A program made the position numbers and the translations under genes. A stretch of 64,000 nucleotides of DNA from Acidobacteriota bacterium (GTDB lineage Bacteria > Acidobacteriota > UBA6911 > RPQK01 > JAJDTT01), in contig CBDCJH010000002.1 of the NCBI GenBank assembly GCA_965217775.1, positions 4,576,001 through 4,640,000 of the forward strand, given 5' to 3'. The notes under the pieces were generated by a model that saw only the letters and a list, made by a program, of their open reading frames with translations, was not told the origin of the DNA and did not search any database. Shown here piece by piece: positions 1-64,000 of the stretch. How positions within the stretch are numbered: position 1 is the stretch's first letter; each line of letters begins with the position of its first letter.

Positions 1-933
1 AGTGAAGTTCTCCAGAGTGGAGAGAGCCACATTGTGGGCGCGTCCGATGCCGGTCTCCAACATCCCTCCGCACCAGACCGGAACGCCCCGGGCCTGGCAG
101 GCGTCGTGGACCGCCTTGGCCTCGGTGTGTCCTCCCACCCGTCCCATCTTGATGTTGACGATGCGGCAGGCTCCCACGGCGATGGCATGGTCCGCGTCCC
201 GGCGGTGGCGAATCGATTCGTCCAGGCAGATGGGGGTCCGGAGCCGGGCCTGGAGCTCGACGTGCCGGAAGACGTCGTCGTACTCCAGGGGCTGCTCCAT
301 CATCAGCAGGTCGAACCGGTCCAGTTCGGCCAGGTGGTCGAAGTCGGCCAAACCGTAGGCGGAGTTGGCGTCCACCATGAGTGAGATCCGGGGAAAGCGC
401 TTGCGGACGGCGGCCACGATGTCGAGGTCCCAACCCGGCTTGATCTTGATCTTGATCCGCTGGTATCCGGCCTCCAGCTCTTCCTCGATCTTGCGCAGGA
501 GAATGTCGGGGTGATCCTGGATGCCGATGGAGACCCCGCACGGGATCCGGCGATGGCGTCCCCCCAAAAGCTCCCACAGGGGCACTCCCGCCGCCTTGGC
601 CCGGAGATCCCAGAGCGCGGCCTCCAGACCGGCCTTGGCCATGGGATGACCCCGGACCGACCTGACCCAGCCCGGAAACTCGTCCGCCCGGCTGAAACGG
701 ACACCCAGCACGCGAGGGACCAGGAACCGGCTCAGGACCGGCCAGACGGTGTCTACCGTCTCATAACTGAAACCGGGTGCATCGTCGGCGACACACTCGC
801 CCCAGCCGGAAAGCCCGTCCGCCCGGACCTCCAACAACAGGACCCGGCGGCCATGGACCCGGCCGAAGCTGGTCTCGAAGAAATGGATCAGAGGAAGGCT
901 GATTTCGCGAACGACAACCCGCTCCAGCTTCAC
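1..933 (-). CDS. menC: o-succinylbenzoate synthase / N-acylamino acid racemase (enolase superfamily), 3' end runs off the window
   Basis: Manual translation from GTG at 933: VKLERVVVREISLPLIHFFETSFG...PVWCGGMLETGIGRAHNVALSTLENFT; overlaps the upstream stop (GTGA); absent from the ORF track. Confidence 0.85.
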   Translation of the reverse strand, partial: MKLERVVVREISLPLIHFFETSFGRVHGRRVLLLEVRADGLSGWGECVADDAPGFSYETVDTVWPVLSRFLVPRVLGVRFSRADEFPGWVRSVRGHPMAKAGLEAALWDLRAKAAGVPLWELLGGRHRRIPCGVSIGIQDHPDILLRKIEEELEAGYQRIKIKIKPGWDLDIVAAVRKRFPRISLMVDANSAYGLADFDHLAELDRFDLLMMEQPLEYDDVFRHVELQARLRTPICLDESIRHRRDADHAIAVGACRIVNIKMGRVGGHTEAKAVHDACQARGVPVWCGGMLETGIGRAHNVALSTLENFT

Positions 934-2549
934 TCTTTCCTTTTTCCTTTTTCCTTTTTCCTCGTTCCCCTCTCACCCCATCCCCCTCCTCCGGGGGTCT
1001 CGATCCGGACGGCCTGCCCGGCCGTGAGCTGGAGAGACACCTTGCCGGCGAGGTTCCTGCGACGGCCCCGGTCCACCAGGTAATTCCGGCCCTTCTTCCC
1101 GGTCTCTCCTCCGTTGAGTCCGTAGGGAGGGTTGACCCGCCGCTCCGACAGGATGGTCGTGGTGCAATCGGTCAAGGCCTCCAGGGTCCGGACGATTCCA
1201 TCCCCGCCTCGATATCTGCCCTTGGCGCCAGACCCGATTCTCAATCGGTACTCCCGAACCCGAAGCGGGAAATCGTACTCCAGGGCTTCGATGGGCGTGT
1301 TCAGGGAGTTGGTCATATGCGTGTGCACGCCGCTGGTACCGGGGCCGGACGGGCTGGCCCCCATGCCACCCCCGATGGTCTCGTAGTAGGAAAAGGGCTT
1401 GCCCGTGTCGGGGTGGACCCCGCCGATGGAGATGTTGTTCATGGTGCCGCTGCTGGCGGCCGGGATCCGGTCGGGCAGGGCTTGGGCCAGGGCCCGGAGC
1501 AGAACGTCCACGATCCGCTGGGAGGTCTCCACGTTGCCGCCGGCCGTCGCCGCCGGAAACCGGGCATCCACCACGCTTCCCTGCGGCGTGGAGACGCGGA
1601 CCGAGCGCATCAGCCCGGCGCTGGCGGGAGCATAGTCGGGAGCCAGGCAGCGGAGGACGTAATAGACGGCGGACCGGGTGACGGCGCGGACGGCGTTGAG
1701 GCAACCGGGTATCTGGGGTGCCGACCCCGCAAAATCGATCTTCATGGAATTCCTGGTGACCCGGATGCTGACACGAATCGGGACCGGCTCCGATCCCTTC
1801 CCGGGGTCGGCCTCATCCAACAGGTCCTCGGCCGTGTAGCGTCCGTCCGGGATCCGGCGAATGGTCTGCCGCATGATCTTCGCCGAATAGTCCTGCAGAG
1901 CCCGGCAGTACCTTTCCATCTCGGCTCTCCCGTTCTTTGCGACCAGCGCCCGCAGCCGCTTGTCGCCGACTCTCAGCGACCCCACCTGCGCGGCCAGATC
2001 CCCTTCCCGCTCCAGGGGGGTGCGGACGTTGCTGAGGAGGAGGCGGAGCAGGTCGACGTTCAATCGGCCCCGCCGGTAGAGCTTGGACGGCGGAACCCGG
2101 ATACCCTCTTGGAAGACGTCCCGGCTCAAGGGCATGGATCCGGGGGACATTCCCCCCACGTCCGCGTGATGGGCGCGACCGGCCACATAGAAGACGGGGC
2201 GGGCGAACCTGTCCGAAGGTTCGAACACGGGCGCCACCATGGTGAGATCGGGCAGGTGCGTTCCCCCGGCGAAGGGGTCGTTGAGGATCACCACGTCGCC
2301 CGGCTGCAGGGGCTCATGGGCGAGAGCCGCCTGGACCGACATGGGCATGGAGCCCAGATGGACCGGCATGTGGTCCCCCATGGCCACGAGCTGCGCCTTC
2401 GAGTCGAAGAGCGCACAGGAATAGTCTCGACGTTCCCGGACGTTGGAAGAATAGGCCGTGCGGTGGAGCACCGTCCCCATCTCCTCGGGGACCGAGGTCA
2501 GAAGATGCCGGTAGACCTCGAGTCTAACGGGATGGATACGTTTTGCCAC
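930..2549 (-). CDS. Hydantoinase B / 5-oxoprolinase family protein
   Basis: RTAYSSNVRERRDYSCALFD, HMPVHLGSM, NDPFAGGTHLPD, TPGGGGWG motifs; the ORF-track extension to 2768 is REP sequence, so GTG 2549 chosen as start. Confidence 0.9.
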   Translation of the reverse strand: MAKRIHPVRLEVYRHLLTSVPEEMGTVLHRTAYSSNVRERRDYSCALFDSKAQLVAMGDHMPVHLGSMPMSVQAALAHEPLQPGDVVILNDPFAGGTHLPDLTMVAPVFEPSDRFARPVFYVAGRAHHADVGGMSPGSMPLSRDVFQEGIRVPPSKLYRRGRLNVDLLRLLLSNVRTPLEREGDLAAQVGSLRVGDKRLRALVAKNGRAEMERYCRALQDYSAKIMRQTIRRIPDGRYTAEDLLDEADPGKGSEPVPIRVSIRVTRNSMKIDFAGSAPQIPGCLNAVRAVTRSAVYYVLRCLAPDYAPASAGLMRSVRVSTPQGSVVDARFPAATAGGNVETSQRIVDVLLRALAQALPDRIPAASSGTMNNISIGGVHPDTGKPFSYYETIGGGMGASPSGPGTSGVHTHMTNSLNTPIEALEYDFPLRVREYRLRIGSGAKGRYRGGDGIVRTLEALTDCTTTILSERRVNPPYGLNGGETGKKGRNYLVDRGRRRNLAGKVSLQLTAGQAVRIETPGGGGWGERGTRKKEKGKRKE

Positions 2550-2571
2550 GGCAGCAAAGATAGCAGAGAAA

Positions 2572-2784
2572 GAGGAGCGGCGGTTGGAGCGGCGGTTGGA
2601 GCGGCGGTTGGAGCGGCGGTTTCCAGCCGCCGAACTCCCAAGGAAACAAGGGGGCAAGAGTGGAGCGGCGGTTTCTAGCCGCCGAACTCCCAAGGAAACA
2701 AGGGGACAAGAGTGGAGGGGTGAATGGAAGACGGGGCGACTGGAAATCGCCCCTCCTGTGGGCGACAAGGATGTCGCCCCTCCT
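2572..2784. repeat. REP-like palindrome cluster with tandem GGAGCGGCGGTT 12-mers
   Basis: GGAGCGGCGGTTTCCAGCCGCC, GGGCGACTGGAAATCGCCCCTCCT and GGGCGACAAGGATGTCGCCCCTCCT hairpins. Confidence 0.85.
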
Positions 2785-2795
2785 GGGAGACCGGC

Positions 2796-2804
2796 TGTTA
2801 TAAT
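2796..2804 (+). promoter_or_regulatory. Extended -10 promoter (TGTTATAAT) for the ubiA-pil operon
   Basis: Perfect TGnTATAAT 11 nt before the ATG at 2816. Confidence 0.55.
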
Positions 2805-2815
2805 CGCGCGCTCTC

Positions 2816-3670
2816 ATGCGACGACTCGTGCTCACGCTGCAGATGATCAAGTTCGAGCACACCGTCTTCGCCCTGCCTTTTGCTTTTCTGGGAGCCCTTC
2901 TGGCCCAGCGCGGGTTGCCCGGGGGCGAGACCTGTATCTGGATCGTGGGGGCCATGGTGGGGGCGAGAAGCGCGGCCATGGCCTTCAATCGGCTGGTGGA
3001 CCGGCGCCAGGACCGGCTCAATCCCCGAACCGCCGGGCGGGAGCTTCCAAGGGAGCTGCTGAAACCCGGTTTCGTCATCGGCTTCATTCTGGCATCCGCC
3101 GGGCTCTTCTTCTTCTCGGCCTGGAGGTTGAATCCGCTCGCCCTGCTGCTGTCGCCGCCGGCCCTGGCCATCGTCCTGCTCTACAGCTATACGAAGAGGT
3201 TCACCTCGCTGTCCCATCTGTTCCTGGGACTCTCCCTGGCCATCGCGCCGGTCGGGGGTTGGGTGGCGGTGCGGGCAGAACTGTCCCTGGACCCGTTCTA
3301 CCTGGCGGCGGCGGTTCTGCTCTGGGTGGCCGGCTTCGACATCATCTATTCCTGCCAGGACACGGAATTCGACCGCCGCATGGGCCTGTACTCGATCCCC
3401 GGCCGCTTGGGAGTGGCCGCGGCCCTGAAGATCTCGGCGCTGCTGCACGCCGGGATGGTGGCCGTCCTGGGCTACGTTTTTCTCTCCTTCGATCTGGGCC
3501 TGTTGAGTTGGACCGGCCTGGTTCTGGTGACGGCCGCCCTGATCTACGAACATCGAATCGTCAGTCCTTCCGACCTGAGCCGGATCAACGCCGCGTTTTT
3601 TGCGGTCAACGGCGTTATCAGTCTAGGGCTGCTTCTGTTCGTAGGTCTGGATCTATGGCTGTTCCGGTAG
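2816..3670 (+). CDS. ubiA: UbiA-family 4-hydroxybenzoate polyprenyltransferase (MqnP-like)
   Basis: IKFEHTVFALPFA, AMAFNRLVDR..D..NPRT, YSYTKRFT, GFDIIYSCQD motifs; multi-TM. Confidence 0.9.
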   Translation: MRRLVLTLQMIKFEHTVFALPFAFLGALLAQRGLPGGETCIWIVGAMVGARSAAMAFNRLVDRRQDRLNPRTAGRELPRELLKPGFVIGFILASAGLFFFSAWRLNPLALLLSPPALAIVLLYSYTKRFTSLSHLFLGLSLAIAPVGGWVAVRAELSLDPFYLAAAVLLWVAGFDIIYSCQDTEFDRRMGLYSIPGRLGVAAALKISALLHAGMVAVLGYVFLSFDLGLLSWTGLVLVTAALIYEHRIVSPSDLSRINAAFFAVNGVISLGLLLFVGLDLWLFR

Positions 3671-4920
3671 ACGAATCTCCGACCCTGGCATTGGACCTCT
3701 CTGCCCGGGCCCGGCCGGGAGAAACGTCTCTCTCGCCGGAAGGGCGGGAGCCGGTGGTCCGCATGGTGGACCTCATCGTCTTCGACGCCATCGGCAAGAG
3801 AGCCAGCGATATTCACCTGGAGACCTACGACGGAGAGTTCCGGATCCGCTATCGGATCGACGGGGTCCTCTATCCGGTCGCCGCGCCCCCCCTGGCCCTT
3901 CGGGATGCCCTGATCTCCCGAGTCAAGATCCTGGGCGATCTGGACATCGGCGAACGGCGGCTACCACAGGACGGCCGAATCCGGATGAAGGTGCCGCAGG
4001 CCGGAGCGGACCGGGAGATCGATCTCCGCGTCTCCTCCCTTCCCACCATATTCGGAGAAAAGCTGGTGTTGAGGATCCTGGACCGGAAGCACCTCCCGCG
4101 GAGCCTGTCCGAACTCGGGATGGAGGAGGGCTCCCTCGAGGGGATGAGGAAAGCCCTGCGGAGACCTCATGGAATCGTGCTGGCCACCGGCCCCACCGGC
4201 AGCGGGAAGACCAGCACCCTCTACACCTGCCTGTCCCGGCTCAACCACCCCGGAATGAACATCAACACCGTGGAGGACCCGGTGGAGTTCAACCTCCCGG
4301 GGATCAACCAGGTCCAGACCAAGGACCCGGTGGGTCTGGGCTTCGCCACGGCGCTCCGGGCACTGCTGCGCCAAGACCCGGACATCCTCATGGTGGGGGA
4401 GATCCGGGACCGGGAAACCGCGGAGATCGCCATTCGCGCCGCCATCACCGGACACCTGGTGTTGAGCACCCTGCATACGAACGACGCCGCGTCGACGGTG
4501 GGCCGGCTGCTGGACATGGGGATTCCTCCGTTCCTCATCGCCAATTCGGTGAACCTGGTGTGTGCCCAACGGCTGGTGAGGAGGCTGTGCGGGGAATGCA
4601 AGGAGCCGAACCGGTCCCCGATATCGATCCTGGAACCGGGCGGAACCGAGACCGGACCGGCCCTCGAGATCTCCCGCTTCGACGCCCGGGGTTGCCCCGC
4701 CTGTCACGGCACAGGCTATCGCGGGCGGATCGGACTGTTCGAGACCATGGAGGTGACCGAAACCATCCGGCAACTGATCCTCCAGGGCGCCGACGCCACC
4801 GAGATCCGGAAACAGGCGGTCAGCGAGGGGATGATCACCCTGCGGGACAGCGGACTGGCGAAGATTCGCTCCGGCGTCAGCACCGTGGAGGAGGTGCTGA
4901 AGGCGACGCACCTCGCTTGA
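3655..4920 (+). CDS. pilB: PilB/GspE-family assembly ATPase, N-terminally short
   Basis: ASDIHLE, RRLPQDGR, Walker A GPTGSGKT, LRQDPDILMVGEIRD, tetracysteine motif; start uncertain. Confidence 0.88.
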   Translation: MAVPVDESPTLALDLSARARPGETSLSPEGREPVVRMVDLIVFDAIGKRASDIHLETYDGEFRIRYRIDGVLYPVAAPPLALRDALISRVKILGDLDIGERRLPQDGRIRMKVPQAGADREIDLRVSSLPTIFGEKLVLRILDRKHLPRSLSELGMEEGSLEGMRKALRRPHGIVLATGPTGSGKTSTLYTCLSRLNHPGMNINTVEDPVEFNLPGINQVQTKDPVGLGFATALRALLRQDPDILMVGEIRDRETAEIAIRAAITGHLVLSTLHTNDAASTVGRLLDMGIPPFLIANSVNLVCAQRLVRRLCGECKEPNRSPISILEPGGTETGPALEISRFDARGCPACHGTGYRGRIGLFETMEVTETIRQLILQGADATEIRKQAVSEGMITLRDSGLAKIRSGVSTVEEVLKATHLA

Positions 4921-4931
4921 ACCGGTGAAAC

Positions 4932-6020
4932 ATGCAAGTCGATCAGACGCATCCCACGGGACAGATCCTGAACCTGTTGCGGCTGGCCCACGACTCCGGC
5001 GCCAGCGACCTGCATCTCATTCCCGATTCCGTACCCTGCATGCGCGTCCACGGCCGGCTGGTGGCCGCGAACCATCTCCGGCTGAACCTGGAAGAAGCCC
5101 GGCACCTGGCCTACGGCATCATGTCCGACCGGCAGAGGGCCCGCTTCGAGCGTCTCCGGGAGATCGACTTCAGCTTCGAGGTGGAGGGACTGTCCCGATT
5201 CCGCGCCAACGTCTTCACCCGCCGCGGGAAGCCGGCGGCCGTCGTGCGTCTGATTCCGCTTCAGGTCGAACGCCTGGAGGAGTTGAGCCTGCCGGCGGTG
5301 GTGGCGGGTCTGGCCGTCCGGCCCCATGGCCTGATCCTGGTGGCCGGCTCCTCCGGCAGCGGCAAATCGACCACGCTGGCGGCTCTCATCGACCGGATCA
5401 ATCGAACCCAGGCCAAGCACATCATCACCATCGAGGATCCCATCGAGTTCGTGCACCAAAACCACAAGAGCGTCGTCAGCCAGAGGGAGGTACCGGGGGA
5501 TTCCCCCTCCTTTGCGTCGGCGCTCCGCATGGCCCTGCGCCAGGACCCCGACGTGGTCCTGGTGGGGGAGATGAGGGATTCCGAGACCATCGAGACCACC
5601 CTCCGGCTGGCCGAAACGGGGCACCTGACCTTTTCGACCCTCCACACGCGATCGGCCCCCGACACCATCGGGAGAATACTGGACATGTTCCCGGCCGATC
5701 AGCAGGGACGGATCCAGTCCCTCCTCTCCTCGGTCCTGGAGGGAATCGTCTGTCAGGCCCTGATGCCGTGCCGGAAGGAGCCGGGACGCGCCGTGGCCGC
5801 GGAAGTCCTGATTCCCAACCCGGCCATTCGGAACCTGATCCGTGAGCACAAGCTCCACCAGATCCGCTCGGCCATGCAGACGGGCCAAGCCGGAAGCGGA
5901 ATGTGCACGCTGAATCAGAGTTTGGCCAAGCTGTTCCACGCCGGCCGGATCTCCTACGAAACCTGCCTGGAGGTCTCGCCGGACGCTGCCGATCTGCGGC
6001 GGTGCCTGGAGCGGCGGTAG
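4932..6020 (+). CDS. pilT: Type IV pilus retraction ATPase
   Basis: ASDLHL, GSSGSGKSTT, TIEDPIEF, LRQDPDVVLVGEMRD, AIRNLIRE motif. Confidence 0.93.
   Translation: MQVDQTHPTGQILNLLRLAHDSGASDLHLIPDSVPCMRVHGRLVAANHLRLNLEEARHLAYGIMSDRQRARFERLREIDFSFEVEGLSRFRANVFTRRGKPAAVVRLIPLQVERLEELSLPAVVAGLAVRPHGLILVAGSSGSGKSTTLAALIDRINRTQAKHIITIEDPIEFVHQNHKSVVSQREVPGDSPSFASALRMALRQDPDVVLVGEMRDSETIETTLRLAETGHLTFSTLHTRSAPDTIGRILDMFPADQQGRIQSLLSSVLEGIVCQALMPCRKEPGRAVAAEVLIPNPAIRNLIREHKLHQIRSAMQTGQAGSGMCTLNQSLAKLFHAGRISYETCLEVSPDAADLRRCLERR
5871..6018 (+). repeat. Direct repeat copy 1 (pilT 3' end)
   Basis: Near-identical to 10186..10332. Confidence 0.95.
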
Positions 6021-6175
6021 GAAGGTTCGGGTCGAGTCCCAACACAGGCGGTTCGATGGGCATGGATTAACGGGCGTGGATCACTACTTGTACTGCAAAA
6101 TGGCACTGAAGAGTCCGCCGGTTGCGCATTGCGGGAACGGCCTGGACCTCCAACGGTGCGATTCAACGGCAGTGG

Positions 6176-8803
6176 TCAACAAGACTTGGAAGCACTCGTT
6201 CCCATCCTCTTCCGAATACGGTCGCGGATATCCGTAGCGACCTCAAGCACTTCCACCGGCGCGCGAACCTTCTCCCCGGCATGCTGACGCAGAGCAACGA
6301 CGAGGGGCGCCATGGCATCAGATTTCGCCTTGTCGGCGGTCATTATCTCAACAAGTTCATGCGCTCGCGCGCCGGTTGCAATCAAGTTTGGCACAACGCG
6401 TAGCATGGCGTGCATTGCAACTTCGTCGCAGGGGGTGAAAGCAGCATATGCGGAGATGAAAGCGTCCATGGCAGCTCGACGTCTTTTCTGGACCATTCGC
6501 GCCATAGTCCGTACACACATTGCATGCAACTTAAACCAATTTATGCCGTCTCCCTCCAAAGTACAGAATTCTCGTTCGAGTTCTTCGCAATCCTGGAGAG
6601 CTTCTTCTGCGCGACCGGTCTCGGCCAAACGCATACCCCTGAGACTCAGTGCGATGGCGACGTGGGTCCGGATACCCGACGGGCCGTCATCGAAACGGTC
6701 GAGCACCTCGCCGTACGCGGCAATTTCTCCCCCACGCTCACCCAGTTGTCCCAGCCTAGCTCCTTTGCCGATCAAAGCAACGGCCACCGACCTCTGGAGT
6801 TCAATATCATCACAGTCGGCGAAACACTCGATGACCTCGTCATACACAGCAATCGAACCCGCCGGATTGCCGCACCGCACAAGTGCATTTCCTTTTTTTA
6901 GCGATACAGAAGCCACCGTTACTCGGACTTCAATCTCACCACTGTCGCCGAGTCGTTCGACTGCTTCGTCGTAGGCTGCGATCGCCGTCTCGAAATCGCC
7001 GAGTTTTTCCTGTGCGGATCCCTTCTCGACCAACGCCGCAACGATGGCCTCTTGAAATGGCGGCCGCTCAATGTTGCCAAAGCGCCGGATCACATCCTCA
7101 CAGGTTGCAATCGCCGCCCCATATTCGCCGATTTCGAAGCGTGCTCTTGCCCCGATGACCAATGCTTCAGCGAGTCGCGCCAAACGCGTAACGTTGCCGC
7201 TGTCGCCAAATCGGTCGACCATCTCCGTGCAAACGGCAATCACGCCACGATAATCCGCCAAGTTGTGAAGCGCGCAGGCCTTCATATGCAACAGGTAATC
7301 GATGATCCGTTCCTGAGAACGATCCGGACCCGTCTCCAGCGAGGCGGCAAACCCGTCAACGATCTCGACGACCCTCTCGAATGACTTCTCCGCGAATGCC
7401 GTATTGATCTCTTTCTCGATACACGATTCAGCCATGCTCCAATAACGCGCTGTAGCTTGGTCCGATACCATTTGGATGGCATCCCATTTCGTTCCGGAGG
7501 CACCATCCTCACCGGGAGGCCGGTCCGAGAGCGCCCGCGCGAATCCTTTGCGAAAGGCTGCAGATTCCGCCACCTCTGAAGTGAGACGAGCGGACATCTC
7601 ATGCAGTTCGCCGACCCCGTAGAACGCCACCATGAAATGGATCAGATCCCGTACGATGACAACGTCATCGCGCTCGCGCCGCAACTTGAAGTAAATGCTG
7701 TAGAGACGCTCTGCGGCGGCGTACCGGAGCTTCCTGCCGCGACCTTCCCGGGTCACCACGCCGCGATTGACCAATCGCCCGAGCAAGGCCGATACGGTAC
7801 GGATGTCCATTCGGGCCCTCGCTGCGACCTCGCCGGCGCTCGACGGTCTCCAGAGATCGAGCACAGCTAGATAGACGCGGCGTTCGGTCTTCGCCAAGGC
7901 GTTCAGATGGCCACGGAAATACTCGGTATGGTCGTCGATCAGCGTAACCATATCTTCCATGAGCTGACGGAGAGAGCGATGTCGACTGAATCCAGCTACG
8001 ATGACCAGCAGACGGGGACTACCTCCGGTCAGAATCTCAAGGGGCCTGACCTCTCGGCCGCTCACAGTGTCGCCACTGACGACCTGCCACAAGCGACGGC
8101 ATTCCTCGGTCCTCAAAGGTTCGAGATCAATGATCCTGAAAAGCTCGAAGAACGGATGGCTTGCATCGTTCAGACCTCGAAAATGACTGGTGGCGGAACC
8201 CAACAGTATGATTTGTGGTTCGGACTGCAGAACGCCTCGAAGCTTCCAGCCAAAATCACGGTCCACATCCTGTGTTAGTGACTGCAGGTTCTCGACCATG
8301 AGAACGAGCCTTCTGTCCAGGCGGTCCGCCGCCTCCAGGACCGCGGCCCGGGCAGCCTCCCCCAACGTCGCCTCACGCCAGCGGCCGGCCAGTACCGCGT
8401 GGGTTTGGCGCAGTTGCCACGCGAGTTCGGAATCACTCGAGGAGATCTCTCTCGCCAAGTGGAACAGCGTCTCCAGCCAGAAATCGGTCATATTGAAGAT
8501 TTCCTGGCTTTCTTCCATGAATCGGACCGGAAACAGCCGATTGGACAGCGCGTCATTCGTCCGCATCTCGGCGGCGGTGCGAGCCAGAAGCATGGTTTTT
8601 CCGCGACCCCGAGGTCCGACGACCAGAACGTGCTGGCAGGACGCCGATTGGATGTTTCCGCGCAAGACCTCGAGCAGGATGCCAAGTTCGGGGTCCCGGA
8701 CAACGAATTGCGCAATCAATTCCTGATCGGATTGGAACGTCCCTGGATTGAATTTTCGGATCGTCGTACCGGCTGATCGGATCATCGAGCCTACTCCGGA
8801 CAT
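6176..8803 (-). CDS. P-loop (STAND/AAA-like) ATPase + winged HTH + TPR-like repeat protein
   Basis: Walker A GPRGRGKT, atypical Walker B LVLMVEN, wHTH-like SAGEVAARARMDIRTVSALLGRLV, several helical repeats of the form A.AYDEV..RF. Confidence 0.8.
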   Translation of the reverse strand: MSGVGSMIRSAGTTIRKFNPGTFQSDQELIAQFVVRDPELGILLEVLRGNIQSASCQHVLVVGPRGRGKTMLLARTAAEMRTNDALSNRLFPVRFMEESQEIFNMTDFWLETLFHLAREISSSDSELAWQLRQTHAVLAGRWREATLGEAARAAVLEAADRLDRRLVLMVENLQSLTQDVDRDFGWKLRGVLQSEPQIILLGSATSHFRGLNDASHPFFELFRIIDLEPLRTEECRRLWQVVSGDTVSGREVRPLEILTGGSPRLLVIVAGFSRHRSLRQLMEDMVTLIDDHTEYFRGHLNALAKTERRVYLAVLDLWRPSSAGEVAARARMDIRTVSALLGRLVNRGVVTREGRGRKLRYAAAERLYSIYFKLRRERDDVVIVRDLIHFMVAFYGVGELHEMSARLTSEVAESAAFRKGFARALSDRPPGEDGASGTKWDAIQMVSDQATARYWSMAESCIEKEINTAFAEKSFERVVEIVDGFAASLETGPDRSQERIIDYLLHMKACALHNLADYRGVIAVCTEMVDRFGDSGNVTRLARLAEALVIGARARFEIGEYGAAIATCEDVIRRFGNIERPPFQEAIVAALVEKGSAQEKLGDFETAIAAYDEAVERLGDSGEIEVRVTVASVSLKKGNALVRCGNPAGSIAVYDEVIECFADCDDIELQRSVAVALIGKGARLGQLGERGGEIAAYGEVLDRFDDGPSGIRTHVAIALSLRGMRLAETGRAEEALQDCEELEREFCTLEGDGINWFKLHAMCVRTMARMVQKRRRAAMDAFISAYAAFTPCDEVAMHAMLRVVPNLIATGARAHELVEIMTADKAKSDAMAPLVVALRQHAGEKVRAPVEVLEVATDIRDRIRKRMGTSASKSC

Positions 8804-10026
8804 TCTTGATCCAACCGGCGGCCTTCAAGCGGAGTATGGTGATCGCGGAAGCGAGCCGACCACCAGTCCATCAGCAAGCGGGACGGAAAGCGAAATCCAT
8901 CGTTACCGGCTTCAAGGTAGCCATCGTGCACCAAGACTTCGAGCACGTCCGAGATTCTCCCGGATACATTGTCGACTACAGCGGAATAGATTCGTGCAAG
9001 GTGTCTCCTCGCAGACGGTGAAAACACCCGTTGGGTCGACGCCTCGGCGAGAATCTCCATGGCGATCGAGTAGCTCGGATCGTCCAATCCCTCCTTGAGG
9101 CGTGTCTCGTAATGCACAAGATCGTTCTGTCCCGTAGGGCCGAGAAGGTCGGTGCGATAGACTTCGCCGACGTCATTTTCGGTGACCTGTTCCCGTCCAT
9201 GGATTGTGGCGAAATCCCGGACGCGCGCGAAGAAGGATTGGACGTGGTGGGGAATCCCGATGCCAAGCGCCTCGTATACGGCACCTGGCACACCGTCCTC
9301 GAATCGCAATCCAGAACTTTCTGCGAGGCGCCGGAAACATGCGACACTGGTTTCACGGTCCCACGGGCCTAACCGAACGGGATCCAGATGGTTGATGCGA
9401 TCAGGGATGCCGAGCGTCGTTACGAGTGGACCGAGCCCGATGCTGCCGGACACGATGACGACCAGGGACCCGACCTCGACTCTTTGAAGCTCGCCCCGCA
9501 GCCAACTGAGGAACTCATCGACCCGTCGGGGCCCATCTTCATGCCGAAGCATGCGTTTGAGAAAGATTGGTAGTTCGTCAATCACAAGAAGCACCGGCTT
9601 GTCGTGGGAGGCGCATGCATGAAGCAACTCTCCTCCATGGCGCCGCCAACTTCCGGCATCCAGTCCGGCACGGATCTTGACGCGAAAATCCAGGGCGCCG
9701 ATTTCTTCCAGGCCTCCGGTCACCCAGCGTTTCATCGTCGTGGCGAAACGTGATGAAATCGCGCGAACCGGATGCACCGCCCGTGCAATATCGGCGATCG
9801 CGTCCTCCGGACAGGTTGCTCCCTCTACATCGGTGAAAAGGAAGATCCAACCTTCGGCTTCGAGCCGCCGACCCAGTTCTCTGGCAATGCTAGTCTTTCC
9901 CATACGCCGCTGTCCCGTCAGCAACACATGGTTACCATCGCAGACTCGGGCTTTCAGTACCCGCAACTCGGATTCTCGATCGAAGAAATCGTCCCCGCTT
10001 ACCCAGCGGCCCGTCGATAACCTCAT
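8791..10026 (-). CDS. Archaeal-ATPase-like (STAND-type) P-loop ATPase
   Basis: FFDRESEL, Walker A GQRRMGKTS, Walker B LLVIDE; stop overlaps the start of the downstream TPR-ATPase by 13 nt. Confidence 0.8.
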   Translation of the reverse strand: MRLSTGRWVSGDDFFDRESELRVLKARVCDGNHVLLTGQRRMGKTSIARELGRRLEAEGWIFLFTDVEGATCPEDAIADIARAVHPVRAISSRFATTMKRWVTGGLEEIGALDFRVKIRAGLDAGSWRRHGGELLHACASHDKPVLLVIDELPIFLKRMLRHEDGPRRVDEFLSWLRGELQRVEVGSLVVIVSGSIGLGPLVTTLGIPDRINHLDPVRLGPWDRETSVACFRRLAESSGLRFEDGVPGAVYEALGIGIPHHVQSFFARVRDFATIHGREQVTENDVGEVYRTDLLGPTGQNDLVHYETRLKEGLDDPSYSIAMEILAEASTQRVFSPSARRHLARIYSAVVDNVSGRISDVLEVLVHDGYLEAGNDGFRFPSRLLMDWWSARFRDHHTPLEGRRLDQECPE

Positions 10027-10185
10027 TCCTTCGTTCCCCTTCAGCGAACACATTAGAACATTCAACAAATCTGTCGTCAACAAATTTGTTGAATTGATTT
10101 GGGTTGCCCAAGGGTCGCATCCATGGGCTCGGGTGCTTTTGGCCTCCTCGAATTTTCCAGCTTCGCGAGCTGCCCCCTCCGTTCC

Positions 10186-10332
10186 GCCATGCAGACCGGC
10201 CAGTCCGGAAGCGGATGTGCACGCTGAATCAGAGCTTGGCCAAGCTGTTCCACGCCGGCCGGATCTCCTACGAAACCTGCCTGGAGGTCTCGCCGGACGC
10301 TGCCGATCTGCGGCGGTGCCTGGAGCGGCGGT
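10186..10332 (+). pseudogene. Duplicated pilT 3' fragment (direct repeat copy 2) running into a REP
   Basis: Matches 5871..6018 with a few substitutions and a 1-bp deletion (GCGGAATG vs GCGGATG). Confidence 0.9.
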
Positions 10333-10433
10333 TTCCTAACCGCCGGACTCCAGAGTAAGCGCAGGGCAAAGAAGAAAACCCGCGGAGGAGAATCGGGGAT
10401 TAGCGGAATGGGCGACTGGAAATCGCCCCTCCT
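10322..10433. repeat. REP pair (REPIN-like)
   Basis: GGAGCGGCGGTTTCCTAACCGCC ... GGGCGACTGGAAATCGCCCCTCCT. Confidence 0.8.
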
Positions 10434-10437
10434 GTTC

Positions 10438-11571
10438 ATGTTTTTCCAACCCCAAACGTTACCAGTATCAGTGGCCATTCCAGACGGGCGGGGGTTTCGT
10501 CCCCGCCGCATTGCACAGGCTCGAATCGGAAGGATCTCGACCCGGCAACTGTCTCTGTTCACGCGGCAGGTGTCGGTGATGTTGGGGGCGGGCGTCTCGT
10601 TGGTTTCGGCGCTGCAGAACCTGGCCCAACAGGAGGAGAACCGCGCCCTGGGGTCCACTCTGCGCCAGATCCGTTACGACGTGGAGTCCGGGTCGACTCT
10701 GGCCGCAGCACTGGAACGCCACCCCCGTGTCTTCGACCCTCTTTTCGTCAACATGGTCCGGGCGGGGGAGACGGGTGGATTTCTGGATACGGTGTTCAAG
10801 CGCCTCACCCGGTTCCTGGAAAAGAGGCTCCAGTGGCGCAAGGCGGTGCTCTCGGCCTCTCTCTATCCGTCGGTCGTCATCGTGACTTCGTTCCTGGTTC
10901 TGGGCGTCATCCTGGTCTGGGTGATCCCGGTCTTCGCGTCCCTCTTCGCCAATCTGGACGTCCCCCTCCCGTTGCCGACGCGGATGGTCATGGGAGCCAG
11001 CGGGTTCCTGAGCCGGTGGGGACTGCCCCTGAGCCTGGGGGCGGGGGCGGCGGCATTGTCGGGTGGATTCTACGTCCGCACGGCCAAGGGACGGATGTGG
11101 ATGGATCGATTGATCCTGGCGGCCCCGCTGGTGGGCTCGGTGACGACCCAACTCCTGACGGCCCGTTTCGCACGGACCCTTTCCACGCTCCTTTCCAGCG
11201 GAGTCCCCATCCTGGAAGCGATGGACCTGACGGCGCGAGCCCTGGGGAATGTCCGGTTTCAAGAGACGGTGCTGGCGCTCCGGCGTGAGGTCGAGTCGGG
11301 GAGCGCCTTGGCGGAACCATTCCGGCACAGCGGCCTCTTTCCCCAGATGGCGTCGGAGATCATCCGGATCGGGGAATTGACGGGCACATTGGACGACATG
11401 CTCCTGAAACTGGCCGTCTACTACGAGGAGGAGGCGGACACCAGCATCAACCGTTTTCTGGCGCTGCTGGAACCCATGATGATGTTGATCTTGGGCATCG
11501 TCGTCGGCGGCATGGTCCTGTCCATGTACCTGCCGATTTTCAGTCTGATGGGACGTTTGTCCCAGATGTAG
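10438..11571 (+). CDS. pilC: Type IV pilus platform protein (PilC/GspF)
   Basis: FTRQVSVMLGAGV, VNMVRAGETGG, ASLYP, FARTLSTLLSSGVPILEA, LLEP motifs; start uncertain. Confidence 0.9.
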   Translation: MFFQPQTLPVSVAIPDGRGFRPRRIAQARIGRISTRQLSLFTRQVSVMLGAGVSLVSALQNLAQQEENRALGSTLRQIRYDVESGSTLAAALERHPRVFDPLFVNMVRAGETGGFLDTVFKRLTRFLEKRLQWRKAVLSASLYPSVVIVTSFLVLGVILVWVIPVFASLFANLDVPLPLPTRMVMGASGFLSRWGLPLSLGAGAAALSGGFYVRTAKGRMWMDRLILAAPLVGSVTTQLLTARFARTLSTLLSSGVPILEAMDLTARALGNVRFQETVLALRREVESGSALAEPFRHSGLFPQMASEIIRIGELTGTLDDMLLKLAVYYEEEADTSINRFLALLEPMMMLILGIVVGGMVLSMYLPIFSLMGRLSQM

Positions 11572-11739
11572 GCCCGGAATGGGAAATTGTTCTCGTGGAT
11601 ACGCGGGCGGGGACGTTTCATACTATGCAAGGATGAAGCAGCAAGCGAGGATGAAATAACGATGCTCCATCGAACCAGGATCTTTCCGGTGTCCGACTGC
11701 GGAGACCGGATCCGAAAGGAGTCCGGCAGTTCCGACTCG

Positions 11740-12228
11740 ATGCCCTCTCACTCCCCCCGGAACGGAGCTGCCGGATTCTCTCTGATCGAACTCATGATCG
11801 TGGTGGCCGTCATCGGGATCATCTCCATTCTGGCGGTTCCCAATTTCATGAGCGCCCGGCTCTTCGCCAATGAGACCTCGGCCATCGCCTCCCTGCGGGT
11901 CACCGTCACCAGCGAGATCACGTATGCCTCCACCGTGGGAAACGGATCCTTTGCGAGCACGGAGGAACTCGTGGCGCAGGGACTCATCGACTCGGCTCTG
12001 GGGTCCGGCACCAAGGACGGCTACAACCTGACCCTGACGGCGGACGGTACCAGCGGATTCACGGTCACCGCCGTTCCCATCACGGTAGGATCGACCGGAC
12101 AGCGGGGATTCTACGCCGATCAGACCGGCGTGATCCGATACAGCGGCGACGGATCGGCTCCGACCGCGGCCAGTCCCGCATTGGGCACCGAAACCCCCGC
12201 AACAGAGGAAGAAACCGACTCAGATTAG
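11740..12228 (+). CDS. Type IV pilin-like protein
   Basis: Class III signal G|FSLIELMIVVAVIGIISILAVPNF; alternative start 11662. Confidence 0.85.
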   Translation: MPSHSPRNGAAGFSLIELMIVVAVIGIISILAVPNFMSARLFANETSAIASLRVTVTSEITYASTVGNGSFASTEELVAQGLIDSALGSGTKDGYNLTLTADGTSGFTVTAVPITVGSTGQRGFYADQTGVIRYSGDGSAPTAASPALGTETPATEEETDSD

Positions 12229-12277
12229 TGGCGGCTTTCTTGCCGCCGACTAGGGAGGATCAGGGGGGACGGAGTCC

Positions 12278-13644
12278 CATAAGAGCTAACCTGATTGCCT
12301 GACCACTGTCTTGTATAGTGTGGGCATGAGCCAAACGGTAGTAAAAGCGGCTACGAATGAGGACTGGAACCTGCTGGTGTCGTTTTTCCCAGCCAATTGG
12401 CTGGATCTGGCGGCCTCGACCGGAGCCCTGAAGGGCCTGCGCAAGGACAAGTCGCCGGAAAACCTGCTACGGACCCTGCTGATCCATCTCGGCTGCGGGC
12501 ATTCCTTGCGCGAAACCGTGGTGCGGGCCCGGCAAGCGAGCCTGGCCGATTTGTCCGACGTGGCCCTGCTCAAGCGGCTGCGGAAATCCCGCGAATGGCT
12601 CTACGCCCTCTGCCTGGAACTGTTCCGGGAGCATGGGATCGCGGTTTCCAAGAACGCCGGCTTCCAAGTGCGGGCGTTCGATGCGACGACCGTGCGCGAG
12701 CCCGGCCGGACCGGGTCGGTGTGGCGCCTTCACTACAGCGTCAACCTGCCTTCGCTCGGCTGCGATTTCTTCAAGCTGACCGCGACGCAGGGGCGCGGCA
12801 CCGGCGAGTCGTTCACGCAGTTCCCGATCCGGTCGGGCGATTACGTGCTGGCCGACCGCGGCTACTCGACTGCGGTCGGGATTCAGCACGTCGCGGCTGG
12901 CGGAGGGTACGTGACGGTGCGCGTGAACACCGGATCGCTGCTGCTGGAAACCGAGGCTGGCCAAGCGTTCGACCTGCTCGCAGCCGTGGAAACGCTGTCG
13001 CGACCGGGGCCTGTCGGTAGTTGGAGAGTCCGCACCGTGGCCCGGGCCGGGCCCCCCCTGGCGGGCCGGATCTGTGCGGTGCGCAAGACCGACGAAGCCA
13101 TCGAAGTCGCGCATGCCAAGATCCGCCGAACGGCTCAGCGCAAGGGCAAGCAGGTCCGGCCCGAAACCCTGCGGTTCGCGCGCTTCGTCATCGTTTTCAC
13201 AACCTACCCAGTGGAGAAATTCCCTGCGGCCGAGGTGCTGGAGTGGTACCGCCTGCGCTGGCAAGTCGAACTGGTCTTCAAGCGCTTCAAGTCCCTGGCG
13301 CAGCTCGGGCACCTGCCGAAGCACGATGAGGCAAGCGCCCAGGCCTGGTTGTACGGCAAGCTGCTGGTGGCGCTGCTGGTCGAAAAGGTGGTCCGCCATG
13401 CACGGACCATTTCTCCCTGGGGATACGACGTCGCGACCGGACAGGACTCCCAGCCCGTGGCGTGACTTCAAATTCGCATTGAACCAAGTCACGCGAGCCC
13501 GCGAGCCATCGAGCCGGCGTATTCCCTAAAACGCATGGTCGCGGAATGGAGCGAAATCTCGGCGTCCCTGGTAGAACCTCCACGGAGAAGGTCCGATCAC
13601 GTTGACAGCCACTTTTCGGGCCATTATTCAAGTTAGCTCTTATG
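12278..13644 (+). mobile_element. IS4-family insertion sequence, 1367 bp
   Basis: Terminal IRs CATAAGAGCTAACCTGA / CATAAGAGCTAACTTGA (16 of 17 match); 11-bp target duplication GGACGGAGTCC at 12267-12277 and 13645-13655. Confidence 0.93.
12326..13465 (+). CDS. IS4-family DDE transposase
   Basis: AFDATT, LADRGY, YRLRWQVELVFKRFKS (YREK motif). Confidence 0.92.
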   Translation: MSQTVVKAATNEDWNLLVSFFPANWLDLAASTGALKGLRKDKSPENLLRTLLIHLGCGHSLRETVVRARQASLADLSDVALLKRLRKSREWLYALCLELFREHGIAVSKNAGFQVRAFDATTVREPGRTGSVWRLHYSVNLPSLGCDFFKLTATQGRGTGESFTQFPIRSGDYVLADRGYSTAVGIQHVAAGGGYVTVRVNTGSLLLETEAGQAFDLLAAVETLSRPGPVGSWRVRTVARAGPPLAGRICAVRKTDEAIEVAHAKIRRTAQRKGKQVRPETLRFARFVIVFTTYPVEKFPAAEVLEWYRLRWQVELVFKRFKSLAQLGHLPKHDEASAQAWLYGKLLVALLVEKVVRHARTISPWGYDVATGQDSQPVA

Positions 13645-13701
13645 GGACGGAGTCCCCACTCTACACTTTCCGGCTACCGAATCGCGTAGTAATACATAAG
13701 A

Positions 13702-13780
13702 GTGGGCGACAAGAAAGTCGCCCCTCCAGTGGGCGACAGGAAAGTCGCCTCTCCAATGGGGGACAGGGATGTCCCCTCTT
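13702..13780. repeat. Three tandem REP-like hairpins downstream of rpoC
   Basis: GGGCGACAAGAAAGTCGCCCCTCC, GGGCGACAGGAAAGTCGCCTCTCC, GGGGGACAGGGATGTCCCCTC. Confidence 0.8.
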
Positions 13781-13785
13781 CGGCG

Positions 13786-18003
<4,218 letters not shown>

Positions 18004-18061
18004 AGCTTTCCTCCCAAACAGTGTCAGCGAACGCGCACCGGGACGCTCAGGCGTCCAGGGG

Positions 18062-22381
<4,320 letters not shown>

Positions 22382-22620
22382 GCGCAAAAACTCCCAGGTT
22401 GGTCCGGCCACACCCGGTCAACGGGAAACTTCTCCCGCGACCCAGCCGGCGATATGAAGAAATCCAGACATTGGAACGTGCTCGCCCCGCCGGCGAGAGA
22501 CACCTGAAACCCGGGCACCCGTGAGCCACCCCACATGCGCTGTGGGGTCGGGGTACCTCTTCGGTCCCGGGGGAGACCCTTGACCCGAGCCGCCGGTCCG
22601 CTCCCCCGACGGGACCGCTT

Positions 22621-22998
22621 CTACTTGAGCTCGATGGTCGCGCCAGCGTCCTCGAAGAGCTTCTTGATCTTCTCGGCTTCTCCCTTGTCCACGGCTTCGC
22701 GAACCGCCTTGGGAGCACTCTCCACCAAGTCCTTGGCTTCCTTCAATCCCAAAGTGGTGACTTGGCGGACCACCTTGATGACATTGATCTTCTTGGCTCC
22801 GTAGGAGGTGAGGACCACGTCGAACTCGGTCTGCTCCTCGACGGCCTCGGCTGCGGCCCCCGGACCGGCAGCGGCGACGGGAGCCGCCACGGCGGCGCTG
22901 ATCCCGAATTTCTCCTCCATGTCCTTGACGAGCTGATTGATCTCGAGGATTGACGCGTTGCCAACCCACTCCAGAATTTGTGCACTGGTAATGGACAT
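22621..22998 (-). CDS. rplL: 50S ribosomal protein L7/L12
   Basis: [29 protein letters not shown]. Confidence 0.98.
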
Positions 22999-23040
22999 CT
23001 CTCTTTAACCTCCAATGAGGGACCTGACGGTCCTTTCCGA

Positions 23041-23562
23041 TTACGCTTCCTCTTTCTGCTCGACGACCTGCGTCAACAGCGACCCCAACTGGGTGAGAGG
23101 GGACTGCAGGGTGCTGGCGAGGCGAGTCAGCGGCGCATTGAACAAAAAGGCAACCTTGGCCAGGAGCTCTTCGCGCGAGGGCATGTCGGCCAGTTCCGCC
23201 ACTTGGCCGGCCGGCACGGCTTGCCCTGCAACCACTCCCGACTTGAATTTCATGCCCGGATGGGAATCGGCGAATTCCTTGAGGACCTTGGCCAGCGAGG
23301 TGGGATCCGAATCCGAGAAGGCCACTGCGGTGGGCCCTTGGAAATCGTCGTTCAACTGGTTGACGGGGGTCTCTTCGGCGGCGCGGATGGCCAGGGTGTT
23401 CTTGACCACCCGGTAACCGTTGCCCGACTCCCTGATCTGCCTCCGCAACGCGGTCAGATCCGGAACGTTGATTTCCGAGAACGTCAACAGCAGAACGGTC
23501 TGATTCTGCTGGAAGGTCTGCCTGAGTGCCTCGATGATCTGTCTTTTTTCGTCCCGTGTCAC
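23041..23562 (-). CDS. rplJ: 50S ribosomal protein L10
   Basis: VVKNTLA, GPTAVAF, MPSREELLA; lies between rplA and rplL. Confidence 0.96.
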   Translation of the reverse strand: MTRDEKRQIIEALRQTFQQNQTVLLLTFSEINVPDLTALRRQIRESGNGYRVVKNTLAIRAAEETPVNQLNDDFQGPTAVAFSDSDPTSLAKVLKEFADSHPGMKFKSGVVAGQAVPAGQVAELADMPSREELLAKVAFLFNAPLTRLASTLQSPLTQLGSLLTQVVEQKEEA

Positions 23563-23584
23563 TGCAATCTGCCTCTTCCTTCAG

Positions 23585-23660
23585 GCGGGGTCCCGCGGGA
23601 TCCGATCCGGGCCGCCGGTGCCGCCGGACGACCCGGTCCGGCGCCTGCGGCCTGGGGCTC
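23585..23660 (-). promoter_or_regulatory. Possible L10 leader RNA
   Basis: Structured rplA-rplJ intergenic stem (GGCCGCAGG...CCCGCGGG) at the expected position; not verified with a covariance model. Confidence 0.4.
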
Positions 23661-23664
23661 GCCC

Positions 23665-24354
23665 CTACGTCACCTCCACACGGTTGGCGTCCACCTTCAC
23701 CCCGGGACTCATGGTGGACGAAAGGTAGACGGTCCTGAGGTACCGTCCCTTGGCCGCCGCCGGCCGGGCCCGAACCACCGCCGTGATCAGGCTGCGGGCG
23801 TTGTTGACCAAATGGTCGGCGGAGAATGAAATCTGCCCCAAGGGGGCATGGATGACGCCGTTCTTGTCCACCCGGAACTCCACCTTTCCGGCTTTGATCT
23901 CCTGCACGGCATGGCTCACGTCGAAGGTCACGGTGCCCGCCTTGGGATTGGGCATCATTCCCCGGGGACCCAGGATTCTCCCCAGTCTCCCCACCAGCTT
24001 CATCATGTCGGGGGTGGCCACCACGGCGTCGAAGTCGAGCCAACCCTTCTGAATGCGCTCCACGATCTCGTCGCCGCCCACATGGTCGGCGCCGGCTTCC
24101 TCCGCCTCCTTCACTCGCTCTCCCGAGGCGATCACGCAGACCGTCAGCGCCTTGCCCAGACCGTGGGGCAGCACCACCGTGCCCCGGACCATCTGGTCCG
24201 CGTGGCGGGGATCGACGCCGAGACGGAGTGCAATCTCCAAGGTCTCGTCGAACCTGGTGAACTTGATCCGCTGCAGGAGTGGGATCGCGTCCTCCAGCGA
24301 GTATTCCCGGGGTTCGACCTTCTGCTTCGCTTCCAGGTATTTTTTTCCCGCCAT
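23665..24354 (-). CDS. rplA: 50S ribosomal protein L1
   Basis: [25 protein letters not shown]. Confidence 0.98.
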
Positions 24355-24369
24355 CCGGAGTGCTCCTGA

Positions 24370-24810
24370 CTATTGACTGACCTCGACTCCCATGCTCCGA
24401 GCCGTTCCCAGGATGATCCGCTTGGCCGCCTCCATGTCGCCGGCGTTCAAATCGGGCATCTTGACCTGGGCGATCTCTTCCACCTGCTCCATGGTCACTT
24501 GGGCGACCTTGCTCTTATTGGGCTCCGGCGAGCCCTTGGCGATTCCGGCGGCGCGTTTCAACAGGACCGCGGCCGGAGGCGTCTTGGTGATGAAGCTGTA
24601 GCTCCGGTCGTGGTACACCGTGATGACCACGGGAATGATCAACCCTTCGTCGGAGCTGGTCTTGGCGTTGAAGGCCTTGCAGAAATCCATGATGTTGACG
24701 CCCTGCTGGCCCAGGGCCGGCCCCACCGGGGGAGCCGGAGTCGCCTTGCCGGCCGGGATCTGGAGCTTGACCATTCCGATGACCCGCTTGCCTCTGGTGC
24801 GTCTGGGCAT
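24370..24810 (-). CDS. rplK: 50S ribosomal protein L11
   Basis: [26 protein letters not shown]. Confidence 0.98.
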
Positions 24811-24835
24811 TTATTTCTCCTATGCGTTGAGGAGT

Positions 24836-24970
24836 CCGGCGACAACAAAGTCGCTGCTCCCGGACGGCGGCAAGAAAGCCGCCCGTCCCAGTCGGCGACA
24901 AGAAAGTCGCCGCTCCAAGACGGCGGCTGGAAACCGCCGCTCCTTCCGGCGGCTGGAAACCGCCGCTCCT
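24836..24970. repeat. REP cluster between nusG and rplK
   Basis: Five hairpins of the GGCGRCAAGAAAGYCGCC and GGCGGCTGGAAACCGCC types; the last abuts the nusG stop. Confidence 0.85.
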
Positions 24971-25524
24971 CAAAGCTTTTCGACTTGTATGAACTCCAAT
25001 TCCACGGGGGTCGGCCTTCCGAAGATGGTCACCATGACCTTCAAGGTGCTCCGCTCCACGTTCACGTCGTCGACTTCTCCGGTGAAATTGGAGAACGGAC
25101 CGTCGATGATCTTGACCAAGTCGTCCTTTTCGAACATGAACTTGGGCTTGGGCTTCTCGGCGGCCGTCGACACCCTCTGAACCACCTGGTTGACCTCTTC
25201 CTCGGTCAGGGGAGTCGGCTTGTTCCCCTGGCTGACAAAGCCGCTCACCTTGGGCGTGTTGCGCACCAGGTGCCAGGTTTCGTCCGTCAGTTCCATCTCC
25301 ACCAGGATGTACCCGGGAAAAAAGAGCTTGGAGGTGACGACCTTCTTGCCGCCGCGCATCTCCACCACGTCTTCGGTGGGTATCAGGATCTGACCGATCA
25401 TTCCCTGCAGACCGTAGGCCTGCACCCGGTTCATGAGGCCCTCGGCCACCTTCCGCTCGAAGCCGGAATAGGTGTGGATGATGTACCACTTCTTCCGGAG
25501 TACGGATTCGCCCGAGACACCCAT
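24970..25524 (-). CDS. nusG: Transcription elongation factor NusG
   Basis: WYIIHTYSGFE, FFPGYILVEM, KOW motif DGPFSNFTG, IFGRPTPVEL. Confidence 0.98.
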   Translation of the reverse strand: MGVSGESVLRKKWYIIHTYSGFERKVAEGLMNRVQAYGLQGMIGQILIPTEDVVEMRGGKKVVTSKLFFPGYILVEMELTDETWHLVRNTPKVSGFVSQGNKPTPLTEEEVNQVVQRVSTAAEKPKPKFMFEKDDLVKIIDGPFSNFTGEVDDVNVERSTLKVMVTIFGRPTPVELEFIQVEKL

Positions 25525-25624
25525 GGAATCCTCCAACGGCGAACCCTCCTTCCTTCTTGTTGTCGCGGAGCCGATCGGCGCGCTCCGCAGCGCCCCGGAC
25601 CTGCCTCCGGGGAAAGCGCTTCGG

Positions 25625-25840
25625 TTACCGGAAAAACTCGAAAACCCTGTCCACGAGGTTGCTCAGAATCATGTCCACGAAGAAGAGATAGAACCCGAAG
25701 AAGAAGACGCTGATCAGCACCACCGTCGTGGTCCCGTAGACCTCGTTGCGGCCGGGCCAAGTGACCTTTCGCAACTCCCTCCTCACGTCATAGTAGAAGC
25801 TCTTCAACCTCCCGGGAGCACTCGCAAGTTTTTCCAACAT
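25625..25840 (-). CDS. secE: Preprotein translocase subunit SecE
   Basis: ELRKVTWP motif plus one TM; upstream of nusG. Confidence 0.95.
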   Translation of the reverse strand: MLEKLASAPGRLKSFYYDVRRELRKVTWPGRNEVYGTTTVVLISVFFFGFYLFFVDMILSNLVDRVFEFFR

Positions 25841-25877
25841 GACGGTTCCGGACCACAGCCGCGCAGGGTCCCCAAAT

Positions 25878-25955
25878 TGGCAGGCCAGGAGGGAATCGAA
25901 CCCCCAACATCCGGTTTTGGAGACCGGCGCTCTACCAACTTTGAGCTACTGGCCT
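25878..25955 (-). tRNA. tRNA-Trp(CCA)
   Basis: Cloverleaf, anticodon CCA, TTCGA T-loop, encoded 3' CCA. Confidence 0.95.
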
Positions 25956-25967
25956 ATCGAAAATCAT

Positions 25968-26117
25968 TTATCGCGCCTCGCGGTGGGCCACGTGGCGACG
26001 ACACCAACTGCAATATTTTCTCAGCTCGAGCCGCCCGCGCTGAGTCTTCTTGTTCTTGGTCGTATTATAGTTTTTCCGGTTGCACGCGGTGCATCGGAGG
26101 ATGATGATATCGCGCAT
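25968..26117 (-). CDS. rpmG: 50S ribosomal protein L33 (Zn-binding type)
   Basis: Manual translation [49 protein letters not shown]. Confidence 0.95.
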
Positions 26118-26121
26118 CGGC

Positions 26122-27309
<1,188 letters not shown>

Positions 27310-27347
27310 GATGGAACTCCTGAATTAGCCTTGACTGTCAGTTGGAA

Positions 27348-27419
<72 letters not shown>

Positions 27420-27459
27420 ACATACCCGTCTCGCCGGCTGTTGTCCACGAAGCCACTGT

Positions 27460-27535
27460 TGGAGCGGGAGACGGGACTCGAACCCGCGACCGATAGCTTG
27501 GAAGGCTATTACTCTACCAACTGAGTTACTCCCGC
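27460..27535 (-). tRNA. tRNA-Gly(TCC)
   Basis: GCGGGAG acceptor stem, anticodon arm TAGCCTTCCAAGCTA, encoded CCA. Confidence 0.95.
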
Positions 27536-27599
27536 CCTCCACCGTATGCGAAAAACCCGAGTCCGTTCTTTCTGGATCCATGGAGGGCGGCTACTGGTC

Positions 27600-27684
27600 T
27601 GGAGGGGGCAGGATTCGAACCTGCGTAGCCCCGAAGGGCGACGGGTTTACAGCCCGTTGCCTTTGTCCACTCGACCACCCCTCC
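27600..27684 (-). tRNA. tRNA-Tyr(GTA)
   Basis: Anticodon arm GGGCTGTAAACCC, long variable arm. Confidence 0.93.
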
Positions 27685-27893
27685 TCATTGCGATCGGGGA
27701 ATTCCTGATCCCCATCCGCCCCGACGTGTCGCTCCTGCCAGTGCACCCTACCTTCCTGCAAAGCAGCCTCATTGCCAGGGAGGATACGGGAAGTGCCAAA
27801 TTATACGCACTTCGGGTGATGGATTCAAACAGAAAATGGGACGACCTCGAGCCGCCGGTCGCGCCACCCGGGCTTGCGTTTATGGAAAGGGAG

Positions 27894-27965
27894 AGCTGGC
27901 GAAGGGAATCGAACCCCCAACCTACTGATTACAAATCAGTTGCTCTACCCTTGAGCTACGCCAGC
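27894..27965 (-). tRNA. tRNA-Thr(TGT)
   Basis: Anticodon arm CTGATTTGTAATCAG; canonical Thr-Tyr-Gly-Thr-tuf order. Confidence 0.94.
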
Positions 27966-28075
27966 TCGGAACGCTACGGCCGTGGAGGCACGGCAGAGGG
28001 GAACACTATCACAATTCGGTGAAACGACAATCGGCGATGGCTGAGGGGAAATATCAGGTTTCAAAGTGTAGAGTT

Positions 28076-29323
28076 TTAAAGTGTAGAGGGGGGACTGTCG
28101 CCCCCTCTAGACCCCCCTTTTCGGCGGCTGGAAACCGCCGCTCCTTTCGGCGGCTGGAAACCGCTGCTCCTTTCGGCGGCTGGAAACCGCCGCTCCATGT
28201 CCCCGAAGGCCAGGCGGTAGGCGGAGATTCGGAAGCGGAAGAGGTGGCGGCAGAATTCCAGGTCGCCGATCTTGCGGGTGGAACGGATCCGGCGGCGTCT
28301 GCGTAGCATCGGGCCCGCCCCGGCCAGGGCGTCCCGATAGGCCCGGACCTGCACCCGGAGCAGGAGCCACAGGGAGCCTTCCCGGCGGAAGTTGCCGGCG
28401 GGCCCCCGGCGGAGCAGCGCTGCACAGAGGTTCCAGGCCAAGCGATAGATGGAGAAGATGGGGTTCAGGAGAAGGAGGGGGAGGGGGAAGTTCTTGAGCG
28501 CCAGCCAGAGCCGGTTCCGCTCCACCCAGTAGATCTTCCGGGGAGAGTAGGGGCCCAGGGTCGAGGAGTGATGGTGGTGCACCACCGCTCCGGGCACATA
28601 GAGGCAACGCCAACCCAGCCAGCGGGCCCGGAGCCCCAGGTCGGCGTCCTCCGCGTAGGCGAAGAAGCTCTCGTCGAAGCCGCCGACCTCTTCCAGAACC
28701 TGCTTGCGGTACAGAGCGGCACAGCCGTCGGCCGCGAGGACTTCTTGCGTCGCGTCGTACTGACCCCGGTCGCGTTCGCCGGTTCCCCGGCCCCGGTTCT
28801 GCCCGTCCGGAAAAATCACGTGCCCCGCCTTGTCGATGACGTCGGACCCGTGGAAGAGGATCTTGGAGGCCCACATGCCCACCTCCGGCGAGGCGCCGAT
28901 CCCGGACACCAGTCGTTCGATCCATTCCGGAGACGCCACGGCGTCGTTGTTCAGCAGAGCCACCAGATCGCCCCGGGCCTGGCGGACTCCCAGGTTGACG
29001 GCGGCGGCGAAACCTCGATTCTCAGGGAGGGACAGAAGACGCACCCCATGGCCGGCAAAGGAGGTGACGACGTCCGTGCTGTGGTCCCGGGATCCGTTGT
29101 CGACCACCAGGATCTCAAGCCGGGGCCAAGTCTGGTCCAGGAGCGATTGCAAGCAGGCACGGAGCAGCGCGGCGCGGCCGTAATTCACCACGACGACGGA
29201 AACAAGTTTCCTATTGCGGTCTGGAGAATCGGCGACAAGAAAGTCGCCGCAATCCGGCGGCAAGAAAGGCGCCGCTCCCAATCGGCGGCAAGAAAGCCGC
29301 CGCTCCTGCCGGCCAACTGTCAT
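28076..29323 (-). CDS. GT2 glycosyltransferase (rhamnosyltransferase-like); both termini read through REP repeats
   Basis: VSVVVVNYG, VVDNGS, LLNNDA, GGFDESFFAYAEDADLG; true start uncertain. Confidence 0.85.
   Translation of the reverse strand: MTVGRQERRLSCRRLGAAPFLPPDCGDFLVADSPDRNRKLVSVVVVNYGRAALLRACLQSLLDQTWPRLEILVVDNGSRDHSTDVVTSFAGHGVRLLSLPENRGFAAAVNLGVRQARGDLVALLNNDAVASPEWIERLVSGIGASPEVGMWASKILFHGSDVIDKAGHVIFPDGQNRGRGTGERDRGQYDATQEVLAADGCAALYRKQVLEEVGGFDESFFAYAEDADLGLRARWLGWRCLYVPGAVVHHHHSSTLGPYSPRKIYWVERNRLWLALKNFPLPLLLLNPIFSIYRLAWNLCAALLRRGPAGNFRREGSLWLLLRVQVRAYRDALAGAGPMLRRRRRIRSTRKIGDLEFCRHLFRFRISAYRLAFGDMERRFPAAERSSGFQPPKGAAVSSRRKGGSRGGDSPPSTL
28121..28197. repeat. Three tandem REP hairpins inside the GT2 3' end
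   Basis: TCGGCGGCTGGAAACCGCYGCTCC x3. Confidence 0.85.
29228..29307. repeat. REP cluster
   Basis: GGCGACAAGAAAGTCGCC, GGCGGCAAGAAAGGCGCC, GGCGGCAAGAAAGCCGCCGCTCCT. Confidence 0.85.
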
Positions 29324-29344
29324 GGACCCGGAATGCCAGGGGGC

Positions 29345-29668
29345 TCAGACAACCTTGCGTCCTTTTCCGACGACGTACTCCCGGAGCATGTCCACGTTGC
29401 CTTCGACCCGGGAGATGCATTCCGTAAGTGAGACTTCGACCCGGGAGATGCGGTCTGTAAGTGAGACTTCGACCCGGGAGATGCGGTCACGGATTTCGCC
29501 GCGTTCACGGGTGGCATCGTGAAGATCCGAGCGGATCACCGCCAGTTGCTCGTTGAGATCCCGGCGGTTGGTCCGGGACTGAGTGAGGATAAGGCCCCCC
29601 AGGCTGACGGTGGCGGTGAGGATGAGGCCACCGAGTGAAACGATGATGATGGTGAGTTCGGACGTCAT
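29345..29668 (-). CDS. Small N-terminal-TM coiled-coil protein with 11-aa repeats (copy A)
   Basis: Hydrophobic N-terminus, RISRVEVSLT(D/E) repeats on a 33-bp period; paralog at 31778. Confidence 0.75.
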   Translation of the reverse strand: MTSELTIIIVSLGGLILTATVSLGGLILTQSRTNRRDLNEQLAVIRSDLHDATRERGEIRDRISRVEVSLTDRISRVEVSLTECISRVEGNVDMLREYVVGKGRKVV

Positions 29669-29812
29669 TGGAACGCTCCCTGCAAGTTTACTCCGTCGGA
29701 GCCGGATTGGACAATTCCGTTACCGGTCAAGGCAATCCGCGTGCCACGGGGAGTTCGGCGGCTGGACCAGGATCAACATTTCTACTGCGGTCCGGAGAAT
29801 CGGCGGCAAGAA

Positions 29813-31729
29813 GTCACGGTAGGAACGGCAGTTTCCTGCCGCCCCCCGCACAGATCCGGACGTGCCCGTTAAGGCATCCGGCTCCTACCTTGGGTGTGGA
29901 CGGCCAGCGGAACCGCTGCCCCGGCCACGGGTGACGGATCTTCACGGATGGCCAGAGCAATTCCGTCATCCGTCGCAACCGTCCCCAGCTGAAGCGGTCG
30001 CGTTGGGACCGGCGGCGCAAGGCTCGCAGCCACCGCCGTTGCAGCAGATAGCAGAAACCTCGCAGCCAGCGCGTACTCCCCGGAACCGCAAAATAGTTCA
30101 GCCAGCCGTTCAGGACCCGGCTCAACCATTTCCCGACCTCCCAGTGATCCGCGTGCCGTTGTCTCCACAGCCTCTCCCCCACCCGTTGCAGGGTCCGGTT
30201 CATCCGTTTCGCGCTTGGCTTCCGCCCCAGCCGGAAGCGTCCCTTCCGGGTCTTCGCACAGTAGTGCGTGAACCCCAGAAAGTCGAACGTCTCCGGTTTC
30301 CGCTCCCCGCGTCGTCGCCGATCCGCTGCCGCAAATCGTCCGAACTCCACCAGTCGCGTCTTTTCCGGGTGCAGTTCCAGCCCGAACTCGGCGCACCGTT
30401 CCCCCAGGTCTCGGAGAAACCGTTTCGCGTCCGCCCGTCTCTGGAATCCGGCCACGAAGTCGTCCGCATATCGCACCAGGATCGCTTCGCCTTTCGGGAC
30501 TCGTGGGCGCCACGTCCGATGGAACCATTGGTCCAGCACGTAGTGCAGGTACACGTTGGCCATGACCGGCGAGACGTTGGCGCCCTGAGGCGTCCCTCTC
30601 CCCGTGTCCGACCAGGTCCCTTCTTCCATCACGCCGGCGTTCAGCCACTTGCGCAGCAGCCGCAGCACCCGCCGGTCTCCGATCCGCCGTTCCACGAACT
30701 GCATCAGGCAGTCCCGGTCGATCGCATCAAAGAACGTCCGAATGTCCGCGTCCACGATCCCATTGACTTTCCGCCGTTCGATCCCGTAGGCCAGTGCATC
30801 CAGCGCGTCATGCGCCTTCCGTCCGGGCCGGAACCCGTAGCTGAGCCCGAGAAACTCCGCCTCGTAAATCGGCGTCAGGAGCTCGTCCACGACTGCCTTC
30901 TGGAGGATCTTGTCCTCCAGCGCGGCCACGCCGAGCGGTCGTGTCCTTCCATCCGGCTTGGGGATGTTCACCCGCCGGACGGGAGGCGCTCGGTACGCGC
31001 CCCGGTGCACGCGGCGATGCAGGTCCAGCAGTCGCTCTTCCAGCTTCGCCCCGTACTCCTCCCACCGTACCCCGTCGATTCCCGGGGCAGCGTCCTTTCT
31101 CAGTCCGAGATAGGCGCGGCGCAGGGCCTCCACAGTGATATGGTGCAGCAGCGCGGTCAGTCGCTCCTTGGGGTTTCTCGCGATCGCTCGCCGTATCCGG
31201 TCCACCGCTTGGGACACGCTCCCCCGACTCTGCGTCCGGCGCGTGCTTTGGCTCACCGAATTCCCCTTGGTTCCATCCCTTCGCTCCACCGGCTCCGCCG
31301 AGGGTCGCCCCTCTTTGTTCGCCCGCTTCATCGCTACTATGGATGAATCCGATTGCTTCGTTCCGTCCATCATGAGTTTCGGGTTACTCCTTTCTCATGC
31401 GACCCCGGGGCGACCCCCCGGCGTGAAATGAAGCCCTCCCAGGTCCCGGAACAAGATTTGCGTACGTGCCTGGGTTCTTTGACACCGCGGAGCCCGGCCG
31501 TCCCTCACCTGGGCGGTCCAGCCGGTGTTGCCTTCGACCGCGACTACAGCCTCGGCACTTCCGATCATGGAGCTTTCGATGCTCAATAGCCTGCCCATAC
31601 GCACCGCTACCGACGCTTCGCCGACACCCTCACGGGTGCCAACGCACGGCTCGCGGAGAAACGTGGATGGTTAGTCCTTCGTTTCGGCGGACTTCCACCG
31701 CCTATCTTGTGCCAGTTAGCCTGGCGCAC
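29813..31729 (-). mobile_element. Group II intron (class E-like), 1917 nt
   Basis: 5' GTGCG at 31729; 3' domain V/VI ...CACGTCCGGATCTGTGCGGGGGG...CCTACCGTGAC at 29813; removing it restores a REP hairpin. Confidence 0.93.
29814..31373 (-). CDS. ltrA: Group II intron reverse transcriptase/maturase, no endonuclease domain
   Basis: IPKPDGRTRPLG, SYGFRPGR, GTPQG, RYADDF, FDFLGFTH; true start may be slightly downstream. Confidence 0.95.
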   Translation of the reverse strand: MMDGTKQSDSSIVAMKRANKEGRPSAEPVERRDGTKGNSVSQSTRRTQSRGSVSQAVDRIRRAIARNPKERLTALLHHITVEALRRAYLGLRKDAAPGIDGVRWEEYGAKLEERLLDLHRRVHRGAYRAPPVRRVNIPKPDGRTRPLGVAALEDKILQKAVVDELLTPIYEAEFLGLSYGFRPGRKAHDALDALAYGIERRKVNGIVDADIRTFFDAIDRDCLMQFVERRIGDRRVLRLLRKWLNAGVMEEGTWSDTGRGTPQGANVSPVMANVYLHYVLDQWFHRTWRPRVPKGEAILVRYADDFVAGFQRRADAKRFLRDLGERCAEFGLELHPEKTRLVEFGRFAAADRRRRGERKPETFDFLGFTHYCAKTRKGRFRLGRKPSAKRMNRTLQRVGERLWRQRHADHWEVGKWLSRVLNGWLNYFAVPGSTRWLRGFCYLLQRRWLRALRRRSQRDRFSWGRLRRMTELLWPSVKIRHPWPGQRFRWPSTPKVGAGCLNGHVRICAGGGRKLPFLP

Positions 31730-31777
31730 AGCCGCCACTCCTGTCGGCCGACTGTCATCGACCCGGAGCTAGGAGGC

Positions 31778-32134
31778 TCAGACAACCTTGCGTCCTTTTC
31801 CCACGAAGTACTCGCGGAGCACGTCCACGTTGCCCTCGACCCGAGCGATGCGTTCGGTAAGCGATGCTTCGACCTTGGCGATGCGTTCGGTAAGCGACAA
31901 TTCGACCTGGGCAATACGTTCCGTAAGCGAGACTTCGACCTGCGCGATGCGGTCACGGTTTTCGCGGATTTCTCGGGCGGCATCACTCAGCCGTGAGTCG
32001 ATGCCCGCGAGTCTTTCGTCGAGTTCCCGGCGGCTGGCCCGGAATTGGGTGAGGATGAGGCCGCCCAGGGTGAGGGTGGCGGTGAGGATGAGGCCACCGA
32101 GTGAAACGATGATGATGGTGAGTTCGGACATCAT
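31778..32134 (-). CDS. Small N-terminal-TM coiled-coil protein with 11-aa repeats (copy B)
   Basis: Paralog of 29345..29668 with one extra 11-aa repeat and a near-identical upstream region. Confidence 0.75.
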   Translation of the reverse strand: MMSELTIIIVSLGGLILTATLTLGGLILTQFRASRRELDERLAGIDSRLSDAAREIRENRDRIAQVEVSLTERIAQVELSLTERIAKVEASLTERIARVEGNVDVLREYFVGKGRKVV

Positions 32135-32222
32135 TGGAACACTCCCTGCAAGTTTACTCCGTCGGAGCCGGATTGGACAATTCCGTTACCGGTCAAGGCA
32201 ATCCGCGTGCCAGGGGGGAGTT

Positions 32223-33197
32223 CTAATCCGCAGTCGCGAAGACGGTGACCGTGGCGCCGCGTCCCAGGGCGGCCTCCGCGGCGGCAAGGGGTTGGGCCAG
32301 GAGCAACAGTTCGAAATAGACGGCCTCCTTCAGCGAGAGCCCCAAGGACCGCGCCCGCTTCGTCTCCCGCAGCAGGCGCACCTTCTGGGACATGGGATCG
32401 AGGGCCGGAAAGAGGCTGGAGACCAGGGCGGCGGCGTTGTCGCGCAGGGAGAAGTGGCGCACCCGGCGAACCCGGAAGCCGGCGCGGCCGAGGAGCTCGA
32501 CCAGTGCCCGCGCCGTGAAGTTGTGGATATGGCGGGGACAGTCGAGACCGTACCACCGGGAACCCAGGAGCGCCGCCTGGATGCTGTGGCTGTTGGGAAC
32601 CTGGATCACCAGACCGCCGTCGCCGGCCAGGAGCCGGCGGATCCGCCGCAGGTAGTGAAGGGGCCGGGGCAGGTGCTCCAGGACGTGGAAGAGCGTCAGC
32701 ACGTGGAAGGTGGCGCCGCTTCGGATCAGGTCCCGTTCGTCTCCCACCACTACCCGGCCCGGCAGGATCTTCTCGGCCGCCTCACCCGCTTCCGGGGAAG
32801 CTTCCAGTCCCTGCACCCGGAACCCGGCCTCCCGGGCCAGCTTCAGGAAGGTGCCGCTGCCGCAGCCGATGTCCAGGAGGCGGCGGCCGTTCCCCGGCGG
32901 GGCCACCGAGAGGACGAAGCGCAACTGGTCGTGCCGGAGGACCCACTCCCGGTAAAGACCCTCCACGCCCCGGGGGTCTCCTTCCGGGTCCCACCAGTAG
33001 CCGGGCGGGTAGAATTCGGGGATCCGGTCCGCAACCTCAGACACCCGCTGGAAGCGGAGGCCGCAGCCGGGACAGTGGTAGAGGGGAAACGCCTCGCGGG
33101 TGACCTGGAAGAACCGGTCCTCCAGGCGGCGCCAGAATCGGCAACGGGGGTGGCGGCAGACGGGACAGGGCAGAGAGGCGTCCGGATCCACGCTCAT
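32223..33197 (-). CDS. Class I SAM-dependent methyltransferase with N-terminal Cys motifs
   Basis: CPVC...CPGC, LLDIGCGSG, LFHVLEHL, IQVPN. Confidence 0.88.
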   Translation of the reverse strand: MSVDPDASLPCPVCRHPRCRFWRRLEDRFFQVTREAFPLYHCPGCGLRFQRVSEVADRIPEFYPPGYWWDPEGDPRGVEGLYREWVLRHDQLRFVLSVAPPGNGRRLLDIGCGSGTFLKLAREAGFRVQGLEASPEAGEAAEKILPGRVVVGDERDLIRSGATFHVLTLFHVLEHLPRPLHYLRRIRRLLAGDGGLVIQVPNSHSIQAALLGSRWYGLDCPRHIHNFTARALVELLGRAGFRVRRVRHFSLRDNAAALVSSLFPALDPMSQKVRLLRETKRARSLGLSLKEAVYFELLLLAQPLAAAEAALGRGATVTVFATAD

Positions 33198-33868
33198 CCC
33201 CCGAGCCGTTTCTTGAAGAGGAAGACCAGATTGCTCCAACCGTCTCTCCAGGGCCGGAGCTTCTTCTCTCCGGCACGGTTCGAATAGTTGATGGGGATCT
33301 CCTTGAACCCGATCCGGGAATGACGCATGGCTTCGATCTTGATCTCCTCGGAGAAGGCCATCCCGTCGCTGACGAGGTTCATGTTCTCCAACGCCTCCCG
33401 GTAGAAGATCCACATCCCCGACTGGGAGTCCCGGACCCGGCGCAGGAACAGGACCGAGACCGCCAGGCTCAGGCACTTGTTCCCGATGAAGCTCTTCCAG
33501 GACATGGCCTTGCGGTTCTGCATGGGAAACCGGGAAGCCGAGACGAAACCCACGCCGGAGCCGATGAGGGCTTCGATCAGATAGGAGAGGGAGTCGGCCG
33601 GGTAGGAGTGGTCCCCGTCCAGGGTCACGATGACGTCCCCCTGGGCGTGGAGCAGACCCGTCTTGTAGGCGCGGCCATATCCGCGCACGTCCTCCCGAAT
33701 CACGCGGGCACCCATACGCGCGGCGATTTGCGCCGTATCGTCGGTGGAGCCGTTGTCCACCACGATGACCTCGTCCACGAACTGGGGGAGCCGCTCCAGG
33801 ACCATGCGGATCCCCTCTTCCTCATTGAGGCAGGGGATGACGACGGTGATCTTGTGATCTCGATACAT
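33194..33868 (-). CDS. GT2, polyprenol-phosphate glycosyltransferase (DPM1-like)
   Basis: VVIPCLNEE, VVDNGSTD, TLDGDHSY, DSQSGM; short soluble form. Confidence 0.85.
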   Translation of the reverse strand: MYRDHKITVVIPCLNEEEGIRMVLERLPQFVDEVIVVDNGSTDDTAQIAARMGARVIREDVRGYGRAYKTGLLHAQGDVIVTLDGDHSYPADSLSYLIEALIGSGVGFVSASRFPMQNRKAMSWKSFIGNKCLSLAVSVLFLRRVRDSQSGMWIFYREALENMNLVSDGMAFSEEIKIEAMRHSRIGFKEIPINYSNRAGEKKLRPWRDGWSNLVFLFKKRLGG

Positions 33869-36083
33869 GGTCTTGAATAAGGTCCAGCAGGATCCTGATT
33901 TTGCGGACCAGGTCCGCGGAGGGCGACAACTCCAGGGCACGCTTCAAATTTTTCTCCGCTTCCGCCAGCTCGCCCCGGCGCCGGAGGAGAACTCCCAGAT
34001 TGTAGTGGGTCTCGGCCGCGGCCCGGAGGCGGATCGACTGCCGGTAGAGGCGGACGGCCCGGTCGCCGTCGCCGGTCCGGTCGTAACAGTGCGCCAGCAG
34101 GTTCAGGCTCTCCGGCTCGACGCGGAGCCGGACGGCGCGCTCCAGATGCGGAATGGCCTCCTGGAATTTCCTCAGATGAACGTAGCAGAGGCCCAGGTTG
34201 AGCTGTCCCGGCCGGCTGCCGGGATAGGCCTCCACGAATTTCTTCAGATAAACCACCGCCTGCTCGTAGAGCCGTTTGGCCTGCTCATCCAGTTCCTGCT
34301 TCTTCTTGAATTGGCCTTCGTTAAAGGCCGCCACCCCCTGATTGTGGACGTCGCGAGCCTGGTCCAGGAAGAGTCCGCCGACCGACAGCCAGACCATGCG
34401 GGCGGCGGGTTCGCGGTTCCGGGACTTGAGAGCCTTCTGAAAGTAGCCAAATGCGGTCTCGCGCAGTGGCAGAACCTGCTCGAAGTCTTTGGCCGCAAGG
34501 GCGACCTCGGCGGCCTTCTCGTAGCAGTTCCCCATGTTGGCCAGACTCATGAAATTCGAGTCGTCTCTCTCCAGCGCTTTTCCCGCCGCCTCACGGCACC
34601 TGTCCAGCAGGCTCGACGCCAGATCGTATTTCTTCCGCGCTCGTGCGCGCTCGGCCAACTGGACGTACAGGGCACCCAGATTGCTCCATTCCAGGGCCCG
34701 GCCGGGGTTGAGCTCCAAGGCTCTCAGAGTGTGTTTCAGGGCCAGGTCCGGCTTCTGCCGACCCATGTAGGTGACCGCCATATTGCTGTGGGCGCGGTAG
34801 GACCCGGGGGCATGGTCCAAGGTCGCCCGCCACAGGGAATCCAGGTTGGCCCAATCCCGATTGCGCCCCATCGTGCGCACCGAGAATACGATAAAGACCA
34901 GGGCCAACACCCCCACGGCCAGTTCCCGGAAACCCCGCTCGCGAGACACGTAGTCCACCGCCACTCCTCCCAGCAGGGAAACCCCGATCAGCGGGACGTA
35001 GAGAAAGTGGTCGGCGGCCAACTCGTGAAAGGGCAGGATCTGGAGCACCGGCACCAACGCCGTCAGGAACCAGCCCATCCCCAGGGAGACCAGGGGCCGG
35101 GACGGGTAGACCCGGACGGCCACGGCGATGAAGGCCGCCAGCAGGAGCACCGCCAGCAGGGTCGGCGCGTCGGCGAACCCGGGAGAGAGGGCGAAGACGT
35201 CTCCCGTGTAGTCCGCGATCAGAGGATGGGGGAACAGCGCCAGGCTCGAATAGTGCGAGAAGAGCTTGAAGCTGGTGCCGGCATGGGCCGCGAGGCTCCC
35301 TCCCCAGAGTCCCTCCATGCGGCTGGCCGGACTCAGAAAGAGGGCATAGTAGAGGGACGCCGCGGCCAGAAGGAAGCCCAGAGCGTAGGCGAGCCGGGAG
35401 CGCGCGAGAGCGCGGAAGATTCGAACCGCCACCGGCTCCCGGCCCGGCCCGCCGGAGGGGCCCGGCCGGCACAGGTCCAACAGCAGAAGCAGCGCCGGCA
35501 GCACGATCACCAGCTCCTTGGCCAGGACCCCCACCACCAGGCAGGCGAGGCAGAGAAGAAGATATCGCCGCCGCCCCGTGTCCCGATAGGAGAGGAACGA
35601 CAGGCACCCCGAGAGAATGAAGAAGGCGGCCAGCAGGTCTTTCCGCCCCGACACGTAGGCCACCGCGGCGGTCTGAACCGGGTGGGCGGCAAAGAGGAGG
35701 GCTCCCGCCAGCGCCAGCGTCCGGCCTCCGGTGACGGCCCGGAAGAGCCAGTAGACCAGGAGCGAATTGAGGGCGTGCAGGAGCAGGTTGAAGAGATGGT
35801 ACCCCGTGGGCTCCGGACCGCCCAGCCAGTAGTTGAACGCATAGGTGAGCGTGCGGACCGGCCGGTAGACCCGGTGGCTCAGGATGTCTCCCCAGCGCAG
35901 CTCCGTCACCGTCCGGTTCTGCTGGATCAGGGTGAGGTCGTCGTGGACGAACTCGTGGCCCAGCGTATTCCAGTAGAGTCCCAGGACGACGGCCACCAGG
36001 AGGCACGGGTAGAGCAGGTCCGGCCGCCAGAGACGGGACCCGAACCCCGGGGACGATCTCCTGTCTTTCCTTCTCGCCGCCAT
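33822..36083 (-). CDS. TMTC-like membrane glycosyltransferase (GT-C) with C-terminal TPRs
   Basis: FVHDD, YRPV, YHLFNLLLH, LFAAHPVQTAAVAYVSGR, LAKE, ADHFLYVP, RNRDW, then TPRs. Confidence 0.82.
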   Translation of the reverse strand: MAARRKDRRSSPGFGSRLWRPDLLYPCLLVAVVLGLYWNTLGHEFVHDDLTLIQQNRTVTELRWGDILSHRVYRPVRTLTYAFNYWLGGPEPTGYHLFNLLLHALNSLLVYWLFRAVTGGRTLALAGALLFAAHPVQTAAVAYVSGRKDLLAAFFILSGCLSFLSYRDTGRRRYLLLCLACLVVGVLAKELVIVLPALLLLLDLCRPGPSGGPGREPVAVRIFRALARSRLAYALGFLLAAASLYYALFLSPASRMEGLWGGSLAAHAGTSFKLFSHYSSLALFPHPLIADYTGDVFALSPGFADAPTLLAVLLLAAFIAVAVRVYPSRPLVSLGMGWFLTALVPVLQILPFHELAADHFLYVPLIGVSLLGGVAVDYVSRERGFRELAVGVLALVFIVFSVRTMGRNRDWANLDSLWRATLDHAPGSYRAHSNMAVTYMGRQKPDLALKHTLRALELNPGRALEWSNLGALYVQLAERARARKKYDLASSLLDRCREAAGKALERDDSNFMSLANMGNCYEKAAEVALAAKDFEQVLPLRETAFGYFQKALKSRNREPAARMVWLSVGGLFLDQARDVHNQGVAAFNEGQFKKKQELDEQAKRLYEQAVVYLKKFVEAYPGSRPGQLNLGLCYVHLRKFQEAIPHLERAVRLRVEPESLNLLAHCYDRTGDGDRAVRLYRQSIRLRAAAETHYNLGVLLRRRGELAEAEKNLKRALELSPSADLVRKIRILLDLIQDHVSRSQDHRRHPLPQ

Positions 36084-36085
36084 GA

Positions 36086-37228
36086 TCAGGCTTCCCCGCC
36101 TTCCTTCGCTCCCAGCGACCGGGCCAGCTCAAGAATCCGGCCCGCCACCCGATCCCAACCCAACCGCCGGTTGAATTTCAAGATGTGAGGCTGGAACCGT
36201 GGTCGCAGATTGCGGCGAAAGTAATCGATCAGGAGACGCGCCAGCCGATCGGAATCTCCGGGTGGAAAGAGGAGCCCGGTCTTGCCGTCCAGCACCACCT
36301 CCGAGAGTCCACCCACGTCGCTGGCGATGACCGGGACCCCGAACTGGTAGGCCAGGGGGACGATCCCGCTCTGGGTCGCGCTCCGGTAGGGAAGCGCCAC
36401 CACGTGGGCGCGGCGGAAGAAGCCGGGCACCTCCCGGTTGGGCACATAGGCGCCGGTCCAGGAGACCGCGCCGTCGAGGCCGAGAGCCCGGACCCGTTCC
36501 TTCAGGGGACGGGGATCGCCATAGAACTCTCCCGCCACCACCAGTTCCGCCTCCAGCTCCCGGCGCACCCGGGCGAAGGCCTCGATGAGGACGTCGAGCC
36601 CCTTGTAGGCCCGGATGTTGCCGAAAAAGAGGATGCAGGGCTTCTCACCCGGCCCGGGCGACTCCGAGTCCCAGCGCCGGTAGAAGGAGTAGGCGGGATG
36701 GTGGACCTGACGTACCGGAGCGTTCGGACGGAGCTCCCGCACCTGCCGCGCCAGGTCCTTCGACTGCACCAGGAACCCGTCCACGCGGCGGAAGGCCATC
36801 CTCACCAGCATCGCCTCAAGATGTCGGCTTCCCATGCGTTCGTGGGGGAAGACGTTGTGGCACAGACACAGGATCACCGCCGCCGACCGCTTCCGGACGC
36901 GCCGGATCAGGTCGGCGTAGGCCGGACCGAAGAAGGGGTGCCACCATTGGAAGACCAGCAGCTCGGGTCCCCAGGCGGCGACTCTCCGGGCGGTGGCGGC
37001 CCAGCTCCCGGGAGAGAGAGGGCGGAGGAGCCTCTCGGAGGGCACCCGCCAAGCGCTGGGGCTCCGGTCCAATTCCGAGCTTCCGGGAAAGAGCAGCCGG
37101 GGATAGAGCTTCCGGAAGGAATAGATGCGCACCTGGTGGCGCCGCTCCAGCTCGCCGTACAGGGATGCGGTGTACTGGGCGATTCCGCCGCGCAAGGGAT
37201 GGGCCGGACCCACGAGGGCGATCCTCAT
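36086..37228 (-). CDS. GT4 glycosyltransferase
   Basis: FFGNIRAYKG, LPYRSATQSG, PVIASDVGGLSE. Confidence 0.9.
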   Translation of the reverse strand: MRIALVGPAHPLRGGIAQYTASLYGELERRHQVRIYSFRKLYPRLLFPGSSELDRSPSAWRVPSERLLRPLSPGSWAATARRVAAWGPELLVFQWWHPFFGPAYADLIRRVRKRSAAVILCLCHNVFPHERMGSRHLEAMLVRMAFRRVDGFLVQSKDLARQVRELRPNAPVRQVHHPAYSFYRRWDSESPGPGEKPCILFFGNIRAYKGLDVLIEAFARVRRELEAELVVAGEFYGDPRPLKERVRALGLDGAVSWTGAYVPNREVPGFFRRAHVVALPYRSATQSGIVPLAYQFGVPVIASDVGGLSEVVLDGKTGLLFPPGDSDRLARLLIDYFRRNLRPRFQPHILKFNRRLGWDRVAGRILELARSLGAKEGGEA

Positions 37229-38199
37229 CCGGGCAGAGAGACCAGGGACTTGGAGCTGGCCTCCTCCGGTTCCACCACCCGGACCTCGCGCACCGAGTAG
37301 TCCCCTTCCCTGCGGGAGGAGTAGGCGATCATCTCGGCCAGGAGCCCGAAGAAGATGAACTGGACGCCCATGATGAGGAGCAGGATTCCCAGCATGAACA
37401 GGGGCCGGTCCTCGATCCAGCGACCCTGAAACCAGCCCACGGTGAGATATGCCTGGATGGAAAAGCCGGCCAGGAGCAGGACGACTCCCAGAATCCCGAA
37501 GACGTGCAGCGGCTTGCTGTTGTAGCGGGTCAACATGATCACCGTCAGGAGATCGAAGAAACCGCCCAGAAAGCGGCCGGCGCCGTACTTGCTGCGCCCG
37601 TAGGCGCGGGGAGCATGGTCCACGGGGACCTCCCCGATCCGAAAGCCGCGGTAGCTGGCCAGGACCGGAATGAACCGGTGCATCTCGCCGTAGACCTTCA
37701 ACTCCCGGATCACCTCCCGGCGGTAGGCTTTGAGTCCACAGTTGAGGTCGTGGAGCGGAACTCCCGTCAGGAGAGCGGTGACGAAGTTGAAGATTCGTGA
37801 AGCGGCGCGCTTGCGCCACGGGTCCTGGCGCTTGACCTTCCAGCCGGAGACCAGGTCGTACCCCTGCTCCAGTCGGTCCAGCAGCTTGCCCACCTCCCGG
37901 GGACGATCCTGAAGGTCCGCATCCATGGTGACGATGACCTCTCCCCGAGCATGCCGAAATCCGGCCGCCAGCGCCGCCGACTTCCCGAAATTGCGGCGAA
38001 ACCGAATGATGCGGATTCGGGGATCGCGGTTCTGGAGGCGCTTCAGGGTGGAGAAGGAGCCGTCGGTGCTGCCGTCGTCGACGAAAATGATCTCCAAGTC
38101 GCCGGAATGGGAACTCAACTCTCGGATGATGCCTTGGTAGAGCTCAGGGAGCGATTCCTCTTCGTTGAAGAGGGGAATCACCATGGAGATCAGTCTCAT
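37225..38199 (-). CDS. GT2, ArnC/GtrB-like undecaprenyl-phosphate glycosyltransferase
   Basis: VIPLFNEEE, FRRNFGKSAAL, MDADLQD, YGEMHRFIP, two C-terminal TMs. Confidence 0.9.
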   Translation of the reverse strand: MRLISMVIPLFNEEESLPELYQGIIRELSSHSGDLEIIFVDDGSTDGSFSTLKRLQNRDPRIRIIRFRRNFGKSAALAAGFRHARGEVIVTMDADLQDRPREVGKLLDRLEQGYDLVSGWKVKRQDPWRKRAASRIFNFVTALLTGVPLHDLNCGLKAYRREVIRELKVYGEMHRFIPVLASYRGFRIGEVPVDHAPRAYGRSKYGAGRFLGGFFDLLTVIMLTRYNSKPLHVFGILGVVLLLAGFSIQAYLTVGWFQGRWIEDRPLFMLGILLLIMGVQFIFFGLLAEMIAYSSRREGDYSVREVRVVEPEEASSKSLVSLPG

Positions 38200-38235
38200 G
38201 GGCGGATTTTCGCCGCTGATTTTAGCACACCGGGA

Positions 38236-38313
38236 GGAGCGGCGATTTCCAATCGCCGGACTCCGCAACGAACATGGAGCGAGGAGGAACGGGCGATTGG
38301 AAATCGCCCCTCC
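38236..38313. repeat. REP pair (REPIN-like)
   Basis: GGAGCGGCGATTTCCAATCGCC ... GGGCGATTGGAAATCGCCCCTCCT. Confidence 0.85.
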
Positions 38314-38342
38314 TAAAAGAGCACTTGAAGTTCATAGTATGT

Positions 38343-38366
38343 AGTGTGTAGTATATAGTACACACT
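38343..38366. promoter_or_regulatory. Palindromic operator overlapping a probable promoter of the XRE gene
   Basis: AGTGTGTAGTATATAGTACACACT near-perfect 24-bp palindrome in an AT-rich patch; TTGAAG-N18-TAGTAT. Confidence 0.6.
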
Positions 38367-38402
38367 CGAACGAAGGACGATTCACTTCGTCCCAGGGTCA
38401 GT

Positions 38403-38753
38403 ATGGCGTTTGGAGACTACATTCGGGAGGTTCGCGAACGGTGGCGGCGCGACGACCGGACTTTCTCGTTGCGCCAGGTGGCGGGCCGCGTCGGAATCGA
38501 GCCGGCCTACCTGAGCAAGATCGAGCGGGGACTGACGCCACCTCCCTCGGAGCGGACGATCCGCCGGCTCGCAAAGGAGCTGGACGAGGATGCGGACGTC
38601 CTGCTGGCGATGGCGGGGAAGGTTTCCAAGGACCTTCAGGAGATCGTGATGCTCCGTCCCAAGCTCTTCGCCGATCTTCTGCGTCAGCTCCGGGAGGCGC
38701 CGGATCACGCGGTGCTGCGGATCGCGCGTGAGATCCGGGATGGAGATTGGTGA
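38403..38753 (+). CDS. XRE-family HTH regulator (copy 1)
   Basis: SLRQVAGRVGIEPAYLSKIERG. Confidence 0.88.
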   Translation: MAFGDYIREVRERWRRDDRTFSLRQVAGRVGIEPAYLSKIERGLTPPPSERTIRRLAKELDEDADVLLAMAGKVSKDLQEIVMLRPKLFADLLRQLREAPDHAVLRIAREIRDGDW

Positions 38754-38797
38754 AAGCCAGGTAGTAGGAGCCTGGGGAAACAGGAGAGGAGGAAAAA

Positions 38798-39802
38798 ATG
38801 ATTGAACTACAGCACGATACGTTGACTTTCAGCTTCCCGGAGGTGCATGAGGAGGCGAGGTGCTCGATTTCGTTTTCGCGGACCCTGCGCATTCCGGACG
38901 ACGACCGTGACCATCCCCTTCCCCCGGGCCTGGGAGAGTTTCCGTTGCACCACGTGGATGACTATGCCGATCGCCTACCGAGGCGCTGGAGCGATCACGG
39001 CGGCGTCTTCATGCCCATGTACCAAGCGGAGGCGCTCTGGATTTCGTTCGGGAGCGGGTTTCGTTCGTATCCCATGGCCGTCAAGGTGGCCGCTGGGAAG
39101 GTCGACGCCGTCACCGGGCAACCATTTCGCAACGGATTGAACCAGAGGCCTCAGGACTACGTCGTGATCCCGGACCAGCCCTGGCTCGACGGTTTCTGCG
39201 TGCGGAAGGGCCTGATCCGGCAGTTTGTCGCCATGCCCCTCGGTGAGGGCTATACGGCGGAGGAGCAACTGACCGGCGCCGCGGAGCACGGAGGCCTGCA
39301 GATCGTCGTCTATCCGATGAAGGCGTCGCGGTACGAAAGACTGATGGCCGAGCGGGTCGAACCCTACGAAGCTGGTGTCATCTATTGTTCCATGCCGGAT
39401 CCCTGCCAAATGGGCTTGGCGCCCGGCGGGATGATGCGCCAGGAGGTCTACTCCGACGACTACGGATTCTCCGCCTGGGAGCGGGACGTCGGTTCGCGTT
39501 GCTTCGTCCACCTGCTCAACAGCGGGCAATACCGGACGGTGACCGGATTTGCGCCGCCGTATGAGCCGCCGACTGCCGCCGACTACACCGAGGCCGGCCT
39601 CCCCTGGTTCGAGTATTTCGACGGCGACCTCGAGGCGTTGGAGGGGGCGCCTCGACTCGACCGCCTCGACAGCGTGGGGGCCCGCAGGGTGAAGGAGGGA
39701 AAGCCGCCGCTGCACGGGGGCGAGAACGTGGAACCCAAACCGACACAGATCAAGCGCCTGCGCAAGAGCCAAGTGGTCCGGGACGGAAGCGCCGCCTGGT
39801 AG
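38798..39802 (+). CDS. Conserved hypothetical soluble protein
   Basis: Strong RBS; conserved-looking motifs RTLRIPDD, LPPGLGEFPL, PMYQAEALWI, QPWLDG, RQFVAMPLG, MGLAPGG, YTEAGLPWF. Confidence 0.8.
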   Translation: MIELQHDTLTFSFPEVHEEARCSISFSRTLRIPDDDRDHPLPPGLGEFPLHHVDDYADRLPRRWSDHGGVFMPMYQAEALWISFGSGFRSYPMAVKVAAGKVDAVTGQPFRNGLNQRPQDYVVIPDQPWLDGFCVRKGLIRQFVAMPLGEGYTAEEQLTGAAEHGGLQIVVYPMKASRYERLMAERVEPYEAGVIYCSMPDPCQMGLAPGGMMRQEVYSDDYGFSAWERDVGSRCFVHLLNSGQYRTVTGFAPPYEPPTAADYTEAGLPWFEYFDGDLEALEGAPRLDRLDSVGARRVKEGKPPLHGGENVEPKPTQIKRLRKSQVVRDGSAAW

Positions 39803-39880
39803 GTTCGGCGGTTTCCAACCGCCGGACTCTGGAGTAACAAGTTGGCGCCGAGGAACGGGCGATTGGAAATCGCCCCTCCT
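39803..39880. repeat. ~78-bp REPIN-like element
   Basis: Near-identical to 40312..40390 and similar to 49007..49084. Confidence 0.85.
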
Positions 39881-39957
39881 GTCACCTGGCTCGTGTACCG
39901 TCTGATCCCTGGTGGACATGTGATCGTTGGACGATCGGAAACGACCAGGAGGAGACG

Positions 39958-40308
39958 ATGACCTTTGGAGAACACATTCGCACGGTTCGGGAGAAGCGGC
40001 AGCGTGAAGATCGGGCATTTTCGTTGAGGATGGTGGCTTCCCGGACCGGCGTCCAACCGGCATACCTGTGCAAGTTGGAATTCGAGCAGACGCCGCCCCC
40101 ATCGGAGCAAACGATCCGCCGGCTCGCGACGGACCTGGAAGAGGACGCCGACGTGTTGTTGGCCATTGCCGGGAAGGTTTCACGGGATCTCCAGGAGATC
40201 GTTATCCGCCGGCCCAGGCTCATGGCCGATCTGTTGAGGGAACTCGACGAGGCTCCGGACGACATGCTGACCCGGATCACCCGGGAGGTCCGAGCCGGAG
40301 TTTCGTGA
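39958..40308 (+). CDS. XRE-family HTH regulator (copy 2)
   Basis: Same length (116 aa) as 38403..38753 and clearly paralogous. Confidence 0.85.
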   Translation: MTFGEHIRTVREKRQREDRAFSLRMVASRTGVQPAYLCKLEFEQTPPPSEQTIRRLATDLEEDADVLLAIAGKVSRDLQEIVIRRPRLMADLLRELDEAPDDMLTRITREVRAGVS

Positions 40309-40311
40309 CGG

Positions 40312-40390
40312 GGGAGCGGCGGTTTCCAACCGCCGGACTCCGGAGTGACAAGTTGGCGCCGAGGAATGGGCGATTGGAAATCGCCCCTCC
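40312..40390. repeat. ~78-bp REPIN-like element
   Basis: GGAGCGGCGGTTTCCAACCGCC-spacer-GGGCGATTGGAAATCGCCCCTCC. Confidence 0.85.
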
Positions 40391-40498
40391 CAAGGGCAAT
40401 CCATCACGCGGTCGAATCCTGCCCACCCCGTCAATTGGTCGCGTCGGGATGAGTCGTGATCTGACTCGGGCATCCGGACATCACATTGGTGAGTCATC

Positions 40499-40771
40499 AT
40501 GATGACTCCCATGCGGACGACGTTAACGATCGAACCGGACGTCGCTCAGCTCCTTCGGCGGGAAATTCGGCGTTCCGATAGGAGCATGAAAGCCGTCGTG
40601 AACGAGGCCTTGCGAATCGGTCTGGGAATGCGGGGCAAAACGCCTCAGACGTCTCGATACGAGGTGAAACCCCATGCCTTCGGCTTCAAGCCGGATATTG
40701 ACATCAATCGGCTCAATCTACTGGTCGACGAGTTGGAAGCAGAGGAAATGGGTCGAAATAGTCAGCTTTGA
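40499..40771 (+). CDS. VapB-like antitoxin (RHH type)
   Basis: MRTTLTIEPDV...KAVVNEALRIGL; overlaps a PIN gene (TTGA). Confidence 0.78.
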   Translation: MMTPMRTTLTIEPDVAQLLRREIRRSDRSMKAVVNEALRIGLGMRGKTPQTSRYEVKPHAFGFKPDIDINRLNLLVDELEAEEMGRNSQL

Positions 40772-41013
40772 TCATTCCCGACGTCAACCTGTTGCTGCAC
40801 GCCCACAATTCGGACTTTCCGCGACACCGGGAAGCCCGGGAATGGTGGGAAGCCCTGATGAACGGGACTGTCAGCGTCGGACTCCCGTGGGCGTCTATCC
40901 TTGGTTTTATCCGCATCGCGACTCACCCGAGAATTTTCGAGTATCCCCTCGACGTGAGGGGCGCCTGCACTCGCGTCCGATCTTGGCTCGATTTCCGGGT
41001 CTGCGATGGGTGA
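40768..41013 (+). pseudogene. C-terminally truncated VapC/PIN toxin
   Basis: IIPDVNLLLHA, GFIRIATHPRIF; only 81 aa, so the later PIN acidic residues are missing. Confidence 0.75.
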
Positions 41014-41045
41014 ACCCACTCGCCTGACGTAGCCGCCGATCTGCC

Positions 41046-41126
41046 TGGAGCGGCGGATTTCCGACCGTCGAAATCCCTTTGAGTTTGGAACAGCGAAGAT
41101 TGGGGGACAAGAATGTCTCTCCTCCC
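41046..41126. repeat. Degenerate REP pair
   Basis: GGAGCGGCGGATTTCCGACCGTC and GGGGGACAAGAATGTCTCCTCC. Confidence 0.65.
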
Positions 41127-41179
41127 AGGTGTGAATTATAATGGGCGGGGACCTTGCCCGGGCAGGGTCCCCCGGGACC

Positions 41180-41965
41180 ATGTTGAGTTCGCTTCTTCGC
41201 CACAAGCACCTGATTCGTGAACTGGTGTCCCGGGACATCCGGAGCCGCTACGTGGGCTCCGTCGCCGGCCTCTTCTGGTCCATTCTGAATCCGGCTCTGC
41301 AACTGGCACTCTACACGCTGGTCTTCTCTCTCGTGCTGGAGATCCGGTTCGGAACCGAGGGCTCCACCGGGGTCTTCGCGCTGAACCTTTTCGCCGCCCT
41401 TCTGCCCTGGATGGCCATTCAGGAGGGCGTCGTCCGGTCCGCCCGGACCTTCATCGAGAACGCCAACATCATCAAGAAGCAGCGATTTCCGCTGGAGACG
41501 CTTCCCTTCAGCGTCCTGATCTCGGCCGTGGTGCACCAGCTCCTGGGGACGGCCGTTTTCCTCGTGGTGCTGGCGGTCACCCAACTGACCGACTTCCGGT
41601 TCCTGGTCCTGATCTTCCCCCTCTTCGGGATCCAGATCCTGATGACCTACGGGCTGGCCGCCATGGCCGCCCCGCTGAACGTCTTCTTCCGCGACGTGGC
41701 CCAGCTCCTGGGCGTTCTCTTCATGCTCTTCTTCTGGGTCACTCCCATCGTCTACCCCCGGAGCCGAGCCCCGGAAACCTACCAGTTCCTCCTCGCTCTG
41801 AACCCCCTGACCCACATGGTGGAGGCCTACCGGTTCGCCTTCCTGGGCGCTCCGGAACCCTCCTTCTGGGGGTTGCTCTATTGGGCCGTCCTGTCCCTCG
41901 GGTTCTATCGCCTGGGGCGTTTCGTCCTGGACCGGACCCGAAACCAGTTGGTGGACCTGCTGTGA
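41180..41965 (+). CDS. wzm: ABC-2 polysaccharide export permease
   Basis: RDIRSRYVGSVAGLFWSILNP, FFRDV, TPIVYP, LNPL; TATAAT at 41137 favours this start. Confidence 0.92.
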   Translation: MLSSLLRHKHLIRELVSRDIRSRYVGSVAGLFWSILNPALQLALYTLVFSLVLEIRFGTEGSTGVFALNLFAALLPWMAIQEGVVRSARTFIENANIIKKQRFPLETLPFSVLISAVVHQLLGTAVFLVVLAVTQLTDFRFLVLIFPLFGIQILMTYGLAAMAAPLNVFFRDVAQLLGVLFMLFFWVTPIVYPRSRAPETYQFLLALNPLTHMVEAYRFAFLGAPEPSFWGLLYWAVLSLGFYRLGRFVLDRTRNQLVDLL

Positions 41966-43155
41966 AACCCCCCGTCCGGGTCGGCCGCCTCTCCAAGTTC
42001 TACGGGTCGCATTGGAACCCCCGGAGCCTTCTCCGCCAAATCCTCACCGGAAAGGATTCGGTCCAGCGGATCCGGGCCCTGGAAGGGGTCAGCTTCCAGG
42101 TCGAGGCGGGCCAGGCCCTGGGAGTGGTCGGCCAGAACGGTTCGGGAAAGACGACCCTGCTGAAAATCGTGTCGGGCGCCGCCCATCCCAGCTCGGGCCA
42201 AGTCGAGGTGGATGGACGGATCGGCGCCCTGTTGGACCTGGGAGCCGGCTTTCATCCCGAGTTCAGCGGCCGCGAGAACATCCGGTTCAGCGGAGCTCTC
42301 ATGGGCCTGGAGCCGGACCGGGTCCGGGAGGCGGAGGACCGGATCGTGGCCTTCAGCGACCTGGCGGAATTCATCGACCAGCCGGTGAGGACCTATTCCG
42401 CCGGCATGTACGTCCGGTTGGGCTTCGCCGTCTCCACCGGATTCCACCCTGCTGTGCTGGTCATCGACGAGGCGCTGGCGGTGGGAGACCAGCCCTTCCA
42501 GAAAAAGTGCACCGACCGGATCCTGTCCATCAAGAAGAGGGGAGCCGCCATCGTGATCTGCTCCCACAACCTCTACCAGATCAGAACCCTGTGCGAGGAG
42601 GCGATCTGGCTCCGGGAGGGCCGGCCCCAATCCCAGGGAGACGCCGTCACGGTGGTGGAGGACTACAGCCGATTTCTGGGGCAAGCGTCGGCTCCCCGCG
42701 ACGGGGGCGCCGACACCGCCGGTTCCGACACCACCCGGAATTGTAGGATCGAAAGCCTCCGGCTGGAGGACGGTTCGGGATCCCGATCCGGGAGCTTCCG
42801 GACCGGCGAGACCTTGCGGCTGGAAATCGTCGCCGAGTTCGCGTCCGACTTCCGGGGCCGCCCCAGCCTTCGGGTGGCGATCCGGAGAGACGACGGCCTC
42901 AGCATCCACGAGACCCGGATCCGCAGCATTGAAGAGCTCCAGTCCCTGGGCGGCGGCCGTTACCGGGGGCGGCTCACGCTGCGGGAAATTCCCCTCCTCG
43001 CGGGCGGTTACCGGGTTCTGGCCGCCGCCTGCTCCCATTCCGAGGAGCCGGAGCCGGGGAATTGGAGCTCGATTCCGTTCAACGTACGCTCCCGGGGCGG
43101 GGAATGGGGAGCGGTCCGTCTGGAACATCGTTGGAGCGGGAGCGGCGGTTTCTAG
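41962..43155 (+). CDS. wzt: Polysaccharide ABC transporter ATPase with C-terminal Wzt_C domain
   Basis: GQNGSGKTT, YSAGMYVRLGF, IDEALAVGD; stop TAG lies inside a REP. Confidence 0.92.
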   Translation: MKPPVRVGRLSKFYGSHWNPRSLLRQILTGKDSVQRIRALEGVSFQVEAGQALGVVGQNGSGKTTLLKIVSGAAHPSSGQVEVDGRIGALLDLGAGFHPEFSGRENIRFSGALMGLEPDRVREAEDRIVAFSDLAEFIDQPVRTYSAGMYVRLGFAVSTGFHPAVLVIDEALAVGDQPFQKKCTDRILSIKKRGAAIVICSHNLYQIRTLCEEAIWLREGRPQSQGDAVTVVEDYSRFLGQASAPRDGGADTAGSDTTRNCRIESLRLEDGSGSRSGSFRTGETLRLEIVAEFASDFRGRPSLRVAIRRDDGLSIHETRIRSIEELQSLGGGRYRGRLTLREIPLLAGGYRVLAAACSHSEEPEPGNWSSIPFNVRSRGGEWGAVRLEHRWSGSGGF

Positions 43156-43423
43156 CCGCCGACTCTTCGTCTCGCCCCAAAGATTCTTCGTCAATTTGAA
43201 CAAGAATTCGAGATTAACAGCCCGTGGCAAAAGTCACCACGGACTGTTAAGGAATCAACGGGCACCCGATGACCGATCGCACTTTTTCCGCCGTCGTCGT
43301 TGTAGGTAATGAGCGTTGACAATCGATGAGGGACAACGGAAGAATGCTTCGTATGGAACCAAACCCCTTGAGGGCAAGATGTAGTCGACTCTCATCTCTC
43401 GCCATCAGGTGGAGACCAAAACC

Positions 43424-43753
43424 ATGAATGTCGATTTGATCAGGGTCTTGGTAGCCGTGGTGGCGGTTGGCATCGGTTTGGCCGGACTGATGTTGGCCAG
43501 CTTTCGAGGGCTGCGTCGGGAGATGATGGGCCTGCGCCAGGAGATGCGGCAGGACATGCGGGGCCTGCGGCACGAGATGCGGGACGAAATTCAAGGCCTG
43601 CGGCACGAGACGCGGCAGGATATACGGGACATGCGCGGCCACATGGGACGGATCGATTCCCATATCGGCGAACTCCGGGAACGAATGGCGCAAGTGGAAG
43701 GACTGCTGAAGGGGTTGCGCGACGCTTTCGTCCAGGGGATCACTCCCAACTAG
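43424..43753 (+). CDS. Small N-terminal-TM coiled-coil protein with 11-aa repeats (family 2, copy A)
   Basis: TM LVAVVAVGIGLAGLMLAS, GLR(Q/H)E repeats, LRERMAQVEGLLKGLR; paralog at 48499. Confidence 0.75.
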   Translation: MNVDLIRVLVAVVAVGIGLAGLMLASFRGLRREMMGLRQEMRQDMRGLRHEMRDEIQGLRHETRQDIRDMRGHMGRIDSHIGELRERMAQVEGLLKGLRDAFVQGITPN

Positions 43754-43914
43754 GAGGGGCGATTTCCAATCGCCCATTCTTCCGCTCCCTCGTGGGCTCC
43801 TTCTCCCGTTCTCTTTTGCTTTATTGACACTTGGGAGTTCGGCGGCTAGGAAACCGCCGCTCCCTTCCCGTTCGTGGAATCGGTTTGGGCGGCATGGTAT
43901 CGTGCTGGCCAGTC

Positions 43915-45966
43915 ATGGGAGCCGGGAGGGGAAGTTCGGACGATTCTTCCGGCCTTCGGCGACACCGCGACCTCTACGATCACGGCTACTTCCACGGTAA
44001 GACCAGCGGCTATCCGCCCGAGGGTTACGCTCGGGCGCATCCGGATTGGAACCCCTGGATTGAGTTGCTGGCGGCGCTCCAGCCCCGGGGCTTGTGGGTG
44101 GAGCTGGGTTGCGCTTACGGCTACCTGACGGAGGCGGTCCGGGGCTCCGGCCGACGGGCGGTGGGCCTGGACCTGAGCGACTACGCCCTCTCCCAGCACC
44201 CGCCGGCGCGTCCCTTCCTGGTGCAGGGTGACGCCCAGGAACTCCCCTTCTCCGGCGGCTGCGCGCACGTCGTCACCCTGTTCGACCTGCTGGAGCACCT
44301 TCCGGATCCGCGCGCCTGTCTCCGGGAAGCGGTCCGCGTCTTGCACCCGGACGGACTCATGGCAGGCACCACCCCGGACCCTCTCCATTTCCAGCGTCCG
44401 GAGTCGACCCACTGTTTCGAGCGCCCCCCTTCCTTCTGGATCTCGGCCCTGGAGGAGCTGGACCTGGCCGTGACCTACCGCTTCTCCGTGACCCCCTACA
44501 ACTTCCAGTTCCTGGCGGCGTTCAAGGAGTCCCCCACGGCGGAGCGGACGGCGGCGTGGCAGCACGACTATTACGGCCCCGAACCGGAATTCGTCTCCGT
44601 CGACGGTCCCCTGGAAGCCCTGCCCCGCTGGGGCTGGTCGGCCTTGGAGTCCGGATCCCGGGGCATGCAGGGAAATTCCTCGGCTCTCTACCTCCTGAAC
44701 CGGCTGGCCGGACCGGTCCGTTTCACAACCCGCTTCTCCGTCTCCTCCTCGCCCGACTTCACCACCCTGCGGGTCCGGGCCGGCAGCTCCACGTTGGCCG
44801 AGATCCACGTCGATTCGGAGCGGAAGACCACCCGGGTCGAACTCCCCCCGGTCAGCGTGGCCACCGGGGGACACCATCTGATCTTCGAACCGTTCCCCCT
44901 GGGTCCGCGGCTCCGCATCCACGACGTGGAGATCGAGGCCGAGCCCTGTTCCCAGGAGGACCTGGTCCTGGGTCTTCCCTTCGACCTTTACCAGCGCTAC
45001 CGCCTCGTAGCGCAGGTGGGTTCCCGATTGACCCAGGGTCCCATCCTGGACGTGGGCGGCCTGTTGGGGGACCAGGACGGACACCTGGCCACCACGGCGG
45101 ACTTTTTCTCCGAACTGGAATTGGACGCGCCCGTGCAGGTGCGTACCACCGACCTGAGGCATTGCGACCATCCGGACCACGCTCCGGCGCGGGCCTGGGA
45201 GCAGCCCTTCGAAGACGCCTCCTTCGACCTGGTGCTGGCCCTGGACGTCCTGGAGCACTTGGAACCGGAGCGGCGGCCCGACCTCCTTTCGGAACTGGAC
45301 CGTGTCGCCCGTTCCTTCATCCTGATCGGCGCCCCCTTCTCCACCCCGGCCGTGGAGCGGACGGAGGAAGAGCTGGCGCAGGGACTGCTGGACACCCGCC
45401 GTTTCCTGGAGGAGCACCGGACCCTGGGGCTGCCGTCCCACGACCTGGTGGAGAGTCACTTCGGGGACCGGCCCGACTATGAGGTCCACCGGTTCCCCAG
45501 CGGCTATCTGCCTCGCTGGCGGGCCATGCAAGTGCTGACGCAGCACTATTTCCAGTTGAACGACTACACCTCCATGACCGCCCTGAACCGCCTCTACAAC
45601 CAGACCTGCTACGTTCCGGACCTGGCCGAACCGGCCTACCGGACCCTTTTCCTGATCTCCAAGACACCTCTTTCGGAAGGCCGGCGGAATTCGCTGGCGG
45701 CGCTCATCCCGGGGCCCGACGCGGATCCCGAGTCCCCCTGCGGCCTCTCGGAGATGGCCCGGCACGCCCAGTTCCCGAGTCTCCACCAACGGCTTCGGGA
45801 GCTGCTTCAGGAACGGGACGAGGCTTGGCTGAACACCCGTTTCCTCATCAACGAGCGGCAGAAGCTGATCCGGCTGCTGCGCCGGGAGATCCGGCGCCTG
45901 CGCACCGAGGTTCCCCTCTGGAAACTGGCGGGTATTCGCCTCCGGGACAAACTGAGACGCCGGTGA
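43915..45966 (+). CDS. Double SAM-methyltransferase-domain protein (possible glycan chain terminator/modifier)
   Basis: VELGCAYG...FDLLEHL and LDVGG...FDLVLALDVLEHL; short C-terminal coiled coil; start uncertain. Confidence 0.8.
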   Translation: MGAGRGSSDDSSGLRRHRDLYDHGYFHGKTSGYPPEGYARAHPDWNPWIELLAALQPRGLWVELGCAYGYLTEAVRGSGRRAVGLDLSDYALSQHPPARPFLVQGDAQELPFSGGCAHVVTLFDLLEHLPDPRACLREAVRVLHPDGLMAGTTPDPLHFQRPESTHCFERPPSFWISALEELDLAVTYRFSVTPYNFQFLAAFKESPTAERTAAWQHDYYGPEPEFVSVDGPLEALPRWGWSALESGSRGMQGNSSALYLLNRLAGPVRFTTRFSVSSSPDFTTLRVRAGSSTLAEIHVDSERKTTRVELPPVSVATGGHHLIFEPFPLGPRLRIHDVEIEAEPCSQEDLVLGLPFDLYQRYRLVAQVGSRLTQGPILDVGGLLGDQDGHLATTADFFSELELDAPVQVRTTDLRHCDHPDHAPARAWEQPFEDASFDLVLALDVLEHLEPERRPDLLSELDRVARSFILIGAPFSTPAVERTEEELAQGLLDTRRFLEEHRTLGLPSHDLVESHFGDRPDYEVHRFPSGYLPRWRAMQVLTQHYFQLNDYTSMTALNRLYNQTCYVPDLAEPAYRTLFLISKTPLSEGRRNSLAALIPGPDADPESPCGLSEMARHAQFPSLHQRLRELLQERDEAWLNTRFLINERQKLIRLLRREIRRLRTEVPLWKLAGIRLRDKLRRR

Positions 45967-46982
45967 TGGGACCGCGGCCGACGTCCGAATCGGTTCCGTC
46001 CCGGGGACAGGTCCGACCTGCCGAAACCGGCTCACCCGCCCCCGCCTCCGTCGCCATCATCAACTACAACGGCCGTCCCTACCTGGAGGAATTGCTCGGT
46101 TCCCTGGAACTTCAGACTCACCGGCCGCTGGAGACCCTGCTGGTGGACAACGCCTCCCGGGATGACAGTGTCGCCTACGTCCGGCGGGAGTTTTCCTGGG
46201 TCCAGGTACTCCCGCAGGACCGGAACCTGGGGTTCTCCCAAGCCGCCAATCTGGCCGCCGAGTCGGCCCGCGGACCTTACCTCGTCCTGCTCAACACCGA
46301 CCTTCGGCTGGAGCCGGACTGGCTGGAAGAGCTCGTGGCCGTGGTCGAGACTGACCCCTCCATCGCCGCCGTCTCCTCCAAGCTGAGGCTGTACGACCAT
46401 CCCCGACGGCTCAACGGGGTGGGGGGCTGCATGAACCGGTTGGGCTACACCTGGGACCGGGGCATGGGGGAGGAGGACCGGGGCCAGTACGACCAGAGCC
46501 GGGACGTCCTTTTCGCCTGCGCTGCCGCCGCACTCTTCGACCGGTCCCGTTTCCGGGACGCGGGCGGGTTCGATCCCCGCTTCTTCATGTACCACGAGGA
46601 CGTCGACCTCTGTTGGAGGCTCCGGCTGCGGGGTTTCCGGGTGGTCACGGCGCCCAGGGCGGTCGCCTACCATCACCTGAGCGCCTCCACCCGGGAGGAC
46701 CGGGGGCTCCTCTGGCGGGAGATCCTGGGAGAGCGCCACAACATGCGCGCCCTGCTCAAGAACTACCAGGGCGCCAACCTGGCCCGGGCCCTCTGGGATC
46801 TCCTGGCCCTGCGCCAGCCGCCGCGCCGCAAATGGGCGCAACTGGGAAACCTGGCCTGGAACCTGCGGCGGCTTCCCGAGACGCTGCGGCTGAGACGCCG
46901 CATCCAGCAGGAACGGCGGGTGACGGACGCACAACTGAAACGCCTTATCGTACAATCGCGCCATGTCCCCATCCCCCGGTGA
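45966..46982 (+). CDS. GT2 glycosyltransferase
   Basis: INYNG, LVDNAS, LLNTD, GGFDPRFFMYHEDVDLCWR. Confidence 0.9.
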   Translation: MGPRPTSESVPSRGQVRPAETGSPAPASVAIINYNGRPYLEELLGSLELQTHRPLETLLVDNASRDDSVAYVRREFSWVQVLPQDRNLGFSQAANLAAESARGPYLVLLNTDLRLEPDWLEELVAVVETDPSIAAVSSKLRLYDHPRRLNGVGGCMNRLGYTWDRGMGEEDRGQYDQSRDVLFACAAAALFDRSRFRDAGGFDPRFFMYHEDVDLCWRLRLRGFRVVTAPRAVAYHHLSASTREDRGLLWREILGERHNMRALLKNYQGANLARALWDLLALRQPPRRKWAQLGNLAWNLRRLPETLRLRRRIQQERRVTDAQLKRLIVQSRHVPIPR

Positions 46983-48285
46983 CGTCTCGGTCGTCACCGT
47001 CAACTGGAACGGCAAGTCCCACCTGTCCACCCTGCTTCCTCCCCTGTTGGCACTGGAACCGGGCGAGGTGATCGTGGTGGACAACGGGAGCACCGACGGC
47101 TCCCAGGGGTTCCTCAGGAAGCGTTATCCCCAAGTCCGAATGCTGGAGAACGGAGTCAACCGCGGCTTCGCGCAACCCTGCAACCTGGGGGCTGAGACGG
47201 CGCGGGGGTCCTGCGTCGCCTTCATCAACAACGACATGCGCCCCGAACCGGACTGGCTGACCGCCGCGCTGGAGAGGCTGGCGCCCCGGACACCGTGCGT
47301 GGCGTCGCGAATCCTGGACTGGGAAGGCCGGCGCATCGACTACAACGGGTCTTCCCTGCATTACCTGGGCTACGGCCTGCAGGAGGATCTGGGCTTGCCC
47401 GTCGAGGAGGCGCCGCGCCGGGACCAGGTCCTTTTTCCTTGTGGCGGGGCCATGCTGGTGGACCGGAGGGTCTTCCTGGAGGTGGGCGGATTCGATTCCG
47501 ATTTCTTCGCCCTGTACGAGGACGTGGACCTGGGCTGGCGGCTCTGGCTGGCGGGCCACCGTGTGGTCATGGCCCCCGATTCGGTGGTGCGCCACCGCGG
47601 GCATTCCACCCTGGAGACCCAGGCGCCGGAGAAGACCCGGTATCTGATGCACCGGAACGCCCTGCTGACCATCTTCAAGAACTACGAGGAGGAGAATTTC
47701 CGGAAGATCGTTCCCCTGGCGCTGCTCCTTTCGGTGAAGCGGGCGGTCCACTTCTCGGGAGTGCGCAAGGAGAGTTTCTACCTCTGGTCGGAGACGCGCC
47801 ACAAGCTGGAGGAAGGGGACGCAGCCGCGCGATCCCAACTCCTGGACTCGTTGAACCACCTGGTGGCCGTGGACGACGTGCTGCAGTCGCTGCCCCGGTT
47901 GCTGGAGAAACGCCGCCGGGTGCAGGCGCTTCGCCGCCGGAGCGACCGGGAGATCATGGAGCTGTTCGGAGACCCCCTGCGGCGAATCGTGGAGGACCCG
48001 GAATACGTCAGGGAGGAACTGGAGCTTCTGGAATTTCTGGGGTTGGGATCGTTGCTGGATCCGGGCCCGAGCGCCGACGCTCCGGAGTCTCTGCCGGGGT
48101 CGCTGAGGGAGAAGATCCGGTTGCTGGAAAAGGAGTTGAATGGACTCCGTTGGCTGGGGGGGCAAGCGGGTCTGCATCCTCCCGGCCCGCCGGGGCTGGC
48201 GGCGCGGTTTCTCCGCACCGTTCGGCGGGAGGGGTTGAAGGTCGCCTGTCTGCGGGCGTTCGACTACGTCAATCGAGCGGTGTGA
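46963..48285 (+). CDS. GT2 glycosyltransferase with C-terminal extension
   Basis: VNWNG, VVDNGSTDGS, FINND, GGFDSDFFALYEDVDLGWR. Confidence 0.9.
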   Translation: MSPSPGDVSVVTVNWNGKSHLSTLLPPLLALEPGEVIVVDNGSTDGSQGFLRKRYPQVRMLENGVNRGFAQPCNLGAETARGSCVAFINNDMRPEPDWLTAALERLAPRTPCVASRILDWEGRRIDYNGSSLHYLGYGLQEDLGLPVEEAPRRDQVLFPCGGAMLVDRRVFLEVGGFDSDFFALYEDVDLGWRLWLAGHRVVMAPDSVVRHRGHSTLETQAPEKTRYLMHRNALLTIFKNYEEENFRKIVPLALLLSVKRAVHFSGVRKESFYLWSETRHKLEEGDAAARSQLLDSLNHLVAVDDVLQSLPRLLEKRRRVQALRRRSDREIMELFGDPLRRIVEDPEYVREELELLEFLGLGSLLDPGPSADAPESLPGSLREKIRLLEKELNGLRWLGGQAGLHPPGPPGLAARFLRTVRREGLKVACLRAFDYVNRAV

Positions 48286-48293
48286 AAGATGAG

Positions 48294-48500
48294 GGGAGCG
48301 GCGGTTTCTAGCCGCCGAAAGGAGCGGCGGTTTCTAGCCGCCGAACTCCGGAGTAAAATTACGAGCCGAACTCTGGAGTAAAATTGACGAGCCGAACTCT
48401 GGAGTAAAATTGACGAGCCGAACTCTGGAGTAAAATTGACGAGCCGAACTCCAGAGTAACATTGACGAGGGGGACTGGGCGACTGGAAATCGCCCCTCCT
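48294..48500. repeat. REP pair enclosing five tandem 25-26 bp units
   Basis: GCCGAACTCTGGAGTAAAATTGACGA x5 at 48340..48468, no spacers. Confidence 0.9.
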
Positions 48501-48786
48501 AGTCGAACGCGGTGCGTTGGACGAAGAAATTGCGCAAGCCTTTGAGCAGTCCTTCCACGTGCGCCATGCGTTCCCGTAGTTCGCCGATATGGGAGTCGAT
48601 CCGCCCTATGTGGTTGCGCATGTCCCGCATTTCCTGCCGGACTTCGTGGAACTCTTCCTGCGTTTCCTGCCGCATGTCCCGCATTTCGCGCCGGAGCCCT
48701 CGCAAACTGGCCAGCATCAGTCCGGCCAAGCTGACTCCCACCGCCAACACGGCTACCAAGACGTGGATCAGGTCAACATTCATCAT
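48499..48786 (-). CDS. Small N-terminal-TM coiled-coil protein (family 2, copy B)
   Basis: MNVDLIHVLVAVLAVG...GRIDSHIGELRERMAHVEGLLKGLR; fewer repeats than 43424. Confidence 0.75.
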   Translation of the reverse strand: MMNVDLIHVLVAVLAVGVSLAGLMLASLRGLRREMRDMRQETQEEFHEVRQEMRDMRNHIGRIDSHIGELRERMAHVEGLLKGLRNFFVQRTAFD

Positions 48787-48977
48787 CTGATCTCCGCTGA
48801 CACCCCGAGTGGGTCAGCTCCGGATCCCGGCGAATAGGAACAGCCTACCTTCTGCGATGAATCCAGTCTATACGAGGCATTCTTCCCTTGTCCGTCGACG
48901 ATTTCCAACACTCAATACCAACAACGCCGGCCGTGAAGAAAACGCGATCGATTCTTGAAAAACGTGTCCATCGAACT

Positions 48978-49084
48978 CGGGAGCGGCGATTTCCAATCGC
49001 CGACAGGGGCGGCGGTTTCCAGCCGCCGAACTCCCGAGTGACCATTTGGCGCCTAAGCTTGGGCGATTGGAAATCGCCCCTCCT
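48978..49084. repeat. REP cluster / REPIN-like element
   Basis: Three hairpins of the GGCGRTTTCCARYCGCC type. Confidence 0.85.
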
Positions 49085-49115
49085 ATTGGTTCCTCTCCGG
49101 TAGACTTGTCTATCC

Positions 49116-50069
49116 ATGCGAATCAGTGTCGTCATTCCGACCTACAACCGGTCCCGGGTTCTGGTGCGGACGTTGGAGGCGCTGCGCCGGCAGACGGTGC
49201 TTGAGGAGTCTGAGGCTGATTCGGGGGGAGGAGCTCCTTACGAGGTGATCGTGGTGGACGACGGGTCCACGGACGACACGGGCGAGCGGGTTCGGGGGAT
49301 CTCGGCGGGGTATCCGGTGCGGTTGGTCTACCTGCACCAGGAGAATCGCAAGCAGGGGGCGGCGCGGAACCTGGGAGTGAGGAGAGCCCGGGGGGAGTGG
49401 TTGGTTTTCCTGGGGGACGATACGGTTCCGGCGTCCGATTTTCTGGAGGAGCATCTGAGGGCCCGGGACGGGGTCGCGAGTGAGAAAGCGGAACGGGTGG
49501 TGGCGATCGGTTACACCCCCTGGGCCCGGGAGTATCCCCGGACCCGGTTCATGGAGTACGTGGGGGAGGAGGGATGGCAGTTCGGGTTCTCCTTGATCGA
49601 GGACAGGAACGACGTTCCCTTCAATTTCTTCTATACCAGCAACCTCTCCATCTCCCGGGACTTCTTCCGGGAGTCGGGAGGGTTCGACGAAGACTTCGGC
49701 GAGTACGGTTGGGAGGACATCGAGCTGGGATGGCGGCTCCACCGGATGGGGATGCGGCTGGTCTATCATCCCCGGGCGGTGGCCCACCATCACCACCCGA
49801 CCTCGGTGAGGGCCTTCGTCCGCCGGCAGCGGCGAGTCGGGGCATCGGCCTGGAATTTCTACGGCAAGCATCCCGAGATGGCGGCCTTCCTCAACGTCGA
49901 CCGCCTGGCCCGCTACCGGCTCCGGGACCGGCTCCGCATGGGATTCCTGACCTGGATCTGCGCCTGGACCGAGAAACGGCAATGGCCTGACCTCAGTTCC
50001 CTTTATCCGGATCTCATGAGCTACCACTACAATCTGGGGTTGCTTCAAGGCCGGCGGGAGGAACGGTAG
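49116..50069 (+). CDS. GT2 glycosyltransferase
   Basis: SVVIPTYNR, VVDDGSTD, FLGDD, GGFDEDFGEYGWEDIELG. Confidence 0.9.
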   Translation: MRISVVIPTYNRSRVLVRTLEALRRQTVLEESEADSGGGAPYEVIVVDDGSTDDTGERVRGISAGYPVRLVYLHQENRKQGAARNLGVRRARGEWLVFLGDDTVPASDFLEEHLRARDGVASEKAERVVAIGYTPWAREYPRTRFMEYVGEEGWQFGFSLIEDRNDVPFNFFYTSNLSISRDFFRESGGFDEDFGEYGWEDIELGWRLHRMGMRLVYHPRAVAHHHHPTSVRAFVRRQRRVGASAWNFYGKHPEMAAFLNVDRLARYRLRDRLRMGFLTWICAWTEKRQWPDLSSLYPDLMSYHYNLGLLQGRREER

Positions 50070-50071
50070 AC

Positions 50072-51142
50072 ATGCCGAGCGCCTACGATTCCAGGCTGAC
50101 GGTGATCATCCCCACCTGGAATCGGGCCCGGCTGTTGGAGCAATGCCTCTTGTCGCTGGCCAGGCAGCGGGTGACCTGTCCCGTCCTGGTGGTGGACAAC
50201 GGCTCCACCGACTCGACCCGCGAGATGCTGGAAGCCCGGTTCCCCGGGGTCGAGGCGCTGGCGCTGGAGGAGAACCAGGGATTCGCCCGGGCGGTGAATC
50301 GGGGCATTCTCCATTGCAGCTCCGAATACGTGGCGCTCTTGAACAACGACACCGAGGTGGACCCGGGTTGGACGGAGGCGGGAATGGCGGCGTTCGACCG
50401 GGATCCCTCCTACTGGTTCCTGGCCTCTCGAATGATGGACTTCCGCAGCCGGGACCGGATCGACAGCGCCGGCGACGGCTACGACCGGACGGGGATGCCC
50501 TTCAAGCGGGGCCGCGGCGATTCCTGCGAGCTCCACAGCCGCAGCCGGCCGGTTCTGGGCGCCAGCGCGGGCGCCGCCTTCTATCGCCGCGAGCTGTTCC
50601 GCCGCATCGGCCTCTTCGACGAGAACTACTACATGTACCTGGAGGACGTGGAGCTGAGCCTGAGAGCCCAGCTCACCGGTCATCCCTGCCTTTACGTTCC
50701 GGAGGCCGTCGTCTACCACATCGAGGCCGCGTCCGACCCCTCTCGGGAGGACCTGGTAGCAGACCTCCTGGCGCCGGAAGAGGAGGAGCACCGAAACGTC
50801 CGTCCGGTGAAGAAGGACACCGGGCTCGGGCCGGTCCAACCCGAGCCGGACCCGCCTCCGCTACCCGTCTGCTATTCGCCGGCCCGGGTCTACTGGATCA
50901 CCCGGAACCGGTGGCAGCTCATGGTGACCTATCAACCGGGCCGGAACCTGTTGCAGTTGGCCTATGGCTGGGCCCGCAGCACGGCATTCCACGCCGTCAA
51001 GGCCGGCCATCTCGGCTGGTTCCTGCGAGGACTCGCGGCGGGGATGGCGCGCACCCCCCAGGCCCTCGTCAAACGCTTTCGGATGCGCCGGAACCGGGTT
51101 CTCAGCGGACGGGAAATATGCCGACTGATGAACGGGTGCTAG
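50072..51142 (+). CDS. GT2 glycosyltransferase
   Basis: IIPTWN, VVDNGSTD, LLNNDT, GLFDENYYMYLEDVELSLR. Confidence 0.9.
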   Translation: MPSAYDSRLTVIIPTWNRARLLEQCLLSLARQRVTCPVLVVDNGSTDSTREMLEARFPGVEALALEENQGFARAVNRGILHCSSEYVALLNNDTEVDPGWTEAGMAAFDRDPSYWFLASRMMDFRSRDRIDSAGDGYDRTGMPFKRGRGDSCELHSRSRPVLGASAGAAFYRRELFRRIGLFDENYYMYLEDVELSLRAQLTGHPCLYVPEAVVYHIEAASDPSREDLVADLLAPEEEEHRNVRPVKKDTGLGPVQPEPDPPPLPVCYSPARVYWITRNRWQLMVTYQPGRNLLQLAYGWARSTAFHAVKAGHLGWFLRGLAAGMARTPQALVKRFRMRRNRVLSGREICRLMNGC

Positions 51143-52035
51143 CGCTGGTCGTCAACTGGAACGGCGACGACGTGCTCCCGGCGACGCTCGACGCGTTGCG
51201 TTCCACCGTACACCCCCGTCTCGAGATCGTCGTGGTGGACAATGCGTCCACCGACGGGTCCGCCGATACGGTGCGAAGTCCGGTGAACCTGGTGCCGCTG
51301 GTGGAGAATCTGGGTTACGGGGGCGCCCTCAACGCCGTGCTCCGGACGTTGAATCTTGGCGGCGAACTCGGCATGAGTATGATAGCCGACTATTTCCTCC
51401 TGCTGAACAACGACATCCTGGTGGAGCCGGAGACGGTCTCCCGGCTGTTGGAGCTGGCCCGGGAGAAGGGTCCGGGGATCTACGGACCCAAGGTCCTGTT
51501 GCAGGGAAGGCCGGGCCGGTTGGACGCCGCCTGGGGACGAATCACCTGGAGCCACGTCCTCTCTTCCTTCGCCGGTATAGGGGCGCGCGACGGACCGCGG
51601 TACGACCGGGTCCGCCGGGTTCAGTTGCTGCTGGGATGCGCGCTTCTGGTACACCCGCGGGTCTTCCGGGACGTGGGGTACTTCGACGAGGACTACTTCA
51701 TGTACCACGAGGAGGTGGATTTCCTCTTCCGGGCGGGGCGGCGGGGGTTTCCGGCGTACTACTGCCCGGCTGCGCGCGTCCATCACCGGCGGGCTCATTC
51801 GACCCGCGACGAACCATTGAAGCGGGTGTTCTGGGTTCGGCGGAACACGGTGCTCTTTATGAGGAAACATCGGGTCGGCGCGTGGGCGTGGGGCTGTTGG
51901 GGGAAAACCTTGGTGTTGAGCCTCGTCTGGAACGCCGTGTTGCTGCGGTGGCAGCGCTTGGCGACAATCTGGCGAGGCGTCGTCGCGGGGATGGGAGGGG
52001 CGATTTCCCAATCGCCCAGGAGGGGCGATTTCTAG
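51118..52035 (+). CDS. GT2 glycosyltransferase
   Basis: VVNWNG, VVDNASTDGS, LLNNDI, GYFDEDYFMYHEEVD; C-terminus and stop lie in a REP array. Confidence 0.88.
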   Translation: MPTDERVLALVVNWNGDDVLPATLDALRSTVHPRLEIVVVDNASTDGSADTVRSPVNLVPLVENLGYGGALNAVLRTLNLGGELGMSMIADYFLLLNNDILVEPETVSRLLELAREKGPGIYGPKVLLQGRPGRLDAAWGRITWSHVLSSFAGIGARDGPRYDRVRRVQLLLGCALLVHPRVFRDVGYFDEDYFMYHEEVDFLFRAGRRGFPAYYCPAARVHHRRAHSTRDEPLKRVFWVRRNTVLFMRKHRVGAWAWGCWGKTLVLSLVWNAVLLRWQRLATIWRGVVAGMGGAISQSPRRGDF

Positions 52036-52207
52036 TCGCCCAGGAGGGGCGATTTCTAGTCGCCCAGGAGGGGCGATTTCTAGTCGCCCCATGCTACCGC
52101 GGCCACTAACTCCTTGGCCGCTCACCGGTCGGGGTGTTGTTAATCCGGAGTTCGGCGGCAAGGATACCGCCGCTCCTGTTCGGCGGTTAGGAAACCGCCG
52201 CTCCTCC
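51995..52207. repeat. REP arrays, including a 24-bp unit CAGGAGGGGCGATTTCTAGTCGCC x3
   Basis: Tandem hairpins at 51995..52090 and 52146..52207. Confidence 0.85.
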
Positions 52208-52593
52208 TAGAGCGCCTTGTAGACGGCGCCGAAGATCCGGACGGCTTGAGCATCCATCCTGAACTCGATACTCGAAATACGAGAGTTGACTTGGGTGAAC
52301 TTGTCGTCGATTCGCGCGCCGAGTTCCGCACCTTGTGCTTCAATCTTCGCTTCGAGATCCGCTCCCTGATTATCGATCCTCGCAACGGCTACCCCTTGCG
52401 CATCCAATCGGGCAGCAATTTCCTTGGTTCGGGCATCGATCTTCGCACCGATGACGGAGACCACGTTCCGGCCGGCACGGTTGCGAACCTCATCGTCGGC
52501 GCGGTAAGCCAATTCCGGCTCCACACCAACGCTCCGCAGGGCTTTGAAGAGTGCTCCGGTCGATTCAGTCCGTGTGGAGGTCTCAGGTATCAT
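52207..52593 (-). CDS. Small coiled-coil hypothetical protein (DUF1640/CCDC90-like look), possibly C-terminally shortened
   Basis: LFKALRSVGVEPELAYRA followed by xIDAQ/xIEAQ repeats; stop abuts a REP. Confidence 0.6.
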   Translation of the reverse strand: MIPETSTRTESTGALFKALRSVGVEPELAYRADDEVRNRAGRNVVSVIGAKIDARTKEIAARLDAQGVAVARIDNQGADLEAKIEAQGAELGARIDDKFTQVNSRISSIEFRMDAQAVRIFGAVYKAL

Positions 52594-53398
52594 TTCCACT
52601 TTTTCCTCAAGTCTAGCACGAGCCGAACTCCAGTTGGTGGCCCCATCTTGGGTCCTCGCACCGCAACGCAACGGCGTTACCAGCGTTCCTTTTCACACGC
52701 AACATTCGGTCCAGACGCGCTGTTCCAATGGATTGGCGCTTTTGGCATCCGCGAGACCGTCGGATGTCCCGGCAACTGCGAGAAAACAATAGTTATGTGT
52801 TGTGACTTTCCAGTGACCCACTGGGACAGGCGACTTTTTTGTCGCCTGCTCCGGATTGAGGAAAAGGACGAAGAGGTGGCGGAGTTTCGAACTCCGGGCG
52901 GGAATTGTGGAGATCAAGGCCGACATCCCGTGGTTGGTGACACAGTCTCGGACAGGACCTTGGATTGGGAGCTGTAAGCCGCTCAAGCTGACCACTTAGG
53001 TCGATACTTGGAGTGAGCTCGTGGGCGATGGAAGGAGTCTTCGAGGATCTGCTGGAAACCGGCGACCTGGAACGATTTCTGAGAGGGCGAGGTTGGACAA
53101 CCCGGCCTGTCGACGCCCCGCGGGCTCGGTTTCGAAAGGTCAGGTTCGACGTTCCGTGTTTTCCACGGATGGTCGAACCAAGTGATCAGGCGCAAGCGAT
53201 TTCTGTCTGGAATCCGCGGACTGGGATAGTCATTTAAGAAAAGCCGGAAACCAGCCGAAATCTAGCGCAAGTCGATGTGCGACGGTTTTTCGGGTAGCCC
53301 TCGATCGATCATTTTCAGCTTCGGTGGGTGACTGCAGGGGGGATTTGTAGGCCCCGACTTGGCTGCTCCTCCGGTCCCGTCTCGGGATATTGTTGCTT

Positions 53399-53584
53399 TG
53401 GAGTTCGGCGGTTGGAAACCGTCGCTCCGCTCGGCGGCTAGAAACCGCCGCTCCTTTCGGCGGCTAGAAACCGCCGCTCCGCTCGGCGATTGGAAACCGT
53501 TGCTCCTCTCGGCGGCTAGAAACCGCCGCTCCTTTCGGCGGCTGGAAACCGTCGCTCCTCTCGGCGATTGGAAATTGCCGCTCC
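53399..53584. repeat. Array of about seven REP hairpins
   Basis: TCGGCGRYTRGAAACCGYYGCTCC units on a ~26-bp period. Confidence 0.9.
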
Positions 53585-53585
53585 G

Positions 53586-53625
53586 AAAAAAAAGGGGCAA
53601 CCGCTGATGCGGCTGCCCCTTTTTT
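53586..53625. terminator. Intrinsic (bidirectional) terminator of the giant surface-protein gene
   Basis: A-run GGGGCAACCGC-tgat-GCGGCTGCCCC T-run. Confidence 0.85.
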
Positions 53626-53646
53626 CGTTGGGTCCGCTGGGGACCG

Positions 53647-56600
53647 TTACTGGACCGGGACCACCGGGAGGGTGGTGAAGATCCGGTTGTTGAAATCCAT
53701 CTCCAGGGCAACACCGGTGAACATGGACCCCGCCGGCGCGGTGCAGTGGACCGAGCCTTCGAAGTCGTCCGTGTTGGCATTCGGGAAGAGCTCGTGGATG
53801 AACTCGGAGTTCTGACCGTTGCCAGGCAGCTCGATCGGGTTCTCGCCCATCGGGTTGCCGCCCTTCATCAACCTGCAGGTCACCGTCGTCATTTCCGCCA
53901 TAAGGTTGCGGATCGCGGCGCCGGTGTTGATGCCGTTCATCACGCGGCGGGCCGGGAAGATGGCGGCGTTGACGGCTTCGCTGGCTCCCACTCCGGCGAC
54001 CCCGAAGTTGGGGATGTCGAAGCGGAGGACTCCGCCGATGGGCCCGTCGGAGACGACTCGCACCGAGCCGATCATGCCGTCGCCCATGCCACTGGTGGAG
54101 ATCGTCATTTCACCCATGGGTGGGATCTCGTCCATGACCATCAAGGCCCCGTCGCTGTCGACCTCGACTCCGTCCATCATCGCGTCCACAACCATCGAGG
54201 CATCGATCATGTTGCCCATCTGGTCATAGAAGTAGATGGCCGGTGAGACAGCCGAGCTGGCCACGTTGACGAAGACCAGGTCGGAACTGGTTGCCGTTCC
54301 TGCGAAATCGCCGTTGGCGAAGTGCGCAAAGTTCAGCATCGACTCACCACTATCGGAGCCAGTGTTCAGCGGCACCACCGGGAGGGTCGTGAAGATCCCG
54401 TTCGGGGCATCCAATTCCAGTGCAACTCCGGCGAACATCCCGCCGTCGGCGGCCGTGCAGCGCACTGATCCCACGAAGGCGGTGGTATTGGAACCCGGGA
54501 ACATCTCGTCGATGAACTCGGAGCTATGGCCGTCTCCGGCCAGCCTGACCATCTCGGTATCCATCACATCGCCGCCCTGCATCAGCATGCAGGTCACCGT
54601 CATAGGCTCGGCGCTGAGATTGCGGATCGCCGCTCCGGTGTTGATTCCACCCTCCATCCGGCGAGCCGGGAAGATGGCGTCGTTGACAGGTTCGCTGGCA
54701 CCCACGCCGGCCACACCGACGAAGGGGATGTCGAAGCGCAGCACGCCGCCCAAGCGGCCGCTGCCGAATACTCTTACCGAGCCGATCACCAGGGCACCTT
54801 CGCCGTTGGTCGAAATTGTCATTTCGCCTCTGCCTGCGATCCCCATGGGAACGGCCAAGGAGCCGTCGCCGGCCATCTCCAGGCCACCCATCAGATCCAC
54901 CACCGAATCGGCGGGAATCATCTCGCCCATCTGGTTGTAGAAGTAGATGGCCGGGGTCACCGTGGAAGTCTCCACGTTCACCAACACGATGTCGGAGGTG
55001 ATGGTCACCCCAGTCGATTGGCCGTTGGCAAAGTGGGCGAAGTCGATGCCCTCCATGGGCGTCGCCTCAACCGAGGCGGAGGCGCCAGTACCGATGGCGT
55101 TCACCGCTCTCACCTCGATTTCATGGCCGATCCCGTTGGTCAGGCCCGTCATGGTGTAGCTGGTGGCACTCGCGCCGCCGGCCACGGCCATCCAGTTGCT
55201 CCACTGTCCACCGTTCATCCGGTAGCGCACCTGGTAGCTGGTAATCGCGGACCCGCCATTATCGGCCGGCATCCCCCACATTACCGTGATGGTCTCGCTT
55301 TCGACTCTCGCCGTCAGGCCCGTGGGCGCGGTGGGCGCCCGGCCCGGCGTCGCGCTGTCTTCGGCAGCCGCACCTTCGCCGATACTGTTCACAGCTCGGA
55401 CCTGGAATCCATATTCCCTGCCGTTGGTAAGGCCGGTGACCGTGAGGCTCGTGGCATTGGGGCCGCCACTGACGGTCGCCCAGGCGCCGTAGGATTCACC
55501 GACTGCGCCGTAACGGTACTCGTAACGGAGAATCTGCGAGCCGCCGTCAGCCGGCGCATTCCAGCTTAGTGCGACCTGTTCGTCACCGCCCGTTGCCGTC
55601 AGATTCGCAGGCGCACCCGGGACCGATTCGGCCAACGTCGCGCTGGTCGTGGAACCCTGGCCGCCACCGATGCTGTTCACCGCGCGCACCTCAAAGGTGT
55701 AGGAGATCCCGTTTTCCAGACCGGTCACCGTGTAACTGGTGGCGCTGGCGCCGCCGGGAATGGTCGTCCATGCAGTGAAACCGCTACCGCTCTCCTGAGA
55801 ACGGTATTCGTAGCGGGCGATGGCCGATCCACCGTCGCTCGCCGGTGCGCGCCATCTCAATGTAACCTGCTGGTTTCCGGCAGTAGCCGTCAGTCCACCA
55901 GGCGCACCCGGCGTGCCCTCTACAGGTATGGTCACGGTCACCGGCGAGGGCTCTACACCCGCGTAGTCCGCGCCGCTCACCGAATGCGTCAGTGTGACCG
56001 ATTGCACTTCCTCGCTGCCGGCCTCTTTATCCACCATCACCGTCACGGTCTGTTCCGAATTCCAGGTCGCCGTCGTGAAGGTCAACGGCGAACCGCTCAC
56101 CGTCACATCGTCTCTCGGGCTATTGACCCTAATCTGCACGGCATCCGTTGGTTCGGTATTGAGCCGGATACGGTAGGTTCCCGTCCCGCCCGCCCCGATG
56201 GTGAGCGATGTCGGAGCTACTGTCACACCAATCGTGTCGTTATCGCTGAGCGTCACCAGCACGGGCGTAACCGTCAGGGACTGCACCCCGTCCGTGTTCG
56301 GGTCTATGTCTTCGTATTCGTCGGCGCCGCTCACCTTGTGGGTCAGCGTCACTGGTACGTCTTGGACCGCGTCATCGTCCTCCGACACACTCACCGTCAC
56401 CGATTGCTCACGGTTCCAGTTGGTGGTCGAGAACGACACCCGCGACCTGCTCACCCTCACGTCGCCGGATGCGCCGGATATGTCCACATACACCGACGCC
56501 GTCGGCGCCTTGGTCAATACCATCGTGTAGGAATCGCTTCCGCCTTCCTTGATCGACAACGACGTCGGGTTCACGGCCACACCTGGCACGTCGGCATCCA

Positions 56601-59409
56601 GCACGACGACCTCGACGTCCGCGGATTGGTCGGCACCATAGTCCGAAGCCGAGCTAGACACGGTGTTCGCCACATCTCCCATCTCAACCGTTGCATCGGC
56701 AGCCGCGTGCACCCTGACGGTTCGGGCCGTGAACCAATTGTTGGGTGTGAAGATCAGCGAACCCGGGCTCGCGGTCGTACCGGTGGGGCCGCCGCTTATC
56801 GTCACCGTTACATCGTCGTCCGGTTTTGTATTGAGCACCACGGTGTAGGTCCGGCTCGTACCCTGGGCGATCTCCAGTTTCGCCGGCTTCACCGTCAGAC
56901 CCGCCATGTCGTTATCCGTGATGGCAACGATCACATCGCTAGCCGGCACGTCTCCGTAGCCACCGCCGTTCAGTTCGTGCATCAGTCTTACAGAGCCACC
57001 CGCTGCGTTGTCATCCTCTGCCGCACGTACCGTCACGTCCTGCGGAACGCTCCAGTTGCGCTGAGTAAAAGTCAGCGTGGTCGGATTGACCACCAGGGAC
57101 TCGTCTTTTGCGGCAGCCAAGCCAACCAAGCTCACCGTTACCGAACCCGTGGGCTCGGTCGTCAGCACCACGGAGTAGGACCTCGCTGCCGATCCCTCCA
57201 TGACCGTCAGTCGGCTGGGAGTTACGATCACCCTCTTGGGGTCGTTGTCGGTGATTGTGACCGTCACCGTGCCCCCGGTCACGCCGTTGTAGCCACCGCC
57301 GCTTGCGGCGTGGTCCAGTATTACCGCCTCGTCCGGTTCTCCGTCGGCGTCTTGGCCAGCCTTTACCTCCACCGACTGCGGTTCATTCCAGTTGCTAGTG
57401 GTGAAAACCAGGCGGGATGGCTTCACGGTCACATCGCCGGTCGCGCCGCGCACCATGACCGTCACGGTCCCCGTCGGTTGTGCTTCGAGGCTGACCATGT
57501 ATTCGCCAGTCTTACCCTCGGTAAGCGGCAAAGAATCGGTAGTTGTGATGATGCCTCGGGTTTCGTCCTCCCGGATCGTGACCCTGACGTTGTCTACGCT
57601 CTCGCGGTCGTAGTCGCCGCCGCGCACCGTGTGGCTCAGCGTCACAGCGTCGTCCGGCTCCCCGTCCGAATCGTGGGCAACACGGACCTCCACTGTCTGT
57701 TCGCTACGCCAGGTGGTGGCAGTGAACCTCAACTGTGACGGGTCCACGGTCACGTCACCCGACGCACCACTGATCGTCACGGTCACATTGCCATCAGCAT
57801 CGCCAACAGGTTGGGAATTCAGCGAGATACTGTAGTTTCCGGTTGCGCCCTCCACGACTTCAAGCGACGTCGGGGCCACACTGACGCCCCTCCGATCGTT
57901 TTCACTGACCGTCACCCGCAACATTCCGTTGGCCAGGTTCGGTCCGGTATCGCTGTTGTGCCTATGCGTCAACATCGCCGTGTCCGACACGGCATCATCA
58001 TCCTCGGCCACGGACACCGTCACTGTCTGCGTGTCGTTCCAGTTATCCGTCGTGAATTCCAATGAATCCGGATCAGCCATCACGTCCGAATTCGGGGAGG
58101 CCACCGCCACCGTCATATTGGTCGTTGGATCGGCGGCCAGCCTCACGGTGTACGTCCTGGTGGCGCCCTCGTTGATGGTCAGCGAACTCGGGCTGAGCCT
58201 GACACCGGGCTGGGTACCCGAGACAGTAACGCCGACAGGCGCAATCGTCACACCGTCGTAGGCCTTGTCCCTGCTGCTCGATGAATCGTCCACCGTATGC
58301 GTCATATTTACGGACCCCGACGCTTCCGAGTTCGTACGAACCGTCACCGTCTTCGGCCGATTCCAGTCGGTCGTCGAGAAACTCAGGCGGGTCGGACTCA
58401 CCGTCACGCCTTCAAGATCCGTATCTTCGGCCACCGTAATGGCCACCGAACGCGTCGGCCGAGCATCAAGCATTACCGTGTAGGTGGCGTTTGCGCCCGC
58501 CGCAATACTGAGCGAACCGGTACTCACGAAAACACCCCGGACGTCGTTGTCGGTGACCATTACCGACACCGTGCCAGGTGTGGGGCTTACAGCCACACCC
58601 GTGTAGTCGCCACCTCGAACCGTGTGCGTCAGGGTCGCTTCGTCGGTCTCTGCGTCGAAATCCTCGCCCGCAAACACGGTCACCGTCTGCATCATCTCGT
58701 AGTTTTCCGCGGTGAAGAACAACCGGGACGGACTCACCGTGATCTCGCCTGAAGCGCCACCGATGTCCACGGTCACCGTTCCCGTTGGTTCCGTCCCCAG
58801 CACCACCGTGTAGGAACCAGTCTCCTCGGCTTCCATGAAGGTCAAGGAAGTTTCACTCAGCGTTACGCTCCGCGTGTCTCCGTCCTTGACCGTCACCCTC
58901 ACTGACCCACGCGCCACGGCCATGGCCACGGCATCGTCATCGTCGCCAATGGTCGCCGTGTGCGTGAGCGTCATTGTCTCCGAGACTGCGTCATCATCAT
59001 TCTCCGTACTCACCGTAACCGTCTGCAGCATGTTCCAGTTGCCACCGGCACCGCCCGGCTCCTCAGGCGCAGTGAAAGTGAGTACGAGCGTCCCGTCCGT
59101 TGTGTCAGCACCTGGGGCACCCACCGTAATGTCCGCGTCGTCGGTAGGTGCTCCCACCACCGTGATTTTCACATCCTCAGACGGTTCGGTGTCCAACACT
59201 ATGGTATACGTGCCGTCTTCACCCTCGTCGATTTCCAGCGTCCTGGGATTCACGGTCACGGCCAGACTGCCCTGGGCGAACGCCAGCTGTGGCGTCGCGA
59301 GGAGCATCACGGCCAAGAGGGGGAGAAATCCCCTCCCCAGGTGGAAGAAGTAACATTTTCTGAAACCGTCACAGAACGATATGGATTGACCGGCATCACG
59401 TCTCAGCAT
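53647..59409 (-). CDS. Giant secreted adhesin-like protein: about 11 Ig/Calx-beta-like repeats, 3 fibronectin type III domains, duplicated C-terminal FAHFANG domain
   Basis: GGAGG RBS at ATG 59409; signal peptide ending AFA-Q; repeats Y.V.L...P...V.V...L.FT..NW...QTVTV; FnIII motifs W.APAD.GGS.I..Y, VRAVN..G. Confidence 0.9.
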   Translation of the reverse strand: MLRRDAGQSISFCDGFRKCYFFHLGRGFLPLLAVMLLATPQLAFAQGSLAVTVNPRTLEIDEGEDGTYTIVLDTEPSEDVKITVVGAPTDDADITVGAPGADTTDGTLVLTFTAPEEPGGAGGNWNMLQTVTVSTENDDDAVSETMTLTHTATIGDDDDAVAMAVARGSVRVTVKDGDTRSVTLSETSLTFMEAEETGSYTVVLGTEPTGTVTVDIGGASGEITVSPSRLFFTAENYEMMQTVTVFAGEDFDAETDEATLTHTVRGGDYTGVAVSPTPGTVSVMVTDNDVRGVFVSTGSLSIAAGANATYTVMLDARPTRSVAITVAEDTDLEGVTVSPTRLSFSTTDWNRPKTVTVRTNSEASGSVNMTHTVDDSSSSRDKAYDGVTIAPVGVTVSGTQPGVRLSPSSLTINEGATRTYTVRLAADPTTNMTVAVASPNSDVMADPDSLEFTTDNWNDTQTVTVSVAEDDDAVSDTAMLTHRHNSDTGPNLANGMLRVTVSENDRRGVSVAPTSLEVVEGATGNYSISLNSQPVGDADGNVTVTISGASGDVTVDPSQLRFTATTWRSEQTVEVRVAHDSDGEPDDAVTLSHTVRGGDYDRESVDNVRVTIREDETRGIITTTDSLPLTEGKTGEYMVSLEAQPTGTVTVMVRGATGDVTVKPSRLVFTTSNWNEPQSVEVKAGQDADGEPDEAVILDHAASGGGYNGVTGGTVTVTITDNDPKRVIVTPSRLTVMEGSAARSYSVVLTTEPTGSVTVSLVGLAAAKDESLVVNPTTLTFTQRNWSVPQDVTVRAAEDDNAAGGSVRLMHELNGGGYGDVPASDVIVAITDNDMAGLTVKPAKLEIAQGTSRTYTVVLNTKPDDDVTVTISGGPTGTTASPGSLIFTPNNWFTARTVRVHAAADATVEMGDVANTVSSSASDYGADQSADVEVVVLDADVPGVAVNPTSLSIKEGGSDSYTMVLTKAPTASVYVDISGASGDVRVSRSRVSFSTTNWNREQSVTVSVSEDDDAVQDVPVTLTHKVSGADEYEDIDPNTDGVQSLTVTPVLVTLSDNDTIGVTVAPTSLTIGAGGTGTYRIRLNTEPTDAVQIRVNSPRDDVTVSGSPLTFTTATWNSEQTVTVMVDKEAGSEEVQSVTLTHSVSGADYAGVEPSPVTVTIPVEGTPGAPGGLTATAGNQQVTLRWRAPASDGGSAIARYEYRSQESGSGFTAWTTIPGGASATSYTVTGLENGISYTFEVRAVNSIGGGQGSTTSATLAESVPGAPANLTATGGDEQVALSWNAPADGGSQILRYEYRYGAVGESYGAWATVSGGPNATSLTVTGLTNGREYGFQVRAVNSIGEGAAAEDSATPGRAPTAPTGLTARVESETITVMWGMPADNGGSAITSYQVRYRMNGGQWSNWMAVAGGASATSYTMTGLTNGIGHEIEVRAVNAIGTGASASVEATPMEGIDFAHFANGQSTGVTITSDIVLVNVETSTVTPAIYFYNQMGEMIPADSVVDLMGGLEMAGDGSLAVPMGIAGRGEMTISTNGEGALVIGSVRVFGSGRLGGVLRFDIPFVGVAGVGASEPVNDAIFPARRMEGGINTGAAIRNLSAEPMTVTCMLMQGGDVMDTEMVRLAGDGHSSEFIDEMFPGSNTTAFVGSVRCTAADGGMFAGVALELDAPNGIFTTLPVVPLNTGSDSGESMLNFAHFANGDFAGTATSSDLVFVNVASSAVSPAIYFYDQMGNMIDASMVVDAMMDGVEVDSDGALMVMDEIPPMGEMTISTSGMGDGMIGSVRVVSDGPIGGVLRFDIPNFGVAGVGASEAVNAAIFPARRVMNGINTGAAIRNLMAEMTTVTCRLMKGGNPMGENPIELPGNGQNSEFIHELFPNANTDDFEGSVHCTAPAGSMFTGVALEMDFNNRIFTTLPVVPVQ

Positions 59410-59604
59410 GGGTTTCCTCCCAATTCGGCGAACTGGCTGCGAATTCTGGAAATAGCACAGCAGATGCTCTTGGCACAATTCGGGCAGTGTCACTGATCAA
59501 AAATAGCACAACGCCTCTGACACGACACTCTCCAGCCGATAAACTGCGTGTGCCTGAGGGTTTTTCGCACATTATAAAAGAGTCTTCTCAGACCTTTACT
59601 CCAA

Positions 59605-61080
59605 CTACGGGATTCCGATTCGAGCGACCAGTACATCTCCCAAGATGACCCGTGGCTCCATAGGCGACCGGCGGATCTTGCGCCGGTTGTAGACCACGGC
59701 GACTTCGTTCTCGCCGGAGCGGACCAATCGAGGGTATAGATGCTCGAAACCCTTTTTTGGCTCACTAATTTTCATCAACTCCGAGAAGCCGGACTCCAAC
59801 TCCCCGCTCCAGGCCAGATAAATCTCGGGCGATGCTCCGATCGCTCCTTTGGAATAGGCAACCAGGCATCCCCCTCGCCATGGTAGAAGGTCGAATCCGT
59901 AATAGAACCTGCCGGGTTCATGGTCCCCCGCCAGAGAGTCTCTCTCCCCTTCCGCGGACCTCCATCCCTTTGCGGCCGAAAAAAGACGATAGGAGAGTCG
60001 GCGATGGGTCTGGCCCCAATCTTCTCGTGACTCGAACCAGCCGGCGAGGAGCCCGTCGTTGACGGGGTGGAGGGAGGACCGGACCGACAACGCCTTCCGG
60101 TCGAAAATCACCTGGTCCTCGTTCCAGGTGGCGCCGCCGTCCGGCGAATGGTCGAAGTAGAGTGTCGTCCGATCGCCCTTCACGACGTGCCAAGCGACGT
60201 AAATCGAATCTTCCCGCACCGCCATTCTGGGCCCCTGACAGCTCATGGAGGGATCGTCGTTGACACGGACGGGTACGGACCAGGAGAAATCTCCTTTGGA
60301 TCTGCTGAAGACGACCGCTCGCCGTCCGGCCGTCCGGTCAATCCAGACCAGGCATGCCCCGACGCCCGGTCCAACGGCCAACTGGGGTGATGCCGTTCCA
60401 CCTCGCTTCCGACCCTCCGGGAAATTGACGTCCACCGGGCGCCAGTCCTCTCCGCCGTCGTTGCTCTGAAACAGATGGATGCGTTCCCGTTCCCCGGGAT
60501 AGCCATTGGAAACGGCCAGATAAAGGTTGCCTCGACCGTCGCCCATCAACTGGGGACGCCGGGCCAGGACCGTCCCCACGGCGAATTGGCGCGGCGGCGT
60601 CCAGGAAGTTCCTCCATCCTCCGATCGCCGATATCCGACCCGGAGCTCGCTTCTCTGCTTTCTCTGCTTCCGGCGTTCATTTCCGACCCAAGAGAAGTGA
60701 ATCACGCCAGATCGGCCGTGCACCCAAACCGCCGGGGATCGCTCGAGGGCGGGACTCTCCGCAATGGCAGCGGGTGAACCCCAGCGATCTTCCGAGCGGA
60801 CGTAGCGAGAAACGTAGACGTCCGTATCCTTATTCGGATTCGCATCGCGAACGGCAGTAAATCCGAGAAACAGGTCTCCGCCTGGAACAGCTTTCAACTG
60901 ATTGTAAGAAAAGGCGGTCTCGACGAACGCCTGGATTCCCGGCGGGTTGACCAGGAGCCGCGACAACTGCCGCCACTCGGCCGGGGCCGCGCCCATACTC
61001 TGCACAGGCGCCGCAACGACAGCCAAGAGAATAACGGCACCGGAAAATATCCCTCCCAACTGTCCGTTCAGCGGAAACAA
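59605..61080 (-). CDS. Secreted BNR/Asp-box (sialidase-like beta-propeller) protein
   Basis: Signal peptide; Asp-boxes SEDGGTSW, SNDGGEDW, SPDGGATW. Confidence 0.75.
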   Translation of the reverse strand: MFPLNGQLGGIFSGAVILLAVVAAPVQSMGAAPAEWRQLSRLLVNPPGIQAFVETAFSYNQLKAVPGGDLFLGFTAVRDANPNKDTDVYVSRYVRSEDRWGSPAAIAESPALERSPAVWVHGRSGVIHFSWVGNERRKQRKQRSELRVGYRRSEDGGTSWTPPRQFAVGTVLARRPQLMGDGRGNLYLAVSNGYPGERERIHLFQSNDGGEDWRPVDVNFPEGRKRGGTASPQLAVGPGVGACLVWIDRTAGRRAVVFSRSKGDFSWSVPVRVNDDPSMSCQGPRMAVREDSIYVAWHVVKGDRTTLYFDHSPDGGATWNEDQVIFDRKALSVRSSLHPVNDGLLAGWFESREDWGQTHRRLSYRLFSAAKGWRSAEGERDSLAGDHEPGRFYYGFDLLPWRGGCLVAYSKGAIGASPEIYLAWSGELESGFSELMKISEPKKGFEHLYPRLVRSGENEVAVVYNRRKIRRSPMEPRVILGDVLVARIGIP

Positions 61081-61149
61081 TTCACAGAACTCCTGATTGA
61101 AGGTCGAAAACGACCGTCCCGCCGGCGACGACGTTTCACATGCTCCGCT

Positions 61150-61180
61150 CGGAGTTCGGCGGTTGGAAACCGCCGCTCCC
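61150..61180. repeat. Single REP
   Basis: GGAGTTCGGCGGTTGGAAACCGCCGCTCC. Confidence 0.8.
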
Positions 61181-61285
61181 AGGCGATGATCTGTCTCCGG
61201 GCTGCGGCCATTCAGGATAGATACCGCACTTTGGGAAGGGTTGCAATTCGACAGGAGTGGGGGACGCTGGATTGGGCCAAAAGAG

Positions 61286-61322
61286 AAAGGGGGGAGCCCG
61301 GCATGGGCTCCCCCCTTGGTTT
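61286..61322. terminator. Intrinsic terminator of the 560-aa gene
   Basis: AAAGGGGGGAGCCC-ggcat-GGGCTCCCCCCTT. Confidence 0.8.
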
Positions 61323-61384
61323 GTCTCGGACCGCCGATCTCACCTCATTCAGGGAGAGACGATCCTTGCGTGATGCAATACAGC

Positions 61385-63067
61385 CTACTGGCCGTCATCG
61401 TCCGGAGACGGAGGCGACTTCAGCGTCCACGAGGCCGCGAAAGTCGAATCCGGAGTGATGAACTTCAACAAGGCTCGTCCCGTGGTGACGAATGTCCGGG
61501 TTGTGCCTGCCTCCTCCACGATCAGTGTACCGGCCGTGTAGGTCCGCTCGTCCACAGCGGGAACGCCATCGGGTTGCTCGAAGGCTTCAAGATTCGGAGG
61601 ATCTCCGTCTCCATAGTCCATCTTGCACTCCAAGGTGCCGCGCGCGAACTTTACCCACCCCGGAGAGGCGTTCATCATGGGTTCCATCCCGCCGTCATCC
61701 AGACCCATAAAGTCGCCATGGCCTGCGGTCGCCTCGGGAACGAGGCTCGTCAGGTGGCTCAGAGTCCAAGGTCCGTCGATCGCGTCTCCATCACAATCGC
61801 CGGCATTGACCATGACATTGATGCCGTTGACGATGATCGTGGTGCTCGGCATGTCCGCATCGGGATCTTCCGTGCCACCGCCGACGATACCAGGATCGTC
61901 TTCGGCAGACATCATCTCCAATTCGTTACCCATGGCGTCCATGAGGGTGACATCGATCGCCGTCATGGCGGGTATCAACATGTATCCGCCTGCATCCCCA
62001 ATCTCATCCGCCACGGACAGCAACAGCATGATCTGTTTGGAGGAGTCACTTACTCCGCTAAGGGATGGAAGCACCATAGCCCCCATTTTGATGCCTCTGT
62101 TGGAACGAGGGCCACTTTCGATTTTACCTTGTGCGGCCTCTGCATCGTCAACGGCATTGTCGCCATCGTTGGAATAGCCTGCTGCAGCGGTGTTCGTTAT
62201 TGTCTCCGTGATACCGGCGGCGTCCTTCTCGGCCAACATGGCTTCCGCCGGAGTACCGTCCAGAACCTGGTAGTCCTGCATTATCATCATCGCGTTGTCC
62301 GTATCAGTGACAACAGGCCGGACTACCGGCGTGCCGCCCCAGGATGCGGTCTGGTCGCTTCCGCCCGAACCGGTGCCAACCAGAGCCTCGGTGAAATGAC
62401 CGGTCAGGTGGTTGAATGAGATGACCTCAGCTTCGCCGACACCCCAAGCCGCGACGTTCGCGGAAGTGTCGTCTTCATCGCTACACGCCTCGATGTCACC
62501 GTCGGGGTTGGGATTAATGAGCATGAGGTTGTTGTCACCGGCGTCGGCGTCTTCCGTAGCGCTGCCCTGAGAAGTCTTAAGCTCACCGCAAGCGTCGATG
62601 TTGCCCATCCCATGCATGTCCTCAGCCAGGGCCTCCGGGAAAAGAGCGTTCGCCGTTTCGCCGGTGTTCATTTGCTCGCCAACATCAAGCTGTGCAGCGA
62701 CCGCGGTGACGGCAATCACAAAATGGCCGTTACCCATTTTGCCGCTTCCCATGATTTCGGCGCCCGTGTTCAGCTCAGTTCCTGGAATCATGTGGTCAAA
62801 CGGGTCGACCAGAACGCTGGATCCGCCGGGGATCACTCTCAGGTACCAGACAGCCATCTCCATATCGTTGTTGTAGTACTGAACCAGCACCGTAACCGCA
62901 TTACCATCAGGTTGCGCGTTCACAACAGAGATGTAGTTCGTATGGGCCATGTTGCTCTGGAAGATCAACTGCGAGCCCTTGTCGGCGGCGAGGCCCTGAT
63001 CCACGACCATAGTGACCGCGAGAATCGGGATCGCGCCCAGAACCAATAGTTTCAACCATCCCTTCAT
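61385..63067 (-). CDS. Secreted acidic hypothetical protein (possible abundant surface/S-layer-like protein)
   Basis: GAAGGAGG RBS, signal peptide, Asp/Gly/Met-rich, several Cys, own terminator. Confidence 0.8.
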   Translation of the reverse strand: MKGWLKLLVLGAIPILAVTMVVDQGLAADKGSQLIFQSNMAHTNYISVVNAQPDGNAVTVLVQYYNNDMEMAVWYLRVIPGGSSVLVDPFDHMIPGTELNTGAEIMGSGKMGNGHFVIAVTAVAAQLDVGEQMNTGETANALFPEALAEDMHGMGNIDACGELKTSQGSATEDADAGDNNLMLINPNPDGDIEACSDEDDTSANVAAWGVGEAEVISFNHLTGHFTEALVGTGSGGSDQTASWGGTPVVRPVVTDTDNAMMIMQDYQVLDGTPAEAMLAEKDAAGITETITNTAAAGYSNDGDNAVDDAEAAQGKIESGPRSNRGIKMGAMVLPSLSGVSDSSKQIMLLLSVADEIGDAGGYMLIPAMTAIDVTLMDAMGNELEMMSAEDDPGIVGGGTEDPDADMPSTTIIVNGINVMVNAGDCDGDAIDGPWTLSHLTSLVPEATAGHGDFMGLDDGGMEPMMNASPGWVKFARGTLECKMDYGDGDPPNLEAFEQPDGVPAVDERTYTAGTLIVEEAGTTRTFVTTGRALLKFITPDSTFAASWTLKSPPSPDDDGQ

Positions 63068-63220
63068 TGGAAAGTCCTCCTTCGAATAAGTTTACAAATC
63101 CCCTGAAAACAGAAAATACCCGGAGCGGAGAATGTCCCGAGACTCCAACTCCGGGAAGGACGGAACCAAACTGCTGGTTCCCTCTTGACACACAAAACAA
63201 ATTACGCTCACCAAACCCTC

Positions 63221-63412
63221 TCTCCGACAGTGCTGATTAGGAAAGATGCCGACCTCTTCGAAAAGTTGCGCTTTCCTCCCGAGCGGCATGGTGATGGTTT
63301 GAAACGTTTCCTCAACTTCTCCACGAGCATAAGCCCAACGAAAGGCGCCGGACAGGCACCTTCCCGACAGTGACGATTAAAAAAGATGCTGTCCCCTTCG
63401 AAAAGTTGCGCC
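63221..63412 (-). repeat. Two ~50-bp imperfect direct repeats in the leader of the 560-aa gene
   Basis: 63221..63271 vs 63361..63412 share CCGACAGTG..GATTA..AAAGATGC....C.CTTCGAAAAGTTGCGC. Confidence 0.85.
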
Positions 63413-63475
63413 CCCGGCGTGGGAAGAAAGGCCTTGGGGGCCCTCCGCCACACCGTCACGTATTAGTGACGGCGG

Positions 63476-63504
63476 AGTTTGAGGCAATCCCGGGGCAATG
63501 TCAA
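63476..63504 (-). promoter_or_regulatory. Probable sigma70 promoter of the 560-aa gene
   Basis: TTGACA-N17-CAAACT on the minus strand, followed by hairpin CCGTCAC-TAATAC-GTGACGG. Confidence 0.5.
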
Positions 63505-63600
63505 GAGGAGGAATGAAAGTTGTTTCGTTAGTACGTGATCTGTCCAGTCCCTTCAAGGCGAGGTCAGGATGAGCCTTTTCCCCACCGAGAGGAGGCGGGT

Positions 63601-63926
63601 ATGGAGCCGTATCCGCCGCGCGCCGCGGAGCGGAAGATGCAGGTGCAGGAAGTCGTCCTTCGAGCGATGAGTGGACAGATCAACCGGACCCAGGCGGCCG
63701 ATATCATTAGCGTGAATCCTCACAGCATGCGGCGCCGTTACTAAGAGATACGGCTACGACGGACTATACGATCGGCGGCGGAAGCGGCCCTCGCCGAAAC
63801 GAGTCCCCGTGGCCACAGTCGAGAAGGTGCTGCGACTGAACCGGGAGAAGCGTCGGGACTTCAACCTGACGCATTTGGTGGAGAGGCTGCATTCGGAGGA
63901 AGGGATCGAGCTGAGTTGCAATTGAA
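63601..63926 (+). pseudogene. Decayed transposase N-terminus (ISNCY/IS1202-like HTH)
   Basis: MQVQEVVLRAMSGQIN..QAADII, then frameshift/stop, then YGYDGLYDRRR.RPSPKRVP...DFNL.H..E.L; no catalytic domain. Confidence 0.75.
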
Positions 63927-64000
63927 TGATCTCCCACTTTCTACCGGGTGGTGTCTATTATTGATGATCGCCCGAATGCGGGGTGAAGGGTCAAGACAAA

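Follow-up and report, generated by a model that had tools for sequence, protein, structure and literature searches.

An ATPase gene pair inserted in a pilus locus, a candidate bacterial immune or conflict system

A 4.16-kb insertion in the window (the whole 64,000-nt stretch of an Acidobacteriota genome that was analysed) separates pilT from pilC and carries two ATPase genes, SMALL and BIG, that recur as a strict pair across phyla. The cassette is mobile as a unit with its own conserved control DNA, and has entered a pilus operon and many phyla. Because it combines strict pairing, a variable repeat sensor, and mobility with control DNA, it is a good candidate, albeit an unproven one, for a bacterial immune or conflict system of a new kind. 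We put the chances about even that it is a sensor pair of STAND/ORC-like type, so far uncharacterised, that is autoregulated and horizontally mobile and serves defence or conflict. New here are the paralogy of the two proteins, an invariant hhhhEN motif, pairing at every locus, the operator, repeat variation, and purifying selection.

Insertion, pairing, and spread of the cassette

On the plus strand, the cassette is flanked by pilB, pilT, pilC, and a pilin gene. Junction blastn and alignment with empty sites show that the insertion is missing between pilT and pilC in four congeners (G002, G003, G004, and G005), where pilT orthologues 88–94% identical adjoin pilC; it is present in G001 and L030, and one congener shares it. 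On both sides the insertion is bordered by a direct repeat, 156 nt long, of the pilT 3′ end (table 1). The final 118 nt of the left copy are 99% identical to 10215–10332 (repeat search), native pilT tail and intergenic DNA come after the right copy, and the C-terminus of pilT was changed by the insertion. GC content is 0.56–0.61 over 6001–10500, against 0.65–0.66 over 4001–6000 and 0.64 over 10501–11500. The original prediction, made from the window alone, was of two minus-strand genes of lower GC opposite pilT and pilC, inserted at 6021–10185; this nearly coincides with the true insertion at 6019–10177, which holds ORFs at 6176–8803 and 8791–10083 that overlap by 13 nt. The left junction (6018/6019) is the middle of a broken copy of a REP-like palindrome, another copy of which lies at the right side and has 46 matches in its own genome. 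Loose-ended RNA contigs accumulate at the latter copy.

The pairing proposed from the window holds throughout. In 80 of 80 loci, drawn from at least 10 phyla, BIG comes after SMALL on the same strand, and all four paralogue loci of congeners that are more distant have this order too. Conservation across the 80 loci extends to no third gene, and no other neighbour cluster exceeds six of them; five loci (L044, L053, L054, L073, and L083) have a second tandem copy of BIG. Homologues of the cassette proteins number in the thousands. SMALL is 61–89% identical across MAGs of Acidobacteriota, Latescibacterota, Binatia, Gemmatimonadota, Nitrospirales, Nitrospinaceae, Caldilineaceae, Gamma- and Alphaproteobacteria, and Thermodesulfobacteriota, and within the phylum it was found in 12 of 401 genomes. 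The GC content of the cassette is more than 0.02 below that of its flanks in 48 of 76 loci. Searches of 50,697 phage records, and of IMG/VR with one search pattern, found no relatives of the cassette, and 72,556 plasmids yielded a single match of 26% identity. By raw count, the nearest neighbour is a TA, Abi, RM, PADLOC-candidate, or transposase/integrase/resolvase gene at 20 of 77 loci; the nearest neighbours at the remaining 57 are just housekeeping or unannotated genes. An earlier suggestion that ties the cassette to the pilus in its role of phage receptor has only position in its favour. In most other genomes the cassette adjoins unrelated genes.

Both reading frames are intact, and purifying selection acts on the two genes (dN/dS of 0.21 for SMALL and 0.31 for BIG, at dS of 0.30–0.31). 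The flanks have diverged to a comparable degree (dS of 0.24 for pilT and 0.32 for pilC).

Table 1. Coordinates of the cassette, its control DNA, and its surroundings in the window
Feature	Position	Strand	Remarks
pilT (context)	4932..6020	+	T2SSE, E 4.1e-44; last 156 nt are the left repeat copy
Left repeat copy (pilT 3′ end)	5863..6018	+	repeat families D1 and D2; alignment to empty sites
Inserted segment	6019..10177		two genes and promoter region; junction blastn, alignment, GC drop
BIG, 875-aa NTPase–wHTH–repeat protein	6176..8803	-	STAND/ORC-like sensor (predicted)
BIG conserved C-terminal helical region, residues 746–875	6179..6568	-	no Pfam family
BIG alpha-solenoid, 43-residue TPR-like repeats, ~residues 440–745	6569..7486	-	varies among relatives
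BIG wHTH, ArsR/TrmB-like, residues 303–366	7706..7897	-	basic invariant recognition helix
BIG deviant Walker B LVLMVEN, residues 166–172	8288..8308	-	E171/N172 in place of the D-E of SMALL
BIG Walker A GPRGRGKT, residues 63–70	8594..8617	-	nearly invariant in alignment A1
SMALL, 411-aa AAA+ ATPase	8791..10026	-	archaeal-ATPase/ORC-Cdc6 type (predicted), C-terminal winged helix
SMALL C-terminal winged helix, ~residues 337–393, HDGYL motif	8848..9018	-	AF2 model
SMALL Walker B LLVIDE, residues 146–151	9574..9591	-	among 70 relatives, D150 never varies and E151 hardly does
SMALL Walker A GQRRMGKTS, residues 38–46	9889..9915	-	R40, G43, K44, and S46 the same in all 70 sequences
Putative promoter TTGACG, 17-nt spacer, TCTAAT	10052..10080	-	overlaps operator; read from sequence
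Double palindromic operator CAACAAATTTGTTG-A-CGACAGATTTGTTG	10063..10091	-	upstream of SMALL
Right repeat copy	10178..10332	+	detached pilT 3′ fragment of the 156-nt repeat, 1-nt deletion
Dispersed REP-like imperfect palindrome	10322..10351		from sequence
pilC (context)	10408..11571	+	T2SSF, E 5.9e-64; orthologues in congeners

Two diverged copies of one ATPase module

The ORF of SMALL reaches 10083 in its TTG form, and the ATG at 10026 gives the 411-aa protein; the overlap becomes a 5-nt gap if the second Met is the start of BIG, as it is in P0003 (97% identical). SMALL matches AAA_16 (Pfam, E 4.9e-10). As originally predicted, its Walker A and B motifs are intact, and their conservation suggests that they are active. 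Its AF2 model (pLDDT of 93.2) ends in a winged helix, in which D368, G369, Y370, and L371 are nearly invariant and whose fold matches ORC1/Cdc6 and SSO1545. The top Foldseek matches of the model are 2fna_A, 2qen, 1w5t, 2qby, and 2v1u, and the profile matches are 2qen_A and 2fna_A. On the strength of the model and the profile matches, SMALL is assigned to the ORC/Cdc6-archaeal ATPase group of AAA+ proteins, sharing core, lid, and C-terminal winged helix with SSO1545 (2fna), PAB2304 (2qen), and archaeal Orc1/Cdc6. Profile E-values to SSO1545 and PAB2304 are 5.8e-10 and 3.1e-9, and Foldseek E-values are 4e-12 and 1.6e-11, at an identity of just 17–18%; these archaeal relatives have no assigned function, judging by entry titles, or are replication initiators. 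PF01637 (ATPase_2) scores SMALL at 19.5 bits against a gathering cut-off of 33.2, and many homologues 71–77% identical bear a precomputed PF01637 label.

BIG likewise matches AAA_16 (residues 32–178, E 5.1e-10), and the predicted Walker A and winged HTH are both present, the latter matching TrmB (E 1.7e-5, residues 303–364) and, below cut-off, HTH_metalloreg (E 4.6e-5). Residues R329, R331, R335, S338, R343, and R347 of the wHTH are invariant. The Walker B motif, first described as a degenerate VENL, is indeed deviant but is better read as hhhhEN instead of hhhhDE: E171 and N172 are invariant in 30 of 30 aligned relatives and the EN is also kept in 36–45% paralogues. Residues 20–372 of BIG align with residues 10–402 of SMALL (hhalign probability of 90.8, E 1.2e-6), and in this register the Walker B Asp of SMALL is matched by E171 and its catalytic Glu by N172. 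BIG is therefore predicted to bind ATP and hydrolyse it poorly. The alignment indicates that SMALL and BIG are diverged paralogues of one NTPase–wHTH module.

The claim of a long TPR tail stands in part. Pfam TPR matches span residues 552–741, with TPR_1 and TPR_2 exceeding their cut-offs at 589–616, but the period is 43 residues rather than the canonical 34, and 43 is the best self-identity period in 21 of 21 family members scanned. The repeat region has a pLDDT mostly of 77–96, falling to 58 at residues 491–500. Relatives differ by indels of whole repeats and range from 756 to 1322 aa in length; in P0118, P0103, P0112, and P0044, neighbouring repeats are up to 93–98% identical. The C-terminal region after the repeats is conserved (P833, L834, A837, L838, G843, E844, R847, P849, E851, and D858 are invariant), with no Pfam family and Atlas scores of at most 0.82. 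The secondary structure of the AF2 model agrees with the order NTPase, helical region, wHTH, and repeats in one polypeptide, with the NTPase region modelled poorly (pLDDT below 50 at residues 206–300). For the BIG model, the second-best Foldseek match, which spans 784 columns, is 6mfv_A, a STAND-TPR protein. BIG has the P-loop with Walker A, the deviant Walker B, and the domain order of the STAND superfamily. Among STAND-related Pfam models, AAA_16, which is broad, alone passes; nSTAND_NTPase5 (E 0.011; 16 bits, cut-off 34) and NACHT (E 0.012; 15.8 bits, cut-off 26.7) are below cut-off, and no STAND-specific family model (NACHT, NB-ARC, nSTAND) matches significantly.

A conserved operator upstream of SMALL

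Of 81 loci, 68 have one or more exact copies of the palindrome CAAC-N6-GTTG upstream of SMALL, compared with 40 copies in the other 1.58 Mb, a several-hundred-fold enrichment over background. The operator is kept in paralogue pairs of ∼40% identity. Beside the SMALL gene the dyads are repeated at a spacing of 15 nt, 30–120 nt from the start codon, and overlap a promoter of the form TTGACA-N17-TANNNT; TTGACN-N17-TNNNNT occurs in 63 of 81 upstream regions. The putative promoter in the window is not listed by a consensus promoter scan. With at most one mismatch, the 6.4-Mb genome has just two double operators, one at the cassette and one upstream of a solo BIG-type paralogue, and hence no regulon is visible there. 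That paralogue adjoins three tandem tyrosine recombinase genes. Two further operator pairs are found outside the cassette, in L017 and L035. The original proposal of DNA binding through the wHTH gains support from an operator that is strongly conserved and moves along with the cassette.

Comparison with known systems and alternative readings

As the original prediction had it, the pair has no recognisable effector. It matches no named system either: the SMALL-BIG pair is named in no entry of PADLOC, NCBIfam, or PDB, the NCBIfam scan of both proteins gave nothing above cut-off, and neither protein has a nuclease, TIR, or SIR2 domain by Pfam, PADLOC, or NCBIfam. The best PADLOC match, mad8 of the MADS system (E 2.6e-5), covers just residues 35–174 of SMALL, its P-loop part, and no other mad genes are conserved at the 80 loci. 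Like Avs (AVAST) proteins, BIG joins an NTPase to a large TPR-like sensor that varies among relatives, and both are horizontally mobile and patchily spread. According to PMC13581612, TPR-like repeats are the sensor of most Avs, and mutating the Avs effector domain abolishes cell death. Avs carry such a domain, unlike BIG and SMALL, and are mostly single polypeptides rather than a pair; no AVAST model is among the PADLOC matches at E ≤ 1. BIG could nevertheless fall within one of the 589 clades that PMC13581612 reports.

The logic is the same, by description, as that of mobile operons in PMC10853773, in which one Orc/CDC6 ATPase is active and its partner Orc/CDC6 protein has an intact Walker A and a disrupted Walker B, and which that source assigns to immunity against selfish elements. 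As described there, those operons also encode a KAP P-loop NTPase, and fusions to NACHT, pentapeptide repeats, or TIR are frequent in them. In contrast, the second protein here bears 43-residue repeats, and no KAP family occurs among the 150 nearest neighbours of the cassette. With PH0952 of Pyrococcus horikoshii (PDB 6mfv) and MalT, BIG shares an N-terminal ‘FVVR..EL’ motif, the AAA_16 match, and the order P-loop NTPase, helical region, winged helix, and TPR-like solenoid. It differs in its hhhhEN Walker B, in having no separate DNA-binding or effector domain, and in always coming after a paralogous ATPase gene; TM-scores are low (0.28 and 0.37), and the NTPase part of BIG is modelled poorly. 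BIG lacks the C-terminal LuxR/GerE-type domain of the MalT/LAL activators; its C-terminus is helical and without a family.

We suggest that BIG is a STAND/ORC-like switch NTPase with its variable repeat array as a ligand sensor, and that SMALL is a hydrolysis-competent paralogue acting as a common partner. A winged helix, more likely that of BIG, would autorepress the operon through the double operator over its own promoter. The field of the module would be biological conflict, directed against phages or mobile DNA: binding of a foreign protein to the repeats would switch BIG, and BIG and SMALL would then jointly act on DNA, not through a fused enzymatic effector. Several observations weigh against a conflict role. 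A conserved operator and wHTH are equally expected of an ordinary transcription factor, no PADLOC or NCBIfam defence model scores either protein above threshold, and the missing effector, the lack of relatives in phage records, and the mostly housekeeping or unannotated neighbours point the same way.

In a less probable reading, the pair is an ATP- and ligand-responsive regulator of host genes of MalT/LAL type without a defence role, the repeats of BIG sensing a metabolite or peptide, its wHTH binding CAAC-N6-GTTG, and SMALL serving as co-factor. The ArsR/TrmB-like wHTH, the overlap of operator and promoter, the match to the MalT-type 6mfv_A, the operator pairs off the cassette, and the housekeeping neighbours would all fit. 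Yet no target gene is conserved beside the pair in 80 loci, Pfam finds no LuxR/GerE or SARP DNA-binding domain, and patchy spread, cross-phylum transfer at 61–79% identity, and insertion into an unrelated operon would be unusual for a regulator without cargo. We consider it improbable that the pair is a selfish maintenance or replication module of a mobile element, conferring no host benefit, in which an ORC/Cdc6-like initiator pair binds iteron-like repeats and persists by addiction or by aiding replication of the element. SMALL folds like the ORC1/Cdc6 initiators, among them a heterodimer on origin DNA (2qby), and the spaced dyads beside the gene, the recombinase genes next to the solo paralogue, and insertion at a dispersed palindrome are in keeping with such a module. 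Against it, the pair is accompanied by no recombinase, relaxase, or partition gene, nor by any other gene of plasmids or phages, and was not found on the plasmids or phages searched; the dyads have the layout of an operator; the cassette is vertically inherited, with dS equal to its flanks and under purifying selection; and a long variable repeat sensor is unexpected in a replication initiator. That the cassette is decaying, nonfunctional foreign DNA with features arising by chance would agree with its lower GC and lack of a known function, but is scarcely credible because strict synteny, operator enrichment, and dN/dS contradict it, as do intact frames and the thousands of homologues. Contigs from the RNA libraries of one study cover parts of SMALL and BIG, a faint hint of expression given that they may be DNA carry-over.

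Insertion of the cassette between pilT and pilC

Two minus-strand genes, BIG (an NTPase-wHTH-repeat protein) and SMALL (an ORC/Cdc6-like AAA+ ATPase), separate pilT from pilC in the window, and GC content falls from 0.65–0.66 to 0.56–0.61 across positions 6001–10500. The site is empty in four congeners (G002, G003, G004, and G005), in which pilT adjoins pilC with a gap of 32–340 nt, while in a fifth congener, G001, the cassette occupies the corresponding position. The cassette is a true insertion between pilT and pilC. The original prediction of a two-ATPase cassette within a pilus operon is confirmed and sharpened. Alignment with the empty sites bounds the insert at 6019–10177.

Directly repeated 156-nt copies of the pilT 3' end bracket the insert in this genome and are 99% identical over their last 118 nt. 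One nucleotide is deleted in the right copy, which continues into the native tail of pilT and the intergenic DNA; this duplicate is absent from the G001/L030 locus, which shares the pilT and pilC flanks of the window. Single-crossover integration of a circle and recombination with an empty-site allele are both possible origins of the duplication. The left junction of the insert coincides with the center of the broken copy of an imperfect palindrome of ∼30 nt (GGAGCGGCGG-TTTCCTAA-CCGCCGGACTCC), which recurs as a dispersed repeat (46 matches in the same genome). RNA contigs that have unrelated flanks accumulate at this palindrome. The insert encodes no recombinase gene, and no terminator-like site was found in window positions 5900–10450. 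On the 3' side of the pilin gene, the window continues with the transposase gene of an IS element (DDE_Tnp_1, E = 2.1e-16) and then rpoC/rpoB.

Positions of features in the window and in loci compared with the cassette
Feature	Sequence	Position	Strand	Remark
pilB	window	2584–4920	+	
pilT	window	4932–6020	+	
156-nt direct repeat, left copy	window	5863–6018		
∼30-nt palindrome, broken copy	window	6008–6018		at left junction
BIG	window	6176–8803	-	875 aa
RNA-run piece	window (X10 record 7)	8716–8896		bridges SMALL/BIG junction
RNA-run piece	window (X11 record 12)	8769–8922		bridges SMALL/BIG junction
SMALL	window	8791–10026	-	411 aa from ATG; 430-aa TTG form also open
Putative promoter, TCTAAT	window	10057–10052		
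Double site	window	10063–10091		
Putative promoter, TTGACG	window	10080–10075		17-nt spacer to TCTAAT
156-nt direct repeat, right copy	window	10178–10332		
∼30-nt palindrome, intact copy	window	10322–10351		
pilC	window	10408–11571	+	
Pilin gene	window	11587–12228	+	
IS element	window	12311–13465		between pilin gene and rpoC
ComF-like protein	L004	9040–9795		DZR_2+PRTase
ComF-like protein	L061	9038–9793		DZR_2+PRTase
Second SMALL/BIG pair	L005	17380–21074		opposite strand to first pair
Extra operator pair	L017	∼18498		
ComEC	L027	7226–9751		Competence+DUF4131+Lactamase_B
ComEC	L031	7099–9657		Competence+DUF4131+Lactamase_B
Extra operator pair	L035	∼2486		
Region of the solo BIG-type paralog	L095 (G000:C2:2394000-2408000)	2200–7349		paralog of 551 aa

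Paralogous ATPases and a putative operator

Both proteins match AAA_16 (E ∼5e-10), and BIG additionally has a TrmB/ArsR-like wHTH at residues 303–364 and TPR matches. Scans of Pfam, PADLOC, and NCBIfam found no effector domain (nuclease, TIR, SIR2, or other) in either protein, in keeping with how the two had originally been described. BLASTP of BIG against SMALL detects the P-loop alone (E = 0.46), so their paralogy is seen only by profiles: residues 20–372 of BIG align with residues 10–402 of SMALL (probability 90.8, E = 1.2e-6), covering the NTPase, lid, and winged helix. Judged from these alignments, SMALL and BIG are paralogs with different ATP sites. Across 70 relatives of SMALL, down to 29% identity, R40, G43, K44, and S46 of Walker A and D150 of Walker B are invariant and E151 is nearly so. 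The aligned residues of BIG, E171-N172, are invariant in 30 of 30 relatives and are also kept in paralogs with 36–45% identity. Following what is established for Walker B mutants, the E-N Walker B of BIG predicts nucleotide binding with slow hydrolysis and switch-like behavior.

The confident AF2 model of SMALL (pLDDT 93.2) best matches the folds of the archaeal AAA+ proteins SSO1545 and PAB2304, followed by archaeal ORC1/Cdc6, including DNA-bound forms, and then RuvB; SSO1545 and PAB2304 also lead the sequence-profile matches of SMALL. The model of BIG (pLDDT 74.9) is only moderate; it falls below 50 at residues 206–300 and is good for the solenoid at ∼440–870. Its Foldseek matches are consensus TPR proteins, the STAND-TPR protein 6mfv_A (784 columns, low TM-score), ORC1, and SAMD9, and a protein atlas search with residues 740–875 returned scores of at most 0.82, which is noise level. 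Complex prediction of BIG(1–440) with SMALL, run without controls, scored 0.00 and has no bearing either way.

Proteins of the BIG family range from 756 to 1322 aa, with the N-terminal 430 and last 130 residues highly conserved and a middle that differs by whole repeats. All 21 family proteins scanned share a 43-residue repeat period. Adjacent repeats are 93–98% identical in four of them (P0118, P0103, P0112, and P0044), as against only 32% in the BIG of the window. Repeats conserved internally in this way are a typical feature of NLR-like receptors from fungi and bacteria, and the sensor part of BIG appears to behave like a DIVERSIFYING receptor.

Our main new observation is a putative operator that travels with the cassette. 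In almost every locus, CAAC-N6-GTTG palindromes lie upstream of SMALL, 30–120 nt from its start codon, usually arranged as the double site CAAC-N6-GTTGACAAC-N6-GTTG. At least one exact CAAC-N6-GTTG occurs in 68 of 81 upstream regions (two copies in 35, three or four in 14), whereas the other 1.58 Mb of these loci contain 40 copies, a density of 0.004 per 160 nt. A TTGACA box falls inside the central GTTGACAAC, and the pattern TTGACN-N17-TNNNNT fits 63 of the 81 regions, the commonest downstream hexamers being TATATT, TTAAAT, and TATAAT. The boxes assigned to the SMALL promoter in the window are our own, putative reading; a consensus promoter scan listed no site there because the second hexamer has no A at position 2. 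Overlap of an operator with the -35 box and spacer is how autorepressed promoters are usually laid out. The invariant 29-bp operator gives footprinting and reporter assays a direct starting point.

With at most one mismatch, the double site occurs only twice in the 6.4-Mb genome, at the cassette and ahead of a solo BIG-type paralog, roughly 100 nt before its annotated TTG start (7219). This paralog has AAA_16 and a wHTH and is without repeats or SMALL. It adjoins three tandem tyrosine recombinase genes, in an arrangement that resembles "recombinase in trio" elements. Four congener loci of 5.7–6.0 kb each hold distant pairs (SMALL' 38–43% and BIG' 36–45% identical), in which the only exact operator copies are directly upstream of SMALL' and, where there are two (three of four loci), lie 15 nt apart. 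Extra operator pairs away from SMALL are found upstream of a 388-aa FlgD_ig-domain protein in L017 and at the end of another ORF in L035; they may belong to a regulon or be what is left of a cassette. Relatives of the FlgD_ig-domain protein directly follow BIG in L021 and L081.

BIG is favored as the protein that would bind the operator because its wHTH recognition helix is invariant, basic, and ArsR/TrmB-like (R329, R331, R335, S338, R343, and R347), whereas the corresponding helix of SMALL is variable. The SALLxRLxxRG core of the BIG helix is kept in distant paralogs. Binding by the ORC-like winged helix of SMALL is nonetheless possible. The wHTH of BIG may also be no more than the winged helix that forms a structural part of a STAND NOD, but DNA binding is favored by its ArsR/TrmB-like, invariant basic helix and by the operator that moves with the cassette.

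Distribution, neighborhoods, and possible roles

A word-indexed search returned 3,253 matches for BIG and 1,616 for SMALL, with more than 100 SMALL clusters at 71% identity or higher, 406–424 aa long apart from one of 472 aa. An exhaustive search with SMALL yielded 2,020 representatives at E ≤ 0.001, including 249 clusters at E ≤ 1e-30. Species-representative genomes contain 219 stretches that encode a relative, from which the 80 loci were kept for comparison. These have MAG labels of Acidobacteriota, Latescibacterota, Binatia, Gemmatimonadota, Nitrospirales, Nitrospinaceae, Caldilineaceae, Gamma- and Alphaproteobacteria, and Thermodesulfobacteriota (61–89% identity). In each, SMALL is followed in the same orientation by a BIG homolog that starts at most ∼250 nt downstream, and five (L044, L053, L054, L073, and L083) have a tandem second BIG. 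Clustering of the 1,159 ORFs of these loci revealed no third conserved gene, the next real neighbor cluster comprising six loci. In the gammaproteobacterial locus L005, ∼6 kb separates the first pair from a second, divergent one (41% and 37% identity).

The distribution of the cassette is patchy. SMALL is present in seven of 41 relatives searched, with an ortholog only in G001. Across the phylum, a search at E ≤ 1e-50 found it in 12 of 401 genomes, belonging to 8 of 228 genera. Relative to its flanks, cassette GC is more than 0.02 lower in 48 of 76 loci and more than 0.02 higher in eight. There was no match in phage records and only one, of 26% identity, in plasmids; none was confirmed in viral contigs, which were searched with a single peptide pattern from an alignment (A2). 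The pair family is almost entirely in uncultured lineages, which, together with its absence from PADLOC and from collections of phages and plasmids, explains how it escaped model-organism screens. The cassette is a clean example of inter-phylum gene movement without a recombinase of its own.

Divergence was measured against L030. The dS values of SMALL (0.31) and BIG (0.30) are comparable to those of pilT (0.24) and pilC (0.32), indicating vertical inheritance of the cassette since the split from the L030 genome. Both genes are under purifying selection, with dN/dS of 0.21 for SMALL and 0.31 for BIG; within BIG, the ratio is 0.21 in the N-terminal module, 0.47 in the repeats, and 0.39 in the C-terminal region.

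A scan of the nearest neighbor on each side (150 proteins from 77 loci) identified 20 loci that adjoin a toxin-antitoxin, Abi, restriction-modification, PADLOC-candidate, or transposase/integrase/resolvase gene; in the other 57, neighbors are housekeeping or unannotated. By Pfam, the neighbors in these 20 loci are HicB (L009), AbiU2 (L019), Transposase_31 (L025), DDE transposase (L029), rve integrase (L035), DUF433 (L036, L039, and L041; a domain with an antitoxin link), N6_Mtase (L042 and L047), TacA and HipA (L049), resolvase and methylase (L056), HigB (L058 and L062), AbiEi (L066), Uma2 (L069), PIN (L074), SNF2/ResIII (L014), AAA_14-DUF4143 (L005), and HIRAN (L011). Substantial PADLOC matches of neighbors occur in nine of 77 loci (PDC-S01, PDC-M03B, HmaA, PDC-S45, type I MTase in two loci, MTase II, AbiEi, and PDC-S03), and the remaining PADLOC rows are shared-domain matches (PRTase, metallo-beta-lactamase, sigma-54 AAA, and adenosine deaminase). 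The published null of 0.0153 (PMC13581612) applies to DefenseFinder systems within 5 kb and is not comparable with a nearest-neighbor count. The share of 20 of 77 is suggestive of a defense or mobile context, no more. DNA-uptake genes adjoin the cassette in three unrelated lineages, a post hoc observation: pilT/pilC in the window and L030, ComEC in L027 and L031, and a ComF-like protein in L004 and L061. By a rough, uncomputed estimate, well under one such context is expected by chance.

The pair is like STAND/NLR-type receptors in combining an NTPase switch with a repeat sensor. It matches no AVAST or other PADLOC model; memberships in MADS mad8, PDC-S01, and DS8 were rejected on weak partial scores. 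According to PMC10853773, Orc/CDC6 pairs with one disrupted Walker B occur in mobile conflict neighborhoods; SMALL and BIG share the disrupted Walker B in one member but differ in having no KAP NTPase partner. In the Avs families tested in PMC13581612, mutation or deletion of the effector domain abolished cell death, whereas SMALL and BIG have no such domain. The pair belongs to no named system among those compared, and a limited literature search found no description of it; BIG may nevertheless fall within one of the 589 STAND clades of PMC13581612.

The pair is real, mobile, unnamed, and, going by its operator layout, self-regulated. The original prediction of a candidate immunity or sensor system is partly supported. 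A defense or conflict role is the best-supported reading, at roughly even chances and on indirect evidence. An ordinary ligand-responsive regulator is unlikely, and BIG differs from MalT in having no LuxR-type domain; that the cassette is a selfish maintenance module is very unlikely. If it is a defense system, a STAND/NLR-like receptor could signal without a fused enzymatic effector, with the signal passing via a paralogous ORC-like ATPase and DNA binding. A more specific proposal, which we consider quite unlikely, is that the two form an NLR-like immune pair with no effector, for which engaging DNA would itself be the output. Hypervariable 43-residue repeats of BIG would bind an invader protein, and BIG, as a hydrolysis-impaired sensor, would then leave the operator and recruit its active ORC/Cdc6-like paralog SMALL onto DNA, a step expected to block replication or transcription, be it of the invader or of the cell. 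The unit of promoter, operator, and two genes would spread among co-resident phyla without its own recombinase, landing at repeated palindromes and, beyond expectation, beside DNA-uptake genes (pilT/pilC, ComEC, and ComF), a hint that it polices incoming DNA.

Occurrence in sequencing runs

Nine runs contain at least half of the sampled words of the cassette. In four RNA-library runs, all from one study and labelled "sponge metagenome", the share is 14–21%; runs X14–X20, with small shares, are left out of account. The RNA-library data are contigs that give neither strand nor level and may include DNA carry-over, and no meaning is attached to stretches of cassette or flank without contig cover. 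Contigs from these runs fall on both SMALL and BIG with 0–9 differences per piece, and two pieces bridge the junction of the genes, a weak hint that SMALL and BIG are transcribed as one unit.

Follow-up and report, generated by a model that had tools for sequence, protein, structure and literature searches.

Group II introns are recognized by a 5' end of the form GUGYG, a domain I that carries EBS loops, a domain V, a domain VI with a bulged A, a 3' end of the form AY and an RT/maturase reading frame in domain IV. Their ORF-less derivatives in Thermosynechococcus elongatus have reportedly been mobilised in trans, in work attributed to Mohr et al. in 2010. Three target strategies of bacterial group II introns are distinguished in a 2015 review, namely unique homing sites, terminators and attC sites (PMC4424553). 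Class C (IIC) introns, which have no endonuclease, occupy G+C-rich stem-loops outside genes at many sites per genome; they have a short EBS1, read the stem-loop structurally and insert after it (PMC4424553, PMC3753933). RmInt1 of S. meliloti (class D, IIB3) is also devoid of an endonuclease and targets a multi-copy mobile DNA, ISRm2011-2, with a bias toward the lagging-strand template (PMC5894124). The S. meliloti plasmid pRmeGR4b carries a disrupted class E intron, S.me.I4 (PMC5894124), and the ribozymes of IIE and IIF introns range from 450 to 700 nt, with alpha-prime on the DId3 terminal loop and a 5-nt domain V loop as features of IIE (PMC3753933). REPs serve as safe intergenic landing sites for ISPpu9, ISPpu10, IS1397 and ISPa11, which are DNA transposons, and IS families that are 100% REP-associated were described by Tobes & Pareja 2006 (PMC1525189). 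The sole group II intron in the table of that study, from P. putida KT2440, is REP-associated in 2 of its 9 copies, with no pairing rule given there (PMC1525189); it is the only entry on REP-homing group II introns found in the open-access literature, which is no proof of absence from print.

The window analysed here, a stretch of 64,000 nt from an Acidobacteriota genome (G000), contains a known kind of endonuclease-less group II intron; what differs from the systems above is its proposed homing to REP variants by base pairing. The intron and its surroundings comprise the following features:

29813..31729, minus strand: complete group II intron of 1917 nt, from 5' GTGCGCC (starting at 31729) to CTACCGTGAC 3' (ending at 29813)
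31473..31695, minus strand: domain I core, Rfam RF02005 (group-II-D1D4-6), 164.9 bits (gathering score 49), E 9.6e-48, spanning all 225 model positions
29813..29886, minus strand: domains V and VI, RF00029, 37.5 bits, slightly below the gathering score of 40, model positions 1-77 of 77, the match ending on the last intron base
29814..31373, minus strand: intron-encoded protein of 519 aa (ORF, Pfam), an RT with YADD plus a maturase region and without an endonuclease domain
29231..29301, minus strand: tandem array of three REP hairpins of this family without an insertion, used as the empty-site comparison
29345..29668, minus strand: paralogous gene, upstream of the tandem REP hairpins

The hallmarks of group II are found at both ends, as the 5' end reads GTGCG and the RF00029 match closes in ...CUACCGUGAC. 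In the intron protein, RVT_1 is the sole Pfam match (5.3e-34); no endonuclease (D/En) domain was found by Pfam, in agreement with an earlier note on this DNA, and the Pfam maturase model GIIM gave no score at E <= 0.01 on the 519 aa. The protein frame reads through domains V and VI and stops 1 nt short of the 3' splice site. The genome contains ten full-length copies with identical ends, all of which keep the 519 codons open and the YADD motif, while the ribozyme without its ORF, judged from the mini-introns described below, measures about 640 nt. The intron splits a REP-like hairpin, GGCGGCT|TTCTTGCCGCC, and excision of 29813..31729 joins tcggcggcaagaa|agccgccactcct; this restores the hairpin at 29283..29301, as had been claimed, save for one base outside the stem.

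A search of read contigs matched 24 runs, and three RNA runs of one study (X5, X8 and X9) together with X1, the kind of which is not recorded, were compared with 29250..32250. The intron is covered by run contigs and the flanks (29351..29754 and 31775 onward) are uncovered in X5, X8 and X9, a pattern that, coming from assembled contigs, is silent on transcription or absence. The junction between 29812 and 31730 is joined by no contig of X1, X5, X8 or X9, which for assembled contigs is uninformative on splicing either way.

The class E-like nature proposed from the sequence fits the pairwise protein identities, which are 55% over 309 aa to a disrupted RT on the S. meliloti GR4 plasmid pRmeGR4b, a putative class E remnant, and 34% to the RmInt1 protein on the same plasmid. 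The disrupted RT is probably S.me.I4, since the plasmid is described as carrying that intron (PMC5894124) and no other disrupted intron-type RT is annotated on it. Class E introns (S.me.I4) and Kl.pn.I5 (= Se.ma.I1), an intron of Klebsiella plasmids whose class is not stated in the relevant passages, likewise combine an RT/maturase devoid of an endonuclease with a small IIB-like RNA that carries EBS1 to EBS3. Kl.pn.I5 also shares the domain I family RF02005, and its protein and that of the putative S. meliloti class E remnant are 53-55% identical to the one studied here. In keeping with a small IIB-like ribozyme, EBS1 and EBS2 are both present in domain Id of an RNA of about 640 nt without its ORF. 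The RF02005 structure places a hairpin with a 10-nt terminal loop after the EBS1 hairpin, for which a search by eye gave no convincing alpha partner, and domain V has a loop of either 5 nt (UUAAC) or 4 nt (UAAC), depending on the reading. Tables S1 and S2 of Toro & Martinez-Abarca 2013 hold one Acidobacteria entry each, and no intron named in the accessible parts of that source was matched to the present one (PMC3552965).

The target is defined by three guide-target pairings, whose elements are located as follows:

31540..31545, minus strand: EBS1, AGUCGC (intron nt 185-190), terminal loop of a domain Id hairpin, from the RF02005 consensus structure and covariation
31569..31573, minus strand: EBS2, GCUCC (intron nt 157-161), internal loop 5' of the EBS1 hairpin, pairing with GGAGY at -12..-8
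31480, minus strand: EBS3, A (intron nt 250, GGUGUC-A), complementary to the first base of the 3' exon
31730..31735, minus strand: IBS1, GCGGCT, read from the sequence as the six bases that end the 5' exon; these take in the bulk of the hairpin's 5' arm and the first base of the loop
31737..31741, minus strand: IBS2, GGAGT, read from the sequence, the GGAG tag ahead of the REP stem
29802..29812, minus strand: start of the 3' exon, TTCTT-GCCGCC, read from the sequence, comprising IBS3 (T, at 29812), the remaining REP loop and the 3' arm

The earlier note had placed EBS1 at AGTCGC (31540..31545) and had read the 5' exon as ending in GCGGCT, and both assignments were correct: the exon end lies at 31735..31730 on the minus strand, and the RF02005 consensus structure of domain I puts EBS1 in a terminal loop. 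EBS2 and EBS3 were located in addition. In a comparison of 18 related introns, each of the six EBS1-IBS1 pairs shows covariation with both partners altered, and 95.4% of cells are paired. Over the whole 11-pair structure, 88.2% of cells are paired in these 18 introns, compared to 32-45% when the partner columns are slid, and none of 500 shuffles reached the observed pairing. Double compensatory changes are seen for EBS2 in two lineages (CAUGC/GCATG in the G004 lineage and CCUAC/GTAGG in the lineage with EBS1 GGGUGC), and EBS3 is complementary to the +1 base in 11 of 12 compared introns, against 8 of 12 for the next-best columns. Complementarity of the three EBS elements to GGAGN-G-GCGRCT|T is enough to explain the specificity in full.

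The hairpin repeat is abundant and far beyond chance expectation, as the pattern GGCGRCTTTCTTGYCGCC with at most one mismatch has 9 matches in the window and 0.00 expected (100 shuffles). The variant GGCGACTTTCTTGTCGCC occurs on the minus strand at 13705, 24894 and 29231, exactly where it had first been noticed. On the chromosome contig C2, one loop type alone accounts for 106 exact copies free of the intron, 72 of which carry GGAG at the IBS2 offset, and the family tops the list of perfect 7-bp-stem hairpins of that contig. REP traits are present in the form of a short imperfect palindrome, a high copy number and tandem clusters in the window, where intergenic placement was judged by eye. The tag is GGAG in the main variant and GTAG in one variant (GTAGGGGCACCC...), and the tag rule for REPs is given as GTAG or CGTC (PMC3733652). 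An identity as a RAYT-associated REP was rejected, as none of three PF01797 (Y1-transposase-like) genes has the repeat within 1.5 kb and no Y1-transposase gene is flanked by it; "REP" is therefore used here as a descriptive label.

In G000, the ten full copies are 98.6-100% identical and are accompanied by one internally deleted copy, four ORF-less copies and a fragment of 67 nt. Nine of the ten full copies lie at hairpins of the GGCGRCT|TTCTTGYCGCC type. The tenth, at C2:3931636, occupies a non-hairpin site that has no 3' arm and matches in both IBS1 and IBS2, so that a reading of hairpin shape is not needed to explain targeting. The ORF-less derivatives (643-755 nt) are found at the same kind of sites, and two of these mini-introns, 1.2 kb apart, have their 3' flank in common. 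They resemble the ORF-less introns of T. elongatus in being near-identical protein-less derivatives that multiply beside full-length copies; here they ride on REP variants.

Of eight further genomes of the genus, 7 carry the intron family, and none of the 6 sister-genus genomes does. Copy counts for the relatives refer to the matches listed and are hence minimum values. That other copies also lie in REPs is confirmed beyond G000: among the matches listed, six genomes of the genus yield 42 distinct sites, and 36 of these are hairpin loops by the criterion that at least 5 of 6 arm bases be complementary across the insertion point; three loci (L015, L035 and L040), each lacking one boundary, are outside the 42. 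When random 3' flanks are attached to these 5' exons, 9.65% qualify by this criterion.

Across the genus, changes in EBS1 are matched by changes in the site. Indeed, EBS1 AGUCCC pairs with GGGACT, AACCCC with GGGGTT and AAUCGC with GCGATT, whereas EBS2 is altered as well in two lineages: GGGUGC with EBS2 CCUAC pairs with GTAGG-G-GCACCC, and GGAUGC with EBS2 CAUGC pairs with GCATG-G-GCATCT. The last is a G004 lineage whose host site is a different repeated sequence, which qualifies the proposed specialisation for a REP family. The sequence GGAGGGGGGACTT is found 296 times in G005 and 6, 16, 14 and 13 times in G000, G002, G004 and G006, respectively, and G005 contains five mini-introns with EBS1 AGUCCC that are mutually 99.1-100% identical. 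EBS1 variants thus appear to track repeat variants, and the AGUCCC mini-introns to have multiplied in G005, the genome richest in GGAGGGGGGACTT. At least seven mini-introns are present in G006, where a search for the intron protein gave nothing above 36% identity, short N-terminal remnants within mini-introns aside. Nine remoter introns that share the RNA type (41-58% protein identity) lie in ordinary non-repeat sites that match their EBS1, making REP use a specialisation of the family of this genus. Kl.pn.I5 and seven more distant relatives use ordinary low-copy homing sites, whereas here the site is a repeat present about 100-300 times per genome and EBS1 has diversified alongside its variants.

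The orientation of the copies follows replication. In G000, where the GC-skew minimum lies near 4.95 Mb and dnaA at 5.011 Mb, the sense strand is the leading strand in 10 of 10 full copies and 15 of 16 elements, while free REPs are divided 56:50 between the strands. Among the matches listed for the relatives, with the origin set at dnaA and the terminus assumed at ori + L/2, the same orientation is found in 10 of 10 copies in G002, 4 of 4 in G004, 9 of 10 in G005 and 8 of 8 in G006. The overall figure is 46 of 48 (relatives: among the matches listed), the opposite orientation being seen once among the 16 elements of G000 and once among the 10 copies listed for G005. RmInt1 has the same bias toward the lagging-strand template (PMC5894124); it differs in its protein (34% identity) and in its target, which lies inside an IS gene that is inactivated, whereas the target here is a 25-nt intergenic hairpin.

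Taken together, the locus probably represents an active-looking, endonuclease-less, IIB-like group II intron of putative class E that has an abundant REP-like hairpin as its natural homing site. The intron RNA and the RT/maturase would recognise the DNA strand 5'-GGAGN-G-GCGRCT|T through three pairings: EBS2 (GCUCC) with the GGAGN tag, EBS1 (AGUCGC) with the 5' arm and the first loop T, and EBS3 (A250) with the next loop T. Reverse splicing into the recognised REP site would follow, and a DNA copy of the intron would be primed by the nascent lagging strand at the replication fork; such priming without an endonuclease is proposed as the cause of the near-uniform orientation. As about 100 intergenic copies offer the same 12-13 bases, the intron could multiply without hitting genes and may do so at present. 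The protein-less derivatives of about 640-755 nt would use the same sites with a borrowed protein, and changes of one or two bases in EBS1, joined by EBS2 changes in two lineages, would have shifted sub-lineages to other repeat variants within the genus.

If so, an abundant intergenic repeat adopted as homing site would amount to a fourth practical strategy, achieved via ordinary homing machinery. In the genomes of this genus, six lineages document natural EBS1/EBS2 retargeting, alongside the spread of protein-less mini-introns and a very clean lagging-strand-template bias (46/48 among the matches listed). Questions that become testable are how a target is found and opened without an endonuclease, whether a DNA hairpin aids or impedes reverse splicing, and how fast specificity shifts in nature. 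In terms of annotation, the repeats and the 640-nt mini-introns are liable to be overlooked or miscalled in Acidobacteriota genomes.

An unlikely variant of this scheme, yet the best-surviving one, is mixed recognition, in which pairing picks the sequence and insertion is also boosted by a hairpin folding in the single-stranded template of the lagging strand or by a 3' arm read by the protein, in a manner loosely similar to the stem-loop use of IIC introns. It draws on the occupancy of strict GGAGNNGCGRCT sites: 13 of the 116 lying within hairpins are occupied, compared with 1 of the 58 lying elsewhere (Fisher p = 0.037). However, hairpin context is confounded with IBS3, as a +1 T is found at 103 of 110 free hairpin sites and in 9 of 71 non-hairpin rows (about 14 of the latter occupied), so that sequence alone predicts about the observed share of occupancy. 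In its favour, the GGGUGC/CCUAC lineage again inserts at the junction of 5' arm and loop of another hairpin (GGGCACCC|CTTGT GGGTGCCC), and the G004 lineage and Kl.pn.I5 lie directly 3' of short palindromes (AGATGC-ATGG-GCATCT| and ACTGT...ACAGT|); however, the repeat variants are probably of common ancestry and the same position in each is not independent evidence, the 5'-arm/loop arrangement is absent from seven remoter introns of this RNA type whose boundaries can be read, and one full copy lies at a site with no 3' arm. Moreover, an IBS1 locked within a G+C stem of 6-7 bp in single-stranded DNA should hinder pairing rather than help it.

Very little weight is left for a class C-like mode, in which the stem-loop would be read as a structure with a short EBS1, as by IIC introns at terminators and attC sites. 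The target is indeed a G+C-rich hairpin downstream of a gene, but an EBS1 of 6 bp and an EBS2 of 5 bp both covary with the exon, whereas IIC introns have no EBS2 (PMC3753933). The 5' arm itself is IBS1, and the intron enters either where arm and loop meet or one base further in, inside the loop rather than beyond the stem. Protein identity to the putative class E remnant is 55%, and the RNA matches RF02005, as Kl.pn.I5 does. Membership in class C is contradicted by the EBS2 covariation, the 6-bp EBS1 and the position inside the loop. Passive spread, by duplication of larger segments or by a repeat moving with the intron already inside, is the least credible reading, for although two mini-introns share a 3' flank and three G004 copies have flanks identical over at least 45 nt upstream and near-identical over 35 nt downstream, the flanks of the remaining copies are unrelated past the repeat of about 25 nt on both sides, boundaries are base-exact, orientation tracks replication direction when that of free repeats does not, and EBS variants fit their own sites.

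Within the preferred reading of REP homing by base pairing, a more speculative extension, which we regard as possible rather than probable, is that intron and repeat families evolve together. The expansion of a new REP variant would allow a single-base switch in EBS1 to open hundreds of sites, the repeat could escape via changes in its 5' arm, and the usability of a site would depend in part on a hairpin in the lagging-strand template, or on a stem that is loosened. If this were true, sites with mismatched arms might be preferred weakened hairpins, or their exon flanks might have been rewritten in retrohoming. Such mismatched arms (5' GGCGAC, 3' GCCGCC) are seen at 3 of 13 occupied sites and at 0 of 106 free ones.

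The hairpin repeat interrupted at 29813..31729, which carries a GGAG tag and is called REP here as a descriptive label, holds a group II intron on the minus strand whose coordinates in the earlier note all proved correct on re-reading the sequence. Its parts are the following.

31729 to 29813, minus strand: group II intron of 1917 nt, starting with GTGCGCC and ending with CTACCGTGAC
31695..31473, minus strand: match to RF02005 (group-II-D1D4-6), Rfam score 164.9 bits (gathering score 49)
31373..29814, minus strand: intron protein of 519 codons, between the RF02005 and RF00029 matches; Pfam RVT_1 at 5.3e-34
29886..29813, minus strand: RF00029 domain V/VI, full model, ending on the element's last base; 37.5 bits against a gathering score of 40, obtained with a threshold laxer than that score

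Removal of the element in silico joins ...GGAGTGGCGGCT to TTCTTGCCGCCGATT and yields the hairpin GGCGGC-TTTCTT-GCCGCC, which stands empty three times, 500 bases off, at 29231..29301; the proposal that the intron splits a REP loop is thus borne out, as is that of an endonuclease-less element, since the Pfam search of the 519-codon protein returned RVT_1 and no endonuclease family. The protein frame crosses domains V and VI (29814..29886, minus strand) and stops 1 nt short of the 3' splice site, unlike that of the Klebsiella intron Kl.pn.I5, whose annotated gene ends within the domain V loop.

Between the intron protein and that of Kl.pn.I5 (= Se.ma.I1), an intron found on thousands of Klebsiella plasmids, identity is 53%; the RNA of Kl.pn.I5 likewise matches RF02005. 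Plasmid pRmeGR4b of Sinorhizobium meliloti GR4, which carries the class D intron RmInt1 and the disrupted class E intron S.me.I4 (PMC5894124), is annotated with a single ltrA (419 aa) and a single 'reverse transcriptase domain-containing protein' (318 aa), to which the intron protein is 34% and 55% identical, respectively. Taking the 318-aa remnant to be, as we infer, that of S.me.I4, this difference supports the class E-like assignment suggested earlier; classes D and E are described as sister clades (PMC3552965). RF02005 alone is insufficient to define the class, since its matches include a second intron from Sinorhizobium, 42% identical. At a locus of an S. medicae plasmid (L084, 687..1003), a domain V/VI match (687..759) and an RF02005 match (766..1003) lie at most 7 nt apart, which suggests two introns, one nested in or abutting the other.

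How the intron reads its site can be followed from three pairings. EBS1, AGUCGC, lies at the tip of a consensus hairpin of RF02005, within its terminal loop, and EBS2, GCUCC, lies in an internal loop upstream of that hairpin and complements the GGAGY preceding the repeat stem. A third pairing, EBS3-IBS3 as in IIB-type introns, involves nucleotide 250, the A after GGUGUC: in 11 of the 12 introns compared, the base at this position complements the one that opens the 3' exon. Thus, 12 bases are readable by the intron RNA: GGAGN, GCGRCT and T. Seven of the eight other genomes in the genus carry the family, and a search of six sister-genus genomes did not find it. When 5' exons and domain I were gathered from the genus, the EBS variants complemented their own exons.

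Guide sequences and the exons that they complement
EBS1 AGUCGC: exon GCGRCT; main lineage
EBS1 AGUCCC: exon GGGACT; mini-introns of G005 (ORF-less deletion derivatives) and one copy in G002
EBS1 AACCCC: exon GGGGTT; full copy in G005
EBS1 AAUCGC: exon GCGATT; G005
EBS1 GGGUGC with EBS2 CCUAC: exon GTAGG-G-GCACCC; mini-introns of G000 (the window's genome), G004, G006 and G007
EBS1 GGAUGC with EBS2 CAUGC: exon GCATG-G-GCATCT; three copies in G004

Covariation was counted over 11 proposed pairs in an 18-sequence alignment, to which eight introns of the same RNA type but more distantly related had been added. Paired cells amounted to 88.2%, a value reached by none of 500 shuffles, versus 32-45% when the 3' partners were slid by 1-3 columns. 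The EBS1 helix, with 95.4% of cells paired and compensatory changes in all six pairs, upholds the loop position first assigned to EBS1; the outermost EBS2 pair is weak (unpaired in 10 of 18 cells).

BLAST of the intron against its genome, where the window lies within a 6.29-Mb contig (C2), gave ten full-length copies (98.6-100% identity), four short ORF-less copies of about 642-755 nt that retain intron positions 1-551 and 1822-1917 and have lost the protein gene, one internally deleted copy and one 5' fragment of 67 nt. The 519-codon frame and its YADD are intact in all ten full copies. Nine of them are inserted in a REP, between GGCGRCT and TTCTTGYCGCC or a close variant; the tenth, C2:3931636, has a non-hairpin site (ggagatGCGGCT followed by gaccgaat) without a 3' arm. 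Beyond the intron-bearing hairpins, C2 holds 106 empty exact copies of GGCGRC-TTTCTT-GYCGCC, 72 of them preceded by the GGAG tag at the intron-site offset, and its variants top the list of perfect 7-bp-stem hairpins on the contig. The copy at C2:3646257..3645111 keeps its first 14 nt and resumes at position 771, a deletion unlike that of the mini-introns, and is still in a REP.

Comparison of the last exon bases with the 3'-exon segment 3-9 nt away found arm complementarity of at least 5 of 6 bases at 36 of 42 distinct sites in six genomes (27 perfect), and 9.65% of controls in which these 5' exons were joined to random 3' flanks passed; this does not show that shape is recognized. In G000, strict GGAGNNGCGRCT sites comprise 110 free ones in hairpins and 71 rows outside, about 14 of the latter occupied. 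Their occupancy is 13/116 in hairpin context versus 1/58 elsewhere (p = 0.037), as an accessory role of the hairpin beside base pairing would have it. However, of the 110 free sites in hairpins 103 carry the +1 T that partners EBS3, versus only 9 of the 71 rows outside hairpins, and sequence alone thus predicts about the observed occupancy share; moreover, C2:3931636 lacks the 3' arm, and neither Kl.pn.I5 nor any of seven more distant relatives whose boundaries could be read sits at an arm-loop junction. Such a role is therefore improbable, and RNA-DNA base pairing is taken, from these sequence comparisons, as the targeting mechanism. At C2:5165874, C2:4407265 and C2:4406059, a 5' GGCGAC (perfect EBS1 match) faces a 3' GCCGCC; such mismatched arms occur in 3 of 13 occupied REPs (two independent events) versus 0 of 106 free ones, with post-split decay, weakened-stem preference or exon-flank conversion as possible origins.

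Targeting by base pairing can be followed into the relatives. GGAGGGGGGACTT occurs 296 times in G005 versus 6, 16, 14 and 13 times in G000, G002, G004 and G006, and GGAGNGGCGRCTT 103, 69, 75, 59 and 184 times in G000, G002, G004, G005 and G006. Five ORF-less AGUCCC copies of G005 are 99.1-100% mutually identical at different sites; thus, a one-base EBS1 change goes together with a burst on the repeat variant that dominates locally. G006, a single-contig genome (97% complete), has at least seven mini-introns with 89-100% mutual identity (95.5-100% leaving out the single GGGUGC-lineage copy); a search of it for the intron protein found, 52-aa mini-intron remnants aside, nothing above 36% identity. 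Its mini-introns are either fossils or users of a distant protein.

The three G004 copies changed in both EBS1 and EBS2 (L004, L013, L022) are full-length and stand after a short palindrome (AGATGC-ATGG-GCATCT). Their flanks are identical over 45 nt upstream and near-identical over 35 nt downstream, and they probably lie inside another repeated element. A separate mini-intron lineage occupies a GTAG-tagged hairpin, GTAGGGGCACCC-CTTGT-GGGTGCCC, at C2:3224157 in G000, L007 in G007, L045 in G006 and L047 in G004; the G000 and G007 copies begin GAGCG in place of GUGCG, and the chromosome contig carries the GGCACCC-CTTGT hairpin about 20 times.

The orientation of the copies is strongly biased. Cumulative GC skew in G000 is lowest near 4.95 Mb and highest near 1.65 Mb, with dnaA at 5.011 Mb, and the sense strand is the leading strand for all ten full copies (binomial p = 0.002) and 15 of 16 elements, while free repeats are unbiased (56:50). 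With the origin set at dnaA and the terminus assumed opposite, the same holds among the matches listed for G002 (10/10), G004 (4/4), G005 (9/10) and G006 (8/8), giving, with G000, 46 of 48 among the matches listed, in genomes that are kin and with termini assumed. RmInt1, whose protein has no endonuclease, is described as using lagging-strand primers with the same strand bias (PMC5894124); the window intron resembles it in both its leading-strand bias and its endonuclease-less protein, and by this parallel its DNA copy may be primed from the lagging strand. In run X8, a sequencing run on record as RNA, a contig of depth 5.3 runs from a variant intron 3' end straight into the intron 5' end (31730 to 29840), with one extra base between; either an intron circle or a relative's head-to-tail DNA tandem could explain it.

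Target specificities presented for bacterial group II introns in a 2015 review (PMC4424553) are homing sites, terminators and attC. REPs are described as landing sites of several insertion sequences, and the sole group II intron reported in that survey was REP-associated in two of nine copies (PMC1525189); full-text searches of a collection of open-access papers yielded nothing closer. As ordinary homing machinery is in use, the element belongs to a known kind; its novelty lies in the abundant repeat as target, in documented EBS switches that track the variants of this repeat, and in the mini-introns beside them.

The intron is flanked by two small genes that are paralogues, at 29345..29668 (107 aa) and 31778..32134 (118 aa), both on the minus strand and with weak, sub-threshold Pfam matches only; each product has a hydrophobic stretch at its N terminus and repeats of a ISRVEVSLTERI-like heptad, and REP hairpins follow each gene. 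The window also holds a tRNA cluster.

25881..27965, minus strand: cluster of five tRNA genes
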